Virus record (IMG/VR): IMGVR_UViG_3300034126_000020
Location: 96,001-160,000 of that record
Source: a virus
Taxonomy: Duplodnaviria; Caudoviricetes
Reading direction: 5' to 3' (one strand)
Length of the DNA: 64,000 nt
The notes beneath the pieces were generated by a model that worked only from the letters and a program-made list of their open reading frames with translations, made no database searches and was not told the DNA's origin. Numbering within the stretch: position 1 is the first letter of the stretch; each line of letters opens with the position of its first letter. This document shows, in pieces, positions 1-64,000 of this stretch. A program made the position numbers and the translations under genes.

Positions 1-3
1 TCC

Positions 4-687
4 TTACGCGTCGTGGGTGAGATGGAACAACTGACGTACAGCCGCAGTCCCATTGCCCGATTTGATCTGAGCCGCCATCTCTTGGTTCAGCACACGCATG
101 GCGTGAGTGGCCTCGGGTTTGACGTAGTAGTTGGTTCCTGGGTATTTCACCATGCCTTCTGTATCCCCACAGGCCATCTCGATGATACGTGGTTCACCGG
201 AGAAACCGAATTTAGGGAACAGGACAACCTTGCCGAAGAAGTAGCCTTTATCGTGCTCCTTCATCCACGAGTTGGCCGCATCGTGAGCAATGATCATCTC
301 CTGCTCTTCATCCCAGCGTTTGCCATCTTCCAGCCAGCTTACTGCAATGCGAGTGGTCAGTTGGACAGGCCACACGTCAGTACCGTTGGCGCCGGTGAAG
401 ATCATGCCGTGGCAACCGTCTTCGATGAACTGCTCAACGAGGATGGCGCAGTCACGGATCTTGCTGATGCAGGACTTCATGTACTTGACTGGATCGTCAG
501 CACGGTAGATGTCACGGCACAGGCGCTTCTGGATCTCGATGGTGCACTCGTTGTACATGCGAGCAGCAAACTTCTTGACCTTCTTGGCGTTCGGGTTCTT
601 GATGGCCTCGAACAGATCCAAGATAGCCGACTCTTGTTTCAGAGTGTCGAATTCGATGTTGTCAACTGAGTTGGTGGTCTCGTCCAC
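4..687 (-). CDS. hypothetical protein (227 aa)
   Basis: ORF with AGGAG RBS; same codon style and strand as neighbours. Confidence 0.75.
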   Translation of the reverse strand: MDETTNSVDNIEFDTLKQESAILDLFEAIKNPNAKKVKKFAARMYNECTIEIQKRLCRDIYRADDPVKYMKSCISKIRDCAILVEQFIEDGCHGMIFTGANGTDVWPVQLTTRIAVSWLEDGKRWDEEQEMIIAHDAANSWMKEHDKGYFFGKVVLFPKFGFSGEPRIIEMACGDTEGMVKYPGTNYYVKPEATHAMRVLNQEMAAQIKSGNGTAAVRQLFHLTHDA

Positions 688-721
688 GGGTGAAACTCCT
701 AGGTGTCTATGCGGTTAGTGA

Positions 722-749
722 GCAGGGGCTGTGTGCCCCTGCCTTTATG
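722..749. terminator. GC-rich hairpin with CTTTATG flank
   Basis: GCAGGGGC-TGTGT-GCCCCTGC immediately after the stop of 755..2278. Confidence 0.55.
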
Positions 750-754
750 TTGGA

Positions 755-2278
755 TCAGTCCGACGGACTGCTGGAACTGGTGTCGTTGCTGCTGGAATCA
801 TTGACTGGCGAAGGACTGTTGTCAGTGCCGGAAAATGAACTGCGACCAGTGGAGACTTCCGAGTAATCCACCCCTGTCTTTTCCATAGGCACGCCGCCGT
901 AGGTATGCTCTACCTGTTGGCTGCTGCGGGCCATCGCACCGGCTTGAACGTGCATGTCACGGATTATTTCACGATCCAGTGGCACGGCGTCCTTCTCAAA
1001 GCCCGTTTGATTCAACATGCGGCCATGGTTTTGATCGGCTGGAATATGGACCTGTTCTTCCGAAGGTTTCTGCGCTTGGGGTTGAATGAGGGAACCGGGC
1101 TCGAATACATCTTGGTCAAAACCACCCTGACGTTCTTTCTCCAACTCTTGCTGGTACTTCGCAATCGCCGGGATATCCAGGATGTCGCCCTGCGCCAACT
1201 TCTCACGGATTTCAGCGACAGCATCCGTCACAGCCGAGCAGTCAGGGATTTCCGGACCATGACCATTATTGAAGTCCATCAGCGAGAAACCGTACCACGC
1301 CAGATAGAACTGCACATCGTCCGATACCCCAGCCCCTTGAACAGGTTTGAAGTTACGGAAGGTGTCCAGGGTTGGTGGCTGTTGAGGAACACGACTATTG
1401 CGCAGATTCACACCCTTGATCTGGATGTCGTTCGGGTTGATACCTTGGCGCTGCATGCTTGCCAGCGTCTGAGCAATCAACGCCGGAGCGATCTCCGGGG
1501 TGTATTCGCGAGCCAACGGATCTGGCTTGTCACGACCGCCCAACTGTTGAAGCTGACGATCAATCGACGCAAGGTGAGGGGGAATGATGTCTTCCATCCC
1601 AGCGTGCGGCAGACCACCGAAGAAACGATGCAGAGATGCCTGGATCGACAGCTCCATTTCTTTGGTCAGGATCATCGGCTTCTCAAGGAGAGGCAGGATG
1701 AACTCCATCGCAAAGACGTCACCGATCTCGTTGTCCTTGTGCTTGGCCAGCAGGTCGATCAACGACTCAGCACGGTCCGGATACACTTGGCACGGGATCG
1801 AGAAGCTGCGCATGGTGATGCGAGTGCCGCCAGCGTTAGCGCCGAATTCGGCCTTGTTGCTGACCATGGCCCACTGGGTGTAGATGCCCTTGACTTTATA
1901 GCCGTAGGACAGTGCACTGAGCAGGTCGAACAGTTCCAGGCACGAGATGTCCACGCCACTCAGCGTTTCCAGATCCACGTCGGCTTCGAAGGTGGTGCTG
2001 TGTGGAACATAACCACGTTCTGCCAGCAAGCGAGCAATGCAGCCCAACATGAACAGCAGGTCTTCAGGGTCACCGGCTGGGTTACCCAACGCGGCTACGC
2101 TGACAGCCACGCGGCAGGCATCTTCTACGGTCAACTGGCTGCCTTCTTCCAAGGCCAGGTCGTACGTGGTGTCGTCGATCTTCTCGAAGCCCAGATCCTT
2201 ACACAGACCTTCAAGGTAGTCTGGTTTGGTAACGTCGGTGAAGAAGATACGGTGGTGCGTTGTTTGTGAGGTATGCAT
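755..2278 (-). CDS. hypothetical protein (507 aa), Ser/Asp-rich C-terminus
   Basis: long ORF with AGGA RBS; no recognised motif. Confidence 0.75.
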   Translation of the reverse strand: MHTSQTTHHRIFFTDVTKPDYLEGLCKDLGFEKIDDTTYDLALEEGSQLTVEDACRVAVSVAALGNPAGDPEDLLFMLGCIARLLAERGYVPHSTTFEADVDLETLSGVDISCLELFDLLSALSYGYKVKGIYTQWAMVSNKAEFGANAGGTRITMRSFSIPCQVYPDRAESLIDLLAKHKDNEIGDVFAMEFILPLLEKPMILTKEMELSIQASLHRFFGGLPHAGMEDIIPPHLASIDRQLQQLGGRDKPDPLAREYTPEIAPALIAQTLASMQRQGINPNDIQIKGVNLRNSRVPQQPPTLDTFRNFKPVQGAGVSDDVQFYLAWYGFSLMDFNNGHGPEIPDCSAVTDAVAEIREKLAQGDILDIPAIAKYQQELEKERQGGFDQDVFEPGSLIQPQAQKPSEEQVHIPADQNHGRMLNQTGFEKDAVPLDREIIRDMHVQAGAMARSSQQVEHTYGGVPMEKTGVDYSEVSTGRSSFSGTDNSPSPVNDSSSNDTSSSSPSD

Positions 2279-2288
2279 GATGAATTCC

Positions 2289-2732
2289 TTAGTTAATGGC
2301 TAAGCTTACATGTTGGCCGACAGTTTCGCGGACATGGCTCCAGTCATTGCAGACATGAAAGAGCACAAGGCGATCATCGCTCATGCCGATGAATTGGTGA
2401 TCTATGTCAACGAATTTCTTGACGCGGAAGTTTTCTCCCATGAGTGTGGTGAATTCTTCAAGTGCCATCAGGTTCTGCGTGTCGAACCTGATGGACTCAA
2501 ATGCAGCGGCTACTTCGGCCATCGTACTGTCGCAGTAACGATCGTCGGGTTTGTCGCTGTGGAAGACGCCATGCCAACCGTCCATGCGATGCTTTTCTTG
2601 AGTGACAGCAACCTCTAAGAAACCACCCTCCGGGTTACTGACGTTCAGCAACATCATCGAAGTTGTATCCCCTGTCTCCAGGCGCTGGATGGCTTCGTTA
2701 ATAAGTACGTGATACTCTTCGCGGGTCTTCAT
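2289..2732 (-). CDS. hypothetical protein
   Basis: AGGAGG RBS; TACATTAC motif upstream. Confidence 0.75.
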   Translation of the reverse strand: MKTREEYHVLINEAIQRLETGDTTSMMLLNVSNPEGGFLEVAVTQEKHRMDGWHGVFHSDKPDDRYCDSTMAEVAAAFESIRFDTQNLMALEEFTTLMGENFRVKKFVDIDHQFIGMSDDRLVLFHVCNDWSHVRETVGQHVSLAIN

Positions 2733-2769
2733 GACGCCTCCTAGGTGATTGTACGTTGGTAATGTAGCG

Positions 2770-3087
2770 TTACTCCGTGTTTGAATCGTCCTCGAGCAAA
2801 GCTTCAGACAACGCGTCGGCGCGTGAACAGGACTCTTCGCTCACGTACGACAGATCGCCGTACCCGCTGACACTGTAACCGATCAGCTGAGCGAACTGAC
2901 GCTGTTCAGTTTGGGTATAACCTGCCACAGCAATCTCGTTCAGGCCATAGCCAGAGATACGGGAACATTCAAGCACGTCGCGCACGATGCGATTCTCAAG
3001 GAACCGGTGCACGCCGTGTGGATCGACACCGACAGGTTGCATCGGCTCTTCTTCACCAGCCAAGATAGTGGTCAGGACAATGGTCAT
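2770..3087 (-). CDS. conserved phage hypothetical protein (QFAQLIGYS motif)
   Basis: start moved to MTIVL behind a GAGGAGG RBS. Confidence 0.7.
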   Translation of the reverse strand: MTIVLTTILAGEEEPMQPVGVDPHGVHRFLENRIVRDVLECSRISGYGLNEIAVAGYTQTEQRQFAQLIGYSVSGYGDLSYVSEESCSRADALSEALLEDDSNTE

Positions 3088-3143
3088 GTTACCCTCCTCG
3101 GGCATAAAGCGGTGGCCGAAGCCACCACTCGGGTAAGGTTACA

Positions 3144-3824
3144 TCACGCCGTTTCAGGGCGCTTGCGCATGTGCGCGTCGATCTTCATCAACATCGGGAT
3201 CAACTGAGCCTGCACTTGTTCAAAGCTCTGCTCAGCATCTACCACAAGGTAACGCCATGGTTCTTCAGCAGCACACTGAAGGTACGTCGCACGCGTGCTC
3301 TCATGGAAGCTCAGAGGCTTGCGATCGTAGTAGTTCTCAGCGTACTCAGCCGCACGAGCCACCATACGCTCACGGAACACCAGAGGATTACCATCGAGGA
3401 TGATGGTCATGTCAGGCTGGAACCGATCAAACGTCACAGCGTGCATCGCTTTCAGTTGGTGGTAGTCCATACCTTCTTCGCGCTGATATGCAAAGGTACT
3501 GTCGCAGAACCGATCAGTGATGATCAGTTCGCCGCTGGACAGACGCGGCCAGATCATGTTCTCCAGATGGAGTGCACGAGCTGCCATGAACATCAGCGTC
3601 TTGGCGATTGGCGACAGCGTTTCATGCAGACCGGGTTCGCGGTCCATCAAGATACGTTCACGGAGGACTTCTGCTTCTGGTGTCCCGCCGGGTTCGCGAG
3701 TCAGAACGGCGGTGATTCCATGGCCTTGAAACCATTCAGAGAGCCAAGTGCGCAGGGTGGATTTACCAGCCCCATCCGGTCCTTCGATCCCGAGCAGAAA
3801 GCCCTTGTGAGTGATGTGATCCAT
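3144..3824 (-). CDS. tmk: thymidylate kinase
   Basis: P-loop IEGPDGAGKST, TREPGGT and ITDRF motifs; start at MDHITH behind a GGAGA RBS. Confidence 0.95.
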   Translation of the reverse strand: MDHITHKGFLLGIEGPDGAGKSTLRTWLSEWFQGHGITAVLTREPGGTPEAEVLRERILMDREPGLHETLSPIAKTLMFMAARALHLENMIWPRLSSGELIITDRFCDSTFAYQREEGMDYHQLKAMHAVTFDRFQPDMTIILDGNPLVFRERMVARAAEYAENYYDRKPLSFHESTRATYLQCAAEEPWRYLVVDAEQSFEQVQAQLIPMLMKIDAHMRKRPETA

Positions 3825-3894
3825 TTGTTCTCCTGGTGTGCGTTGTCGGTATTGTAGATACGGCGGCATGAGGCCGCGACGAGCAGCGACGTGT

Positions 3895-4401
3895 CTATTT
3901 GATCGCATGGTTAATTCCGGGTTTGGGTTTCTTCTTGCTAGCCGCCACTGCATGGCGAATGATCAGTCGATCGCTTTCCGGATAGACGCAGAAGTACACC
4001 CGGTCGAGGTTGGCCAATGGCGGGCTATCCCGATGCCAGACAAGGCCACCTTTGGTGATCGCATCAACTTGGCCCTTAAACTTGTTGACCCATTCACCAA
4101 AGACCAGATCACCCCATTCGATGAACTCGTTGAGCAGGAACTTGGAGACAGCGTGAGCCGGGCCTTTGATAGCCCCTTTCGGGAACGACACGATAAAGTG
4201 CTTCTTGCTGCGCTCGTCGGTCATGTGAAAGTAGTCACGCGTCTTGAGATCAACGCCCCGCCAGAACGAACCGATGATCAGTTCATTACCTTCCTCTTGC
4301 GAGGATTCGTACCAGCTCACGATGCTGGACTGTGTACCTATCCGCACCTTCTTCACTTCGACGATATGGGTAGTGGTCTGAGTCAGTTTGATAGAGGCCA
4401 T
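3895..4401 (-). CDS. hypothetical protein
   Basis: 168-aa ORF with AGGA RBS. Confidence 0.65.
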   Translation of the reverse strand: MASIKLTQTTTHIVEVKKVRIGTQSSIVSWYESSQEEGNELIIGSFWRGVDLKTRDYFHMTDERSKKHFIVSFPKGAIKGPAHAVSKFLLNEFIEWGDLVFGEWVNKFKGQVDAITKGGLVWHRDSPPLANLDRVYFCVYPESDRLIIRHAVAASKKKPKPGINHAIK

Positions 4402-4426
4402 GATGAGTTCCTTGGTGATGCGGCAT

Positions 4427-5071
4427 TTAAGCCGCTACTGGTAATTCTAAAGGAGGGATTTCAAGACCCTGCTTAGTCATTTGTGCTTTGATCCATTCAA
4501 TGAACTGCGTCCGCTGCTCCTCTACGTAGAGGTTCACAATCGGGATGTTGTTCATGATGGACAATTGAACGGCAGTATTGGTACCACCCTTCACTAACCC
4601 TTTCTTGCCCGTTGGTACAGCCCAGAAGACTGTGATCCACCGCGGCTTATCGAGGCCCTCAGAGAGAACCTGGAACGCGTTGCGAGTATGTAGGGCTATC
4701 CCAGAGGGGAAGAGCCCATTGAAGCTTCCACGCGCTTTGAAGGCCATTGCTTGGGCTTCATCGTACGTACCGTACCACTCCGCTTCGTGATGCCCTTTCA
4801 AGTGGTCTTGTTTCAAGTTGCGCATGTTCTTGAGCTTGGTGTAGTAGATCTGGGCAGGTGGCATCATTGGCCCCTTACCCAGTTCGTACCCTTCCCAGAA
4901 GACGGTGTCAGAACCCGGAGCATCACCTGTGCACAACACACCGCCCAACATGGCCATGCATTGTCCGACCCAGCGTAGCAACGGCTCCCATTCCTCTGGC
5001 AAGTCGTTACGGCTACCGACTCCGCACCAAGTGAAACGCCAGTTCCATCCAATCGCCTTCCAGAAATCCAT
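4427..5071 (-). CDS. SLOG-superfamily (DprA/Smf-like Rossmann) protein
   Basis: GVGSR, TGDAPGSD, HTRNAFQVL and GGTNTAV motifs typical of phage stand-alone SLOG proteins. Confidence 0.7.
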   Translation of the reverse strand: MDFWKAIGWNWRFTWCGVGSRNDLPEEWEPLLRWVGQCMAMLGGVLCTGDAPGSDTVFWEGYELGKGPMMPPAQIYYTKLKNMRNLKQDHLKGHHEAEWYGTYDEAQAMAFKARGSFNGLFPSGIALHTRNAFQVLSEGLDKPRWITVFWAVPTGKKGLVKGGTNTAVQLSIMNNIPIVNLYVEEQRTQFIEWIKAQMTKQGLEIPPLELPVAA

Positions 5072-5073
5072 CC

Positions 5074-5394
5074 CTACCCCCAAACAATGAACTTGATGAT
5101 CAGAAACGCATGCGTCAACAAGGCCGCTATGAAATACACAGTCCAAACAGCAGCACAGCCAAAGCACGCATAACCAGACCAGATGCCGAACTTGCGCCAA
5201 ATACTCATCTTGTACGGCTTGCAGAACCGAGTGCAGTAGCTGTGATGTTCATCGTCGTCGATTGCCGATGGAATGAACATCAACATGATGACGCCGAACA
5301 CAAGTACACCACCACCGCCAAACCAATTGAACAGCTCACAAATGGTTTCGGTGTACGGACCCCAAAAGTCCGAGAGGTTAAGAGGCGTTGACAT
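5074..5394 (-). CDS. small membrane protein with two TM segments
   Basis: two hydrophobic stretches; packed tightly between the Macro and SLOG genes. Confidence 0.65.
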   Translation of the reverse strand: MSTPLNLSDFWGPYTETICELFNWFGGGGVLVFGVIMLMFIPSAIDDDEHHSYCTRFCKPYKMSIWRKFGIWSGYACFGCAAVWTVYFIAALLTHAFLIIKFIVWG

Positions 5395-5402
5395 AGCTGT
5401 CC

Positions 5403-6014
5403 TTAGCGTGGTTGGATCAGAGCGTTGTAACGCGCCATGCCGTCTTCGAACAGGTGAACGCACCCGAGGTCTTCTTGGTGACGTGCACGCTGGAATTCCA
5501 CGAGGGCTTCGTTCTGCTGGAACAGGGCCACTTCATGAGGGATGTTCGCAGTACCGGTGCAGAACAGCGGCACCAGTGCCCGATCGAAGTAGGCATCGTT
5601 TTCTTCTTCGTACTCGGCCAGGGCACGTAACGCGACATGCATCGCCATGTACGGGGCAATCGGATCGACGTTGGAGGTCGGGGCGAACATGGTAGGCACG
5701 TAGACCACAGCCTTGCCATCGACCACGATCACTTCAGCGCAACCGACAGGCATCATACCCGAGTACTTCTCACGGATAGCACGCAGTACCTTGGTCTGCA
5801 CTTCACGACCGAACACATCGACCACTGCCAGATCGAAACCACCGGTCATGTGGCCGAAGCTGTTACCCGGGGTGAACAAGACGTCGTAGCGAGCCTTGAT
5901 CTGCGCAGCCGTTTGTGCGGTGATGTTGGCGCGCAGCAAACCGGTTTCCACAGCTTGCGGTGCGTTGAGGGTACGTTGCTTGTCGGTGTTTACAAGGAAG
6001 TCGAGGAATCGCAT
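5403..6014 (-). CDS. Macro domain (ADP-ribose binding/hydrolase) protein
   Basis: PGNSFGHMTGGFDLAV, PVGCA, PTM and PLFCTGTA match the macrodomain signature; TAATG overlap with the upstream gene. Confidence 0.85.
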   Translation of the reverse strand: MRFLDFLVNTDKQRTLNAPQAVETGLLRANITAQTAAQIKARYDVLFTPGNSFGHMTGGFDLAVVDVFGREVQTKVLRAIREKYSGMMPVGCAEVIVVDGKAVVYVPTMFAPTSNVDPIAPYMAMHVALRALAEYEEENDAYFDRALVPLFCTGTANIPHEVALFQQNEALVEFQRARHQEDLGCVHLFEDGMARYNALIQPR

Positions 6015-6358
6015 TATTTGATCGCCTTTAGGCCGAAGGTGGTGATGATGCCCGGGTACTGGCGCATCGTAGGTAGGTGTACTTCTTCGAACGGAATGCC
6101 GAACCAACCATTGGAGAAAATCTGCACCAGGTTTGGTTCGACCCCGACGTAGTTCAAGTGATCCCGGTCGATGATGCTCAAGGTGACCGGAGGGTAGAGT
6201 TGGCCACCGAAGTAGTGGCCCTCAGCTTGGCGCAACGCCATCTGGATGTGGCCCGGTAGCACAGGTGTGTTCACCTCAGCACGCTCTGCTGCTTCAAGCG
6301 TGAAGTCGACTGCCATGACGTGCCATTTGTCCAACCACCAGATAAAGACGTGGTCCAT
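6014..6358 (-). CDS. hypothetical protein
   Basis: GAGG RBS; translationally coupled at both ends. Confidence 0.65.
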   Translation of the reverse strand: MDHVFIWWLDKWHVMAVDFTLEAAERAEVNTPVLPGHIQMALRQAEGHYFGGQLYPPVTLSIIDRDHLNYVGVEPNLVQIFSNGWFGIPFEEVHLPTMRQYPGIITTFGLKAIK

Positions 6359-6360
6359 GC

Positions 6361-6540
6361 TTACCTCTGCCCAGAGTTCATTTCGATGAAACCCTTGCGC
6401 GTGACGCAAAGGCGATACGTAGCTTGATTGTGCTTGACGTGATACGTTTGCCCGCGATGCAGCTTACCTTCAAAGTAAGCCTTTTCCAGATCGTCTCGAG
6501 TATCAAACTCCAAGTTTTCAGTGATAGGGACTTCTTTCAT
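6361..6540 (-). CDS. 59-aa small protein absent from the ORF track (MKEVPITENLEF...)
   Basis: GGAG RBS, ATG at 6540, TAA at 6363-6361, 2 nt before the next start. Confidence 0.7.
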   Translation of the reverse strand: MKEVPITENLEFDTRDDLEKAYFEGKLHRGQTYHVKHNQATYRLCVTRKGFIEMNSGQR

Positions 6541-6598
6541 TTACATGCTCCTGACATACAAACCATCTATCGAGTTTGTATGTTTTAACTTGTCCATG

Positions 6599-6628
6599 CG
6601 GCATAAGAGGGAGGCCGAAGCCTCCCTC
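6599..6628 (-). terminator. UUCG hairpin followed by CTTATGCCG
   Basis: GAGGGAGGC-TTCG-GCCTCCCTC after the stop of 6635..6958. Confidence 0.65.
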
Positions 6629-6634
6629 AGTGAA

Positions 6635-6958
6635 TCACACCGCGGTGTAGAACTTCATGAACTTGGCCAACGACAAGCTTTGGGTGTGCTTGTCTTCTTC
6701 CTTGTCTTTAAACAGGGCCTGATCCTTGCGGACTTCGACCAGGAAGATCTTCGTAGTGACGTTGTTGCGCACGGTCTGATACCACGCGTTAACAGCGCCC
6801 TCGAACTTCAGCGGTTCAGGCTGCACTTGAGGTTTACGCTCAGGTTGAGCGATCTCACGCAGAGCCCCCAAGCTGCTGAGCGAGTTGCCGACCGGTTTCG
6901 GACGACGATCCACACTGGCAGATGGGCGAGAATCTTTCCACGAGGTTCTTTGGTTCAT
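6635..6958 (-). CDS. hypothetical protein
   Basis: 107-aa ORF in an operon context. Confidence 0.65.
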   Translation of the reverse strand: MNQRTSWKDSRPSASVDRRPKPVGNSLSSLGALREIAQPERKPQVQPEPLKFEGAVNAWYQTVRNNVTTKIFLVEVRKDQALFKDKEEDKHTQSLSLAKFMKFYTAV

Positions 6959-6970
6959 TACAGGGTACCT

Positions 6971-7681
6971 TTAAGTTGTTTTCTCTGAGGAGGAATGTCG
7001 GATGGGTGCTACGTGCTTCTTGAATACATTTTGACCAAAGTCAGGGTTGGATGTCACTGTGACTCGTTCCACCATGACGCTGATCTCTTCAACGTTGAGG
7101 GTTATGTCAGCCTGTAGGGCTAAACGGATTCGTTCGATGTCGTCGTCGCTGATAAAGGAATGTCGTTGGTCTGGCAGAATGGACAACCGAAGGTGCCCGA
7201 GATACTCTCCTTGCATATCCACGATGGCAGCGTGTGCAGTGAATGGCGCGTCTGTGCCCTGCATCACTGTCAAGCAGTGGTGTTGGTGGTTAAAGACCGT
7301 GAACGAACCGGTCGTGTAGCGATTGACCAGTTTGTCCTCCCAATAAGACTCAGGATTGATCCGGAACCGGTACTCGTTCATCAGGCGTGCAGCAGGACGA
7401 CCACGGTCGCCAAAGTGCACGCTGATCTCTTTACCGACGTGAAGCAGCTGCTTGTTGGCAAGGGACTGGAGGAACTCTGGAAGAGCGTTCTCTGTGTAGA
7501 TGTCCTTACCCGACCGATCGGTCTCCGCACAGAACAAGGCCATTTCTCGACTGAGGTCGATGTCAGCAATGGCCACGACTGTGAGGTGACGTTTATGTCC
7601 AGAGACAGCTTCGTCGAATGTTAAGGTGAGTATTTCTCCTGCCCTGACGAATAACCTCCCCAGCGTATGATTGTCTTGCAT
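6971..7681 (-). CDS. hypothetical protein
   Basis: GAGG RBS; TACATTAT motif upstream. Confidence 0.7.
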   Translation of the reverse strand: MQDNHTLGRLFVRAGEILTLTFDEAVSGHKRHLTVVAIADIDLSREMALFCAETDRSGKDIYTENALPEFLQSLANKQLLHVGKEISVHFGDRGRPAARLMNEYRFRINPESYWEDKLVNRYTTGSFTVFNHQHHCLTVMQGTDAPFTAHAAIVDMQGEYLGHLRLSILPDQRHSFISDDDIERIRLALQADITLNVEEISVMVERVTVTSNPDFGQNVFKKHVAPIRHSSSEKTT

Positions 7682-7726
7682 AGCTGTGGACCTCAGGTTG
7701 AGTTACTGCTCATGGATAATGTAGCG

Positions 7727-9109
7727 TTACGATTGTGTCGAATCGCTCGCCTCATCCAGGTACTTTTTGTACGAGGGGTTCTGCCTGTCGACCATCACCA
7801 CGACTTCCGTCGTCACCTGATGGATCTTCTGATGCATACCAGTCCCCGATACTGCCGAATACGAGTGAGAGTGAATCACGACCGCATTGACAAAAGCAGG
7901 TGTGCCGTCTACCAGAAACGCCACTTCACATTGCAGACCCGGTTGGATAGCATCTGGGTTACTGTTCTCCCAGTTCATCGTCAGGAATGCACCATTGCGC
8001 ACAGCGATCTTGCTCGCTTCGTTGAACGCGTTGGATGTACCGATGTCACTGCTGACACGGGACATGTTGTTGGCTTTTCGAGTGACTGCCTCGTACTCAT
8101 TTGCGTTGTTGGTTCTTTTTGCCACGGCTTTGTTACCGCCGGTCTCGAAGAACCCTTCCATCATTGCGTCGGTGTTGGCAAAGCGAGTGCCGTTACCTTC
8201 GTTCAACAACAGAATCTCAGAGGGGTCTGTACGCTGCACCCCACCGGTCACAAACACGCTCAGGTGCTTGTCTACGATGCGCCATGTCCGTTCCACCCCT
8301 CGGTACTGCTGAGAGGGCGCTAGGATGAACATCGCCGTGTACTCGGCCGTGTCATAGCGCATGAAGTTATACAGCGGCCAGACGTGCCAGAAGCCCTTCT
8401 TGAGGTAACACCCGACGCCGGCTGTGTAGATCCCGCCGTATTCCTTCTGAAGCTTGTCCGCCACTGACACCAAGGACGTCCCATGAGGGATGATGGTGTT
8501 CGAGCGTTTGGTCAAGTTGTTCGGAGGGACACTGTTGATCCCTAGGATGGATTGCTCCACCTCAAGGTCCATGTTCTTGATCGAGTTGCTCAATAGCGCG
8601 ATCAGGATGTCAAATGGCGTACTGTCCCGGAACACCCCACCGACCAGCTCAGAGCGGGTCAAGGCAAAGGCTTCTTCTTGTAACTGCACCGTCACTGTCT
8701 TGAGTCCCGAGAGGTCTGCCGAATACTCGGTGGCCGTCTCGGGGCTGTCTGCCATGGTGGCGGTCTCACCCTCAGCGGGCAAGTACGCATTGAACGTCTG
8801 AACCACGATGGCATCGGCAGTGGATTCACCCTGCTGCCCCACACGCGAACGTGTGACTGTCATCTTCAGGTTCTCCTTGAACGGGAGAACACGGTTCAGG
8901 TATTGACCCCAAGGCAACACGACCTTGATCAGCATTTCATCCGTGGCTGCGTTACGGTAGTCACCGATGGAATCGGTACTGACCACGATCATCGCCGGTA
9001 CTTCTTCTTTCTCGGTGACGAACGTGGCTTCGTAACTGTAGTAGGACTCCTGTCCATCGCGCTTGATCAGGTCGTATTCAGCATTGAGGGTCGTCTGGGA
9101 GAATTCCAT
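7727..9109 (-). CDS. virion structural protein, probable baseplate hub (phiKZ gp101-like)
   Basis: size and position at the end of the gp83-gp101-like structural block; function inferred. Confidence 0.6.
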   Translation of the reverse strand: MEFSQTTLNAEYDLIKRDGQESYYSYEATFVTEKEEVPAMIVVSTDSIGDYRNAATDEMLIKVVLPWGQYLNRVLPFKENLKMTVTRSRVGQQGESTADAIVVQTFNAYLPAEGETATMADSPETATEYSADLSGLKTVTVQLQEEAFALTRSELVGGVFRDSTPFDILIALLSNSIKNMDLEVEQSILGINSVPPNNLTKRSNTIIPHGTSLVSVADKLQKEYGGIYTAGVGCYLKKGFWHVWPLYNFMRYDTAEYTAMFILAPSQQYRGVERTWRIVDKHLSVFVTGGVQRTDPSEILLLNEGNGTRFANTDAMMEGFFETGGNKAVAKRTNNANEYEAVTRKANNMSRVSSDIGTSNAFNEASKIAVRNGAFLTMNWENSNPDAIQPGLQCEVAFLVDGTPAFVNAVVIHSHSYSAVSGTGMHQKIHQVTTEVVVMVDRQNPSYKKYLDEASDSTQS

Positions 9110-9124
9110 GAGGACCCCTTGCGG

Positions 9125-9721
9125 TTACTTGCGGGCTTGGTTACGTTCGGCCAGCAGTGCTTCGATCCGGCCCATGATTGGAGAGGTGTCTTGAACCACA
9201 GTGCCAACACCCGTTGGGTTGAAGAGTTCTTCTGCCCCAGCCACCCCACCAAACAGCGCGGACATGCGCTTGAGTTGAGGGACGTCACCGACCTTAGGCT
9301 TAAAGCCCATGACCTGTGACTGGATGGTCTTGCAGTAGTCGGACATCAAGTACAACGACTGAAGCGGTGCATCCTTGACGTTCGGGTCGTGTTGGATGTG
9401 ACGCTGCCAGAACCCGATGTGAGCGATCAGGACTTCGTAGATGGTCACGAGGTCTTCACGGTGTTGCATCAGGATGTCGGCACCCTTCTCGTAGAGCTTG
9501 AGGATGTCCTCAATGGTGCCCCCGATGTTGACGTATTCGGACATCGCATCGGCATCGCCCTTCTTGGACCCTGTGCTCAGGTGCCCCACCTTCTCGTTGT
9601 GCTCACGAGAGTAACGATAGTAGCCGGGAATGGCGTACAGGTAGGTGGCGTGGAAGATGTGCTTGCGGACCGAATCAATGTTGGTCAGGTCCAGACCCGG
9701 GAACATGGTCTTGTTGGTCAC
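9125..9721 (-). CDS. conserved phiKZ-like protein (gp100-like position)
   Basis: synteny; translationally coupled to the upstream gene. Confidence 0.6.
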   Translation of the reverse strand: MTNKTMFPGLDLTNIDSVRKHIFHATYLYAIPGYYRYSREHNEKVGHLSTGSKKGDADAMSEYVNIGGTIEDILKLYEKGADILMQHREDLVTIYEVLIAHIGFWQRHIQHDPNVKDAPLQSLYLMSDYCKTIQSQVMGFKPKVGDVPQLKRMSALFGGVAGAEELFNPTGVGTVVQDTSPIMGRIEALLAERNQARK

Positions 9722-11142
9722 TTGAATCTCCTTTTGAACACGCGCAGCAGCGTGAACAGAATCGGGAAGTAATAGAAACGTTCCAGGTTGTCCCAGTGGA
9801 TCGCATGCGTGCAGAGGTAGTCAAGCGTGGTGATGTCGATGGCTTCGCCTTTCAAGGCCGCCATGGTCAACGTCTCCAGCTTGCACAACTTCGTGTCCGG
9901 TTTGTGGAGATAGAACTCCTTACTCAGCACGTAGTAATCATCAACGGTGACGCGCTTGATCTGTGGGGATCGCTCTGGTGAGTTAACCTCATAGATTTCC
10001 AGCGTCGGGTCTAGATTTAACGTAGGCTTGAGCAACCGGTTCAGGTCACGGAAGCGTGCAGCCCCTCTGACCAACTTCTCAAGGTCAGGATCGCCGATGT
10101 AAGGGCCGTAACCGCTGTCTGCATCCGTACGCGACATGTCAGGGTAGATGACAGCCTCAACACCGGAGTAATAGATGCTGTTGAGCGTTGGACGACGGTT
10201 GAAGAAGTTGTCCACATCCACCACACCGGCCTGATGAACACTCATGGCCAGCATTGCGTGGTCCATGGTCTCCAAGCAGTTCCAGAACGTGAACTCGTAC
10301 ATCGTCTGGTCGCCCTGAACGTTGAACTCGGTCAGGTGACGCATAGCCGGATGGTCCTGAGTCGTCAGGATGGTCTTCAGGTACCGCACGAGGAACGGAT
10401 CGTAGGTGATCCGTGGGTTGTGGCTTTCGCGCTGGTTTGGCACGAGCAACGACTGAAGGTTACGGGAGAAGTGATCGTGGAAGTACAACGCGATCAAACG
10501 CTCGTAGTGTTCCTTGAGGCGGTTGACCAGTTCCGTCTGTCCCTCAGAGATCATTGGATCGTTGCCGGTGTCCAAGAACTCCTTGTGGAAGATCGTGGTT
10601 TCCTGAGCACTGAAGTTGTACAGCTTGTCGTGCAGTTCCTGATCCACAGGGCAGATGAGGCTGTACTCGATCTCGTGAACAGTTGAGGTGTAGTGCGTCA
10701 GACGGTTAGTCGACGTCACACCAAACATGCCTTCACGGCCATCGCCCATGTCACCCAGGAAGATGTCGCCTTCCTTCGGTGGAAGCACCCCATAGACGTT
10801 TGCAGCGCCTTTGAGGGTCATGTCCTTGGTGTCGCCCACCTGAGACGGGGTCAACGGCTGCGTGACCTTCAGTTCAAAGCCCTTGATGAGCTTGTACTGT
10901 TGGAAGATCGGGTGCGTGTCCCGTTCCTGCAAGCGGTTGTCATCGTCTCGGCCACGGATCAACCAGAAGTAGTCGATGGTCCACGACTGGCCTGCAATGT
11001 AGCTGGTCAGTTGGTCGAAGTGGGTTTCGCTTGTGTCGACGGTGTTGCCGATGTACGCCTTCGGTTGGACCTTGACAGGTTCATTGACAGGCTTACCGAC
11101 AACGGTGTCGATGTTAGGCATCGTTGGAACTGGCATCTTCAT
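9718..11142 (-). CDS. virion structural protein (neck/tail)
   Basis: synteny with the phiKZ gp98/gp99 block; PxxGDxF beta-barrel-like motif. Confidence 0.6.
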   Translation of the reverse strand: MKMPVPTMPNIDTVVGKPVNEPVKVQPKAYIGNTVDTSETHFDQLTSYIAGQSWTIDYFWLIRGRDDDNRLQERDTHPIFQQYKLIKGFELKVTQPLTPSQVGDTKDMTLKGAANVYGVLPPKEGDIFLGDMGDGREGMFGVTSTNRLTHYTSTVHEIEYSLICPVDQELHDKLYNFSAQETTIFHKEFLDTGNDPMISEGQTELVNRLKEHYERLIALYFHDHFSRNLQSLLVPNQRESHNPRITYDPFLVRYLKTILTTQDHPAMRHLTEFNVQGDQTMYEFTFWNCLETMDHAMLAMSVHQAGVVDVDNFFNRRPTLNSIYYSGVEAVIYPDMSRTDADSGYGPYIGDPDLEKLVRGAARFRDLNRLLKPTLNLDPTLEIYEVNSPERSPQIKRVTVDDYYVLSKEFYLHKPDTKLCKLETLTMAALKGEAIDITTLDYLCTHAIHWDNLERFYYFPILFTLLRVFKRRFK

Positions 11143-12775
11143 TCACCCTGTTACGGTTTCCAGCAATGACCGTCAGATACATCACGTAAGGGACGTCTAG
11201 ACGGAAGCCGAAGTTGTCATCATTGTCATACCAGCTCTCGCTAGGATGACGATCGTTGTTGTTACTACCGCCCGGAGTCGGATTGGCATTCTCAGAACCG
11301 ACACGCTGATCTTGCAGGAAGCCGAAGAACCGCTTGATGTACGAGATGCTGAGTTTGCCATCTTCGGTCATGTGGTTGAGTTGAGCGTCTTCCACGTCCA
11401 GACGATTCACAGCGGTCTGGAATAGGCGCAGGGTGTTGTAACCCTCTTCGTGCATTCCCATCAGAGCCGCTTCGGTGTACTTGGCCAGCTCTGTACAGAA
11501 CGCCATGCGAACATGGTAGGTCTGACGAAGGTCAGCAGGCGTCTTGCAACGGATCTCGAACGCTTTGTCCGTGACCGTCACTTCCATGTCACCGTCGTCA
11601 ATGAACTCATCACCACGGAACAAACTGAAGTGGATCGGACTACGGCCCAACGTGGCCATCTTGTTACCCTGGCGCTGCATCCACGCAACGAACTCAGGCA
11701 AGAACCCCACGTCAAGGATGTCCTTCTCCGACAAGACCAGCGTCAAGTCCTTCGGTTCGATCACTGTCATCCAGTTGATGAACGACGTGGTGTACGGCAT
11801 GACCGATTTCGGAATCCACTCATCGAAGTCAGGGATCATGATCCCGCCGATAGGCTTCTTCGGAATGCGTGCGAGGTAGTCGAAGTGATCCAGTGCAAAC
11901 CGGTAGTCACTCTTGTAGCTCGGCAACATCATCGGGTCTTCGGTCTTCGCTTTGACGACGAGGAAGTCAGGCTTGATGAGTTGGTTATGCACGATCTGCG
12001 GATACAGGACGTTCAGCTCAACAGGTTTCAGGTAACTGAACTTGTAGTTGAACTGCACGGTGTAACTTGGGCCGTCTTCTTGCTTTTCTTCTTCCACTGG
12101 CAGGTCGAAATCGAACCAGCCTTGGATACCGATCTGCGTCTCACCGATAACCAGCAGGGTGACGTTCTCATTGCCCGCTTGGTTGGTCAGAACCTTGGCC
12201 CGCTTGGTGTAATAACGACGCAGGTAAGGACCCAGGTCTTCACCGTAACCGGCGACCTTCTCACGCAACTCGTGCATGTGCATCAGCAACCCAGCACAGA
12301 AGTCTGGAACCGCGAAGAAGTACTCCGCTTGGTGCAAGTGCGATTGACGGTTGTCTGCCATGCGGACTTTGATGTCGTCCCGCCACACAGCCGCTTCTTG
12401 TTTCGACTTGGCCCGGTAAGTGAAGTTCAGCTCCATCTCGGTATTGCTGTAGATAGGCTTGATGTGAACCCCAATCTCAGGGTCAGCAAAAATAGGCTGG
12501 GCGTACGGGTGACGGACTTCGCTGTTGATCACCTCAGAGTCCACGTAAGTTTCACGCAGAGAGACAATCACACGCCCGTCATGTTGCCAGCGGTTGATGA
12601 GTTTGGTGTCACCCAGTTCAGTACCGGGTTGTGCAGCCACCCCTGAATCACCCCTGATCTCAATGCGAGTTTCGGGGATACGGGAGATGCGCACGACGTT
12701 ATCAATCACTGACTTGGCCACACGGCGTGTGACGGTATCGTAAGTGTTTGGCAACGGGATAAGTAGGTTAGGCAT
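11114..12775 (-). CDS. virion structural protein (neck/tail terminator-like)
   Basis: 553 aa; synteny. Confidence 0.6.
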   Translation of the reverse strand: MPNLLIPLPNTYDTVTRRVAKSVIDNVVRISRIPETRIEIRGDSGVAAQPGTELGDTKLINRWQHDGRVIVSLRETYVDSEVINSEVRHPYAQPIFADPEIGVHIKPIYSNTEMELNFTYRAKSKQEAAVWRDDIKVRMADNRQSHLHQAEYFFAVPDFCAGLLMHMHELREKVAGYGEDLGPYLRRYYTKRAKVLTNQAGNENVTLLVIGETQIGIQGWFDFDLPVEEEKQEDGPSYTVQFNYKFSYLKPVELNVLYPQIVHNQLIKPDFLVVKAKTEDPMMLPSYKSDYRFALDHFDYLARIPKKPIGGIMIPDFDEWIPKSVMPYTTSFINWMTVIEPKDLTLVLSEKDILDVGFLPEFVAWMQRQGNKMATLGRSPIHFSLFRGDEFIDDGDMEVTVTDKAFEIRCKTPADLRQTYHVRMAFCTELAKYTEAALMGMHEEGYNTLRLFQTAVNRLDVEDAQLNHMTEDGKLSISYIKRFFGFLQDQRVGSENANPTPGGSNNNDRHPSESWYDNDDNFGFRLDVPYVMYLTVIAGNRNRVNEDASSNDA

Positions 12776-12821
12776 GGGGGCTCCCCCGGGTGAATGATCT
12801 TTGACATAAAATCAGTCGATT

Positions 12822-12851
12822 CGGCATAAGGGGAGAGCCGAAGCCCTCCCC
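12822..12851 (-). terminator. UUCG hairpin followed by TTATGCCG
   Basis: hairpin directly after the stop at 12858. Confidence 0.65.
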
Positions 12852-12857
12852 CAGTCA

Positions 12858-14282
12858 TCAGCGGTTGACAGCCACGTAGGCTTTCATCTGCTCTTCCAGC
12901 ACGTACAGCAGGCCATCGGCGTAGCGGTACATTGGAGCGCGCAGAGTCAGCGTGTGGTAGTACGCCTTGTCGAGGAACATGAACATCGCGGTGCAACCCA
13001 CGTCCAGAGCACGCCACAGCTCGTTGTTCATGTGCGGGAATTCCATCGACACGATCATGGTGTACAGACGGTTGTACACTTTGTTCGCTTGCTGCCATGC
13101 ACCGGCCAGTTCGTCGTAGTAGGTGTTGTCAGCCAGACCCGAGTCGTCGAGGATCGAACCCACGGCATCCAGGATCACCTGAAGCTGAGGGATGTCGTAG
13201 ACAGTGCTCGGAACCGAACCCACTTGACGGTACTTCACAAACGCTTGGTTCATGTCGACCAGACGCACCAGTTCCATGATCCATTCAGCATCACGGTAGT
13301 TGGTACGATACTGCTTGGACGGGTCCATGAACGTCATGCCGCCCACGATCTCACGTTCACGTACGTTCGCCTGAGCGAAGTAGGTGTCGATCGGCAGAGG
13401 CTGGGTGACGGTCTTGAAGATGTTGCGCATCTTCTCTTCAGCAGCGATTTCGTCACGGGCAACCAACACGTCAGCGATCACGTCACCGATAGCATCGGAA
13501 CGGGTGATGGCGTCTTTGTACAGGTTCTCGTTGGCGAACTTCATCAGGTCAGACGCTTCTTTGATAGCGGCCGACATGGTGGATTCTTCGAACGGTACGA
13601 ACGCACCATCGCGGTACGCAGCGAACAACGCTTTCGGGTTGTAACGCATTTGCTTGTTCGGAATGCCGTAGTCAGGACCGATGCCCTGAATGCGCTTCTG
13701 AACAGCTTCAGCACGGTCCATCAACGATTGACGGTTCACGAAGCTACGACGCTGGTTGATCGCCATGTTCTGGAACTTCTCGGCGACCCACTTCTTGATG
13801 GACAGCAGGGCTTTCTTCACCCAGTCCACCAGGCCTTCCATGGAAGCCGTGGTGATCACGTTGTCAGCCGACATCAACACAGGGGCTTCGTCACCGATGC
13901 CGTACTGGGAGTTGATGTTGCCGATGGCGCTGTTGGCTGCTGCCAGAGCGGTGTCATCAATGCTTTCCATCGAAGCGATGGTAGCCAGCATTTCCATGGA
14001 AGCCATGGTACCGCCGACCATTTCCTTGATCTCGTTGATCGAGCCACGCAGTTCAGCGTGTTCCATCTCGTTCTGATCCAGGAAGTCACGGCAGCTCTCG
14101 GACAGATAGTCCGGGTCCTTGTAACGCTCGTCTTTCATGTGCTCAACGACGTCAGCAGCGATCTGCTCGGACGTGATGAGTGGCAGGCCTTCGACAGGAC
14201 CTTGATCGTCGGTATTGGTGGCGACGGGTTGAGTCACACCGGCCAACGAATCGGCAAGCAGGGATTCCAAACTGGCTTTCAT
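12858..14282 (-). CDS. internal head/ejection protein (phiKZ gp93-97 family)
   Basis: acidic propeptide with several ASME/ASLE prohead-protease motifs, then an amphipathic GLVDWVKK helix. Confidence 0.75.
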   Translation of the reverse strand: MKASLESLLADSLAGVTQPVATNTDDQGPVEGLPLITSEQIAADVVEHMKDERYKDPDYLSESCRDFLDQNEMEHAELRGSINEIKEMVGGTMASMEMLATIASMESIDDTALAAANSAIGNINSQYGIGDEAPVLMSADNVITTASMEGLVDWVKKALLSIKKWVAEKFQNMAINQRRSFVNRQSLMDRAEAVQKRIQGIGPDYGIPNKQMRYNPKALFAAYRDGAFVPFEESTMSAAIKEASDLMKFANENLYKDAITRSDAIGDVIADVLVARDEIAAEEKMRNIFKTVTQPLPIDTYFAQANVREREIVGGMTFMDPSKQYRTNYRDAEWIMELVRLVDMNQAFVKYRQVGSVPSTVYDIPQLQVILDAVGSILDDSGLADNTYYDELAGAWQQANKVYNRLYTMIVSMEFPHMNNELWRALDVGCTAMFMFLDKAYYHTLTLRAPMYRYADGLLYVLEEQMKAYVAVNR

Positions 14283-14291
14283 GTCAGTTCC

Positions 14292-15557
14292 TTATTGAGC
14301 AGACAGAGACTTGCGACCGTAGGTCAGCAGGTTACGGGAAACAGTCAACAGGTTCGTGGTCATTTGATCCACGGGGCCAAGTGCCCAACCTGCGTAGTTG
14401 CGTACGAAACGAAGCACGCTTTCATCAGTACCACCGCCGTCATTAGTAGACGCAGTAGCTTGATAACGCTCACCAGCACGCAGCACGTTCTTGATCTGGC
14501 TTTCGATACGGTTGAAACCAATCGACCGTTCTTGGCTATCAATGACATCCAGGATCTCGACCACGCGCTTGGCAAGGATCTCGACCTGCATCCCGCTGGC
14601 CGCTTTCACGGAACCGGAGATGATGGCGCTGGAGTTGACACTGGTCAGGGCAAACTTCACGCCGGTGGTTCGCACAGCTTGTGCAAAGCCCAACGAGTTA
14701 GTGGCAGCCAAGCCACGTTGCTCAGGTTCCAGGGTCAGGAAGAACAACGACCACCCACCGATGATCGGAGGGGCCGACAGGGTCAAGCGACGACCAAAGC
14801 GAGCGTCACGGTACACCATGGCTTTCATCTTGGACGCAATCTGATCCACAGGCATTGTGGAGAACAGGTTGGACACCTCGTTCAACTTCTGAGGACCACC
14901 ACTGCCTTCGGTGAGCATGCGTTCAAACTGCTTACCGATTTCCAACATGCCAGGACCGTACGCATCCGTGAAGATCTTGTACTGCTCAAGTGCAGCACTG
15001 ATAGCCCGGATGATAGCGTCAGGATCGGACAGGACGTTACCGCCTACGATCAACGACTTGATCTCAAGGCCCAGATCAATGTTGGGTTTACGTACAGTGC
15101 CATAGCGACGCACAGCAGCGTGTTTGGCAAGGTGTTGAGCCGAGATGCGCAGACGGCCACGGTAAGAGGCGATCTTGTCCCAGAAGCCCTTGAGGGACCT
15201 CAGGAGAGACAGGATGGCACCTACCAAGCGCTTCCACAGTTCCTTGAGACGATCCTTGAGCGATTCCGTGGAGACGGTACCGTTCTCATGACCTTCAAGC
15301 TCGGGGATGATGTCAGCGACTGTCAGGCCGATGTTACCGATGAGGTTTTCGAAGCTGACAGTAATGGAGGCCTTGTGGCCCGGTGTAACAACTTCATGGC
15401 TACCCAGATGCTGGATCAGGGCTTCCAAAGAGTCGGTGGCATTGAGCAGTGATTCGAGTTGGGCTTTCCCTTGAGTGAGACTGCGCTCTGCCTCAAGGAC
15501 GTCTACGAACCCCTCACTCTCGTTGCCCGCAATTGCTGGCAGTTCTTCATCAGACAT
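14292..15557 (-). CDS. internal head/ejection protein (gp93-97 family)
   Basis: VSTES followed by LKDRLKELWKRL; paralogous pattern. Confidence 0.75.
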   Translation of the reverse strand: MSDEELPAIAGNESEGFVDVLEAERSLTQGKAQLESLLNATDSLEALIQHLGSHEVVTPGHKASITVSFENLIGNIGLTVADIIPELEGHENGTVSTESLKDRLKELWKRLVGAILSLLRSLKGFWDKIASYRGRLRISAQHLAKHAAVRRYGTVRKPNIDLGLEIKSLIVGGNVLSDPDAIIRAISAALEQYKIFTDAYGPGMLEIGKQFERMLTEGSGGPQKLNEVSNLFSTMPVDQIASKMKAMVYRDARFGRRLTLSAPPIIGGWSLFFLTLEPEQRGLAATNSLGFAQAVRTTGVKFALTSVNSSAIISGSVKAASGMQVEILAKRVVEILDVIDSQERSIGFNRIESQIKNVLRAGERYQATASTNDGGGTDESVLRFVRNYAGWALGPVDQMTTNLLTVSRNLLTYGRKSLSAQ

Positions 15558-15669
15558 GACAAATGCTCGTTAAGGATGGAGGAGGACAATTCACCATAGA
15601 ATTCGTTCAAACGGAATAAAAGATGTCCACCCAGCCGTAGCCAGATGGACATCTCTAACCAAACGCTAC

Positions 15670-16974
15670 TTAGGCTGCTGGAGCAGCGGCCGCAGCGGCG
15701 GCGTCTTTCTTGGCCGCTTTACCGTATTGGGCCAGTACTTTGGCGCCGAACGATGCGGAGGCTTTGGCAGCGCTGCCCATGAAGGACAGATACTGGTGCG
15801 AGCAACCAGTGGTCAGACGGGCGGCTTTGTTCAGCTTGGCCAGAACGGCTTTGGCGGAACCAGCTTCGGTCTTGTCCAGGGTATCGCCTTTGGCAACCAG
15901 GCTGTTACCGGCCTTGACTGCGTCGTTGATACCTTTCTCGGCCATGCCAGCAACGGCTTTGGACGCGATGATCAGCTTGCCCATGTTGACGATCTGATCG
16001 GCCAGCTTGCCGATTTCGTCGACGGATGGCAGGTCGAATTCAGCTTCGCTGACTTTGGCCGACTTGTCTTGCGACAGTTTCAGGCTGGCTTCGGCCAAGC
16101 CGTCCAGACCTTCTTTGTTGCCGACGGTCAGGTCGAAGTAGTAGCCGCCAGGCAGCTTGCCCTTCATGTCTTCGGTCAGGCAGGCTTCGACGTTGATCGA
16201 ACCAGCGACTGCTTTCAGACGGTCAGGATGAACTTCACCTTTCTGGATTGCCTGGTACAGCGGGTTCAGCGCGGCCAGGATCTTGCTGGTGTAGTTCTTC
16301 ACGCCGACGTCGTAGCCATGGTTGATGGCCGACAGGGCTTGAGCAGGAACGGCTTTACCGCCGACTACCAGGAAGTTCAGAGCCATGCCCATGCTGATCT
16401 TGGCAACCGAAGGATTTTGGCCTTTGGCAGCAGCAGCGCGTTGCTTCAGCGACTGACCAGCAGCAACTACGGCAGGACCGGATTTGCCCATGGTGGCGAA
16501 GAAGTTCTTCACGGCAGCCCAAGCGCCTTGAACGGCGTTCTTGATGGCTTCCCAGATTTTGCTCAGCAGGGCTTTCGCGCCTTCCAGAGCTTCCATCGAG
16601 GCTTGCAGCTTGTCGCCGGTACCGCCGAAGGATTCGGTGGAAACGGTGAATTCAGAAGCGTCGATCGGCAGGCGGCGAGTGGCGATTGCCAGAGCGCGAC
16701 CGTGAACGTCAGCAGCCTGTGGGCTCATACCGCCGTCGGCGATAGCGCTTTCCAGGGAAGCGATCAGGCTTTCCATGCTGTCGGCAGCTTGCGACAGTTC
16801 TTCAACAGCTTCGTCGTGCTCTTCGACGATGGCGGAATCACCACGGGCTTCTTCCAGAACCTCGTCAACTGCGACGATGGTTTCTTCGGTTACCGGGTTG
16901 ATTTCTTGGCTGGCATTAGGGTCAATGCCTTCCATGGAGACGTTCAGAGCACTGTGCAGAATCGAGTTACGCAT
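15670..16974 (-). CDS. internal head/ejection protein (gp93-97 family)
   Basis: VSMEG, VSTES and ASMEA motifs, then LLSKIWEAIK; start at MRNS behind a GGAG RBS. Confidence 0.75.
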   Translation of the reverse strand: MRNSILHSALNVSMEGIDPNASQEINPVTEETIVAVDEVLEEARGDSAIVEEHDEAVEELSQAADSMESLIASLESAIADGGMSPQAADVHGRALAIATRRLPIDASEFTVSTESFGGTGDKLQASMEALEGAKALLSKIWEAIKNAVQGAWAAVKNFFATMGKSGPAVVAAGQSLKQRAAAAKGQNPSVAKISMGMALNFLVVGGKAVPAQALSAINHGYDVGVKNYTSKILAALNPLYQAIQKGEVHPDRLKAVAGSINVEACLTEDMKGKLPGGYYFDLTVGNKEGLDGLAEASLKLSQDKSAKVSEAEFDLPSVDEIGKLADQIVNMGKLIIASKAVAGMAEKGINDAVKAGNSLVAKGDTLDKTEAGSAKAVLAKLNKAARLTTGCSHQYLSFMGSAAKASASFGAKVLAQYGKAAKKDAAAAAAAPAA

Positions 16975-17118
16975 GAGTATAAAACTCCGTGTTTGCAAAC
17001 AGAAGGAATGAGACGCAGACGGAGCCTAGGACAGTTCCGCATCTCTGCACACAATAGGTGCTTTTTGACAACGATGCGGCTTACACCGCATCATCGTGAT
17101 TGTGCCAGCTTTAGGGCA

Positions 17119-17646
17119 TCAGCTCGGAGGACGACCTTCGGTCTGATGGTACCAGCCGCTAGGCAGGCTACCGCCGATCAAGTTCAAAGACATGACCAGG
17201 TCGGTGAGGCCGTCTTCTTGAGACAGCCAACGGGAAAGGATCGTGCTCGCATCGGCATCGAAGGCCCAGCCCAGGTTCTGTTCACGGATGATAGCTTTCG
17301 CATCAACCGCAACCACGTCCTTAGGATGGAACAACATCAGATCCCGGTAGTTCTCCAAGGAGAGCTTACGAGCATTACCGGAAAGGAACGCCAGGGTCGA
17401 CACGGTGAAGTTGAACACCCAGTGGGAGCACGGAGTATTCAGCTGTCTGGTCAGGATGAACCGGCCATCACGGTCGAACAGGATTTGCTTGGCGGCTTTC
17501 AACACATCTTGCACATAACCGAAGTCTTCGGCGAAGTGGTTGTTGGTCTCCATATGATGATAGATCGTATCGATCACAGGGAGATCAACGTAACCAGTCT
17601 GCGCACCAGTGCTCAGCGTGAAGCCGCGATGAGTGGTCAGGCTCAT
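17119..17646 (-). CDS. head-associated protein (gp91-like position)
   Basis: synteny; ATGA overlap. Confidence 0.6.
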   Translation of the reverse strand: MSLTTHRGFTLSTGAQTGYVDLPVIDTIYHHMETNNHFAEDFGYVQDVLKAAKQILFDRDGRFILTRQLNTPCSHWVFNFTVSTLAFLSGNARKLSLENYRDLMLFHPKDVVAVDAKAIIREQNLGWAFDADASTILSRWLSQEDGLTDLVMSLNLIGGSLPSGWYHQTEGRPPS

Positions 17647-18530
17647 GCGTACTTCGCCTCCATCTTCATGATCTTCTCGGAAGTCTGGTTGAGGTAACCC
17701 TCATACTTCGAGATGGTCCGCTCCAGCTGCGCATCGTTCTTGCCGTCGTTTTGCAGACGCAATTGTTCGAGACGCAGTTGAATGGAACGGGCATCTTCTT
17801 TCAGACGCTCGTAGCGGGCCACCTGGAGGGTCGAGTACCAGATGCCGATGGACAGCGCGATGCTGGAGATACCCGGGATGAAGTTGTTCTTCAACGGGTC
17901 CAGCTTCATGAAGCCCACCTGAGGAGCGATGATCTTGTCATCGTCTTCGCCAACCACGATGTCCGGAATGGACTCGATCAGCGAAGCAATCTCACGGCTT
18001 GGTTTCGAGAAGGTCGTCAGCAATGTGAAGAACGCCAGTTGGTTGCTCTTCAGCCACGCCAGTTCAGGACGTGGACGCTCAGCGCCTTCAGGGTGTTCTT
18101 TCGACGTCACCGAGGCTTCAGCCACCAGCAGGTAGTGCAGCAACTGCATCGAATACGTGACCACGAAGTCCATGTACCCGATTGTGCGCAGCAGCTCAGC
18201 CCGGCGGTAGGTGATACCTTCCACGACGATGTCCTTGCCGTAGCTCTTCTCAGCGATGGCCGAGAGCAGCTCCAGGGTCACCGACATGCTCGTCAGGACT
18301 TGACGGATGTAGGCAATCGGGGTCATGCGTGGGGGCAGACGAACACTCTTGCCCAAGTCCAGTTCAAACTGCTTACCGGCCTTGGACTTGAAGACACTCA
18401 GCGTGCCCTCAGCGTTCATGTGGGTTTCGAGAGCTTTCTGCATGGCTTGAGAAAGGATTCTCAGCTTCTCTTTCAATTCATCCTTCGTGAAGGACGCCAC
18501 CATACGGTGAAGGAAATCAAGGATACGCAT
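17643..18530 (-). CDS. inner head protein (gp90-like)
   Basis: 295 aa, helical, C-terminal coiled coil; synteny. Confidence 0.65.
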   Translation of the reverse strand: MRILDFLHRMVASFTKDELKEKLRILSQAMQKALETHMNAEGTLSVFKSKAGKQFELDLGKSVRLPPRMTPIAYIRQVLTSMSVTLELLSAIAEKSYGKDIVVEGITYRRAELLRTIGYMDFVVTYSMQLLHYLLVAEASVTSKEHPEGAERPRPELAWLKSNQLAFFTLLTTFSKPSREIASLIESIPDIVVGEDDDKIIAPQVGFMKLDPLKNNFIPGISSIALSIGIWYSTLQVARYERLKEDARSIQLRLEQLRLQNDGKNDAQLERTISKYEGYLNQTSEKIMKMEAKYA

Positions 18531-18558
18531 TGCAGTCTTCCTTTAAACGGGCTGGGGA

Positions 18559-19962
18559 TCAGATACGGCCTGGTGCTTTGCCGAGCTGGTAAGATTTCAG
18601 GATGTCCATCAGCTCTTTGCTGTCAGACTTGCCTGCCGACTTGATGTCGTTCTTGGTCAGCTTGGAAGGCATTTCGATACCGCGGGTGTAGATGGTGACC
18701 GATTCCCAATCCGGGTCCACTACGATCATCAGCATCGAGTAGGTGTGACCGAAGATGCCTTGACGGGTCTTGAAGTTGCTCAGTTGGCCACCGATACGGC
18801 GTTCCAACTCGCCAGCAGTCTTCACGTCCAACACGAGGATGGCAGATGCAGTGCCCAGCGAAGGACCACCAGCCATGGCTTGTGCAGCGGAGTTCTTGGC
18901 AGCGCGAGCGTAGACGGTCTTGTAGTAGCCAGTCTCGTCTTTCATCATCGCGGCGCGGTGAGCATCCACACGGTCCATTTGCAGAACGAAGTCAGACCAG
19001 AAGCCCACTTCGCCAGCACGCCAAGCTCTCCAGCGGCTACGGAAGGTGACATCGGTACCACCGACGGCCAGAGTCTGGGTCATGACGTCGGACGGCATGG
19101 CGGCCACACGGAGGCGGATGGTGACAGGGACTACGGCGTCTTTGCCGTCTTCGCTGATGGTCACATCAATGACGTTACCGACGGCGAGGTTGTTAACCTT
19201 CTCGACGTACTTGGCAGCGTTCTGAACACCCGTGCCATTCTTGGCCAGGCGCTTGCGCTCTTCTTCTTCAGCGCGTTTGGTTGCAGCAGAAGCGGCAGCA
19301 GCATCAGCGGCTTCAGCTTTCTTCTGACCATAAGCAGAAGCGTTCGCACCGGCCTTGACGTCTTCGCCGTCATCCAGCAGGTCAGCGGTCACGTTGGCAG
19401 CAACCATGTCACCGTTGCTGATCGCTTCCATCGCTACTTGATGTTGTTCGGCCAGGATCTCGTCGATGAACGGCAGACCGAAGTCAGCCATCGATGCGGC
19501 GAAGGATTCCATGGATGGCGATTCGGCAAACATGGTCAGTGTGGCGTCAGCCAAGTCGCGGTCAGTGGCGAACTTGTCCAGACGACGACCTACCGATACA
19601 CCGTTGATTTTGGTGTCGAGAGAAACCGCCAGCAACCAGTAACCCGTGAACATGTTGTACGCAGTATGGACCACGTCTTGAATGAACGGGATCTGGACTG
19701 CACGCTTGTCCATCAGCAAGATGGGCTCAACACGCGCAGATTGTGTGAAGCGAACCAAGTCGCCTTCCTTGCTACCGGCCAGTACGCTCTTGGCAGTCTC
19801 GATGACTTTGCCAGCAGCTTTCTCGCTGATTTTGCTTGAGATGGCGGCGACGACTTGAGGGGTGTACTTGGCCAGAAGGCCGATGCCCGTAGTAACCAAT
19901 AGGGCAGTGCCAGCGAACTCTTGCGAGACGTTGTACTGCGTGAGTTTTTTGTCCATGAACAT
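18559..19962 (-). CDS. inner head protein (gp89-like)
   Basis: SMES and AMEA cleavage motifs; synteny. Confidence 0.65.
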   Translation of the reverse strand: MFMDKKLTQYNVSQEFAGTALLVTTGIGLLAKYTPQVVAAISSKISEKAAGKVIETAKSVLAGSKEGDLVRFTQSARVEPILLMDKRAVQIPFIQDVVHTAYNMFTGYWLLAVSLDTKINGVSVGRRLDKFATDRDLADATLTMFAESPSMESFAASMADFGLPFIDEILAEQHQVAMEAISNGDMVAANVTADLLDDGEDVKAGANASAYGQKKAEAADAAAASAATKRAEEEERKRLAKNGTGVQNAAKYVEKVNNLAVGNVIDVTISEDGKDAVVPVTIRLRVAAMPSDVMTQTLAVGGTDVTFRSRWRAWRAGEVGFWSDFVLQMDRVDAHRAAMMKDETGYYKTVYARAAKNSAAQAMAGGPSLGTASAILVLDVKTAGELERRIGGQLSNFKTRQGIFGHTYSMLMIVVDPDWESVTIYTRGIEMPSKLTKNDIKSAGKSDSKELMDILKSYQLGKAPGRI

Positions 19963-19975
19963 TTCCCTTTAAGGC

Positions 19976-21157
19976 GTGCCAGAAATGAGCGATTATAAGG
20001 TGATGAAACAGGTGCTGGACACAATTGCCCAGCACGGTGGTTTCGACAGCGATGACGCCTTGATGCGCCGTTTGACCCGTGAGCAAGGTACCGGCGCCAT
20101 TGGCGGACGATTCCATGATCTGCTCGGCGGATACAACCGTACGCAGCAGGGATCTGCGGTGCCAGCTAACACTGACATGCAGGGCTTGACGTTTTTCACA
20201 CGTCCGAATTTGAACCTGTCATACGATAACATCATGGCGTACCGGCAATTGTCGGTTTTGGCCAGTGATAACCCTCGTAGTTACAGCCGGATCATCCGAA
20301 GGATGCTTTGGCCGGACAGTTACGAATCAGATATAAAGAAAGACAACACCATCTTTGACAACCGTCAGGCTTTTATGCCGCTCTTGAGCAACGCCCTGAC
20401 AAACATGTCCGGGTGGCCTGACTTGACCCTCCACGCTTACAGCACTTCGGAGGGGATGGCAAAAGAATCCTGGATGATGAACGACACCATTGCAGAGATC
20501 AATGGACGTTACTCCCTGGACTGCACATTCGAAAATACCTTAGGCGATCCTATATCATTGACGCTGTTTGCGTGGCTTTTGTACATCGGTGGTGTCTACA
20601 TCGGCACCAAGATTCTGCCGGCTGGTTACAACATCGTGCAGAACGAGATGGACTACAACACACGCATCTATCGTTTCGTGACAGATTGGTCTGGGCGGTA
20701 CATTCAGAAGTGGGCGGCATGTGGGGCTGCGTTCCCTGCTGGCCTGTCCATGGGCAGTGCGTTCAACTACTCGCGTGACAACCCGTACAACGAAAGTCAG
20801 AAGTCCATTCAGACCACCTTTGAATGCACAGTGGCTGAGTACAACGACCCGATCACGCTGTGGGAGTTCAACAAACTGGTGGTGATGTTCAACCCAGAGA
20901 TGGGTGACGGCACTCGCCAAAGTCAAATGGTGAAGATCTCTGCTGATGAGCGCAAGTTGCTCAACTACAAAGGCTTCCCGTGGATCAACCTCGCTGCCAA
21001 CAACGAGTTGGAGTGGTGGATGGACCGTGCTGAGTACGACACTGTCACGAAGGGTAACTTCAACGGGACGGTGCCTGCGTTGCCAGCCGATACCTCCGAC
21101 CCTGACTCTGCGATCTTTGCAGGTGAGTCCTCGTCTAACGTCACTACGACTGTATAA
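19976..21157 (+). CDS. tail tube/baseplate-associated protein (gp88-like)
   Basis: plus-strand pair with the baseplate gene as in phiKZ; FFTRPNLNLS motif. Confidence 0.6.
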   Translation: MPEMSDYKVMKQVLDTIAQHGGFDSDDALMRRLTREQGTGAIGGRFHDLLGGYNRTQQGSAVPANTDMQGLTFFTRPNLNLSYDNIMAYRQLSVLASDNPRSYSRIIRRMLWPDSYESDIKKDNTIFDNRQAFMPLLSNALTNMSGWPDLTLHAYSTSEGMAKESWMMNDTIAEINGRYSLDCTFENTLGDPISLTLFAWLLYIGGVYIGTKILPAGYNIVQNEMDYNTRIYRFVTDWSGRYIQKWAACGAAFPAGLSMGSAFNYSRDNPYNESQKSIQTTFECTVAEYNDPITLWEFNKLVVMFNPEMGDGTRQSQMVKISADERKLLNYKGFPWINLAANNELEWWMDRAEYDTVTKGNFNGTVPALPADTSDPDSAIFAGESSSNVTTTV

Positions 21158-21168
21158 CGGAGTTATCA

Positions 21169-24090
21169 ATGTCCAGGTCCGACCTGAATACCCTGATTGA
21201 TTTGGCCAAGCTTAACCCCATGGCCGTACAACGTGGCGGTATCGAGTACCTTGAACGTGTGCGCAATGGCGAGATTGAAATCGTCGATGCCAGCAACGCG
21301 ATGGTGTACTTGATGGAGTTTGCTTCGACTCTGTTTGCGAACGGGGCTCGTAAAGACGAATTCCTCAACCGCCTTGCATACCCCGAACTGGCCATGACCC
21401 GCTCTGACCTGTATCGGCACATGAGTGACGTGGATTACATCAACGTGTTCTCTGGACCGTCCAGTACCAACCTCCTGCTGGTCTACCATAAAGACGAGAT
21501 CTTGGAGAAGGCGGTACCTACCGGCGAAGCGGGCATGCGTAAGCTCGTCATTCCTCGTCACACGAAGATCATGGCCGGGGACGTACCTTTCACCCTCCAG
21601 TACCCGATCGAGCTGCGTGTGCTGCCTCACGGCGATTTGCAGGTGGTTTACGATAACAGCAAGCCTTCACCGCTGTTGACACTGGAGACCAACCGGGTCA
21701 CCAAGTCGATCGAGAACTACAACCGTGGACATGAAGAGTACATCCAGCTCGAAGTCCCGACTCAGCAGATCGCGATCAAGAGTTACACCGCACCTCAGAC
21801 AGCTTCGCGGGTCTTTGATAAGACCTACAAGTTCGATGACCAGTTCTACTTCTGCCGGGTGTACGCCAGCAATGGTAATGGCGGCTGGGATGAGATCAAG
21901 ACCACCCACAGTGATCAGGTCTACAACCCACTGACCCCGACTGCGGTCCTGAAGATCTTGGACGACAATAAGCTGAACGTCTCCATCCCTCAGATCTACT
22001 ACAGCACGGGTCTGATGAACCGTACGCTGCGGGTCGACGTCTACACCACCCGTGGTGCGCTGGAACTGGCCGTGCAAGGTTACAGCTCGGACATGTTCAA
22101 AGCGGTCTACAACGACTACGACAACGATGACAACGGCAAGTACACCTCGCCTGTGCAGAAGTTGGTCAGTGGTTACTTCATGGCTGCGACTCCTGCGACC
22201 GGTGGCTCCAATGCCCTGACGTTCGAGCAGTTGAAAGAACGTGCCATCAACAACGCCTTGGGTCGTATTGATGTTCCGATCACCAACGTGCAGATCCAGA
22301 CCCAATTGGACCTGTTGACCGATGCTGGTTTCAGTTGCGTGACCGACATCGACAACGTGACCAACCGTCTGTATGCGGCCAGCCGTGAGTTGCCAGCACC
22401 GGACATCAAGGAAGTGTCGACAGGTATGGGTTCCAACGTCGTGACCCTGAGCAAAACCATCGACCAGATCTTGGCCTCGGCGGATGTGAAGGACAACGGT
22501 GAGCGGATCACCATCCTGCCTACGACCCTGTATAAGGACGAAGGTGGATTCCTGTCGATCGTGGACAACGAGGACCGCGATGCACTGAAGGCTCTACCGG
22601 CCGATGTGTTGGTCGAACGTGTCACAGGCGGGGATTACTTCTACACGCCGTTCCATTACGTCTACGACGTCGCTGACAACGTCCTGACAGTACGTCCGTA
22701 CTACTTCGGCAACCCAAAGCTGACCCGTCGCTTCTTTGTTGAAGACAACGGCACAATGGGCGTGGGTGTGAACTCCAACAGTCACAACTTCATCCGTACT
22801 GACACGGGTTGGAAATTGCAGGTCATGACCAGCAGTACCGACACGTTGAAAGAACTGGATGACGAAGTCCTCGTGGCGCAGTTGGCATTCATTCCACCGG
22901 GTGAAGTGTCCCGTGTCTACTTGAACGGCACCATGCTGGGTCGAGACCTGACCTCCAAGGAATGGATCTTCGAGTTTGAGTTCACCTCGAACTGGGATGT
23001 GGACGGGTCGAACAACGTCTACCTGAATGGCTTTGAAGCCGATCAGATTGCACCGCATGCGTACCCTGCTACCATGGAAACCGTGTTCGATGTGTTCTTC
23101 GGTGTCAAGGCTGCTTTGGTGACCCCGGGCGAATACACCCGCATCGACCAACTGATGGGCAAGTTCAAGTATGAAGACGAGATCATGGGCCTGTACCATG
23201 AGCAAGTCACCCTCATCCTTGGCAACTCGTTGGACGGGCTGTGGGCACGTGCTCGTTCTACCGTGGGTGAAGAACAGTACCTGCGTTACGAAGAAGACGT
23301 GTACGAACTCTGGACCTCGGACGTTCCTGAGAAGACAGCTACAGGCGCGGTCAAGGTCGCGTACGACAGCAACAACAAACCTTACGTGGTGTACAAACAC
23401 CGTGTGGGTGATGTCAAGATCAACGAAGAGACCGGTAAGCCTGAGATCCTTCATGCAGCCAACTCCGTGATCTACCAGAACGGTGAGCCGATTGTGGCCA
23501 CGCCTCGTTCGGTGCTGCGTCAGGTTGAGCTGTGCTTGTTCGACGGGGTGTACTACTTCGTCACCAACACCACGGACGTCAACTACCGCGACACGGTGCC
23601 AAACCAAATCGTGGAATGGGTCAACATCACCTTGGCTCCAACCCGCAAGAAATTGCTGGAGAAGACCAAGTTGTGGTTCCACCCGAAATCGACTGTGGGT
23701 CTGGTCGGTGCTATCGTCGACGACAGTCTGGCGGTCAACATCCAAGCGGCTCAACACCTGTACATCGAGTTCTTCGTCTCGGAGACCGTGTACAAGGATC
23801 TGGCGCTTCAGGAAGAGATCCGTAAGGCTGCACGTAAAGTCCTGACCACGGCCTTCAAGGAACTTCAAGTGACCCGTAACGGCCTTGAGAACCTCCTGAA
23901 GACCACGATGGGCGATGACGTGACCACGGTGAACATCACTGGTCTGGGCGGCTACCGCAACTACAGCGTGATCACCATGAAAGACGAATCTTCTCGCCTG
24001 TGCATCGGTAAGAAGATGGTGACTCTGCCTAACGCCACCTTCGGTGTGGCTGACAGCATTGACATGCAGTTCGTGAAACACTCGGTGTGA
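21169..24090 (+). CDS. baseplate wedge protein (gp87-like, T4 gp6/BaseplateJ-like)
   Basis: 973 aa; ATGGSNALTFEQLKERA...PIT resembles the gp6 core. Confidence 0.65.
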   Translation: MSRSDLNTLIDLAKLNPMAVQRGGIEYLERVRNGEIEIVDASNAMVYLMEFASTLFANGARKDEFLNRLAYPELAMTRSDLYRHMSDVDYINVFSGPSSTNLLLVYHKDEILEKAVPTGEAGMRKLVIPRHTKIMAGDVPFTLQYPIELRVLPHGDLQVVYDNSKPSPLLTLETNRVTKSIENYNRGHEEYIQLEVPTQQIAIKSYTAPQTASRVFDKTYKFDDQFYFCRVYASNGNGGWDEIKTTHSDQVYNPLTPTAVLKILDDNKLNVSIPQIYYSTGLMNRTLRVDVYTTRGALELAVQGYSSDMFKAVYNDYDNDDNGKYTSPVQKLVSGYFMAATPATGGSNALTFEQLKERAINNALGRIDVPITNVQIQTQLDLLTDAGFSCVTDIDNVTNRLYAASRELPAPDIKEVSTGMGSNVVTLSKTIDQILASADVKDNGERITILPTTLYKDEGGFLSIVDNEDRDALKALPADVLVERVTGGDYFYTPFHYVYDVADNVLTVRPYYFGNPKLTRRFFVEDNGTMGVGVNSNSHNFIRTDTGWKLQVMTSSTDTLKELDDEVLVAQLAFIPPGEVSRVYLNGTMLGRDLTSKEWIFEFEFTSNWDVDGSNNVYLNGFEADQIAPHAYPATMETVFDVFFGVKAALVTPGEYTRIDQLMGKFKYEDEIMGLYHEQVTLILGNSLDGLWARARSTVGEEQYLRYEEDVYELWTSDVPEKTATGAVKVAYDSNNKPYVVYKHRVGDVKINEETGKPEILHAANSVIYQNGEPIVATPRSVLRQVELCLFDGVYYFVTNTTDVNYRDTVPNQIVEWVNITLAPTRKKLLEKTKLWFHPKSTVGLVGAIVDDSLAVNIQAAQHLYIEFFVSETVYKDLALQEEIRKAARKVLTTAFKELQVTRNGLENLLKTTMGDDVTTVNITGLGGYRNYSVITMKDESSRLCIGKKMVTLPNATFGVADSIDMQFVKHSV

Positions 24091-24127
24091 CGGCATAAAG
24101 GCAGGGGCCACTGGCCCCTGCCCTATG
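24091..24127. terminator. bidirectional hairpin between convergent genes, TATG flank on both strands
   Basis: GGCAGGGGCC-ACT-GGCCCCTGCC flanked by CGGCATAAA and CTATG. Confidence 0.7.
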
Positions 24128-24135
24128 TTCGCGTG

Positions 24136-25329
24136 TTACGCAGCCATCAATTGGTCCATGTGGCTGTCGACACCGTCGATCAGACGGGCCATGTCGAGCT
24201 TCACACCGGCCATCAGATTACGGACCGTGTCGAAGTTAGCCAAGGCATGGGAGATACCGTAACGACCACTGATGAAATCCAGCAGACGGTTGGCGGTTTC
24301 TTCATTGCCGGCTTCTTCGGCTTCACGGTACTGCTTGTTGTACTCGCGTTGCTCTTCGTTGAACTTCGCCCACACTTTCTTCCACAGGGCAAAGATACGC
24401 AGCACACCGTACTTACGAGTCTGTTGAGTCGCAGTGTCGATGTTACGCAGTACCACAGGCATGTCGGAGACCGTGTACTTGATCGGCTGAGCCTTGAGCG
24501 CATTGAAGTGCTTGAGGATGTCGTTCATTTGACGGTTGGCGATGTTCCACTGGTCCCACGTAGGCTCTACAGGGGAGAACTCAATGCTGTACATCGCAGC
24601 GACTTTGGCGTTGGCGTCATACAACGCAGCCAAGCCACCATCGATGTTCTGCAACACGGTGTTCAAGAACGATTCGTAGGCGTACACGACGCTCACGAGG
24701 CGGTTGTCCTTGATAGCCATGTCAAAGAACACGGTCATGTCTTTCCAGGTCTGAGCATCAACCTGTGGGAGGGCAGTCACCTTCTCCACTTTCTTGAAGT
24801 CGACCTTGATGACACGCTTGACCAGCTCTTCTTCGACCTTCTTCTCCATCGCAGCGCTACGCGTAGCCGCTACAGCAGAGCCAGAGAAGTAAGCCTTGAT
24901 CTTGGCGGCGAACGCTTTGATCGCTTCCCAGATCTTGCGCAGGATCGAACCCAACAGGCCTTCCATTGCTGGAGAGTAGTTGACCTTCGACGGCAGTTCG
25001 GTGAACGAAGCCAGTGGCATCGTCTCGAACACTTGTGGGAAGCCTTCCATCGAGGTGGTCATACTGGTCAGCACTTGGGCATCGGCCCGAGAGATGTGGC
25101 CAGAGTCACGCACGCTGTGATAGATGTTGCGCAGGCTTTCAAGCGCTGGCTCAAGGATGGTGACATCCTCGTCGCTCAGGTTTTCAACCACAGCCAGCTT
25201 CTCGACTTCATCGAACAATTGCTCGAGCGAGAGGCCGGTGATCTCTTCTGTCACTTCAGGAGTCAACTCCAGTGTGGCAGCGAGTTCACTGATGTCCATT
25301 ATCGCACCGGAATCAGAAATCATTGACAT
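24136..25329 (-). CDS. internal head protein (gp86-like)
   Basis: TSMEG and PAMEG motifs, then LLGSILRKIWEAIK. Confidence 0.7.
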   Translation of the reverse strand: MSMISDSGAIMDISELAATLELTPEVTEEITGLSLEQLFDEVEKLAVVENLSDEDVTILEPALESLRNIYHSVRDSGHISRADAQVLTSMTTSMEGFPQVFETMPLASFTELPSKVNYSPAMEGLLGSILRKIWEAIKAFAAKIKAYFSGSAVAATRSAAMEKKVEEELVKRVIKVDFKKVEKVTALPQVDAQTWKDMTVFFDMAIKDNRLVSVVYAYESFLNTVLQNIDGGLAALYDANAKVAAMYSIEFSPVEPTWDQWNIANRQMNDILKHFNALKAQPIKYTVSDMPVVLRNIDTATQQTRKYGVLRIFALWKKVWAKFNEEQREYNKQYREAEEAGNEETANRLLDFISGRYGISHALANFDTVRNLMAGVKLDMARLIDGVDSHMDQLMAA

Positions 25330-25378
25330 TGAGTTACCCTCATAGGGCGAGAGGAGCCTAGGCTCCTCTCGGGTGGTG

Positions 25379-25813
25379 TCAGGCTGGAACGAAGCGGCGA
25401 ATGAACTCGCTCAGATCGCTACGCATCAGGCCACCGACGCTGTTGTTCAGGACGCTTGCGTGCACCGCATCGACCGAGGCTTCGAAAGCCGGACGACGCA
25501 GTTGTACGCAGATGTCTTCCACAGACAGCAGTTGAGGCTCGTGGCAAAGCACGTAGCGGTTCTTGTAGATGTCCACGACCATGTTGTAGGTCACGTTCAC
25601 GGAGAACGGGTACATCTCGTTCAGCTGGCCGATCACACGCTTAACCACGTCGGCATGGAACTGCTCGAAGTGCATCACGATGGAGTCGACTTTGCTGCCT
25701 GGCAACGGGAAGGTGTAACCCAACTCAACGGCCAGTGCGGTTTCCAGGAAGGGCTTACGCTCTGCTGGGTTTGGGACAGCCTCAAGAAGCTGTAGGAGGC
25801 GAGTGATGTTCAT
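25379..25813 (-). CDS. virion protein (gp85-like)
   Basis: synteny; coupled to the upstream gene. Confidence 0.55.
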   Translation of the reverse strand: MNITRLLQLLEAVPNPAERKPFLETALAVELGYTFPLPGSKVDSIVMHFEQFHADVVKRVIGQLNEMYPFSVNVTYNMVVDIYKNRYVLCHEPQLLSVEDICVQLRRPAFEASVDAVHASVLNNSVGGLMRSDLSEFIRRFVPA

Positions 25814-25815
25814 GC

Positions 25816-27168
25816 TTACACCTTGGCTTGGAGTTGGTTGGAAAGTTCGAACAGGCGGTTGTTCACGAGGTTCTCGAGCATGCGTTGGAACTTCTGCTCG
25901 TTAGGACGCCCGGAGAACACACCCTTGACGTATTCAACAATCACGTCAGGACCGAAGTAACCCTTCACACCGTTACGGATCGGGGCGAGGATGTTGTCGA
26001 TGGCTTCGATCTGGTTGATGATGTCCTGACGCTGACGCACAGTCAGGTAGGCACCCTTGGCCGAGGCGATCAGTTCACGACGCATGGCTTCGAAACGCTG
26101 CGGGATTGGATCGTAGATACCGTCGTCCACACCGGCGAACAGCGGCATGAGGACCATGATCATACCGAGACCTGCCAACGGCACGAAGGCAGTCATGATA
26201 CCGAAGGCTACAGCCAATGCACCGAAACCGATCACTGCGTAACCAGCCAGGGAGGACATGATGTTCGCCTTGCGGCCACGGTACTCTTTGAAGTACGCAG
26301 GGTAGGACTTGTACATGTAGTCCAGGGCTTCAACGATGTACTGAGCACCGCCGTGACGAGCCACGAATTGGTCCGAGGAGAACTCGAACGCACGCAGGTC
26401 GTAGAACTTGGTGCCCAGTTCAGAACGGATGCTCTCAACCATACCGGCCATGACCACTTGCTGGATCAGCAGTGGGTCGGTAGAACCGTTGATCTCGTTG
26501 AGGTCACGCAGACGCCAGCCGGTCTTCTGCTCGGCCACCTTGACGACGTCCTGGATGATCTTGTCATCGGCACCTTCGTGTTGTTGGCGAGTGATTTCAG
26601 CCACGACCACGTTGGACAGGACCATACGGCCCAAGTAACGCAGGTAGGTGAAGCCATGGCCCATTTCGTGACAGGCGATAGCCGCGACGTGCATGCCTTC
26701 GATACCGACCATGCTGCGGTCAGTGAAGAACTCAGTGGCGATGAAGATGTCGATTGGGATTTCGGAGTAGATACCCGAGACCTTGCCCAGTTTGATGTCG
26801 ACGGTGCCCTTGAACAGCTCTTGCTCAGAGACCGGACGACCAAAGCGTTTGACCTTGGTGGCGACTTCATCAGGACGCATTGGGCTGGCGATGTCGGCTT
26901 GTGGTGGGAGCACGAATGCGTTCGGACCACCCAGTCGAGCGAAGTTGAAGCGGAAGTGCATGCCAGTGACTTTCTTCGCGATCTCGTGAAGAGCAGCACT
27001 GACTTTGTTGAAGGTGTCTTTCGAAGGATCACGGAGACAGGCTTCGAACTGAAGTCCCATTTCCTTGAGCAGTGTAGAGTCACGTTGGAAGTCAATCGCT
27101 TCCATCGAGGCAATGAGGGCTGGATTCATGACAGAGTCTCTTGAAGGTGGCTTGGTGTAGGTACCCAA
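25816..27168 (-). CDS. head protein with HExGH zincin-like motif and TM segment (gp84-like)
   Basis: ASMEAIDFQ N-terminus, CHEMGH motif, hydrophobic C-terminal helix. Confidence 0.7.
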   Translation of the reverse strand: MGTYTKPPSRDSVMNPALIASMEAIDFQRDSTLLKEMGLQFEACLRDPSKDTFNKVSAALHEIAKKVTGMHFRFNFARLGGPNAFVLPPQADIASPMRPDEVATKVKRFGRPVSEQELFKGTVDIKLGKVSGIYSEIPIDIFIATEFFTDRSMVGIEGMHVAAIACHEMGHGFTYLRYLGRMVLSNVVVAEITRQQHEGADDKIIQDVVKVAEQKTGWRLRDLNEINGSTDPLLIQQVVMAGMVESIRSELGTKFYDLRAFEFSSDQFVARHGGAQYIVEALDYMYKSYPAYFKEYRGRKANIMSSLAGYAVIGFGALAVAFGIMTAFVPLAGLGMIMVLMPLFAGVDDGIYDPIPQRFEAMRRELIASAKGAYLTVRQRQDIINQIEAIDNILAPIRNGVKGYFGPDVIVEYVKGVFSGRPNEQKFQRMLENLVNNRLFELSNQLQAKV

Positions 27169-27247
27169 TCATAGAGATTGGCGTTATTTCTTACAAAGCT
27201 CTGGTATTGATTTGTATATACCCACCCAACAGTTTTCAGGATAGCTC

Positions 27248-28972
27248 ATGACAGCCGTTAAGAAAGCTCCTCTCTTCAACAAAGAGGATGTGTTAGGTCT
27301 TGAGTGCAAACACGCGATCTATACCGAACATCAGCTCAATGACACCGATGACCTCCTGACCGTGAAGGAGTTGGTGTGGCTGAAGGACGGTACTCGTGTG
27401 CCGCGACTTCGGTTCTACCCTAACCGCATGCGCCCCTTTGGCATCACAAAAGAAAAATACCGTAACCACAAGGACAAAAAAGAAGTAGAGGACCTCGATA
27501 AGCTGGTCCTGTGTGAGACCACTCAGCGAGACCTCAACAATCAGATCGTTCGACGCATGGGCTATGGCAACCCACGTCAGCAGTTACGCACGTTATGCCG
27601 TAACCAGTACATCTACGGTGCCGACATTGCTCCAGCCACTCTGCTGAAGCGTCAGTACCAAGAGAAGTGGCCAGGTCTGTTCCATGCCAACCAAGTGGCC
27701 GTGCTCGATACCGAGACCGACATGTGGAACGGCGATGGCAAGGACATCATCATCTCGACGGTGACGTTCAAGAACAAAGCCATTGTCACGATCCTCGACA
27801 CATGGATCGAAGGCATTCCAGATGCGGTCAATCAGATCCGTGAGGCTCTGAACACCTACCTCGGCCATCTTGTGAAGCCACGCGGGATTGAGTTCGAGAT
27901 CGAGATCATGAAGTCCCCTGGGGCCATGGTCAAAAAGTGTGTCGACAAGTGCCACGACTGGATGCCTGACTTCGTGTCCTTCTGGAACATGGACTTCGAC
28001 ATGACGGTGATGATCCGTGCGTTGGAGAACGAAGGCTACAACTTGGCTGAAGTGTTCAGTGCCCCTGAGGTTCCCAAGGAGTACAAGTACTTCAAGTACA
28101 AACGTGGTCCAGATCAGAAGGTCAAGGCCGATGGTAAGTCTGAGAACTTGGCATGGTACGATCGGTGGCACACCGTCACAACGCCGTCCAGTCACTTCTG
28201 GATCGACAGTGCGGCAGTCTATCGGAACATCCGTCGGGCCAAGGGTAAGGAGCCCAGCTACGCTCTCGACAAGATCCTCAAGAAGAACCTCGGTGAAGAC
28301 TTCGGTAAACTGTACTTCCCAACCGGTGACTCCTCTGCTCACCCGGGTAGTGTCGAATGGCACATGCAGATGCAGAAGAGCTTCAAGATCCCGTACGTCG
28401 TGTATAACGTCTACGACTGCTTGGGTGTAGAGCTACTGGATGAGAAGGTGACTGACCTGAACACCCAGATCGGTATCTTGTCTGGGTCGTCGGAATACAG
28501 CATCTTTAACTCCAACCCGAAACGTAACGTCAACGACTTCTACTTTGACATGCTCAAAGAAGGGATGATGACAGGTACGTTGTCGGACCGGATGGAAGAC
28601 GAGCTGGATCGTCTGCTGCTCGGTAAGGAAGATTGGATCATCACGCTGCCAACGAGTCTGGTGGAAGCGAACGGTGTGTTCATGATCAAAGACTTGCCAA
28701 CCGTACGTTCATTCGTACGTCGGTACACGTCTGACGCCGACATCGGGTCTACGTATCCGAACGGCGAGATCATCATGAACCTGTCGAAGATGACGACCAT
28801 GTACGAGGTCTGTCGTATTGCGGGGGTCACAGCAAGCAAGCAACGACTGGTGGGCATCAACCTCACAGGCGGGCCGGTGAACTCAATCGAGATCATGACC
28901 GATGTGATGAAGGCACCAGATCCGTTCGAACTGCTGGAAGCTTTCGAGGAAGAACTGCGTCAAGCTGCGTAA
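27248..28972 (+). CDS. split family-B DNA polymerase subunit: 3'-5' exonuclease plus motif A (phiKZ gp82-like)
   Basis: DTETD exo I, WNMDFD exo II, YNVYD exo III and DADIGSTYP polymerase motif A; motifs B and C absent. Confidence 0.88.
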   Translation: MTAVKKAPLFNKEDVLGLECKHAIYTEHQLNDTDDLLTVKELVWLKDGTRVPRLRFYPNRMRPFGITKEKYRNHKDKKEVEDLDKLVLCETTQRDLNNQIVRRMGYGNPRQQLRTLCRNQYIYGADIAPATLLKRQYQEKWPGLFHANQVAVLDTETDMWNGDGKDIIISTVTFKNKAIVTILDTWIEGIPDAVNQIREALNTYLGHLVKPRGIEFEIEIMKSPGAMVKKCVDKCHDWMPDFVSFWNMDFDMTVMIRALENEGYNLAEVFSAPEVPKEYKYFKYKRGPDQKVKADGKSENLAWYDRWHTVTTPSSHFWIDSAAVYRNIRRAKGKEPSYALDKILKKNLGEDFGKLYFPTGDSSAHPGSVEWHMQMQKSFKIPYVVYNVYDCLGVELLDEKVTDLNTQIGILSGSSEYSIFNSNPKRNVNDFYFDMLKEGMMTGTLSDRMEDELDRLLLGKEDWIITLPTSLVEANGVFMIKDLPTVRSFVRRYTSDADIGSTYPNGEIIMNLSKMTTMYEVCRIAGVTASKQRLVGINLTGGPVNSIEIMTDVMKAPDPFELLEAFEEELRQAA

Positions 28973-29031
28973 ACAAAGAAAAAATAAAGCCCGGGCCGTC
29001 TTGGCCTGGGTTCTATTTCGTGTGCCCGTAA

Positions 29032-29298
29032 TCAGGGCTTTGGTACCTCCTTCTTGATGATGTTGATTTCTACGTTCTGGTGGATGTCAACACCTTTATT
29101 TACTGCGTAGGCTGTTACCCCTGAGTGGATGATCCATGCAAAAGCAATCATCATCAGTCCGTATCCTACTATCTTCATATCGCCAACCTCTACGTTGAAC
29201 AATTTGACTTCTTTGAACTTGAACCACTTGTCTAATCGGTTTGTCGCCCAGTTTATTGCTTTCTTCATACTGCCTCTCTTATTGTTGTTTACATTCAT
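29032..29298 (-). CDS. AT-rich single-TM small protein
   Basis: hydrophobic IVGYGLMMIAFAWII segment; visibly AT-richer DNA. Confidence 0.55.
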   Translation of the reverse strand: MNVNNNKRGSMKKAINWATNRLDKWFKFKEVKLFNVEVGDMKIVGYGLMMIAFAWIIHSGVTAYAVNKGVDIHQNVEINIIKKEVPKP

Positions 29299-29414
29299 TT
29301 GGTCCTCCGTGTGGCCCTTATTAATAGTGTAACATAACCCCGTTACATGTCAATGACCGTTCGTCGGCTTTGACGGGGGTGACTGGGGAGAACCGCTCTC
29401 CCCAGTGCACAGGT

Positions 29415-29741
29415 TTATTTGCCCTTCTTGTCGTGCAGTTTACGCATGTTGCCATGTAGCTTTGTTGCCATGTACTTCGTGGCGACCTTCAGTTCCTTGC
29501 GAACCTTCCGGACTTCATTCTTCGCCCTGAGGGACATGTTGTTGAACTTGCGACGCAGACGAATATCGCGTGGCAGTTGTGGCTTCGGCAGTTCGTAGGA
29601 CGGGGTGTCGCCATCGTAGTCTGCCTGAGGAGCCCGAAGAGGTCTCTGGAAGATGTCCGATTCAATATCCCGAGGGAATGGCTTCCCTGTTTCTTCTTTC
29701 AGCCGCATAGCCCCGACGAGGAGGTCATTGTCCTTGCTCAT
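29415..29741 (-). CDS. basic hypothetical protein
   Basis: ATGA overlap with the upstream gene. Confidence 0.6.
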   Translation of the reverse strand: MSKDNDLLVGAMRLKEETGKPFPRDIESDIFQRPLRAPQADYDGDTPSYELPKPQLPRDIRLRRKFNNMSLRAKNEVRKVRKELKVATKYMATKLHGNMRKLHDKKGK

Positions 29742-36690: not shown

Positions 36691-37575
36691 TTACTTCAGT
36701 TGGTAGTCTTTGACGATCTTACCGCCGACTCCGGCGTTAATGACCATGGGGTTGATCCAGATGGTTTTACCAGATCGTTTATAAGTACGGTCATGACCAC
36801 GGCGATCATGTTCGCGACTCTGACGACGTTCACCGCAATCGCCAGTCTCAGTCCGACCTGCACTGACGATACGCTCTGACTTGTTGACCACCAGAATCCG
36901 GTAGCTGTCATACGGCAACGCTTTCTTACGTTGTTCGGTGAAGGTCATCTTCTTGGCAGGTATCTCCTGCTCAGAGATGTTACTGAAGGCAAAGGCTTCG
37001 CACAACTCACAGAGAGCCAGGGTTGGTCCTCGCATGGTGGCACCGGCCAGCTTCTCGAACCACTCCTTGCTCAGGCCAATGTCATTGGTCAGGGTGCAGG
37101 GGAGGATGCCGCTCTCAAGAAGCTCAAACATCGGGCCTTTCTCTGAGGGCATCTTGGCGATGAACGGTGCACTGATCCACGTGCTTTGATCAGGCACGTG
37201 ACTGACCACGGTGATCTCAATAGGGCCTGCGCCTTCCTGAGTGGCGATCACAATGATCTTGTCCCGATAACAGTGACCGGAGGTCATCAGTTTCAGTATC
37301 GGGTCCTCAATGTGGTGCAGGGCGGCTTCGGCTGCTATTGCTGCCAGATAGTCTTCCTTGTGGTAATACTCAATCACCACACAAGGGTAGGGCAACCGGA
37401 TCTTCTCCGGAAGACAACGCAGGTTGTTGTCCAACACCCGACCACCTTCCGGCAGTGCGAACTTAGGAGCTGTCATGGCTGCTTGAAGCGTCGCTGCCAA
37501 CTCATTGTTACCGGCAATCCGCTTCGAGCGTTTGAAGAACTCCATCGCTGTTCGGAAATAGTTAGGACCTTCCAT
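36691..37575 (-). CDS. phage hypothetical protein with C-terminal HxRRGHxR motif
   Basis: REHDRRGHDR...IWINPMVING-like tail seen in many phage proteins. Confidence 0.7.
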   Translation of the reverse strand: MEGPNYFRTAMEFFKRSKRIAGNNELAATLQAAMTAPKFALPEGGRVLDNNLRCLPEKIRLPYPCVVIEYYHKEDYLAAIAAEAALHHIEDPILKLMTSGHCYRDKIIVIATQEGAGPIEITVVSHVPDQSTWISAPFIAKMPSEKGPMFELLESGILPCTLTNDIGLSKEWFEKLAGATMRGPTLALCELCEAFAFSNISEQEIPAKKMTFTEQRKKALPYDSYRILVVNKSERIVSAGRTETGDCGERRQSREHDRRGHDRTYKRSGKTIWINPMVINAGVGGKIVKDYQLK

Positions 37576-38023
37576 TCTTTCTCCTGCTGTCGCCTAAGGC
37601 AACCGTGATATCTGCTTGGATGAACGGGTAGATGGCTCGGTAGACGTAACTGATGTCGTCTTCCCAGCTCAACCCGCCATGTCCACAGCCCATGGGTGGT
37701 AAGACAATGCGTCCGAGTCTGTGCCGTTGGGCCAAGACTGCAATCTTGTTGATGTGATGGACAACCAGACTACGGGGAGATGCGTCTCGCCAGTCTAGTT
37801 TCGTGGGCACCAACAGATAACGAATGTCGTTGTGTTTATACGTGATGATGTTCCCTGGCTCAATCGTTGGGTACATCTTGCGATAGTGCTTGTGAAGCCC
37901 TGGGACCGTGTTACGGGCAGTTCGAGCCACTCCGGCTCCCATTGCCCCGACCAGATTGATCGTGATCACACGGGTGTCCGCAGGGACGTCAAACAGGTCT
38001 TGTTCCACGATCGTTAGTGACAT
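37562..38023 (-). CDS. DarG/TARG1-like (Poa1p-type) macrodomain
   Basis: NLVGAMGAGVA, PTKLDWR and LPPMGCGHGGLSW signature. Confidence 0.85.
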   Translation of the reverse strand: MSLTIVEQDLFDVPADTRVITINLVGAMGAGVARTARNTVPGLHKHYRKMYPTIEPGNIITYKHNDIRYLLVPTKLDWRDASPRSLVVHHINKIAVLAQRHRLGRIVLPPMGCGHGGLSWEDDISYVYRAIYPFIQADITVALGDSRRKNGRS

Positions 38024-38072
38024 TGAGATGGCCTCTGGTGTACAACTTGATAATGTATCGTCTTAACCAAAT

Positions 38073-38101
38073 CGAATAAAAGGAGGGCCGAAGCCCTCCC
38101 C
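38073..38101 (-). terminator. intrinsic terminator (UUCG hairpin + TTTTATT)
   Basis: GGGAGGGC-TTCG-GCCCTCC-TTTTATTC right after the stop at 38102. Confidence 0.8.
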
Positions 38102-38512
38102 TTACTTTTTCTTTCCGCCAGGCGGACCCGCGACACCACCCATCAACTTGTTGACCTCGGTGTCCTCTTTCGTGGAGACCGTGTCACACCGCTTGAGGAC
38201 TGCTTCCGCACGATCACGGGGCATCCTCATGAAGGTGTCAAGTGACATGCCGGTGTATTTGAGTACGTTGGCAACCAAGTATCGCTCAAGGTACACATCA
38301 AACGGATCAACCAGTGCCAGGTCTTCGGACTCGTGCATCGCAATCGAGGCGTACGGACTCATGCCTTGAGAGCTTTGTGCGTGGACCCCGAAGTAGTCGT
38401 CGTAACACTCGGTGATGATGATCTGGGCTGGAATGCTGTCAAGAGTCCCTTCGAACTTTGACAGCACTTCGTCAAGGGCAGTGATGCTGTCCTTGTCCTC
38501 CAGCTTGTCCAT
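38102..38512 (-). CDS. conserved protein; probable frameshift extension of the upstream gene (T4 gp51/tail-chaperone-like)
   Basis: weak RBS; frame open upstream through the slippery site. Confidence 0.65.
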   Translation of the reverse strand: MDKLEDKDSITALDEVLSKFEGTLDSIPAQIIITECYDDYFGVHAQSSQGMSPYASIAMHESEDLALVDPFDVYLERYLVANVLKYTGMSLDTFMRMPRDRAEAVLKRCDTVSTKEDTEVNKLMGGVAGPPGGKKK

Positions 38513-38553
38513 CCCGAACCGACGATCACCAGCATGGTAGCCTAACGGAAGGG

Positions 38554-40152
38554 TTAGACTGCCGCGCCTTCTACTTGGCTGATCTTCAGTGCGGCTAGGG
38601 TGAAAAAAACGTAACCGATGTCGATTGGGATCAAGTACGGATGCGTTTGGTCTTCAGGCTCCTTCTGGCACGCCGGGCACTTGACTTTCGGCAGGCCGAT
38701 GTAGGAGACCGTGGACTTCTTGATCCATTCGATGATTTCGTTGGTGAAGCGATCACCGACTTCTGGGTCTTCGGACAACATCTCGAGGATACGGTCTTTG
38801 TTCACCAGGTCATCGTAGATCACCGGCGCCGAGTCAGCGTCCAAGGCGTGCTCGAAGTGAGCCACCCAATGACTGTACTGACGCAGGTTCGTCAACGCAC
38901 CACTGCGCATGATGTGTCGAACGCGGTCCATCTCAGACAGACGCGCACCGAACGCATCGTTGGTCGCTTTGGAGATACCGTCAACCCACACGTGACCGGA
39001 ATCGATCTGTGCAGCCAGCGAAGGCACCTTCAATACCGCAGTCAGGTTGTTACCCAGTGCGATACGCTTTTCAGTGAAGGTGAACTCGGCTTGGTATTCA
39101 GCCAGCCACTTCGCATCACGCTTGGCGCTACGCGAGGCCATCTTCAGCGCTTGGCCCGGGGTGAACTTGGAACGGTCAACAAAGCCCATACGAGCAAAGT
39201 TGATCAGCACTTCGTCGACGTGCTTGCACTTGTCCGGATCGGCAACGCACGGCTGACGCAGCGGGTAACCGTCTGGGTACATTGCACAGGCCAGACCCCA
39301 CAGCACTTGCTGGTAGTCACGGCTACGGATCACGTCCATCAGCTCATCAACAGTCTCGCCAGTTTCAAAGGCGTAGTTGACGGAGACGACGTGCTCCAGA
39401 GCGAAGCGCATGTAGGTTTCAACAGTGTAGACTTCCACTGCCGAGAACACCATGCCGTTCGAGGAGCGACCGAGGTTCATCTTCTCCATGCGGGTCTTCT
39501 GTTCGAAGTCCAGCAGAGCCTGGATGGTCGGGGCACGGAAGGTGAGCCACAGACCGGTGTTCCACAATGGCACTTGCACCATCGAGCCTTGGCCAAAGGT
39601 CGCACGGATTGCCATGATCGGGTCTTTCATGTTGGCAGGTTTGACCTTACCAGCACCCAGAGCCGTTTCATTGTGCATCAACGTGTTGTGCCAGTTGCCT
39701 TCTTTGTCGATGCCGTCGAAGTACATGTCTTGCCATACGGCGGACAGACTGCGGGACAGGTTGACCAGACGGCGGTCTTCAGGCGAGAGGGTCTTGGCCT
39801 TCTCGTCAGTGAGATCGTTCAGACCACGGTGATCCATGATCATGCCCATCTCTTCCATGCCGACCTTCAGCGCAACGAGGCCTGGGCGACCTGGATCGAG
39901 GTCTTGACGTTTGAACATGGGTGACGCCATGGTGACGTGCGGGTTCGGACTGTCGAACTCTGCCCACAGTCCTTCGATTTCCATGCTGACTTCGGGTACT
40001 TGTTCTTCTGGAGCTTTAGCAGTGGCCGCTGCTGTGGTGGCTTGGGCGAATGCTTCAGCGCTGGTAGCGCCGTCTACGTTCGGTACCAAGTTGGACGTGT
40101 CCAATTCCACCTCGTCCATTCCTTCATTCTGGGGTTTCTGGTCGTCGCTCAT
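38554..40152 (-). CDS. conserved phiKZ gp77-like protein with C-terminal CxxC (T4 gp26/tail-chaperone-like)
   Basis: synteny between the helicase and vRNAP genes; KCPACQ motif. Confidence 0.65.
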   Translation of the reverse strand: MSDDQKPQNEGMDEVELDTSNLVPNVDGATSAEAFAQATTAAATAKAPEEQVPEVSMEIEGLWAEFDSPNPHVTMASPMFKRQDLDPGRPGLVALKVGMEEMGMIMDHRGLNDLTDEKAKTLSPEDRRLVNLSRSLSAVWQDMYFDGIDKEGNWHNTLMHNETALGAGKVKPANMKDPIMAIRATFGQGSMVQVPLWNTGLWLTFRAPTIQALLDFEQKTRMEKMNLGRSSNGMVFSAVEVYTVETYMRFALEHVVSVNYAFETGETVDELMDVIRSRDYQQVLWGLACAMYPDGYPLRQPCVADPDKCKHVDEVLINFARMGFVDRSKFTPGQALKMASRSAKRDAKWLAEYQAEFTFTEKRIALGNNLTAVLKVPSLAAQIDSGHVWVDGISKATNDAFGARLSEMDRVRHIMRSGALTNLRQYSHWVAHFEHALDADSAPVIYDDLVNKDRILEMLSEDPEVGDRFTNEIIEWIKKSTVSYIGLPKVKCPACQKEPEDQTHPYLIPIDIGYVFFTLAALKISQVEGAAV

Positions 40153-40164
40153 GTCTCTGCCTTA

Positions 40165-40548
40165 TCACGCAGTTTTCTTTTCGGAACGAACAAGATCACC
40201 AATCAGGTCCATCAGCTCACCGGAATGGGGAGAGACGGTTGCAGTGGTCTGTTCAATGAAATCATAGTAATCACCACCGGCCTTCAACAGGACAGGGTGA
40301 TTAGGATTATTCAACACAGCTGAGGTGATCTCAGCGCTGTGCTTGGACTTGATCCCGTCGAGACGTTTCTTCATCTCTTCCAGATCACGTTTGATGATGC
40401 GGGTCAGCTCAGCGACGCGCTTGCCGTTTGGAGATTTGCTCCAGTCGTAACGAGCAGCGTCTTGGGTGGTTGTAGCGAAACTGTGCAGAAGTCTCAAGGA
40501 CTGTTGGTGAAGGGACTGCAACCCCTGACTCCGTGTAAGCTTGGACAT
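40165..40548 (-). CDS. hypothetical protein (gp78-like position)
   Basis: start at MSKLTR; synteny. Confidence 0.6.
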   Translation of the reverse strand: MSKLTRSQGLQSLHQQSLRLLHSFATTTQDAARYDWSKSPNGKRVAELTRIIKRDLEEMKKRLDGIKSKHSAEITSAVLNNPNHPVLLKAGGDYYDFIEQTTATVSPHSGELMDLIGDLVRSEKKTA

Positions 40549-40645
40549 GATCGTTTGAACCCCAGTAATATGGAAAATGGACTGGCCAATTATTTGTACT
40601 TTACTCATAGTAGGTCGGCTAAACTTTTTTTATTAGGAATACACA

Positions 40646-41482
40646 ATGTTCCAAGAACTCTCTGACATTCTTCTGGACAATGTGCACCCTGCCATCTACA
40701 GTGGAATGGTGTCACTTACCCGGGCGCTGGAAAAGCATCAAGCTGTCCAGTACAAGGAGCGCATCATTCAATTGCGGATGGATGCGAATAACCGTGAACC
40801 ACTCACCTTGACTGACGAAGCGATCTCGATCGTCTACGATCAGGTGCGTGCCCTGACCCAACAGATGAAAATCCAGTTGGAGTTGGACACCTTGAGCATG
40901 GACAAGCTTTCCATGATCCTGGAGTGTCTGACCTTTACGCCAAGCGATAATGATTCAGAGTATCTGGCTGCTTTGGATGCCGGAGAAGACTCTGAAGACA
41001 CCCTGCACGACATCTTGGCCATCTACATGCAGTGCGAACCCATCGAACTGATGGAGTACGTCACGGGTGTAGACGGCGCAGTCATCATTGCCATCCGTGA
41101 AGTCGTGGAACGTAACCTCAGCTACCTCGAGAAGGCAGAAGAGGGTGTCCAAGACGCCGTGGTACTGCTCAACAAGCACCAAGCGTTGGTCGGTGAGAAG
41201 TTGACGGTCGGTATGGAGTCGTTGTCAGCGGGTATGGGTGTAGGTGTCTCGGCTGAAGAGCTGGTGAACCAGTCCCGTGGTCGTTTGGCTGACCTTCCGG
41301 CTGAAGACTTGGCGGATCAATTGATTTCCATCGCCATTATCGCCAAGACCCCACGTGATGCTCTGCAAGATGAAGTCATGTTCTTCGCAGAGAACATCAT
41401 CCAGGACCCGTTCATGGTTCAGAAGGCTTACAAGCGCGTTACCAAGCGTTTGGCTGAGCTGCCCCCGGAGAATACGCCGTGA
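40646..41482 (+). CDS. virion protein (gp79-like)
   Basis: synteny upstream of vRNAP beta'; AGGA RBS. Confidence 0.6.
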   Translation: MFQELSDILLDNVHPAIYSGMVSLTRALEKHQAVQYKERIIQLRMDANNREPLTLTDEAISIVYDQVRALTQQMKIQLELDTLSMDKLSMILECLTFTPSDNDSEYLAALDAGEDSEDTLHDILAIYMQCEPIELMEYVTGVDGAVIIAIREVVERNLSYLEKAEEGVQDAVVLLNKHQALVGEKLTVGMESLSAGMGVGVSAEELVNQSRGRLADLPAEDLADQLISIAIIAKTPRDALQDEVMFFAENIIQDPFMVQKAYKRVTKRLAELPPENTP

Positions 41483-42825
41483 AGAAGCTTGACTTTTACA
41501 TTGATGCGTTGCAAGCAGGCGCTTACCGTCGCAAGGACTGGGTCATCAGTGCTTTTTCGGTGGTGCGTGAGCAAGCATCGTTCCATGGACCGGTTCCTGA
41601 GGCCCAAATGGGTAACGGGGACATCAGCGGGACGGAACTGTACTCCATTCGCTACGGTCGTGAGAGCACTGAGGTGTTTGTACCGACCATGGCCGGCAAT
41701 GAGTGGATCTCCATTCAAGATACCGTGGCCATGACACCGTTGTTCTACCCGGCTGACCCGTTGAACGTGACCCCGGCCATGATTCCGAACTGCAAAGCCG
41801 CCGTGGAGTCCACGTTTGGTGATTTGCTGTTCAACTGGATCGCCTTGGTGGAGCCTTTCCATGATCGCATCGACTATCAGGTCGGTCCGGTGAAGATTGG
41901 CAACATCGAACGCATCATTGCCAAGAAGTTGGTGGACGATCCGGAGATCTCAGGCATCGAACCCGGTCCTGACCAGATCCCGGTGAAGATGTACATGCGC
42001 TTTGGTCGTTGTGTAGGGGCTCTGGCAGGCTTTACGCAGATCTTCGTGCCTACGTTGACACCCAAGTCACTCCAGACTGACCCTCAAGTGCGTGTGCGCC
42101 GTGGTGAACTGCTGGAAGAGAACGCTGATCGTCTCCATGACCCTGTTGTCGTGGCTAAGATCCAGAACGAACTCATCGACATGGACAAAGCGTGGCTCAA
42201 AGACGACCCGTCCGAAGGTTTCCTCTTGTCGAACAAGACGTGGGGCACGGCACGTAAGCGGATGTTCCTCATTCACGGTCCAGAAGCAGGCTTCAACGAG
42301 GGCGGTAACGCTGAACTCGTGGTCAACTCGCTGGAAGAAGGCTGGGACACCGACAAACTGGTGGCCATGTTCAACTCCACACGTGCGGGTTCCTTCTATC
42401 GGGGTGCTTTGACAGCCCTCGGCGGGGAAGCGGTGAAGTTCTTCATGCGAGTCTTCCAAAACGTGGCCATCTCGGAAGAGGATTGCGGGTCCCGACTGGG
42501 GATCGAGCGGACCATCGAGAAGGGTCAGGGCGAATACTACGCCGGTCTGTGGGAAATTACCTCCACAGGCATCACGTTGCTCACGGAAGAACGTGCCAAG
42601 AGTCTGGAAGGCAAGACCATCCGCACTCGTTCCCCTCAATTCTGCAAGACAGGCGGTACTGACTTCTGTGCCCGTTGCGTAGGTGATGCTCTGGCAGCTA
42701 TCCCATTCGCTATCGGTGCTGAAAGTACCTCTGTCGCTTCCAAGTTCATGGACATCATGATGGCCTCGGCTCACGCTAAGGAACTGAAGACGGCCAAGTT
42801 GAACGTGTTGGAAGCATTTACCTAA
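41479..42825 (+). CDS. virion RNA polymerase beta' C-terminal subunit (gp80-like)
   Basis: RAGSFYRGALTALGG bridge-helix region, EEDCGS, and RSPQFCK...FCARCVG zinc site. Confidence 0.88.
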   Translation: MKKLDFYIDALQAGAYRRKDWVISAFSVVREQASFHGPVPEAQMGNGDISGTELYSIRYGRESTEVFVPTMAGNEWISIQDTVAMTPLFYPADPLNVTPAMIPNCKAAVESTFGDLLFNWIALVEPFHDRIDYQVGPVKIGNIERIIAKKLVDDPEISGIEPGPDQIPVKMYMRFGRCVGALAGFTQIFVPTLTPKSLQTDPQVRVRRGELLEENADRLHDPVVVAKIQNELIDMDKAWLKDDPSEGFLLSNKTWGTARKRMFLIHGPEAGFNEGGNAELVVNSLEEGWDTDKLVAMFNSTRAGSFYRGALTALGGEAVKFFMRVFQNVAISEEDCGSRLGIERTIEKGQGEYYAGLWEITSTGITLLTEERAKSLEGKTIRTRSPQFCKTGGTDFCARCVGDALAAIPFAIGAESTSVASKFMDIMMASAHAKELKTAKLNVLEAFT

Positions 42826-42834
42826 GGGTGCCTC

Positions 42835-45711
42835 ATGAGCGACAAATACAACGGCAACTATCCCAAGGCGTGGACAGTTCAGGAAACGGCCACCTACATC
42901 GAATCGGGAACCGAGCCTCCCAAGACCAAGAACGGTCTATGGGTAACCGATGAGGAACGTGAAGAAAGGGAATTGAAAGACTGGTCCCTGGCTGAACTGT
43001 TCGCTCTGGCCAACGGTGAGCTGTATTCGTTCCACACCACTGGCAATGATGAGTTCTATCAGGCTGTTCGTGGTAAGGCGCTCCTTGATGATCGTGATGC
43101 GGTCAAGTGGGGTGAGGAAGATCTCTACAACTGGCTGTTGTTTGAGCGTCCTCCAGAGAAAAGCCCGAACGGTTACTACATCAGTGACCCTGAGCGTTGG
43201 GTCAAGGATGCCAGCAAGTGGAACGACACTGAATTGGCAGACTTGGGTGCGGGTTACTTCGGGGAACCGGAGAAGAGCCAGCTCTACATCCTCGATGAAG
43301 CGTCTGATCGGTTCGCTCTCCCACACGGCATCACGTGGGAAGACTTCTGTCTGTACATCACGACCAAAGCAAAGCCTGCCATGACGAGCAATGAGTTACT
43401 GGTCAATGACCGTAACCGTGCTGGCAAGTTGATCAGTGACTGGTCCGATGAAGAAGTCGAAGCGTGGTTGCTTGACGAGATCGTTGTCGAAGACGAGAAG
43501 AAGACAGCTCTGCTACTGGCCCGTTCCATTCAACTGTTCAATGCTGGACGGTACTGGACGCAGCAGATGGTCAAGGACTACGTCATTCGTGACATCTATC
43601 CTGACGTCGACTACAAGTCGTACACCGACGAACAGCTGACAGTCCTTGCTGAACAAGACAACGACAAAGAAGCTCAACATGAGTTGCTCAGTCGTCATCC
43701 AGCGTTTGATCCACCACCGGAGCCCGAAGATGAACCAGCCCCAGTACCCCCTGTTGCCGAAGAACCGGTCGACGACGGAGGAGCGGAAGAACAAGGACCT
43801 GATCCAGAAGACGGAGGCCCTGTTGACGAGCCTCAAGAACCTGGACCTGAGCCGGATGCACCTAGCGATGACGATAGTGGCCCGGAGGAAACGGAACCGC
43901 CTGCGGTGCTCTGGACGGATCTGGTCCCGGAAGGTACGCCAGTCTATGAAGCGCTTGTCGCTGGGACATCTGATGAGCTGATTGCCAACACCGATCGTCG
44001 TCGTTTGCTCAGTGCTTCCAAGTGGACACTGGACGAACTCATCGGTTGGGCTCGTGGTCTCATCGGCAACAGCATGAACACCACTGACGACACCCTTATC
44101 AACGCCTTGCGCGTCGCTCTTGGGTCGTTCGTCACTAACTGGTCTGACAGTGTGGTAAAAGCCTTTGTCGTCTCTCAGGAGCTTCCTGAGGGCTTTGCGA
44201 CCGGGGTTCTGGTGGAAGACTGCATCCGTGATCGCATGCACCCGGGCGACTGGCGTGATGAGGAAGTCAAGGCATGGGCAGCGGATAAGATCCGTACCAG
44301 TGTCCCTGATGACCGTATCCTCTTAGCGGCTCGGAACCGGTTCAAGATCCCAGACCGGCTGAACGACGAAGAAGCCAAGGAGTACATCGTGACAGGTATC
44401 TTGCCTGATGACACGATTCCTCCGATCGAGGCATGCAAGCCTGTGTCCAAGCGTCAACTGGATGCGTGGTTGAAAGGCGATCTCCCGGCTGACAAGGCCG
44501 ATGAAGAACGTCTGTTCGTGCAGGCTCGCCAAGCGTACGGCATTGACATCCATTGGACCAATGCCCATCTCCTCGCCTACATCCGTAACGGCTCTTTGCC
44601 TCAGCGGTTGGCAGATGGGACTCTGGTGGAAGATCGGATGCGTTGTGCTGACACCTGTGTCAATTGGTCGTGGAAAGAGTTGCGTGCTTTGGCCTCTGGC
44701 CAGATCACGGCTACCTTCGCCATCACCGATGCCATGGAACGTATCCGTCGTTTGATTGACGTGCAGTTCGGCGTAAGCCCTGCTCACTGGTCGGACGAGG
44801 ATGTCCTCAACTACCTGGTCACCAACGACAAGCCTAAGGCATTGGAAAGCGGGGTCTACATCAATGACCCTACCCGTCCAATGAAGCAGGCTATCGAATG
44901 GCGTGACGCTGAACTCAAGGCGTGGTTGCGCGGCGAGATCACCGAAACCGTCAAGGCTCCAGAAGAGGTTCTGTGGGACGAGATCTACATTCGTTTCCGT
45001 GTTCCGTTGTTCTGGTACCGTGAGGATGCCAAATCGTATGTGCTGACCGGCAAGCAAGTCCCTTCGACACCGTCAGGCATTTGGGTACGTGACCGTAACC
45101 GCGATGCCCGTCCGGTGAAACATTGGACACGCCGGGAAATCAAGGCCTGGTGCCGTGGGCAGATCATGCCTTCGATCACTGCCAGTCCTGAGACAATGAT
45201 CAAGCGTGCTGCTGATCTCTTTGGGGTAACCACCCTGCTCGATGCTGATTCGATCAAGAAACGAATCAGTGCCATCACTGAGGAATCCATGACCATGACC
45301 GTTAAATTCGTTGACAACGACCTGAAGTCGTACGAAGAAGGCCGTAAAGCAGCCGGTGACAATGCCGCCGCCGCTGCGCCTTACCAGACGCTGCTGGACC
45401 GTTGCATCAGCCGTGTACTGCGCCTGGAAGGTGAAGACTTCGTGCAGGGTTGGACCGAACTGCTGAACTTCTTCCACAAGAACAGCAACGGCATCATGTC
45501 CGCCAAGAAGATCTACACCGGCGTTGGCCAGATGTCGATCACCCCTAAAGGCCTGCGTCTGTTCAACAACATGACGTCGGTCCTGATGCAGACTGCTGAC
45601 CCGGCGACCCGTGATCGTCAAGTCAAAGTCATCGAGTGGAATGCTTCCCTGAAGGAAGTGACCAACGAGAAGACAAGACAGAGCATTCTCGCGTATTACG
45701 GGTTGAGCTAA
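42835..45711 (+). CDS. 958-aa Trp-rich tandem-repeat protein with a distinct 140-aa C-terminal domain
   Basis: repeated W(S/T)xxxxxxY...GxxxxDxxR...W(S/T)DxELxAW units. Confidence 0.8.
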   Translation: MSDKYNGNYPKAWTVQETATYIESGTEPPKTKNGLWVTDEEREERELKDWSLAELFALANGELYSFHTTGNDEFYQAVRGKALLDDRDAVKWGEEDLYNWLLFERPPEKSPNGYYISDPERWVKDASKWNDTELADLGAGYFGEPEKSQLYILDEASDRFALPHGITWEDFCLYITTKAKPAMTSNELLVNDRNRAGKLISDWSDEEVEAWLLDEIVVEDEKKTALLLARSIQLFNAGRYWTQQMVKDYVIRDIYPDVDYKSYTDEQLTVLAEQDNDKEAQHELLSRHPAFDPPPEPEDEPAPVPPVAEEPVDDGGAEEQGPDPEDGGPVDEPQEPGPEPDAPSDDDSGPEETEPPAVLWTDLVPEGTPVYEALVAGTSDELIANTDRRRLLSASKWTLDELIGWARGLIGNSMNTTDDTLINALRVALGSFVTNWSDSVVKAFVVSQELPEGFATGVLVEDCIRDRMHPGDWRDEEVKAWAADKIRTSVPDDRILLAARNRFKIPDRLNDEEAKEYIVTGILPDDTIPPIEACKPVSKRQLDAWLKGDLPADKADEERLFVQARQAYGIDIHWTNAHLLAYIRNGSLPQRLADGTLVEDRMRCADTCVNWSWKELRALASGQITATFAITDAMERIRRLIDVQFGVSPAHWSDEDVLNYLVTNDKPKALESGVYINDPTRPMKQAIEWRDAELKAWLRGEITETVKAPEEVLWDEIYIRFRVPLFWYREDAKSYVLTGKQVPSTPSGIWVRDRNRDARPVKHWTRREIKAWCRGQIMPSITASPETMIKRAADLFGVTTLLDADSIKKRISAITEESMTMTVKFVDNDLKSYEEGRKAAGDNAAAAAPYQTLLDRCISRVLRLEGEDFVQGWTELLNFFHKNSNGIMSAKKIYTGVGQMSITPKGLRLFNNMTSVLMQTADPATRDRQVKVIEWNASLKEVTNEKTRQSILAYYGLS

Positions 45712-45725
45712 GCTCTAGCCCGAAC

Positions 45726-45772
45726 AAAGAAAAAAGAAAGGAGACAGGAGCCCTAGGGCTCCTGTCTCTATT
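45726..45772. terminator. bidirectional terminator
   Basis: GAGACAGGAGCCC-TA-GGGCTCCTGTCTC with an A-tract on the left, between convergent genes. Confidence 0.8.
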
Positions 45773-45775
45773 CCG

Positions 45776-46405
45776 TTAGACAAAGTTCCAGTCAGGATCA
45801 TCAGAGTTAAGCTTATTGCGGATAGTGGTGCGACCCATCTTCAATTCACTCGCGGCGATCTGGATACTGGGGTATGTAGTCCCATTAATCACGATCTCCT
45901 TCTGTCGAGCCTCACCTATACGGCGCTTGTGTTCATCAGAGTGAGGTCTGCCCTTACCGATCTCGGAGAGTTTACGACAAGTCTCTTCAGACGGTGGAGC
46001 GCGGTGTATTGCAGCTACACGCATCCGTTGAAGTGTCTCTTCGCTGTATACTCTCCCGAGATTAGCTTGACGACACTTCTCTCGACTCTCTTCAGGCATC
46101 CCATGAGACCATGCAGCAATCGATCCCGTACCAAGGTTGGCACAGTCCGGGTCACCATGATGGAAGTTAATGAGGCTCTGTTCAAGCCGCTTTGAATGAT
46201 CTTCCGATGTTGCAGCGATGTACTCCACCTCAACATTGTCCCAGCTCGTAAAGCCGCGTTGTAGGTTTTCATTCGGATGGTTCCCGAGATTAAAACGACT
46301 ACGATGATCTCGTAGTCGCTTATCGAGATTATTGGTGCTTCCGACGTAGAACGTGCCGGACTGGGTGTCTGTGATTTTATACGCTGCAACGATCGGCTTT
46401 GTCAT
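45776..46405 (-). mobile_element. free-standing GIY-YIG homing endonuclease with NUMOD3-like repeats and C-terminal HTH
   Basis: AAYKIT...FYVGST...R..DH, conserved E and N; SEET repeats; YPSIQIAA HTH. Confidence 0.9.
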
Positions 46406-46740
46406 GCCGAGATTTCGATGATCGATTGCCACTTGTTCAGTTGTTCGTGTTGATAGCTGAACAGCAACGTGAAGTTCAGGAAGTCATCCCCCATCTCTTC
46501 GTTGTGACGATGACACACCGTCATCACTTCGTAGAGTTTCGTTTTCTGTTCCTCTACTTCGGGCCATCCCAACTTGCTATCGCGAGGAAGGACAGACAGA
46601 TACTGTCCTCCATTCGGTGAACAGGTATGGACACCCGTATGTTGCAAGCCAAGCTCTTCACACTTGGCCAGTACCTTTGCCATCCCCTGCTTGTCGGAGA
46701 TAGCGTACACATGCAACGTCCTGAATCCGTACTCACTCAT
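46402..46740 (-). CDS. hypothetical protein
   Basis: ATGA overlap with the endonuclease gene. Confidence 0.65.
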   Translation of the reverse strand: MSEYGFRTLHVYAISDKQGMAKVLAKCEELGLQHTGVHTCSPNGGQYLSVLPRDSKLGWPEVEEQKTKLYEVMTVCHRHNEEMGDDFLNFTLLFSYQHEQLNKWQSIIEISA

Positions 46741-46751
46741 TACCTTCTCCC

Positions 46752-47348
46752 TTACAACAATGCGATTTCATCACGCTGCTTTTGCAGCTCTTCACCAAAG
46801 CACGTCAGATACATTTCAGGATAGCGTGCATAACCGCCAACCCCAAACTTCTCTTTCAGATGCTTGACCGATTCTTCGTACCGCTGCCCTTCCGATTGTT
46901 CCGGATGATGAGCCACTCGATACAGAATCGCTCGCTCCAACATATCCGAGACATTCCCCGGCAACATCCGATCCGCAGCATTGATCAGCTCACAGAACTG
47001 ACTATGGAACGAACCCTTAAACGATGCCCGATGCTGATGACATCCCCACGCGACCATCTTCGTTTCCAATGGATCAAGATTATCGAGGATCGCTGGATGA
47101 TCTGTACTCATCATCCAATGGAAACTCAACTCATGATGATTCACGCGACTCCACGCAAACATATCGTGAAAGTACGCAGCAAATAGAATCAGTTTCGGAT
47201 CATACCCAAAGTCCATCCGATTACTGATCGCAGTACCACATTGAAATACCGCTTCAAAGTGATTCTCCCGATGCGCTTTATCATTCAGTTCCCACACATG
47301 CGAGAACCCTTTAATAATCTCTTGACGCCATTCTGGAATATTCTTCAC
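46752..47348 (-). CDS. HD-domain phosphohydrolase
   Basis: HRENH...AAYFHD...HH...H..AADR. Confidence 0.82.
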   Translation of the reverse strand: MKNIPEWRQEIIKGFSHVWELNDKAHRENHFEAVFQCGTAISNRMDFGYDPKLILFAAYFHDMFAWSRVNHHELSFHWMMSTDHPAILDNLDPLETKMVAWGCHQHRASFKGSFHSQFCELINAADRMLPGNVSDMLERAILYRVAHHPEQSEGQRYEESVKHLKEKFGVGGYARYPEMYLTCFGEELQKQRDEIALL

Positions 47349-47441
47349 TGCTCACTCCTTAGTGATGGTTATCTCACCTTTACAATGTAGGGTTACAGAT
47401 TCTTGGAATCAAAAAAGAAAGAGGGCCGAAGCCCTCTCCTT

Positions 47442-47819
47442 TTATTCTGCGGCGAAGCGCAGTTCAATGCGCCCCATTGTGGTGAAGTGTTGGGTCATGG
47501 CTGTCATGGTCAGTAGCTCACGCAGGTTATTAGCCTGGAACTTCTGATCGTTGATGCCCGTCTGATGCCGGTGCATCCAGTAACCTTCCAACTCGGTGAG
47601 TTTCTTACGAGTGGTCGGATATGCTGACATTGCATCGTCCCAGCTTTCCTGCTTGATGAGGGCCATCGCGGCTGGGATGCCGTTGTACAGCGCTTGCTCG
47701 TACCGTTCGACATTTGCCCATTCGTGAGAATTGATAGCCCTGTAGACCTCGTACAGCTCCTCTAGAGCACAGACGAACAGATGCCAGTGAACCAACCGTG
47801 CACCAATTGAATTGCTCAT
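47442..47819 (-). CDS. hypothetical protein
   Basis: ORF followed by a UUCG terminator at about 47411-47440. Confidence 0.6.
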   Translation of the reverse strand: MSNSIGARLVHWHLFVCALEELYEVYRAINSHEWANVERYEQALYNGIPAAMALIKQESWDDAMSAYPTTRKKLTELEGYWMHRHQTGINDQKFQANNLRELLTMTAMTQHFTTMGRIELRFAAE

Positions 47820-47824
47820 CTTGC

Positions 47825-48832
47825 TTAGACCTCTTTCATTTCTAATTCGTGACGGTCAATGAGACCTTGTAGGAGGTTGTCCATGTCGGCCAACAAGTCT
47901 GCCACCAACAACGGGTTCTTCCACCAGTAGTTAACTGAACGGTCGTGGTTACGATCGTCCTCGTTGCGCAAGTGCATGACCGACACCTTGAGGATGTTCG
48001 TCGGGTTGCAGTTCCAGTCACGCTTGGTAGAGAACTGGAGACGGTAGCCATTCCAATCATCCACGTAGACGTACGACCGGTTGGACTTGCCGTAACCGCC
48101 CATGTCAAGCAGGATTGCCAGTTGCTTGACGTTGTGCTCGTCGGGCACTTCGATCGGGTTCTCGCGGGTACCGTAGTAGTGCTGACTGATCAGGAGAGCG
48201 GAATCCTCTACAGTCACTGGTTCGATTTCCCAGATCTCCAACATGCGAGGCAAGAGTTGATCGTACAAGGTGCGTTGGAGATAGGACATCTCGACGTCCA
48301 CGTCATACGGCACATGGAACAGTGGGCACTCTAACCGCGCAGCGCTGCGGGAGAAGTTGGGAACCACCAGCTCCATGTCGTTGTTGGCCCAGTAGTAGAT
48401 GGCGTCCTTCCGACGGAAGTTGAGGATGACTTGGTTATCGTAGTCCTCAGGCCCGTCCAGGAAGAAGTGCCACTCTTCGTCGCCCTCAGGGTTTGCCCAC
48501 CCCGCAAGGAAGTAATCAAGGACATCTTCCCACGGCATCTGCGGAACTGTGTAGCCACGTTCTGGACAGAGGTTCTTCAAGATGGTGCGATCAGGGACTT
48601 CGATCTTCTTGCCCGTCTGGATCTCATACATCTTGGCTATCGGCGATTCGCCAAAGAACAGCTCGGAACGCATCGACCCCATCATCTGGTTGAACAGATT
48701 GTTAAGGTCCATGCCCAGGACTTGGAGCACAGGGACCAGTTGCGGGTAAGCGTGCCCTATGTGGTTGTTCATGAGATTCTGGGAAAGCGTACCGGCCATG
48801 TGCATGACCATGTTTTCGTTATCAGGTAGCAT
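47825..48832 (-). CDS. hypothetical protein
   Basis: 335-aa ORF in an operon. Confidence 0.7.
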   Translation of the reverse strand: MLPDNENMVMHMAGTLSQNLMNNHIGHAYPQLVPVLQVLGMDLNNLFNQMMGSMRSELFFGESPIAKMYEIQTGKKIEVPDRTILKNLCPERGYTVPQMPWEDVLDYFLAGWANPEGDEEWHFFLDGPEDYDNQVILNFRRKDAIYYWANNDMELVVPNFSRSAARLECPLFHVPYDVDVEMSYLQRTLYDQLLPRMLEIWEIEPVTVEDSALLISQHYYGTRENPIEVPDEHNVKQLAILLDMGGYGKSNRSYVYVDDWNGYRLQFSTKRDWNCNPTNILKVSVMHLRNEDDRNHDRSVNYWWKNPLLVADLLADMDNLLQGLIDRHELEMKEV

Positions 48833-48837
48833 CTACA

Positions 48838-49323
48838 TCACCCCAAGTTGAATTTCTTTGGTTCATCGACGGTAATGCCCAGTCGAGCCATTACCGAGTT
48901 GGCGAAGAAGTCTTTTCGAATGTCCTCTACATTGTGATCCCAGACGCGTTTTGCGTACGCCTCGAACACGTCTGGGTTGCGCTTGGGCATTTCCTTTATT
49001 AGGAGACGTCTGGCCTTGGCTTGTTCATTGAGCAGTTGCTGGAATTGTTCTTGCCAATCGATTTCATCCATGGCCTCTTTACAGACGCAGGCGTAACCGT
49101 GTGGGTCAGCACCAACGCAGGACTGGATTGGGAACGCCCGGTTACCGCAGAAGACGCAGAATCGAGTGTGTGCATGGATACCCATCGTCGAAGTGGGTTT
49201 CGCCTCACTGATCGCGTCCCAGCTCGTCCTGTAGCCTGTGTTGCCATCGCCATGACTGGTGCCCACGAATCCCTTGCTGAAATGCTTGTGGGATCGGGGA
49301 TCGGCGTACTCTGGAATTGCCAT
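48838..49323 (-). CDS. zinc-finger-like hypothetical protein
   Basis: CVFC...CVC motif; AGGAG RBS. Confidence 0.65.
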   Translation of the reverse strand: MAIPEYADPRSHKHFSKGFVGTSHGDGNTGYRTSWDAISEAKPTSTMGIHAHTRFCVFCGNRAFPIQSCVGADPHGYACVCKEAMDEIDWQEQFQQLLNEQAKARRLLIKEMPKRNPDVFEAYAKRVWDHNVEDIRKDFFANSVMARLGITVDEPKKFNLG

Positions 49324-49373
49324 TACTTGCTCCTAATCGAATAAATGGAGGACCCGAAGGTCCTCCACCTCAA

Positions 49374-50291
49374 TCACTTCTTGTCAGACTGCGATTCAGC
49401 GTACGCATCTGCGATCATCGCTATGGTGCCTGGTGCGTCAGGGTCCTTTGGATCAAGGGTGATCTTCACAGTCTTGCCCAAAGCCGCAGACAAGTCATCG
49501 GCCCACTCTTCAATGCAACCCTTCATCATGGATTCATTGGTGGCGATGCGCACGTCTGCATTCCAGCCCACAGCAGCCATGTGCTTGACCATATCGTGCT
49601 CCAGCCGCGGGGGAACATCGTTCTCACGAGGGTTCAGCCAGAAGCCCACGTCGATGTCCTTAGGACTGCTGTGCATGACCAATGCGTAGTGGTTCAATGT
49701 GCCGATCTGGATGACCAGCTTTGGCTCGCGGCTGAAGACAGGGTATTGAGACCGCTTGATGCGACGAACGACCACGCCTGTTGGCGTCCGCATGCTGAAC
49801 CGCCCAGTCACGAAGTTGTACTCGAACCAGAACACTGGGCAAACGAAGTTCAGGGTCTGGTTCAGGCGATCCAGATCTGCTTTCCCGAGAGGATTGCCTA
49901 GCTCCTTAAAGATCACGGGCGCAATGACTCGGTACAGGTTGCGAATGGTGTCGTCGTATTCGGACCACTCGTACAGGCGGGCAGGTGCCACCAAGAAGTA
50001 CGTGTAGCTGTTTGGGTTCCCCAGCGTGAGGCGAAGGTTAGGGACTTGGTCGATGTTCTTGACCGACCCGCGTTTGTGTCGCACCTCGGTGACCGTCAGC
50101 ACATGACTGAAGTCCAGGTGCTCGGTCTCACACACCTTTTGGATGAGGATGGCGAGGTTCTCGGATGACAGGCGCATGCCGTCGTAGATCCGGAGTGAAT
50201 CGCACAGCGGTGCGCCTAGGACTTCACGCAGGAACCCACCTTTGAATTGGCGGTTCAGCATTGAATCTAGGTTGCTTCGTGTATCGGACAT
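49374..50291 (-). CDS. hypothetical protein
   Basis: start at MSDTRS behind a GGAGA RBS. Confidence 0.7.
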   Translation of the reverse strand: MSDTRSNLDSMLNRQFKGGFLREVLGAPLCDSLRIYDGMRLSSENLAILIQKVCETEHLDFSHVLTVTEVRHKRGSVKNIDQVPNLRLTLGNPNSYTYFLVAPARLYEWSEYDDTIRNLYRVIAPVIFKELGNPLGKADLDRLNQTLNFVCPVFWFEYNFVTGRFSMRTPTGVVVRRIKRSQYPVFSREPKLVIQIGTLNHYALVMHSSPKDIDVGFWLNPRENDVPPRLEHDMVKHMAAVGWNADVRIATNESMMKGCIEEWADDLSAALGKTVKITLDPKDPDAPGTIAMIADAYAESQSDKK

Positions 50292-50444
50292 GGCTGTATC
50301 TCCAAAACCGACTGGCCTCATTTGAGGGCTTATTCTGTCGGTGAATTGATACAGGAACGGAATGCTCCTGCAATCTGCCCAAGCCGGGCAAATACGGTGT
50401 GTTGCTTGTACGATTGGTTGAGTTTGTTTTCTTTGACATTCGGA

Positions 50445-50470
50445 ATAAAAGGAGGGCCGAAGCCCTCCCG
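50445..50470 (-). terminator. intrinsic terminator (UUCG hairpin + TTTTATT)
   Basis: directly after the helicase stop. Confidence 0.8.
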
Positions 50471-52027
50471 TTATCCGTTCGTGGTGAGGACGTACCGCGA
50501 CATGACTTCCATATGCGAGACTACCTTGCCTTTGAAGAACTCCTGCTTGTTCCTGTGGTACTTACAGTGCTGCTCGATTTCCAAGCAACCAAAGTAAATG
50601 AACTCAGGGGTGACGTCAGGCCAGCCGATCAGGGGACGGGTACGGCCCAGTACCTGTTCGTTGGATTGACGCGAGTCAATTGCAGTCGACATGAACGAGC
50701 AACGCAGGTTCTTGATGTCGATGGCGGTACCGCCCGAGCCGATGGTGGTGACACCGATGTCAGCTTCCAGCAATTCCTCGTAGGAGTCCCCCTCAGAGCC
50801 GACGTAACGAACGACGTTCAACTCTGGGTACATCTTCTTCAGACGCTCCACAAACAGCGTACAGAGGTCCACACGGGCAAAGAACACCAGTGCCTTCTGT
50901 CCTTCCTCACGTACCGATACAAAGCGGTTGTAGATCGCATGGTCGATGATCTTGAGGTAGGACTTCAGAAGCCCCTTATGCCGCATGACGGATTCTTCGA
51001 ACGTGGTGTGCGAGTAACCCTGAGCCCCCATGAACTTGATCCGAACTTCCGGGTCCATGTGGTACAGGATCGCAGTCACACCAATGTAGACGTTGTAACC
51101 CCCGCCATCGTGGCGCTGTTGCGTTGGGTAAGCAATGTCATACATGCGGTTCTTAAACGCGTCAGAGCTGACCATGGTGGCGGACAGGCCCAACGACTTG
51201 TACGTGTGAGTGTACAGGTCAATGCGGTAGTTGTTGTGGAACTCTTGGTGCAGCTCATCCGTCACCCGGAAGCCAATACCGGTCTTCGGGTAGAAGTCGA
51301 TAGGCTTGATCGGGTACAACTTGCTGTTACCGTTGGACTCCTCGTAGTTCTTGATGTACTCACGCATGGTACCGGCCGTGATGATCACGACCTTCAGTTT
51401 GTCCAGATCCCCATCCAGCGCCATTTGCTGTAGGGCGATCATGTCCTTACCACCGCGGACAATCAGGAACTCACCACGCTTGAACTTGAAGGTCTCCTCC
51501 AAGTCATCCTTCCACCGGGAGACGTAACCGCCTTTAAAGTGGATGGCTGTGCGCAATTGAAGCTGGTTCATGCAGTACTGGGCGACGTAGGTCTTACCCC
51601 CGCCGGTCTGCAACGTAACCATCTTGATGATCGCGTCCCACTTAGGATTCTGATCGTCAAGCACGTACTCAATGATTCCGACCTGCCGCTCACGGGGTGG
51701 GAACATCTTACGGACGTCGAACTCTACCTTTGGAAGTATATCCTTGGCAACGACGTGGTGAGTGATGGGGACCAGATGCTGAGCGTAGCCCAGGTTCCCG
51801 AATAGATGGCGCTTCAGGGCGTCGAGTTGGTTCCTGTGAAAGCTGAACTCTTTCCGATTCCGTGTAGCCGCAGCAAATGTACGAAGGCCTTTTGGAACGA
51901 ATCGCCTGCCCTGTTTCTCATATCCCATCTCGATCAAGGGCCTGCAAAACGCCAACATCGCCTGGAGGTCACGATCGTTGGTTACATCGGTAACCCGTAA
52001 TCCGTGACTGTAGACATCGATTTTCAT
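50471..52027 (-). CDS. SF2 DEAD/DEAH-like helicase (phiKZ gp75-like)
   Basis: LQTGGGKT Walker A, DELH motif II, LSAT motif III, QVLGRTR motif VI. Confidence 0.92.
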   Translation of the reverse strand: MKIDVYSHGLRVTDVTNDRDLQAMLAFCRPLIEMGYEKQGRRFVPKGLRTFAAATRNRKEFSFHRNQLDALKRHLFGNLGYAQHLVPITHHVVAKDILPKVEFDVRKMFPPRERQVGIIEYVLDDQNPKWDAIIKMVTLQTGGGKTYVAQYCMNQLQLRTAIHFKGGYVSRWKDDLEETFKFKRGEFLIVRGGKDMIALQQMALDGDLDKLKVVIITAGTMREYIKNYEESNGNSKLYPIKPIDFYPKTGIGFRVTDELHQEFHNNYRIDLYTHTYKSLGLSATMVSSDAFKNRMYDIAYPTQQRHDGGGYNVYIGVTAILYHMDPEVRIKFMGAQGYSHTTFEESVMRHKGLLKSYLKIIDHAIYNRFVSVREEGQKALVFFARVDLCTLFVERLKKMYPELNVVRYVGSEGDSYEELLEADIGVTTIGSGGTAIDIKNLRCSFMSTAIDSRQSNEQVLGRTRPLIGWPDVTPEFIYFGCLEIEQHCKYHRNKQEFFKGKVVSHMEVMSRYVLTTNG

Positions 52028-52090
52028 GGGACATCCCTAACTGGCGGCATACGACTGTTACATAACAAACCTCTTTTAGATGATAAAAAA

Positions 52091-52140
52091 CTGTCCACCA
52101 ATGTCCACGGGCGTCCATAGACGTCCACGGAGATCCGTCA
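52091..52140. repeat. 10-bp-phased GTCCAY direct repeats
   Basis: ctgtccacca atgtccacgg gcgtccatag acgtccacgg agatccgtca. Confidence 0.65.
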
Positions 52141-52179
52141 AACAAAATAAGAAGAGGAGCCCGAAGGCTCCTCTAATGG

Positions 52180-54282
52180 TCAGATCACTTCTGGGAACAC
52201 GAACGGATCGAGGAGTCCAGCAGGCCGCTTGGTAATCAAGTAGCTGTCTGGGTCTTCGATCATGTCCGGTTGACGCTCGTACGCCAGTTGCTGACCGCCG
52301 GAGCGGTACTGCATCAGTGTCCGGTGTTCCTCGAACTTCGCTGGCCGGCCAAACTCTGGCAGGCAATAGTCATCCGGGTCATCGGCTGGGCGCATGAGCG
52401 ACAGCAGGATCACTTCAAGGTGGCTGACGGAAACTTTCAACTGAGAGTTCACCAAGTCACTGAAGTCCAACAATGCTGCCACGGGATCGGTGTAGCTGGT
52501 CAACATCTTGCCAGAGAAGCCGTTCCGTTCCGACTTCTTCGCCGGGGATCGGATGAAGGCCTCTACTGCTGCCATGAAGTCCAGCGTACTGGCATGGCGA
52601 CGTGGCAAGGAGAATGCAGGTGCACCGAAGTCCCAATCGCTCAGGTCGATGCAGAAGTCCCCGTTCTCGTTGATCGTGTATCCCTTGTCCTGGATGTAGT
52701 ACAGCATGAGGCGAGACAGCGACCCCAAGCGTGCACCCTGACAGACCGGCACCCAAGCGTCATAGACTTCATCACGCAGGTTGGTGGTACGGATCTGCAC
52801 TTCCCGGAAGGCAGTGAAGCGGTGGATGTTCAGACGTTCGATGACGGTATCTTTGTTGATACCTGCCAGTTCGGTCCCGTTGTCGGTGTTCTTGTCCGCA
52901 GAAGCCTGAAGGATCAGAACCGGCTTCATCTTCTTCAGGCGTGGGTTGAACTTCAGCAACGACGATTCACGGGCAGTCTCAGGAATTGCTTCACCGAGTG
53001 CTTCTTCCGTGACGTTCGACATCACTTCCACATCTGCGTTGTCGTTCATGGCCGGGTCGCTGGCGCAGACGTCGATGTACGGCAAGTGTTCCTCCGCAAT
53101 CACGATCTCCTCCACCACCGACGAGCCGTCCAAGTGTTTCACGGACAGCGTTCGCTGGGAACCTTCCCGGCACAGTTCGGTAGCACACACGTGGCCCAGG
53201 CTGGTTTCCCGAGGGATGGACCAAGCCAGTTCACCGAAGCAGACATGGCAGACTTCGCCTTTGCCGCGGTAACGACAGTAGAACCCAGAACGCATCTTGA
53301 TGGTCTGACCCTTCAGCGCCTTCATCTGTGCCGTGTTATCGGCATGGATTGGGGTGAGCTTGTTGGTCTTCTCGTTCAAGAAGAACTTGCCATCCAGGTG
53401 GGACCAGAGGCTGGAGTCCACCACGATCTCGGAGTACTGATCCGAGCCACAGTCGTTCCAGATGAGCTTATCCACAACTGTAGTGGAGAGCTGCATTTTC
53501 CGGTTAAAGTATTCCACGATCCGCAGGGGCTTCTTGGTAAACAGCAAAGCCTTCTTCGCGGAGCACGACTCGATCATGATGTCGTGCATCTTGGTCAGGC
53601 CTTCGAAGAAGCCTACCGTGATCGGTTTACGGAAGATCACCTGGTCGAGGTCAGTCCGGTAGCCCAGGCAGAGGATGATCTGCATGAACTGGCCCATCTT
53701 GATCTGCTTGGAGCGCAGGCCCCGCACGATTGGGTTGTGCAGGATCGCTGGGTCTTTCATCAAGACTTCAGCGGTTCTGTCCATCGCATTACTGATGGAG
53801 AGCTGGTTCTCTTGCAGCGTGCCACGAATCTCCACCAGAGGCGGATAGTCGTACAGCTCCAGCAAGTGGAAGCCGTTGATGTGCACGTGCCACTCTTCGA
53901 GGTTGATCGACAACACGTTGTAGATTTCGTTGCCGACATCCTTGACCACACGCCACACGTCCTCCCGGTCGTAGCACAGGTCATGGTTGGCCATTTCCTG
54001 ACCAGGGGTGAAGTAGGTGTAGTGCAAGGACCGCACGATGTTGGACAGCGTCTTGGGCACCATGTCGGCGCTTGGGAACGCATTACCAATGTGGTGGTTC
54101 ATGTTCAGCGGGGTGCGTGGGAACTGACGGTGCAGCTCCCAGCAGAACCAGCTCAACGCAGAACGGCGAGTGGTAGTCTCAAGGACACCATCGTCGAACT
54201 CGATCTCCAGCCGCTCATCGTCCAGTGGCCATTCCGCAACGATGTCGCGGTTCATGAACTCACGTGCTTTGATTCGACGCAT
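52180..54282 (-). CDS. non-virion RNA polymerase beta' C-terminal subunit (gp74-like)
   Basis: DCGS, MRSGFYC...VCHVCFG zinc site, SQRTLSVKH trigger loop. Confidence 0.9.
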   Translation of the reverse strand: MRRIKAREFMNRDIVAEWPLDDERLEIEFDDGVLETTTRRSALSWFCWELHRQFPRTPLNMNHHIGNAFPSADMVPKTLSNIVRSLHYTYFTPGQEMANHDLCYDREDVWRVVKDVGNEIYNVLSINLEEWHVHINGFHLLELYDYPPLVEIRGTLQENQLSISNAMDRTAEVLMKDPAILHNPIVRGLRSKQIKMGQFMQIILCLGYRTDLDQVIFRKPITVGFFEGLTKMHDIMIESCSAKKALLFTKKPLRIVEYFNRKMQLSTTVVDKLIWNDCGSDQYSEIVVDSSLWSHLDGKFFLNEKTNKLTPIHADNTAQMKALKGQTIKMRSGFYCRYRGKGEVCHVCFGELAWSIPRETSLGHVCATELCREGSQRTLSVKHLDGSSVVEEIVIAEEHLPYIDVCASDPAMNDNADVEVMSNVTEEALGEAIPETARESSLLKFNPRLKKMKPVLILQASADKNTDNGTELAGINKDTVIERLNIHRFTAFREVQIRTTNLRDEVYDAWVPVCQGARLGSLSRLMLYYIQDKGYTINENGDFCIDLSDWDFGAPAFSLPRRHASTLDFMAAVEAFIRSPAKKSERNGFSGKMLTSYTDPVAALLDFSDLVNSQLKVSVSHLEVILLSLMRPADDPDDYCLPEFGRPAKFEEHRTLMQYRSGGQQLAYERQPDMIEDPDSYLITKRPAGLLDPFVFPEVI

Positions 54283-54285
54283 TGT

Positions 54286-56520
54286 TTACTCCGTGTATTC
54301 GTTGGTGAGTTGCTTGCCGGAGCATTCGAACATGTTGCGCATGTAGGCCAACGGTCGATGTCCCCCAACAGGCACCACGGCACGGTCGAGTACTTCTTCG
54401 ACGTTTGTAGGTGTAGGGTGGGTCAACAACCGTCGCAGCACGAACTTGTGCGCAATTGGGTTGTTGGACGCATCCTTCTGATCCGCGATCGCTTCACCAC
54501 CGCACACGGCAGCTTCGGACCGGAACTCAGACTCACCAACACGGATGGATGACTGACGACCTGGAGAGTCGTACTTGTCGTTGTTACTCAGACGAGCAGT
54601 CGTACCAAAGACGTTGCACTTCGCAGACGATGCAGCCATCCACGAGTCTTCAGCAGTCTTCTCAAGGTTGATGTAGTAGGACGGGGCAATCAACATCGGT
54701 TCACGAGAAACCTTCATGTTGCCATCGCGACCACGGAAACGCACCGGCGTAATAAACGGCGGCCAGCGTTCTTTGATGGTGCGAATCACGTCCGGCATGT
54801 GAATCGGGTTGTTGGTCGGCATCTCCAGATCGAGCCCGTACATGTGGTCGTACATCACGGACGCCACTTGCGTGTACATGTACTCCGGGTTGAACCGGCG
54901 GTACTCGGGGTCGGTCAGGTCTTGCCAGTGGAACGGTACCACAACCTTGTAGAACTCCAGCAGCTCATTAAAGGCTGCCTCTACCAAGTCACGGTTCTCC
55001 GGCGCGAAGACCGCGTCGTCAGCTTCTTCTTCAGTGATCTGCGTATTCAGCGGAAAGCCGAAGGAAGCTTGGATGCGTTTGCCCAAGTCGCGGGCTGCAC
55101 CCGAGATGATCATTTCGATCGGGGACGCTGGAGTTACCCGGTTCCACCGGGAGTTCGGGTCGACCACGATGTCAGCGACGATACCGTTCTCATCGACTGG
55201 CATGTCTTCGTCATCAACCACCTCAACGACTACCGACTTGTTCCCGTTGATGTCGGTGATCTTATAGCCCTTGTTGGGAACCGACAGGTACTTGAACGTA
55301 ATCTCTACGCGCCAAGCATCCAGTTTGAGCCCACGGTAGACTTTGTCGACCTTGCCGTTGTCATCGTACTTCTTGTTGAACCCACCGTCAGGACGGATGT
55401 AGTCCGGCGTCACGCGGCCAATGGCCTCGTACACCAGATGGCTCAGTGCCGGTTCCATGGGCAGTTCAGTGAACCCACGGCGGCGTGCATCTTTGCGCTT
55501 CTCGACCCAGAAGTCCACAATCTTCTTGTAGAACTCAGTGTCAGCGTTGTAGTACTTGAGCAGTTGCTCATCCATACCCACAGGCAGCGGCGGAATCGGG
55601 ATCGAGGTGTTACGCTCAACCTTGATGTCCACTACCTCAGCATCAATGTGCTGTACGAAGCGCTTGCGGTCGAAGATGTAGTCCGGCTGCATCAACGCAT
55701 CGACAGTCATGTTTGCCACAGCGCTGATTGGATCGTAGCGGCGCAGAGCCACCAACAGTCCGGTACTGCTCACCTTCTCGCCCAAGTCCGGCATGATCTT
55801 GTAGATCCCCGGGATGGTCGATTGGTTCGTTGGGAAGAACTCTCGACCGAATTCAAACACTCGGGTCTCAAATCCTGTGGGAGCCAACGACTCCAGATAA
55901 CCACGGCGTGCCTTAACGCCGTCTTCAGTCCCTGCCACGTCGGACGCCATGAGCACGTTTGTCTCACGGCCGTACATGTAGTTCTTGTGTTCGTCAATCA
56001 ACGGGCTGTGTGCCAGTCGAGTGCCTTTCTTGAACCTGACCCCTTTGCGCATCTTGTCGAGCGCATCGCGGTTACGCTTGAACTCCGTGCCGAAATGCTG
56101 GTGAGTGACGTGATAGTCCGTCAGCATGGTAAGCCCAAGTTCCTTCGTGCGAAGGTTCTCGTAGATCACCGCTGTCTGAGGAGAATGACGGATACGGTTT
56201 GCGCCTGCCGTATGGCCAAAGCGTGGGATGATCTCGAGCACCTCGACATCGTCATCGAACTCGATTGAGAACGTGGCTTCGCCAAAGGGCCGCTCCATCC
56301 CAGAACGGATGCGTTTGCGCATGGGGCTTTTGATAACCACCATCTGCGCCAAGTTACCAGTAAACATCGCCGCCCGGCTGGCGGAGATGTGCCGGATAAA
56401 CGGGTTGAGTCCGTACAGCGACATCAACTCAGGGTGCAACTCAACTGGGTTGTGCCATTCTTGCTGCGCATAGAGCCGAGCCAACTGCTCTTGCACGGAC
56501 GGGGTACTGTCGTTGAACAT
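54286..56520 (-). CDS. non-virion RNA polymerase beta C-terminal subunit (gp71-73-like), uninterrupted
   Basis: SASRAAMF, GYKITDINGNKSVV, D...DP, IRVGESE motifs. Confidence 0.9.
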   Translation of the reverse strand: MFNDSTPSVQEQLARLYAQQEWHNPVELHPELMSLYGLNPFIRHISASRAAMFTGNLAQMVVIKSPMRKRIRSGMERPFGEATFSIEFDDDVEVLEIIPRFGHTAGANRIRHSPQTAVIYENLRTKELGLTMLTDYHVTHQHFGTEFKRNRDALDKMRKGVRFKKGTRLAHSPLIDEHKNYMYGRETNVLMASDVAGTEDGVKARRGYLESLAPTGFETRVFEFGREFFPTNQSTIPGIYKIMPDLGEKVSSTGLLVALRRYDPISAVANMTVDALMQPDYIFDRKRFVQHIDAEVVDIKVERNTSIPIPPLPVGMDEQLLKYYNADTEFYKKIVDFWVEKRKDARRRGFTELPMEPALSHLVYEAIGRVTPDYIRPDGGFNKKYDDNGKVDKVYRGLKLDAWRVEITFKYLSVPNKGYKITDINGNKSVVVEVVDDEDMPVDENGIVADIVVDPNSRWNRVTPASPIEMIISGAARDLGKRIQASFGFPLNTQITEEEADDAVFAPENRDLVEAAFNELLEFYKVVVPFHWQDLTDPEYRRFNPEYMYTQVASVMYDHMYGLDLEMPTNNPIHMPDVIRTIKERWPPFITPVRFRGRDGNMKVSREPMLIAPSYYINLEKTAEDSWMAASSAKCNVFGTTARLSNNDKYDSPGRQSSIRVGESEFRSEAAVCGGEAIADQKDASNNPIAHKFVLRRLLTHPTPTNVEEVLDRAVVPVGGHRPLAYMRNMFECSGKQLTNEYTE

Positions 56521-56607
56521 CGGTTACTCCCATTACACTACAGGTTAGCGCTCGCTTACCAATTAGATAATGTATCTCTGAAGAAAATTCAAACGAGGAA
56601 CACGGGC

Positions 56608-56946
56608 ATGAGTCAGTTGCTTAACAACCTAATGGTGGCCGATGGAGCTACCACCTTTCACTCACCAGAATTCCTAAGCTTCGTACACACCCATGAAGCA
56701 TACCTCAAGGCGAACTGTGTAAGAGTCCCACTAGATCCGGGAATCGTTCACAAGTTCGAGTACAACTTCATGTCGCTCATCGTAGAACTGAAGTACCCAG
56801 TCGAGAATTTGCTGATCTTCATGGTTGTTAACGACCTCGATTGCCCTACACAGATGACCAGAGACTTCAAGGAAATGAGGCTGCCCGACTTGGGAGTGGT
56901 GGACAACCTCAAGAACCTTTACCTACAGACACCAGGCCGTATCTAA
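56608..56946 (+). CDS. small conserved protein, possibly T4 gp53/LysM-like baseplate wedge
   Basis: GAGGA RBS; pattern ...IFMVVNDLDCP...MRLPD; start moved from 56389. Confidence 0.5.
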   Translation: MSQLLNNLMVADGATTFHSPEFLSFVHTHEAYLKANCVRVPLDPGIVHKFEYNFMSLIVELKYPVENLLIFMVVNDLDCPTQMTRDFKEMRLPDLGVVDNLKNLYLQTPGRI

Positions 56947-56991
56947 CAAAGAAAGAGGGAGGGGCAATCGCCCTTCCCTCTATGCCGTCAG

Positions 56992-58428
56992 TCAGAAGCG
57001 ACCGCGGCTCTGTGTTTGCTGTGCACCGCTACCGAATGGACGACGACCGGAGGTGCTACGTTCTTCACGACGGAAGTCAGTACGGCTCCAGCTATCGCGA
57101 TCACGGTCAGCATCACGGTCCTTGTCCAGACCCAGGTCGAAACGACGACCGCCACGATCCGTGTCACGGCTGTCACGACCATCACGGTTGTTCCAGCGTC
57201 CACCGCGATCATCACGATCACGGCCACGGTCATCGCGGCTCCAGCGGGTGTCGCGATCACGGTCACTGCCACGACGATCGTCATCACGACGAGTATCGCG
57301 GCCACCGGACAAGTAGTCGTCCAGCGACTTGCCACCCGAACGACGGGCAGGTGGTTCGTCACGGCGAGCTTGGCTGCCTTGGTTGGTGTCATCGTTCAGA
57401 TCGAACGGCAGGTCCAGCGTATCTGCACGCTCAGTCCGACGGGTTTCACCGCTGGCACGAGTAGGCGGAGCAATACGGCTGCTCAGCTTCTCGGTGGTCT
57501 TGGCCACGTCTTTGGCTTCGGCCACGATGATGCAACCTTCGTTACCTTCTTGCGGAGGCACGATACGGCGCATGTCAGCGAGGTCGTCCATGCCGTCAAC
57601 CCAACTGGTGTCGATCAGCAGGTCGTCAGACAGCCAACGGCCAGTTTCCTTGCCGTCTTCGTCCACTGCATGACCCAGCAACTTCTTGTGCGTCTTGATG
57701 ACCGCATTGAGGTGCGAGGCGAACGCATTGAAGCCCATCATCAGCGCGTGGAAGTACGGCGCTGCCATGTTCTTGCTGCCGTAGTCGTAGCCGGCACGAG
57801 TGTCCTCGTCGCCCAGCACGATCTCGAACAGTGCAATCATGTTCTGACGGGCTTTCTTGGACGGGTACTTCACACCCAGCAGTTCGTGTTCGTCGGTCAG
57901 CAACTGATCGAGAACCGGGAACTTGAACTTCGCTGCACGCAGCACGCCGTCCTTGTTGCCCTTACGCAGGCTGATGGAGACCAGACGCTTCTCAGGCTCC
58001 GGCCCGATACGCAGGATGACCTTCTTCAGGAACTCGTAGGAACGTGCGTCCATACCCGAGACCTGCTTGAGGTACTTCGATGCGTCCTTGCCCAGGCGCG
58101 AGTGTTCGCTGTCAGTGGCAGCCACACGGCCCAGCTCGGAGATCAACTGCACCGCGATCACGGTCAGCTTGAACATGATCTGGTCACGCATGGATTTGAT
58201 CATGTCCGATTCACCACGGGTGATGTTCTCGGACAACGGGTGATAGATCACCACACCGCTGTCGTCACCGCGCAGATGCTCGGAAGTAGGCAGCACCACG
58301 CGCTTGTCACCGATCATGAACGGCACAGTACGGTCTTCGCCCAGCACACGGCTCAGGTGACCCTTACCCGTTTCGTCTACGATCCCGATGGCATTGAGCA
58401 CACGGGGGTTAAAATCATGGAGATCCAT
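56992..58428 (-). CDS. phiKZ gp70-like protein with Arg/Asp-rich disordered tail
   Basis: synteny; low-complexity RD tail. Confidence 0.7.
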   Translation of the reverse strand: MDLHDFNPRVLNAIGIVDETGKGHLSRVLGEDRTVPFMIGDKRVVLPTSEHLRGDDSGVVIYHPLSENITRGESDMIKSMRDQIMFKLTVIAVQLISELGRVAATDSEHSRLGKDASKYLKQVSGMDARSYEFLKKVILRIGPEPEKRLVSISLRKGNKDGVLRAAKFKFPVLDQLLTDEHELLGVKYPSKKARQNMIALFEIVLGDEDTRAGYDYGSKNMAAPYFHALMMGFNAFASHLNAVIKTHKKLLGHAVDEDGKETGRWLSDDLLIDTSWVDGMDDLADMRRIVPPQEGNEGCIIVAEAKDVAKTTEKLSSRIAPPTRASGETRRTERADTLDLPFDLNDDTNQGSQARRDEPPARRSGGKSLDDYLSGGRDTRRDDDRRGSDRDRDTRWSRDDRGRDRDDRGGRWNNRDGRDSRDTDRGGRRFDLGLDKDRDADRDRDSWSRTDFRREERSTSGRRPFGSGAQQTQSRGRF

Positions 58429-58439
58429 GCGTTACTCCC

Positions 58440-59966
58440 TTAGAAATTGAAGTTGCCAGTGTTGCTGAGGATTGGGGACTCTTCGTAGTCATCGTCGGCA
58501 CTCGACCGGCGATTGGACCCGAGTTTGTCCACGATGTCGGTAAGCGAGGAACTCATGGCCCCGATGGTGTCCTGATCATTCGCAATGATCGGCGGTACCA
58601 AGGAGTCACAGAACACAGGGAAGACGTCCTCGAACGGATCTTCGCCTTCCAGCTTGAGCTTGATCACGATGTCGTTTGCCAGACCGGCTTGGACTTCGAT
58701 CTCGAACATGCAGTCCGGCCACGGGAGCATGTCGTAGAACAGCTCGGTCACACAGCGCTCTTCGAACGCCATCAGCGAGCGATCGGTGATCTGCTTGCCA
58801 ATGATCGGCAGGCACTGCGGGATGATCATGACAGGTTCGCCCAACGCCGACATGTTGTCCGCCGAGAACTCGACGTACGCGATGTGGTGGAACGCCATGA
58901 ATGCTGGGAGAGCCCGGGCAATCTGGATAGCGGCGATGGTGCTGTTGTCACGACCGGACCAGCCGGAACGGTTGTGGTGGCTGCGTGCAGTCTCAGGGCG
59001 CTCGAAGAACACCTTGACGTCGTCCCAGACATACTCCGGGTTCATCGCAATCAGCTCACCGTAGGTGATGAAGCCTTGCTCGAGGATGTTGGTCTCACGA
59101 GCAATGTCGGCCAACACTGGGATGCTGCTCACAGTCTTCTCACGGACTTGGGAGCGTGCATCTTTCAGGATCGAGCCGGTGTCACGATCGAACTGGTTGC
59201 CTTGGCCGAAGACTTCGCCTTCATTCGCAGTTGCCAGCGCTTTGATCGAGCGGTGCAGGTAACGAGTGGAGGAGTCATTGAGACGGTTGGACATCCGCAG
59301 GCCTTTACCGGTGAACCCATGGCGCATGTCCAGGTAGTTCTCTTTCTCGGCACGGCGGTTGAACGCGTTCGACACCACGTTCTTCGGGTTATTGTGGAAC
59401 ACGTCTTCTGGACGCATCACCAGCGTACCCGCTGACATTCGGTCACGGCTGAAGTCCGGCAAGACTTGCGGCGCAATCAAATGGTTGGAACTGGCAATCT
59501 GGGTCTGCCAACCACGACGGGTCGGGGTATCCATGTAGCTTTGGTTCAGCTCGGTCACGGAGTTGAAGTACAACGCCATGTTCTCATCGAGCTTGATGCC
59601 GCGGATGCCTTGGGAAGCGCCCACGTAGTCGGTATAGCCGGAGATCTCCAGGGTCCGGATGTCGGTACGGCTTTTGCGAACCAGAACGGTCATCATGAAC
59701 ATGAACCGCTTCTCGCCCCAGCCATTGGCAATGATCGCACTGCCTTGGTGTTGGGACGCCGGACGGATGATTCGACCCGCCACACGGCTCAGAGCCGCTG
59801 GAGTCAGGTCTTCACCGCCACGGGTGTCACGGTCCAGGATGCCGATCAATTCGTCGGTGGCATCGGCGTAATAAGGACGGAGTTGCATGTCCTTGTAGCC
59901 CGAGCGCTCACGGAATACGAGATCAATTAGTTGCATGGGTACGGCTCCCGATGGTGTTATTGACAT
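58440..59966 (-). CDS. picA: phage nuclear import factor PicA/Imp1 (gp69-like)
   Basis: size about 500 aa and position directly after the sigma-like gene in the conserved chimallivirus block; assignment mainly by synteny. Confidence 0.65.
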   Translation of the reverse strand: MSITPSGAVPMQLIDLVFRERSGYKDMQLRPYYADATDELIGILDRDTRGGEDLTPAALSRVAGRIIRPASQHQGSAIIANGWGEKRFMFMMTVLVRKSRTDIRTLEISGYTDYVGASQGIRGIKLDENMALYFNSVTELNQSYMDTPTRRGWQTQIASSNHLIAPQVLPDFSRDRMSAGTLVMRPEDVFHNNPKNVVSNAFNRRAEKENYLDMRHGFTGKGLRMSNRLNDSSTRYLHRSIKALATANEGEVFGQGNQFDRDTGSILKDARSQVREKTVSSIPVLADIARETNILEQGFITYGELIAMNPEYVWDDVKVFFERPETARSHHNRSGWSGRDNSTIAAIQIARALPAFMAFHHIAYVEFSADNMSALGEPVMIIPQCLPIIGKQITDRSLMAFEERCVTELFYDMLPWPDCMFEIEVQAGLANDIVIKLKLEGEDPFEDVFPVFCDSLVPPIIANDQDTIGAMSSSLTDIVDKLGSNRRSSADDDYEESPILSNTGNFNF

Positions 59967-61497
59967 GAATGATCATGTCTGCAAGTTGTCGTCTGATGTC
60001 GCCCGAGATGTACATGTAGCCAGTCTGGGTGAGCATCGGTACGCGGTTGATAATGTCGCGGGGTGCATGTGGTTTCCAAGCCCGGCCACTCATCCAGTCC
60101 ACAACCATGTCGATTGCAGTCACGGCGACGTTGCCACGCTTGCCCGGCTCTTGACGTTTCGTTTCCTGACGCCAGTGCGGGTATTGCTTGTCCAGGATCT
60201 CGGCTTGGATCTTGGTGATCTTGTTACGAGTTTCCGTCGGGATGTAGGTCTCGCCTTCATCGCTGATGTACTCCTCTGCCGATACCAGGATTGCCAACTC
60301 ATGAAAGCCCCAGTGATCGAGGATGGCCTGAGCCACGCCCATCAAACGGAACTCTGTGCGCTTGAGCAGCAATTCACGGGCTTCTGGCGAGATCGTCCGG
60401 ATAACCCAGAAGATGATCGCTTTCTGGAAGTCTTCCACCTTGCGCTCTTCATGACGAGAGCAGATGGCGACACACTGCTGCACACGAGCAATGTCCAGAG
60501 TTGCATCAGCCCGTACGACGATGACGTTGGTGTTCTCGCTGAACACTTCGAGCAACTGACGGTCGCCTTCGGTGATCTCGGTGGTTTGACCGTAGTCATC
60601 CCAGACCGACGAGTTATCCTCATCGCCTTTGTCCAGACTGCGAGAACGTTTGGCCTGTACCACGCCGGTGACGCTTTGGAAGCGACCATCCATGCGCAGG
60701 TGCGTACCTGTCACGTAGTTGAACAAGATGCGAGCCAGACTATCCCGATCCACCGGAGTGGACAGTGGCCCGATGGAGATCTTGCGGACTAATGCCATAG
60801 CCATCAAGTGACGCGGTACTTCTTCACTCGACAGGCCCGCCATGACCATGGTCATGCTGATCTCTTTGTCCACCGATGCCTCGATGTACTCCATCATGCG
60901 GATATAAGGAGGCCATTGGTTGACGCCAGCCAGCTCGATGAGCTTGACCGCTTCGGATTCCTTGTAACCGTTGCCGTGGGTAGACGCCACGTTCTGGATG
61001 TACATGCCCCATACGGGGACAATCATCCGCAAACCCAGTGCCATGGCTTGCAAGTCGATGTAGTCCGAACGGATGTACGTACGACTGCGGTAGTTGCGAC
61101 CGCGTTCGTTGAACTCCTCGAACTTATCGTTCACATCGCTCGGAACTTCCAAGCGAGCATGATCAACCCATTCACGCACCACCGGCCAAGTGATGATCTT
61201 GTACAGGTCTTTGACAACCTGCTCGATCTCAGCACGGATAAAGAACGAAGAACGGATCTCTTCGGAAGACAGGTACTCGTTTACTTTGAGGTACAGATCC
61301 CACAGCTTGGCCTGTTGCTCAGGCGGAAGGCTTGAAAGGAACTCATTGGTCTCCTTGAACAGTGTGTCACGGTTGATGATCGCAGCCGAATGGTAGCTGC
61401 CTGCCGACAGCTTCATTGAATTGCCGCGGTGTTCCAGGGTGAGGGAGGTGATTCCCTTACTTGACAGTTCATTAAGCTGAATCTGCACTTGGTACAA
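59923..61497 (-). CDS. sigma-like promoter-specificity subunit of nvRNAP (gp68-like)
   Basis: about 520 aa, helical; conserved position upstream of gp69/70/71-74. Confidence 0.7.
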   Translation of the reverse strand: MYQVQIQLNELSSKGITSLTLEHRGNSMKLSAGSYHSAAIINRDTLFKETNEFLSSLPPEQQAKLWDLYLKVNEYLSSEEIRSSFFIRAEIEQVVKDLYKIITWPVVREWVDHARLEVPSDVNDKFEEFNERGRNYRSRTYIRSDYIDLQAMALGLRMIVPVWGMYIQNVASTHGNGYKESEAVKLIELAGVNQWPPYIRMMEYIEASVDKEISMTMVMAGLSSEEVPRHLMAMALVRKISIGPLSTPVDRDSLARILFNYVTGTHLRMDGRFQSVTGVVQAKRSRSLDKGDEDNSSVWDDYGQTTEITEGDRQLLEVFSENTNVIVVRADATLDIARVQQCVAICSRHEERKVEDFQKAIIFWVIRTISPEARELLLKRTEFRLMGVAQAILDHWGFHELAILVSAEEYISDEGETYIPTETRNKITKIQAEILDKQYPHWRQETKRQEPGKRGNVAVTAIDMVVDWMSGRAWKPHAPRDIINRVPMLTQTGYMYISGDIRRQLADMIIHVNNTIGSRTHATN

Positions 61498-61628
61498 CCT
61501 CGATGGTTACTGGTTACAATGAGATAATGTATCGCCGAAAAGCACTCGAGCAGAACGCCGTCAGGGTATAAGAGTCGACACAGGACCAAGACTGGTCCTG
61601 TGTCGATGCTGGCTATGTCGGGCTCGTT

Positions 61629-62420
61629 TTAAAGAGGCACGTCGTCACTGAAGTCGAAGCCAGTGCCGCCAGATACCTGGGCAGGCGCTTGAGTTTGACC
61701 ACCACTGTTGCCACCCCAACCGCCGCCGCCGGAATTACCGCCGCCATTGTTGTTGCCGCCCCAGTTATTACCACCGCCACCTTGACGGTTACCGCCGTTG
61801 TTGCCACCACCGCCCCACTGGCCACCGCCACCGTTGTTGTTCTGCTCACGGCGCTGCATCCAAGCTGGCTTGGCGTAGTTCTTCTCGATCACGACCGGCA
61901 GGTACTCACGCACCACGTCGATCCAACCCAGGCAGTACAGCTTCGAAGCCACGTCTACTGGCATGGTGCCTTGGCCATCGCGGAACTGATGGTAGGTGCA
62001 GTCCAGGAACGGGAACTCGATCAAAGGACGGTTCTTGCCTGCACTGATGCAGATCGAGATCACGCCTTCGTTGTTTTTTTCGAGCTTGATCATGCTCATG
62101 ATGGACGGGTTCGGGTCACGCTTCTTATCAACGAAGCGGTGGCCTTTGTTGTCCAGGAACACGATGGTCGGACCAGTCGCGTTAGCAACCAGTTCCAGCG
62201 CACGGAGAACGGAGAAGAAGGCACGGTTAGACAGTGCGGCTTCAATCTTGCCGTGGTTCTTGTCGTTCGGGACGCGAGTCTTCACGACAAGACGTGGGTT
62301 GTTCTCGTAGTAAGCCGGACGCAGAGTGGGTTCGCCCTCCATGCCGTCTTGTTTCTTTGCTTTGAGGGCCAGCGAAGGGTCGTCGAGAATCGTTTCGACC
62401 CGCGCGTTCTGTTCACTCAT
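61629..62420 (-). CDS. chmC: ChmC-like phage-nucleus RNA-binding protein with Gly/Asn-rich tail
   Basis: beta-rich N-domain plus G/N/W-rich IDR and acidic tip FDFSDDVPL; immediately upstream of the gp68-like gene. Confidence 0.7.
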   Translation of the reverse strand: MSEQNARVETILDDPSLALKAKKQDGMEGEPTLRPAYYENNPRLVVKTRVPNDKNHGKIEAALSNRAFFSVLRALELVANATGPTIVFLDNKGHRFVDKKRDPNPSIMSMIKLEKNNEGVISICISAGKNRPLIEFPFLDCTYHQFRDGQGTMPVDVASKLYCLGWIDVVREYLPVVIEKNYAKPAWMQRREQNNNGGGGQWGGGGNNGGNRQGGGGNNWGGNNNGGGNSGGGGWGGNSGGQTQAPAQVSGGTGFDFSDDVPL

Positions 62421-62503
62421 CTGTGTTACTCCAAACCAAAAAGTGTGATCGGCTTCTATTCAAAAGATAGGACCTTGGTGTTTCTTTTTACCCACGGGCT
62501 CCC

Positions 62504-63373
62504 CTAGCCTTTCGAGTAAAGATTGATCACCAGTTTTTCAAGTTCAGGCTCGTAAGCCTTCTTTACAGACTGGATGATGTAGTCCTTAGTCGTCATGGCA
62601 TGCCAGCGGTTCTTCTGAGCGATGTCGAGCATGATCCTTCGGTACTTGATCGGAAAGCCTGTGAACAGGTTCCCGTTGTCTCCGAAGAACTGTAGCGTCA
62701 TCCGATCAAACGGAATGTGCTCAAGCTCTTTACCATTGGTAAGCTTGGTGTACCACAGGGCTGGAGGCTTAGTGGCGCCGGTGTGCGATTCGAGCAACGT
62801 GATGGCTGCGAACTTGTACCGCTGCAAGAGATCCACAGCGTAGTTCGACAGCAGCAACACTTTACGGGCGTCCGGTGGCAGCTCCATATCGGTTTCGATA
62901 GGGCGGATGTTCGGATGCTCGTGCAGGATACGGCGGAACTCAATGACCGTGTTCTCTTCACGAAGCGCTGCGTAGCGCTGACGATCGGTGTTCGCGTTCT
63001 TGAGAATGCCGTACTGGAACTTGCGAGGCAGGTCCCGGTAGTTACATAGATAAGGCTGGACTTTCACCCGACCTTTGGAAACCAGCGACACCGCTTGTTC
63101 AATGGTGGTCAGCTCATTCACCAGGCTGAAGGCCAAGTCTTCCGGGAAGACCGCGCTGAGCTGCTCAGCGTCAATGGCCCCGACCATGTTCCGGATCAAG
63201 GTCCGGATGTTGACGTACAGGACGTCCACGTTGTGAATGATGGGCTTGGGGTTGTGGTTGTCCTCAAGGATGCCGAAGGCACCCTCAAGGGCCAGACTGG
63301 TGCCAATGGAGATGGGGATTTGCCCCAGCTCACGTCCCGACAGCGCCGCTTGGGCGCTAGGATCACTGATCAT
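62504..63373 (-). CDS. conserved chimallivirus protein (gp66-like position)
   Basis: synteny; YVNIRTLIRN motif. Confidence 0.6.
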   Translation of the reverse strand: MISDPSAQAALSGRELGQIPISIGTSLALEGAFGILEDNHNPKPIIHNVDVLYVNIRTLIRNMVGAIDAEQLSAVFPEDLAFSLVNELTTIEQAVSLVSKGRVKVQPYLCNYRDLPRKFQYGILKNANTDRQRYAALREENTVIEFRRILHEHPNIRPIETDMELPPDARKVLLLSNYAVDLLQRYKFAAITLLESHTGATKPPALWYTKLTNGKELEHIPFDRMTLQFFGDNGNLFTGFPIKYRRIMLDIAQKNRWHAMTTKDYIIQSVKKAYEPELEKLVINLYSKG

Positions 63374-63381
63374 ACTGACTC

Positions 63382-64000
63382 CTATGCTGCCTCTTTATAT
63401 TTGTCCAAGACAGCAAGGACCTTGAGCGACCGAACATCAGTGACGTCAACACCTTGACGCGTCATCCGTTCAGACACTAGGTGGCCAATGTTGGTAGGTG
63501 TGATACTGATTGGTTTCACCACCGGAGCCTGCTGCTGAGTCAGGACTACTTCTTCCTGAGTCTTCAGATCATCCTGCTGTGTGGTCAGTCGGAACTGAGG
63601 GAACCGCTTACGCAAGTCCTTCAACCCGTACTGCACCGTACCACCCCGTTGAATCAGCAGCCGGAAACTCGACTGGTCTGGTTCGTTCTCGTACTGAGCC
63701 AAGAGTTCGATGGTCTCATCAATGTCTTGGTTACGGCAGTCCAGCGTCTTATAGAGCCGGGCACCGGTGTTCTCGACGAACCAATGGTAGTTACCGGCAG
63801 GCGATATGCACGCCCGGTAATGTCCCTTAGCAGCTTCCTCACCGTGAGACAGACGATCGAATGACCCTTGGGCCAAGATCCAGGCGCCGTAGCGTGTCAT
63901 CTCAGTGCGGATGTGTACGTGACCAATGCCGATGAAGTGCCGGACAATGGACAGGTACGCGTCGCTGTTGTGGTTCTTGCTCGACTCAATCGGCAACTGG
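63382..64000 (-). CDS. SbcD/Mre11-like metallophosphoesterase nuclease, C-terminal part (runs off the window)
   Basis: IGHVH and QGSFDRLSHGEE motifs. Confidence 0.8.
   Translation of the reverse strand, partial: QLPIESSKNHNSDAYLSIVRHFIGIGHVHIRTEMTRYGAWILAQGSFDRLSHGEEAAKGHYRACISPAGNYHWFVENTGARLYKTLDCRNQDIDETIELLAQYENEPDQSSFRLLIQRGGTVQYGLKDLRKRFPQFRLTTQQDDLKTQEEVVLTQQQAPVVKPISITPTNIGHLVSERMTRQGVDVTDVRSLKVLAVLDKYKEAA

Follow-up and report, generated by a model that had tools for sequence, protein, structure and literature searches.

In phage lambda, the tail-assembly chaperones gpG and gpGT are reportedly produced through a −1 frameshift that is said to be conserved among tail chaperones, including E/E+E′ of P2 and those of Mu. 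T7 gene 10A/10B and Escherichia coli dnaX, which yields tau and gamma, are classical −1 frameshifts on T- or A-rich heptamers, and in HIV-1 gag-pol the slip site is U_UUU_UUA, followed by a stimulatory stem-loop. Here we analyzed a locus in a 64,000-nt stretch of phage DNA (the window) at which the first-pass annotation had proposed that a −1 frameshift on a T_TTT_TTC heptamer joins a 532-aa ORF to a 136-aa ORF, and comparison across 29 loci agrees with that core claim. A programmed −1 ribosomal frameshift probably yields two proteins, of 532 and 683 aa, from this gene of the phiKZ gp77 family, as judged from the anatomy of the site, its family-wide conservation, −1-frame coding selection on the linker between the ORFs and the lack of a conserved start codon, all of which are read from sequence.

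As in lambda G/GT, the slip site falls shortly before the upstream ORF ends, the −1 frame holds a downstream ORF that has no dependable start codon, and the frameshift has been retained despite sequence divergence; the short and the C-terminally extended products would likewise be made in a fixed ratio and would be non-virion proteins. The heptamers differ, being U_UUU_UUC here and G_GGA_AAG in lambda. T7 10A/10B also resembles this locus, in that G_GUU_UUC near the 3′ end adds a C-terminal extension, whereas the dnaX shift truncates its product and the gp77 shift would extend it. In addition, dnaX has an upstream SD-like element and a downstream hairpin, neither of which is evident here. The all-U type of heptamer is that of HIV-1 gag-pol, and the Bacillus phage AgentSmith has exactly T_TTT_TTA, identical to the gag-pol site, although HIV-1 is a eukaryotic virus whose slip site comes with its stimulatory stem-loop.

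Anatomy of the proposed slip site and its transcription unit

The zero-frame ORF (38554..40152, minus strand) encodes the short product, P0001, of 532 aa and ends with a TAA at 38556..38554. Its invariant Phe516-Phe517 codons carry the heptamer T_TTT_TTC (38602..38608, minus strand), the proposed −1 shift site, which is read in the zero frame as GTT TTT TTC, 15 codons ahead of the TAA, and has the zero-frame X_XXY_YYZ phase of a programmed −1 frameshift cassette. The −1 frame is blocked by a TGA 15 codons 5′ of the heptamer, and from the heptamer it runs through 30 open codons to the ATG of the 136-aa ORF called by the ORF finder (38102..38512, minus strand, in the −1 frame of the 532-aa ORF), an ATG with a poor RBS, as had been noted. 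The −1-frame reading after the shift (P0003, 38102..38608, minus strand) comprises 168 codons, including the two Phe, before a TAA, and the predicted fusion is 515 + 168 = 683 aa, which reproduces the length first proposed. Between the heptamer and the small ORF lie a dual-coding overlap (38554..38601, minus strand) and a 41-nt "intergenic" linker (38513..38553, minus strand). In the overlap the zero frame specifies the last 15 residues of the short form, the end of its C-terminal helix, and the stop, and the −1 frame specifies the first part of the long-form linker; the 41-nt segment is coding in the −1 frame and contains an H-x4-FG motif.

In the proposed mechanism, the majority of ribosomes would keep to the zero frame across GTT TTT TTC and terminate 15 codons on, releasing the 532-aa protein with its C-terminal helix completed. 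Some ribosomes would slip with tRNA-Phe in the P and A sites on UUU UUC, moving back one base on U_UUU_UUC and re-pairing with UUU UUU, and would then go on translating in the −1 frame, passing the zero-frame stop, reading the 41-nt linker and entering the 136-aa ORF. The resulting 683-aa protein would contain short-form residues 1–517, a flexible linker of ~30 residues with the H-x4-FG motif and a helical domain of ~135 residues with a basic tail, the slip adding a conserved tail of 166 residues. Since ribosomes would read from gp77 through into the 136-aa ORF, the small ORF would not be an independent gene.

The heptamer exceeds chance expectation, because TTT is rare for Phe in the window (137 TTT versus 563 TTC, or 19.6%) and the T run is unique there. 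Indeed, T_TTT_TTC occurs once among the 34 in-frame Phe-Phe pairs of the window's 45 long ORFs, and this is the sole coding-strand run of seven or more T's in its 17,441 codons; the heptamer thus goes against the gene's codon habit, as the first-pass annotation had pointed out.

Upstream, a co-oriented gene of 147 aa (40165..40608, minus strand) occupies, by position only, the phiKZ gp78-like place of annotated relatives, and by the same measure is the first gene of a conserved gp78–gp77–extension unit; the order gp79(−)/gp78(+)/gp77(+)/small ORF(+) is kept in annotated relatives. An intrinsic terminator (38075..38106, minus strand; 14-pair stem, TTCG loop and T tract) immediately 3′ of the extension stop marks the end of the transcription unit. 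The neighbors of the 532-aa gene are gp78/gp79-like genes, RNA polymerase subunit genes and a macrodomain gene, in keeping with the earlier observation that the locus is far from any tape-measure gene.

Conservation of the frame relation and selection on the −1 frame

A single-protein query for related loci returned 5 close loci. The comparison set comprised 29 related loci from more than 20 phage lineages, with hosts in Pseudomonas, Xanthomonas, Burkholderia, Ralstonia, Erwinia, Salmonella, Klebsiella, Serratia, E. coli, Vibrio, Aeromonas, Stenotrophomonas and Bacillus. In every one of the 29, the phiKZ gp77 orthologue is accompanied by a small ORF in its −1 frame, and that frame stays open for 156–178 codons counted from the T run, leading from the slip site into a conserved coding region. 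A T5–T8 run on the invariant Phe-Phe codons is likewise present in 29/29 loci (5–7 T's in most and just 5 in two), and the codon before it keeps a T at the wobble position even where the amino acid differs, which lengthens the run. The sequence is T_TTT_TTY/A in 25 loci; the other four have G/A_TTT_TTY or CTT_TTT and lack a perfect X_XXY_YYZ heptamer. The orthologue check suggested by the first-pass annotation therefore turned up neither missing T runs nor stops in the −1 overlap.

The −1 frame is closed 2–5 codons 5′ of the T run in 10 loci, and the zero-frame stop falls 10–46 codons 3′ of it across the loci. The T run is the sole place shared by all loci at which the frame could change, and the shift site is thus tightly bounded. 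From the slip site to a conserved Tyr of the extension there are at least 13 distinct codon counts (55–73), always in frame and with no stop, and the frame relation and open frame persist through at least 12 indel events. The loci are related by descent, hence not 29 independent trials; the arguments from indels, start codons and stop codons hold regardless of their independence.

These data bear on whether the frame break is a homopolymer sequencing error in a true single 683-aa ORF or the mark of a decaying gene or dead remnant. Homopolymers are error-prone on some platforms, but the 29 genomes, which were sequenced independently across two decades and differ in T-run length, all show the same break, and the extension is under purifying selection. 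Moreover, no in-frame gp77–extension fusion was found among 1.84 billion representative proteins, in which the 46 gp77 relatives are all of 520–557 aa and the 135 extension relatives all of 97–186 aa, with ragged N termini. Error or decay is effectively refuted by the comparative data and retains almost no probability. The failure to find either a fused or an unshifted version leads us to infer that the phages need the two forms in a defined ratio.

The start codons speak to another alternative, that no recoding occurs. Translation of the 136-aa ORF would then begin at the ATG at 38512, as in any ordinary gene, and at non-canonical starts in relatives, and the heptamer and open frame would be incidental. 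All public records consulted annotate two separate genes, one of 520–690 aa and a "hypothetical" small ORF, and the ATG is present in the window and in two relatives (L017 and L018), so that some independent initiation may occur in the window. However, beyond these three the ATG is not conserved, the position being Ile in L019–L021 and TTA (Leu) in DT01; its RBS is poor; and the starts annotated for the small gene in relatives are a mixture of ATG, GTG, TTG and CTG at unrelated positions. The first −1-frame ATG/GTG/TTG falls 3′ of the conserved FG motif in 20/29 loci and 3′ of a conserved YD motif in PA7, AgentSmith, Ea35-70 and Aeromonas D3; in most lineages, then, conserved motifs precede every canonical start, and the H-x4-FG motif, conserved family-wide, lies 5′ of any conserved start codon. 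The substitution pattern of the 41-nt linker 5′ of the ATG is that of sequence coding in the −1 frame: at the three codon positions of that frame, in order, 5/13, 6/14 and 14/14 sites vary, and differing codons are synonymous or nonsynonymous in a ratio of 107:81 in the −1 frame, compared with 7:163 and 14:153 in the other frames. In the overlap, a comparison of 7 relatives shows variation at only 8/46 sites, most of it in the third position of zero-frame codons. Coding selection ahead of the ATG and a frame relation that outlasts so many indels make a separately initiated gene very unlikely.

Termination at the TAA with reinitiation nearby in the −1 frame, or some other coupling that dispenses with a normal start codon, would fit the proximity of the stop to the downstream ORF (41 nt here; in relatives the annotated start is −4 to 218 nt away). 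Yet it leaves unexplained both the coding selection that begins right after the stop, where there is no start codon, and the conserved T run 10–46 codons 5′ of the stop with its open −1 overlap, and we regard it as highly improbable.

Downstream RNA structure and the nature of the proposed slip

The first-pass annotation had pointed to a potential stem just downstream of the heptamer. The GCCGC/GCGGC pairing is present in the minimum-energy fold as a stem-loop at 38561..38595 (minus strand; −20.7 kcal/mol), but its role as a frameshift stimulator gained no support: its z score of −1.42 is not significant, and the inner helix is disrupted in L020 and L021. The outer stem is invariant and is therefore uninformative on conservation of pairing. 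Across 16 lineages no common downstream fold was found (z from +0.85 to −2.95), in a search whose scope was structures other than pseudoknots. With no significant or conserved stimulatory structure, shift efficiency may be low.

This result is also relevant to transcriptional slippage, in which the phage or host RNA polymerase would stutter on the T run and add one U in some mRNAs, giving the same two products. The phiKZ-like phages transcribe with their own unusual multisubunit RNA polymerases, and, besides the lack of a ribosomal stimulator structure, such slippage would suit a conserved element that is a homopolymer of 5–8 T's, extended by a preceding wobble T kept across amino acids. Well-studied bacterial cases of transcriptional slippage, however, are known to need a homopolymer of ~9 or more, a length that these runs do not reach, although this is less telling for a phage polymerase. 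Further, the T run stands in exact X_XXY_YYZ phase in 25/29 loci, and U_UUU_UUY/A is a classical ribosomal slip site. Transcriptional slippage is therefore unlikely, and the slip would be ribosomal rather than transcriptional.

The short and predicted long proteins and their possible T4 counterparts

P0001 is the orthologue of phiKZ gp77, 201phi2-1 gp136 and EL gp47. It matches phrog_4585 (E 7e-91) and phrog_8054, and four of its Cys residues are invariant (C302, C309, C492 and C495); its AF2 model has a pLDDT of 82 and a pTM of 0.81. The extension matches phrog_12109 (E 4e-18), and AF2 models it as helical (pLDDT 82), apart from disordered residues 1–16. Similarly named proteins of other phages were set aside: the Goslar protein called "gp77" in that phage's own scheme is a capsid decorator, PhiPA3 "gp77/gp78" and PCH45 "gp76/gp77" are other genes, and the essential gp78 of SPN3US is the wrong gene, the SPN3US-type orthologue being gene 40, of 655 aa.

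Pfam and NCBIfam searches returned no family for the proteins, and profile searches of PDB sequences gave no match. PDB fold searches with both models (Foldseek, VIA-wide) gave nothing over background, the best Z values, 6.3 and 5.1, being on single helices; no chaperone fold was among the matches listed, and a BFVD fold search with the extension returned orthologous small ORFs only. The tail-chaperone architecture suggested by the first-pass annotation thus holds for the layout and not for family membership. Lambda-type chaperones are small proteins of ~100–150 aa encoded between the tube and tape-measure genes, whereas the gp77-type protein has 532 aa, gave no chaperone match in Pfam or PHROG and none among the fold matches listed, and is encoded elsewhere.

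The comparison with T4 gp26 and gp51, also raised in the first-pass annotation, fared differently for the two parts of the long form. With P0001, Foldseek against BFVD retrieved gp26-type "baseplate hub" proteins (E 1e-4 to 1e-2, TM by target 0.45–0.56, ~320 columns), and an ESM-Atlas cluster in which 14% of members carry PF12322 aligned with a TM of 0.49. hhalign of A3 against T4 gp26 gave 30 columns at E 0.0014 with a probability of only 17.6%, and by eye the gp26 C terminus (CPxC, TH, a hydrophobic pair, FF, end) is collinear with P0001 residues 492–519. Fold and C-terminal motif thus point weakly to the T4 baseplate-hub assembly proteins gp26/gp51, and a relation of the upstream protein to T4 gp26 is weakly supported. 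P0001 did not match the profiles of the gp26/gp51 family: PF12322 gave no match by hmmscan, nor did phrog_150 or phrog_634, and PF12322 was absent at E ≤ 10 from the whole 276.8-kb genome, a weak result in that the same search was silent in control genomes too. A gp51-like extension was not supported, there being no sequence or fold similarity to T4 gp51, whose C terminus the extension does not resemble; comparison of the extension with T4 gp26 was also without a meaningful match.

The T4 paralogues gp26 and gp51, a shorter and a longer protein, parallel a short/long pair but are encoded by two genes. T4 gp26 terminates 4 residues past its FF, where the gp77-type gene shifts, but P0001 is 2.5 times longer, and T4 is without a slippery site, its FF being coded TTC TTT. 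On the frameshift model the pair would serve as a non-virion assembly factor with a relationship to T4 gp26/gp51. It is possible, if doubtful, that Chimalliviridae have in the short and long gp77 forms their equivalent of these hub-assembly paralogues, one frameshifted gene doing the job of two diverged genes. Under that reading, the shift point corresponds to the place where gp26 ends and gp51 continues.

A literature search, in which sources were available in part, gave no description of a gp77-family frameshift in phiKZ-like phages, as the first-pass annotation had supposed. The phiKZ-like nucleus-forming phages are among today's most studied phages, and a core gene common to all phiKZ-like giant phages appears to be mis-annotated in every public record consulted. 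Reading the locus as a −1 frameshift would correct the annotation of the 29 genomes compared, and most of the 234 phage records with a gp77 relative are probably affected too. The predicted long isoform of ~680 aa matters for proteomics, knock-outs and Tn-seq, where a hit in the "small gene" would be a hit in the long form; in phiKZ itself the trans-frame protein would join gp77 to PHIKZ076.4. The recoding signal would have been retained through the whole history of the family, in Gram-negative and Gram-positive hosts, and two isoforms in a fixed ratio would offer a concrete handle on the function of this core protein. If the pair is indeed the counterpart of gp26/gp51, short/long pairs made by frameshifting would be an ancient solution for assembling baseplate hubs, parallel to G/GT for tail tubes, and a function would be assigned to a core gene of the nucleus-forming phages.

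A probable slip site and its conservation in the gp77 family

The 532-aa ORF P0001 (38554..40152, minus strand) reads ...GGT TAC GTT TTT TTC ACC CTA... near its end, placing the slippery heptamer T_TTT_TTC (38608..38602, minus strand) 15 codons before its TAA stop (38556..38554, minus strand). The 136-aa ORF P0002 (38102..38512, minus strand) lies in the -1 frame relative to P0001. This frame is shut by a TGA 15 codons 5' of the heptamer; between the heptamer and the P0002 stop it is open for 168 codons in total (P0003, the extension), giving a predicted -1 product of 515 + 168 = 683 aa. The first-pass annotation had proposed a -1 ribosomal frameshift fusing the two ORFs, and its figures for heptamer, ORFs, frame and fusion length were all reproduced from the window sequence. 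Simultaneous slippage is classical on U_UUU_UUY, since tRNA-Phe regains full pairing in both sites. The heptamer is unusual here, at odds with the genome's own habits: TTT makes up just 19.6% of Phe codons and GTT 13.5% of Val codons, among the 34 Phe-Phe pairs that 45 long ORFs carry in frame the slip site alone has T_TTT_TTC, and across 17,441 codons no other run reaches seven T's. Two codons past the slip site (38596-38598, minus strand) the Leu codon is CTA, which accounts for 2.6% of Leu codons in the window; CTA is likewise the codon here in DT01, Eowyn, Goslar, Ea35-70 and PCH45, from several distant lineages, and may stem from the overlap with the -1 frame, from a translational pause or from chance.

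P0001 was assigned to phrog_4585 (E 7e-91), and tblastn located relatives in 234 phage records, all from phiKZ-like jumbo phages. According to GenBank notes its orthologues are phiKZ gp77, 201phi2-1 gp136 and EL gp47; the phiKZ counterpart of P0002 is PHIKZ076.4. The parent IMG/VR virus record spans 276,810 bp with terminal repeats, and the closest isolate is Pseudomonas phage pPa_SNUABM_DT01 (72% amino-acid identity). The order gp79-like (-), gp78-like (+), gp77-like (+), small ORF (+) is retained in all annotated loci compared. In the window an intrinsic terminator lies 3' of the small ORF. Immediately past it, just upstream of a macrodomain ORF (37562..38023), is one of three exact minus-strand copies of the 10-mer ATACATTATC (38049-38058, 56566-56575 and 61523-61532), a candidate phage promoter motif; with one mismatch allowed there are 4 sites versus 1.2 expected, and 4 of 100 shuffles reached 4.

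We compared 29 loci representing more than 20 lineages: the window, five close IMG/VR relatives (64-90% identity) and 23 GenBank phages, with Pseudomonas, Xanthomonas, Burkholderia, Ralstonia, Erwinia, Salmonella, Klebsiella, Serratia, E. coli, Vibrio, Aeromonas, Stenotrophomonas and Bacillus as hosts. Every locus carries the downstream conserved domain in the -1 frame and a run of five to eight T's on the Phe-Phe codons of a near-invariant FF(T)L motif, of which F516, F517 and L519 are invariant in the alignment of gp77-family homologues. The heptamer is T_TTT_TTY/A in 25 loci, G/A_TTT_TTY in three and CTT_TTT_A in Vibrio phage JHP1101. The wobble T before the run is retained while the codon itself varies (Val, Thr, Leu, Ala, Ile or Gly). 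Orthologues without the slippery site, or with stops in the -1 overlap, had been named as grounds for rejecting the frameshift; instead, the T run is followed by an open -1 frame of 156-178 codons in all 29 loci. Between the T run and a conserved Tyr of the extension lie 55-73 codons, with at least 13 distinct values among the loci, so the linker has undergone many indels, yet all are multiples of three and none creates a stop. In 10 loci a stop closes the -1 frame 2-5 codons before the run, and the zero-frame stop falls 10-46 codons beyond it; the T run is the sole place shared by all loci where the frame can change.

Linker coding, starts of the small ORF and the probable mode of recoding

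Among seven relatives, the 41-nt linker (38553..38513, minus strand), a region that offers no start codon in the window, varies at 5/13, 6/14 and 14/14 sites of -1-frame codon positions 1, 2 and 3. Synonymous versus nonsynonymous differing codons number 107:81 in the -1 frame, 7:163 in the zero frame and 14:153 in the +1 frame, the signature of -1-frame translation. In the 48-nt overlap just 8 of 46 sites vary, chiefly zero-frame third positions, and this near-invariance matches what dual coding predicts.

Independent initiation would account poorly for the small ORF. The first -1-frame ATG, GTG or TTG lies downstream of a conserved H-x4-FG motif in 20 of the 29 loci, and past a conserved YD motif in PA7 (codon 87), AgentSmith (89), Ea35-70 (70) and Aeromonas D3 (67), where starting there would remove half the domain. 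Among seven close relatives, the window ATG (38512) is shared with two alone (L017 and L018); L019-L021 have an Ile codon in its place and DT01 has TTA, yet the peptide upstream is conserved all the same. The annotated starts (ATG, GTG, TTG or CTG) have no position in common and leave gaps of -4 to 218 nt. Public records disagree on the small ORF: the PA7 annotation (L004 2739-2981) covers the last 80 aa alone of a 167-codon conserved frame, CTG starts are given in RSL2 (L008 2781) and Ea35-70 (L011 2565), and the 201phi2-1 ORF (L005 2526) has a TTG start and a 4-nt overlap with gp136.

Recoding of one kind or another is very likely. Transcriptional slippage on the T run would yield the same proteins, but the runs are short (5-8) and we regard it as improbable. 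A -1 ribosomal frameshift joining P0001 and the extension is the likely reading, supported by the 29 of 29 loci and the linker coding pattern. The GCCGC/GCGGC stem-loop (38561..38595, minus strand) initially put forward as its stimulator was not supported. It is present in the minimum-energy fold (-20.7 kcal/mol) at an unexceptional z of -1.42, its outer stem is invariant among close relatives and hence uninformative, its inner stem is broken in L020 and L021, and no consistent structure was found in the 75 nt 3' of the slip site across 16 lineages. Frameshifting efficiency may therefore be modest, like that of lambda G/GT; membership in the lambda G/GT tail-chaperone family, whose architecture had been invoked, was not supported.

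A search with P0003 of 1.84 billion representative proteins gave 136 matches, of which 135 are 97-186 aa with ragged N termini and one is an unrelated repetitive protein; no fused protein of ~680 aa was found. The 46 P0001 relatives are all 520-557 aa. That the frame break is kept rather than resolved argues that both short and long products matter.

Predicted structures and comparison with T4 gp26 and gp51

The AF2 model of P0001 is confident (pLDDT 82, pTM 0.81) and ends in a helix (residues 512-531) that holds the slip-site Phe pair. In the long form this helix would stop at F517 and give way to a disordered linker (residues 1-16 of P0003, pLDDT below 50); the helical domain predicted beyond it closes with a 30-residue helix and a Lys-rich tail. 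Four Cys residues, C302, C309, C492 and C495 (C-x6-C plus C-x2-C), do not vary across 31 homologues, the most distant at 23% identity, which suggests a zinc site, probably structural.

Fold and profile searches of the PDB with P0001 gave no match. In BFVD, orthologues were followed by T4-type "baseplate hub" and "hub assembly" proteins of ~250 aa (E 1e-4 to 1e-2, TM by target 0.45-0.56), and TM 0.49 was reached with a viral ESM-Atlas cluster, 14% of whose members carry PF12322. Alignment of the family profile to T4 gp26 with hhalign covered the C-terminal CPxC...TH...(V/L)I stretch alone (E 0.0014, probability 17.6%), with the second Cys pair on the gp26 CPEC; by eye the likeness extends to an FF four residues before the gp26 stop. 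These matches lend weak support to a relationship with gp26.

T4 gp26 (208 aa; NC_000866, 7803-8429) and gp51 (249 aa; 8480-9229) both match phrog_150 and align with each other (E 2e-6), as paralogues of different lengths, and the longer gp51 C terminus matches phrog_634. T4 thus has its short and long forms in separate genes. Unlike the T_TTT_TTC of P0001, the FF of the gp26 C terminus (...EFFELL) is encoded by TTC TTT, which is not slippery. Gene 25 of T4 begins at the final base of the stop of gene 26, that is, in the -1 frame. Sequence and fold searches with the extension matched its own orthologues only, and a gp51-like nature for it was not supported.

Clues to function and novelty

The 201phi2-1 record carries a mass-spectrometry note on neighbouring gp138 and none on gp136 or gp135. 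Neither Goslar gp81 nor gp82 came up in a word search of the cryo-EM preprint on the Goslar virion (28 virion proteins), which fits a non-virion assembly factor. Churi gp256, the phiKZ gp077 homologue, is one of the 15 proteins listed as seen by proteomics early in infection (PMC11849849, Table 1), which is hard to square with a tail function that is purely late; growth inhibition in that study singled out gp335. Given the weak gp26 likeness and these mixed clues, a hub-assembly role for the gp77 family is a tentative lead rather than a finding.

None of the 23 GenBank records compared annotates a frameshift in the gp77-family gene, and literature searches that took in the core-genome paper, the Goslar virion structure and the 2025 Annual Review of nucleus-forming phages found none described. 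As a mechanism this is classical; what is new is the instance, recoding across a whole family in a core gene without assigned function.
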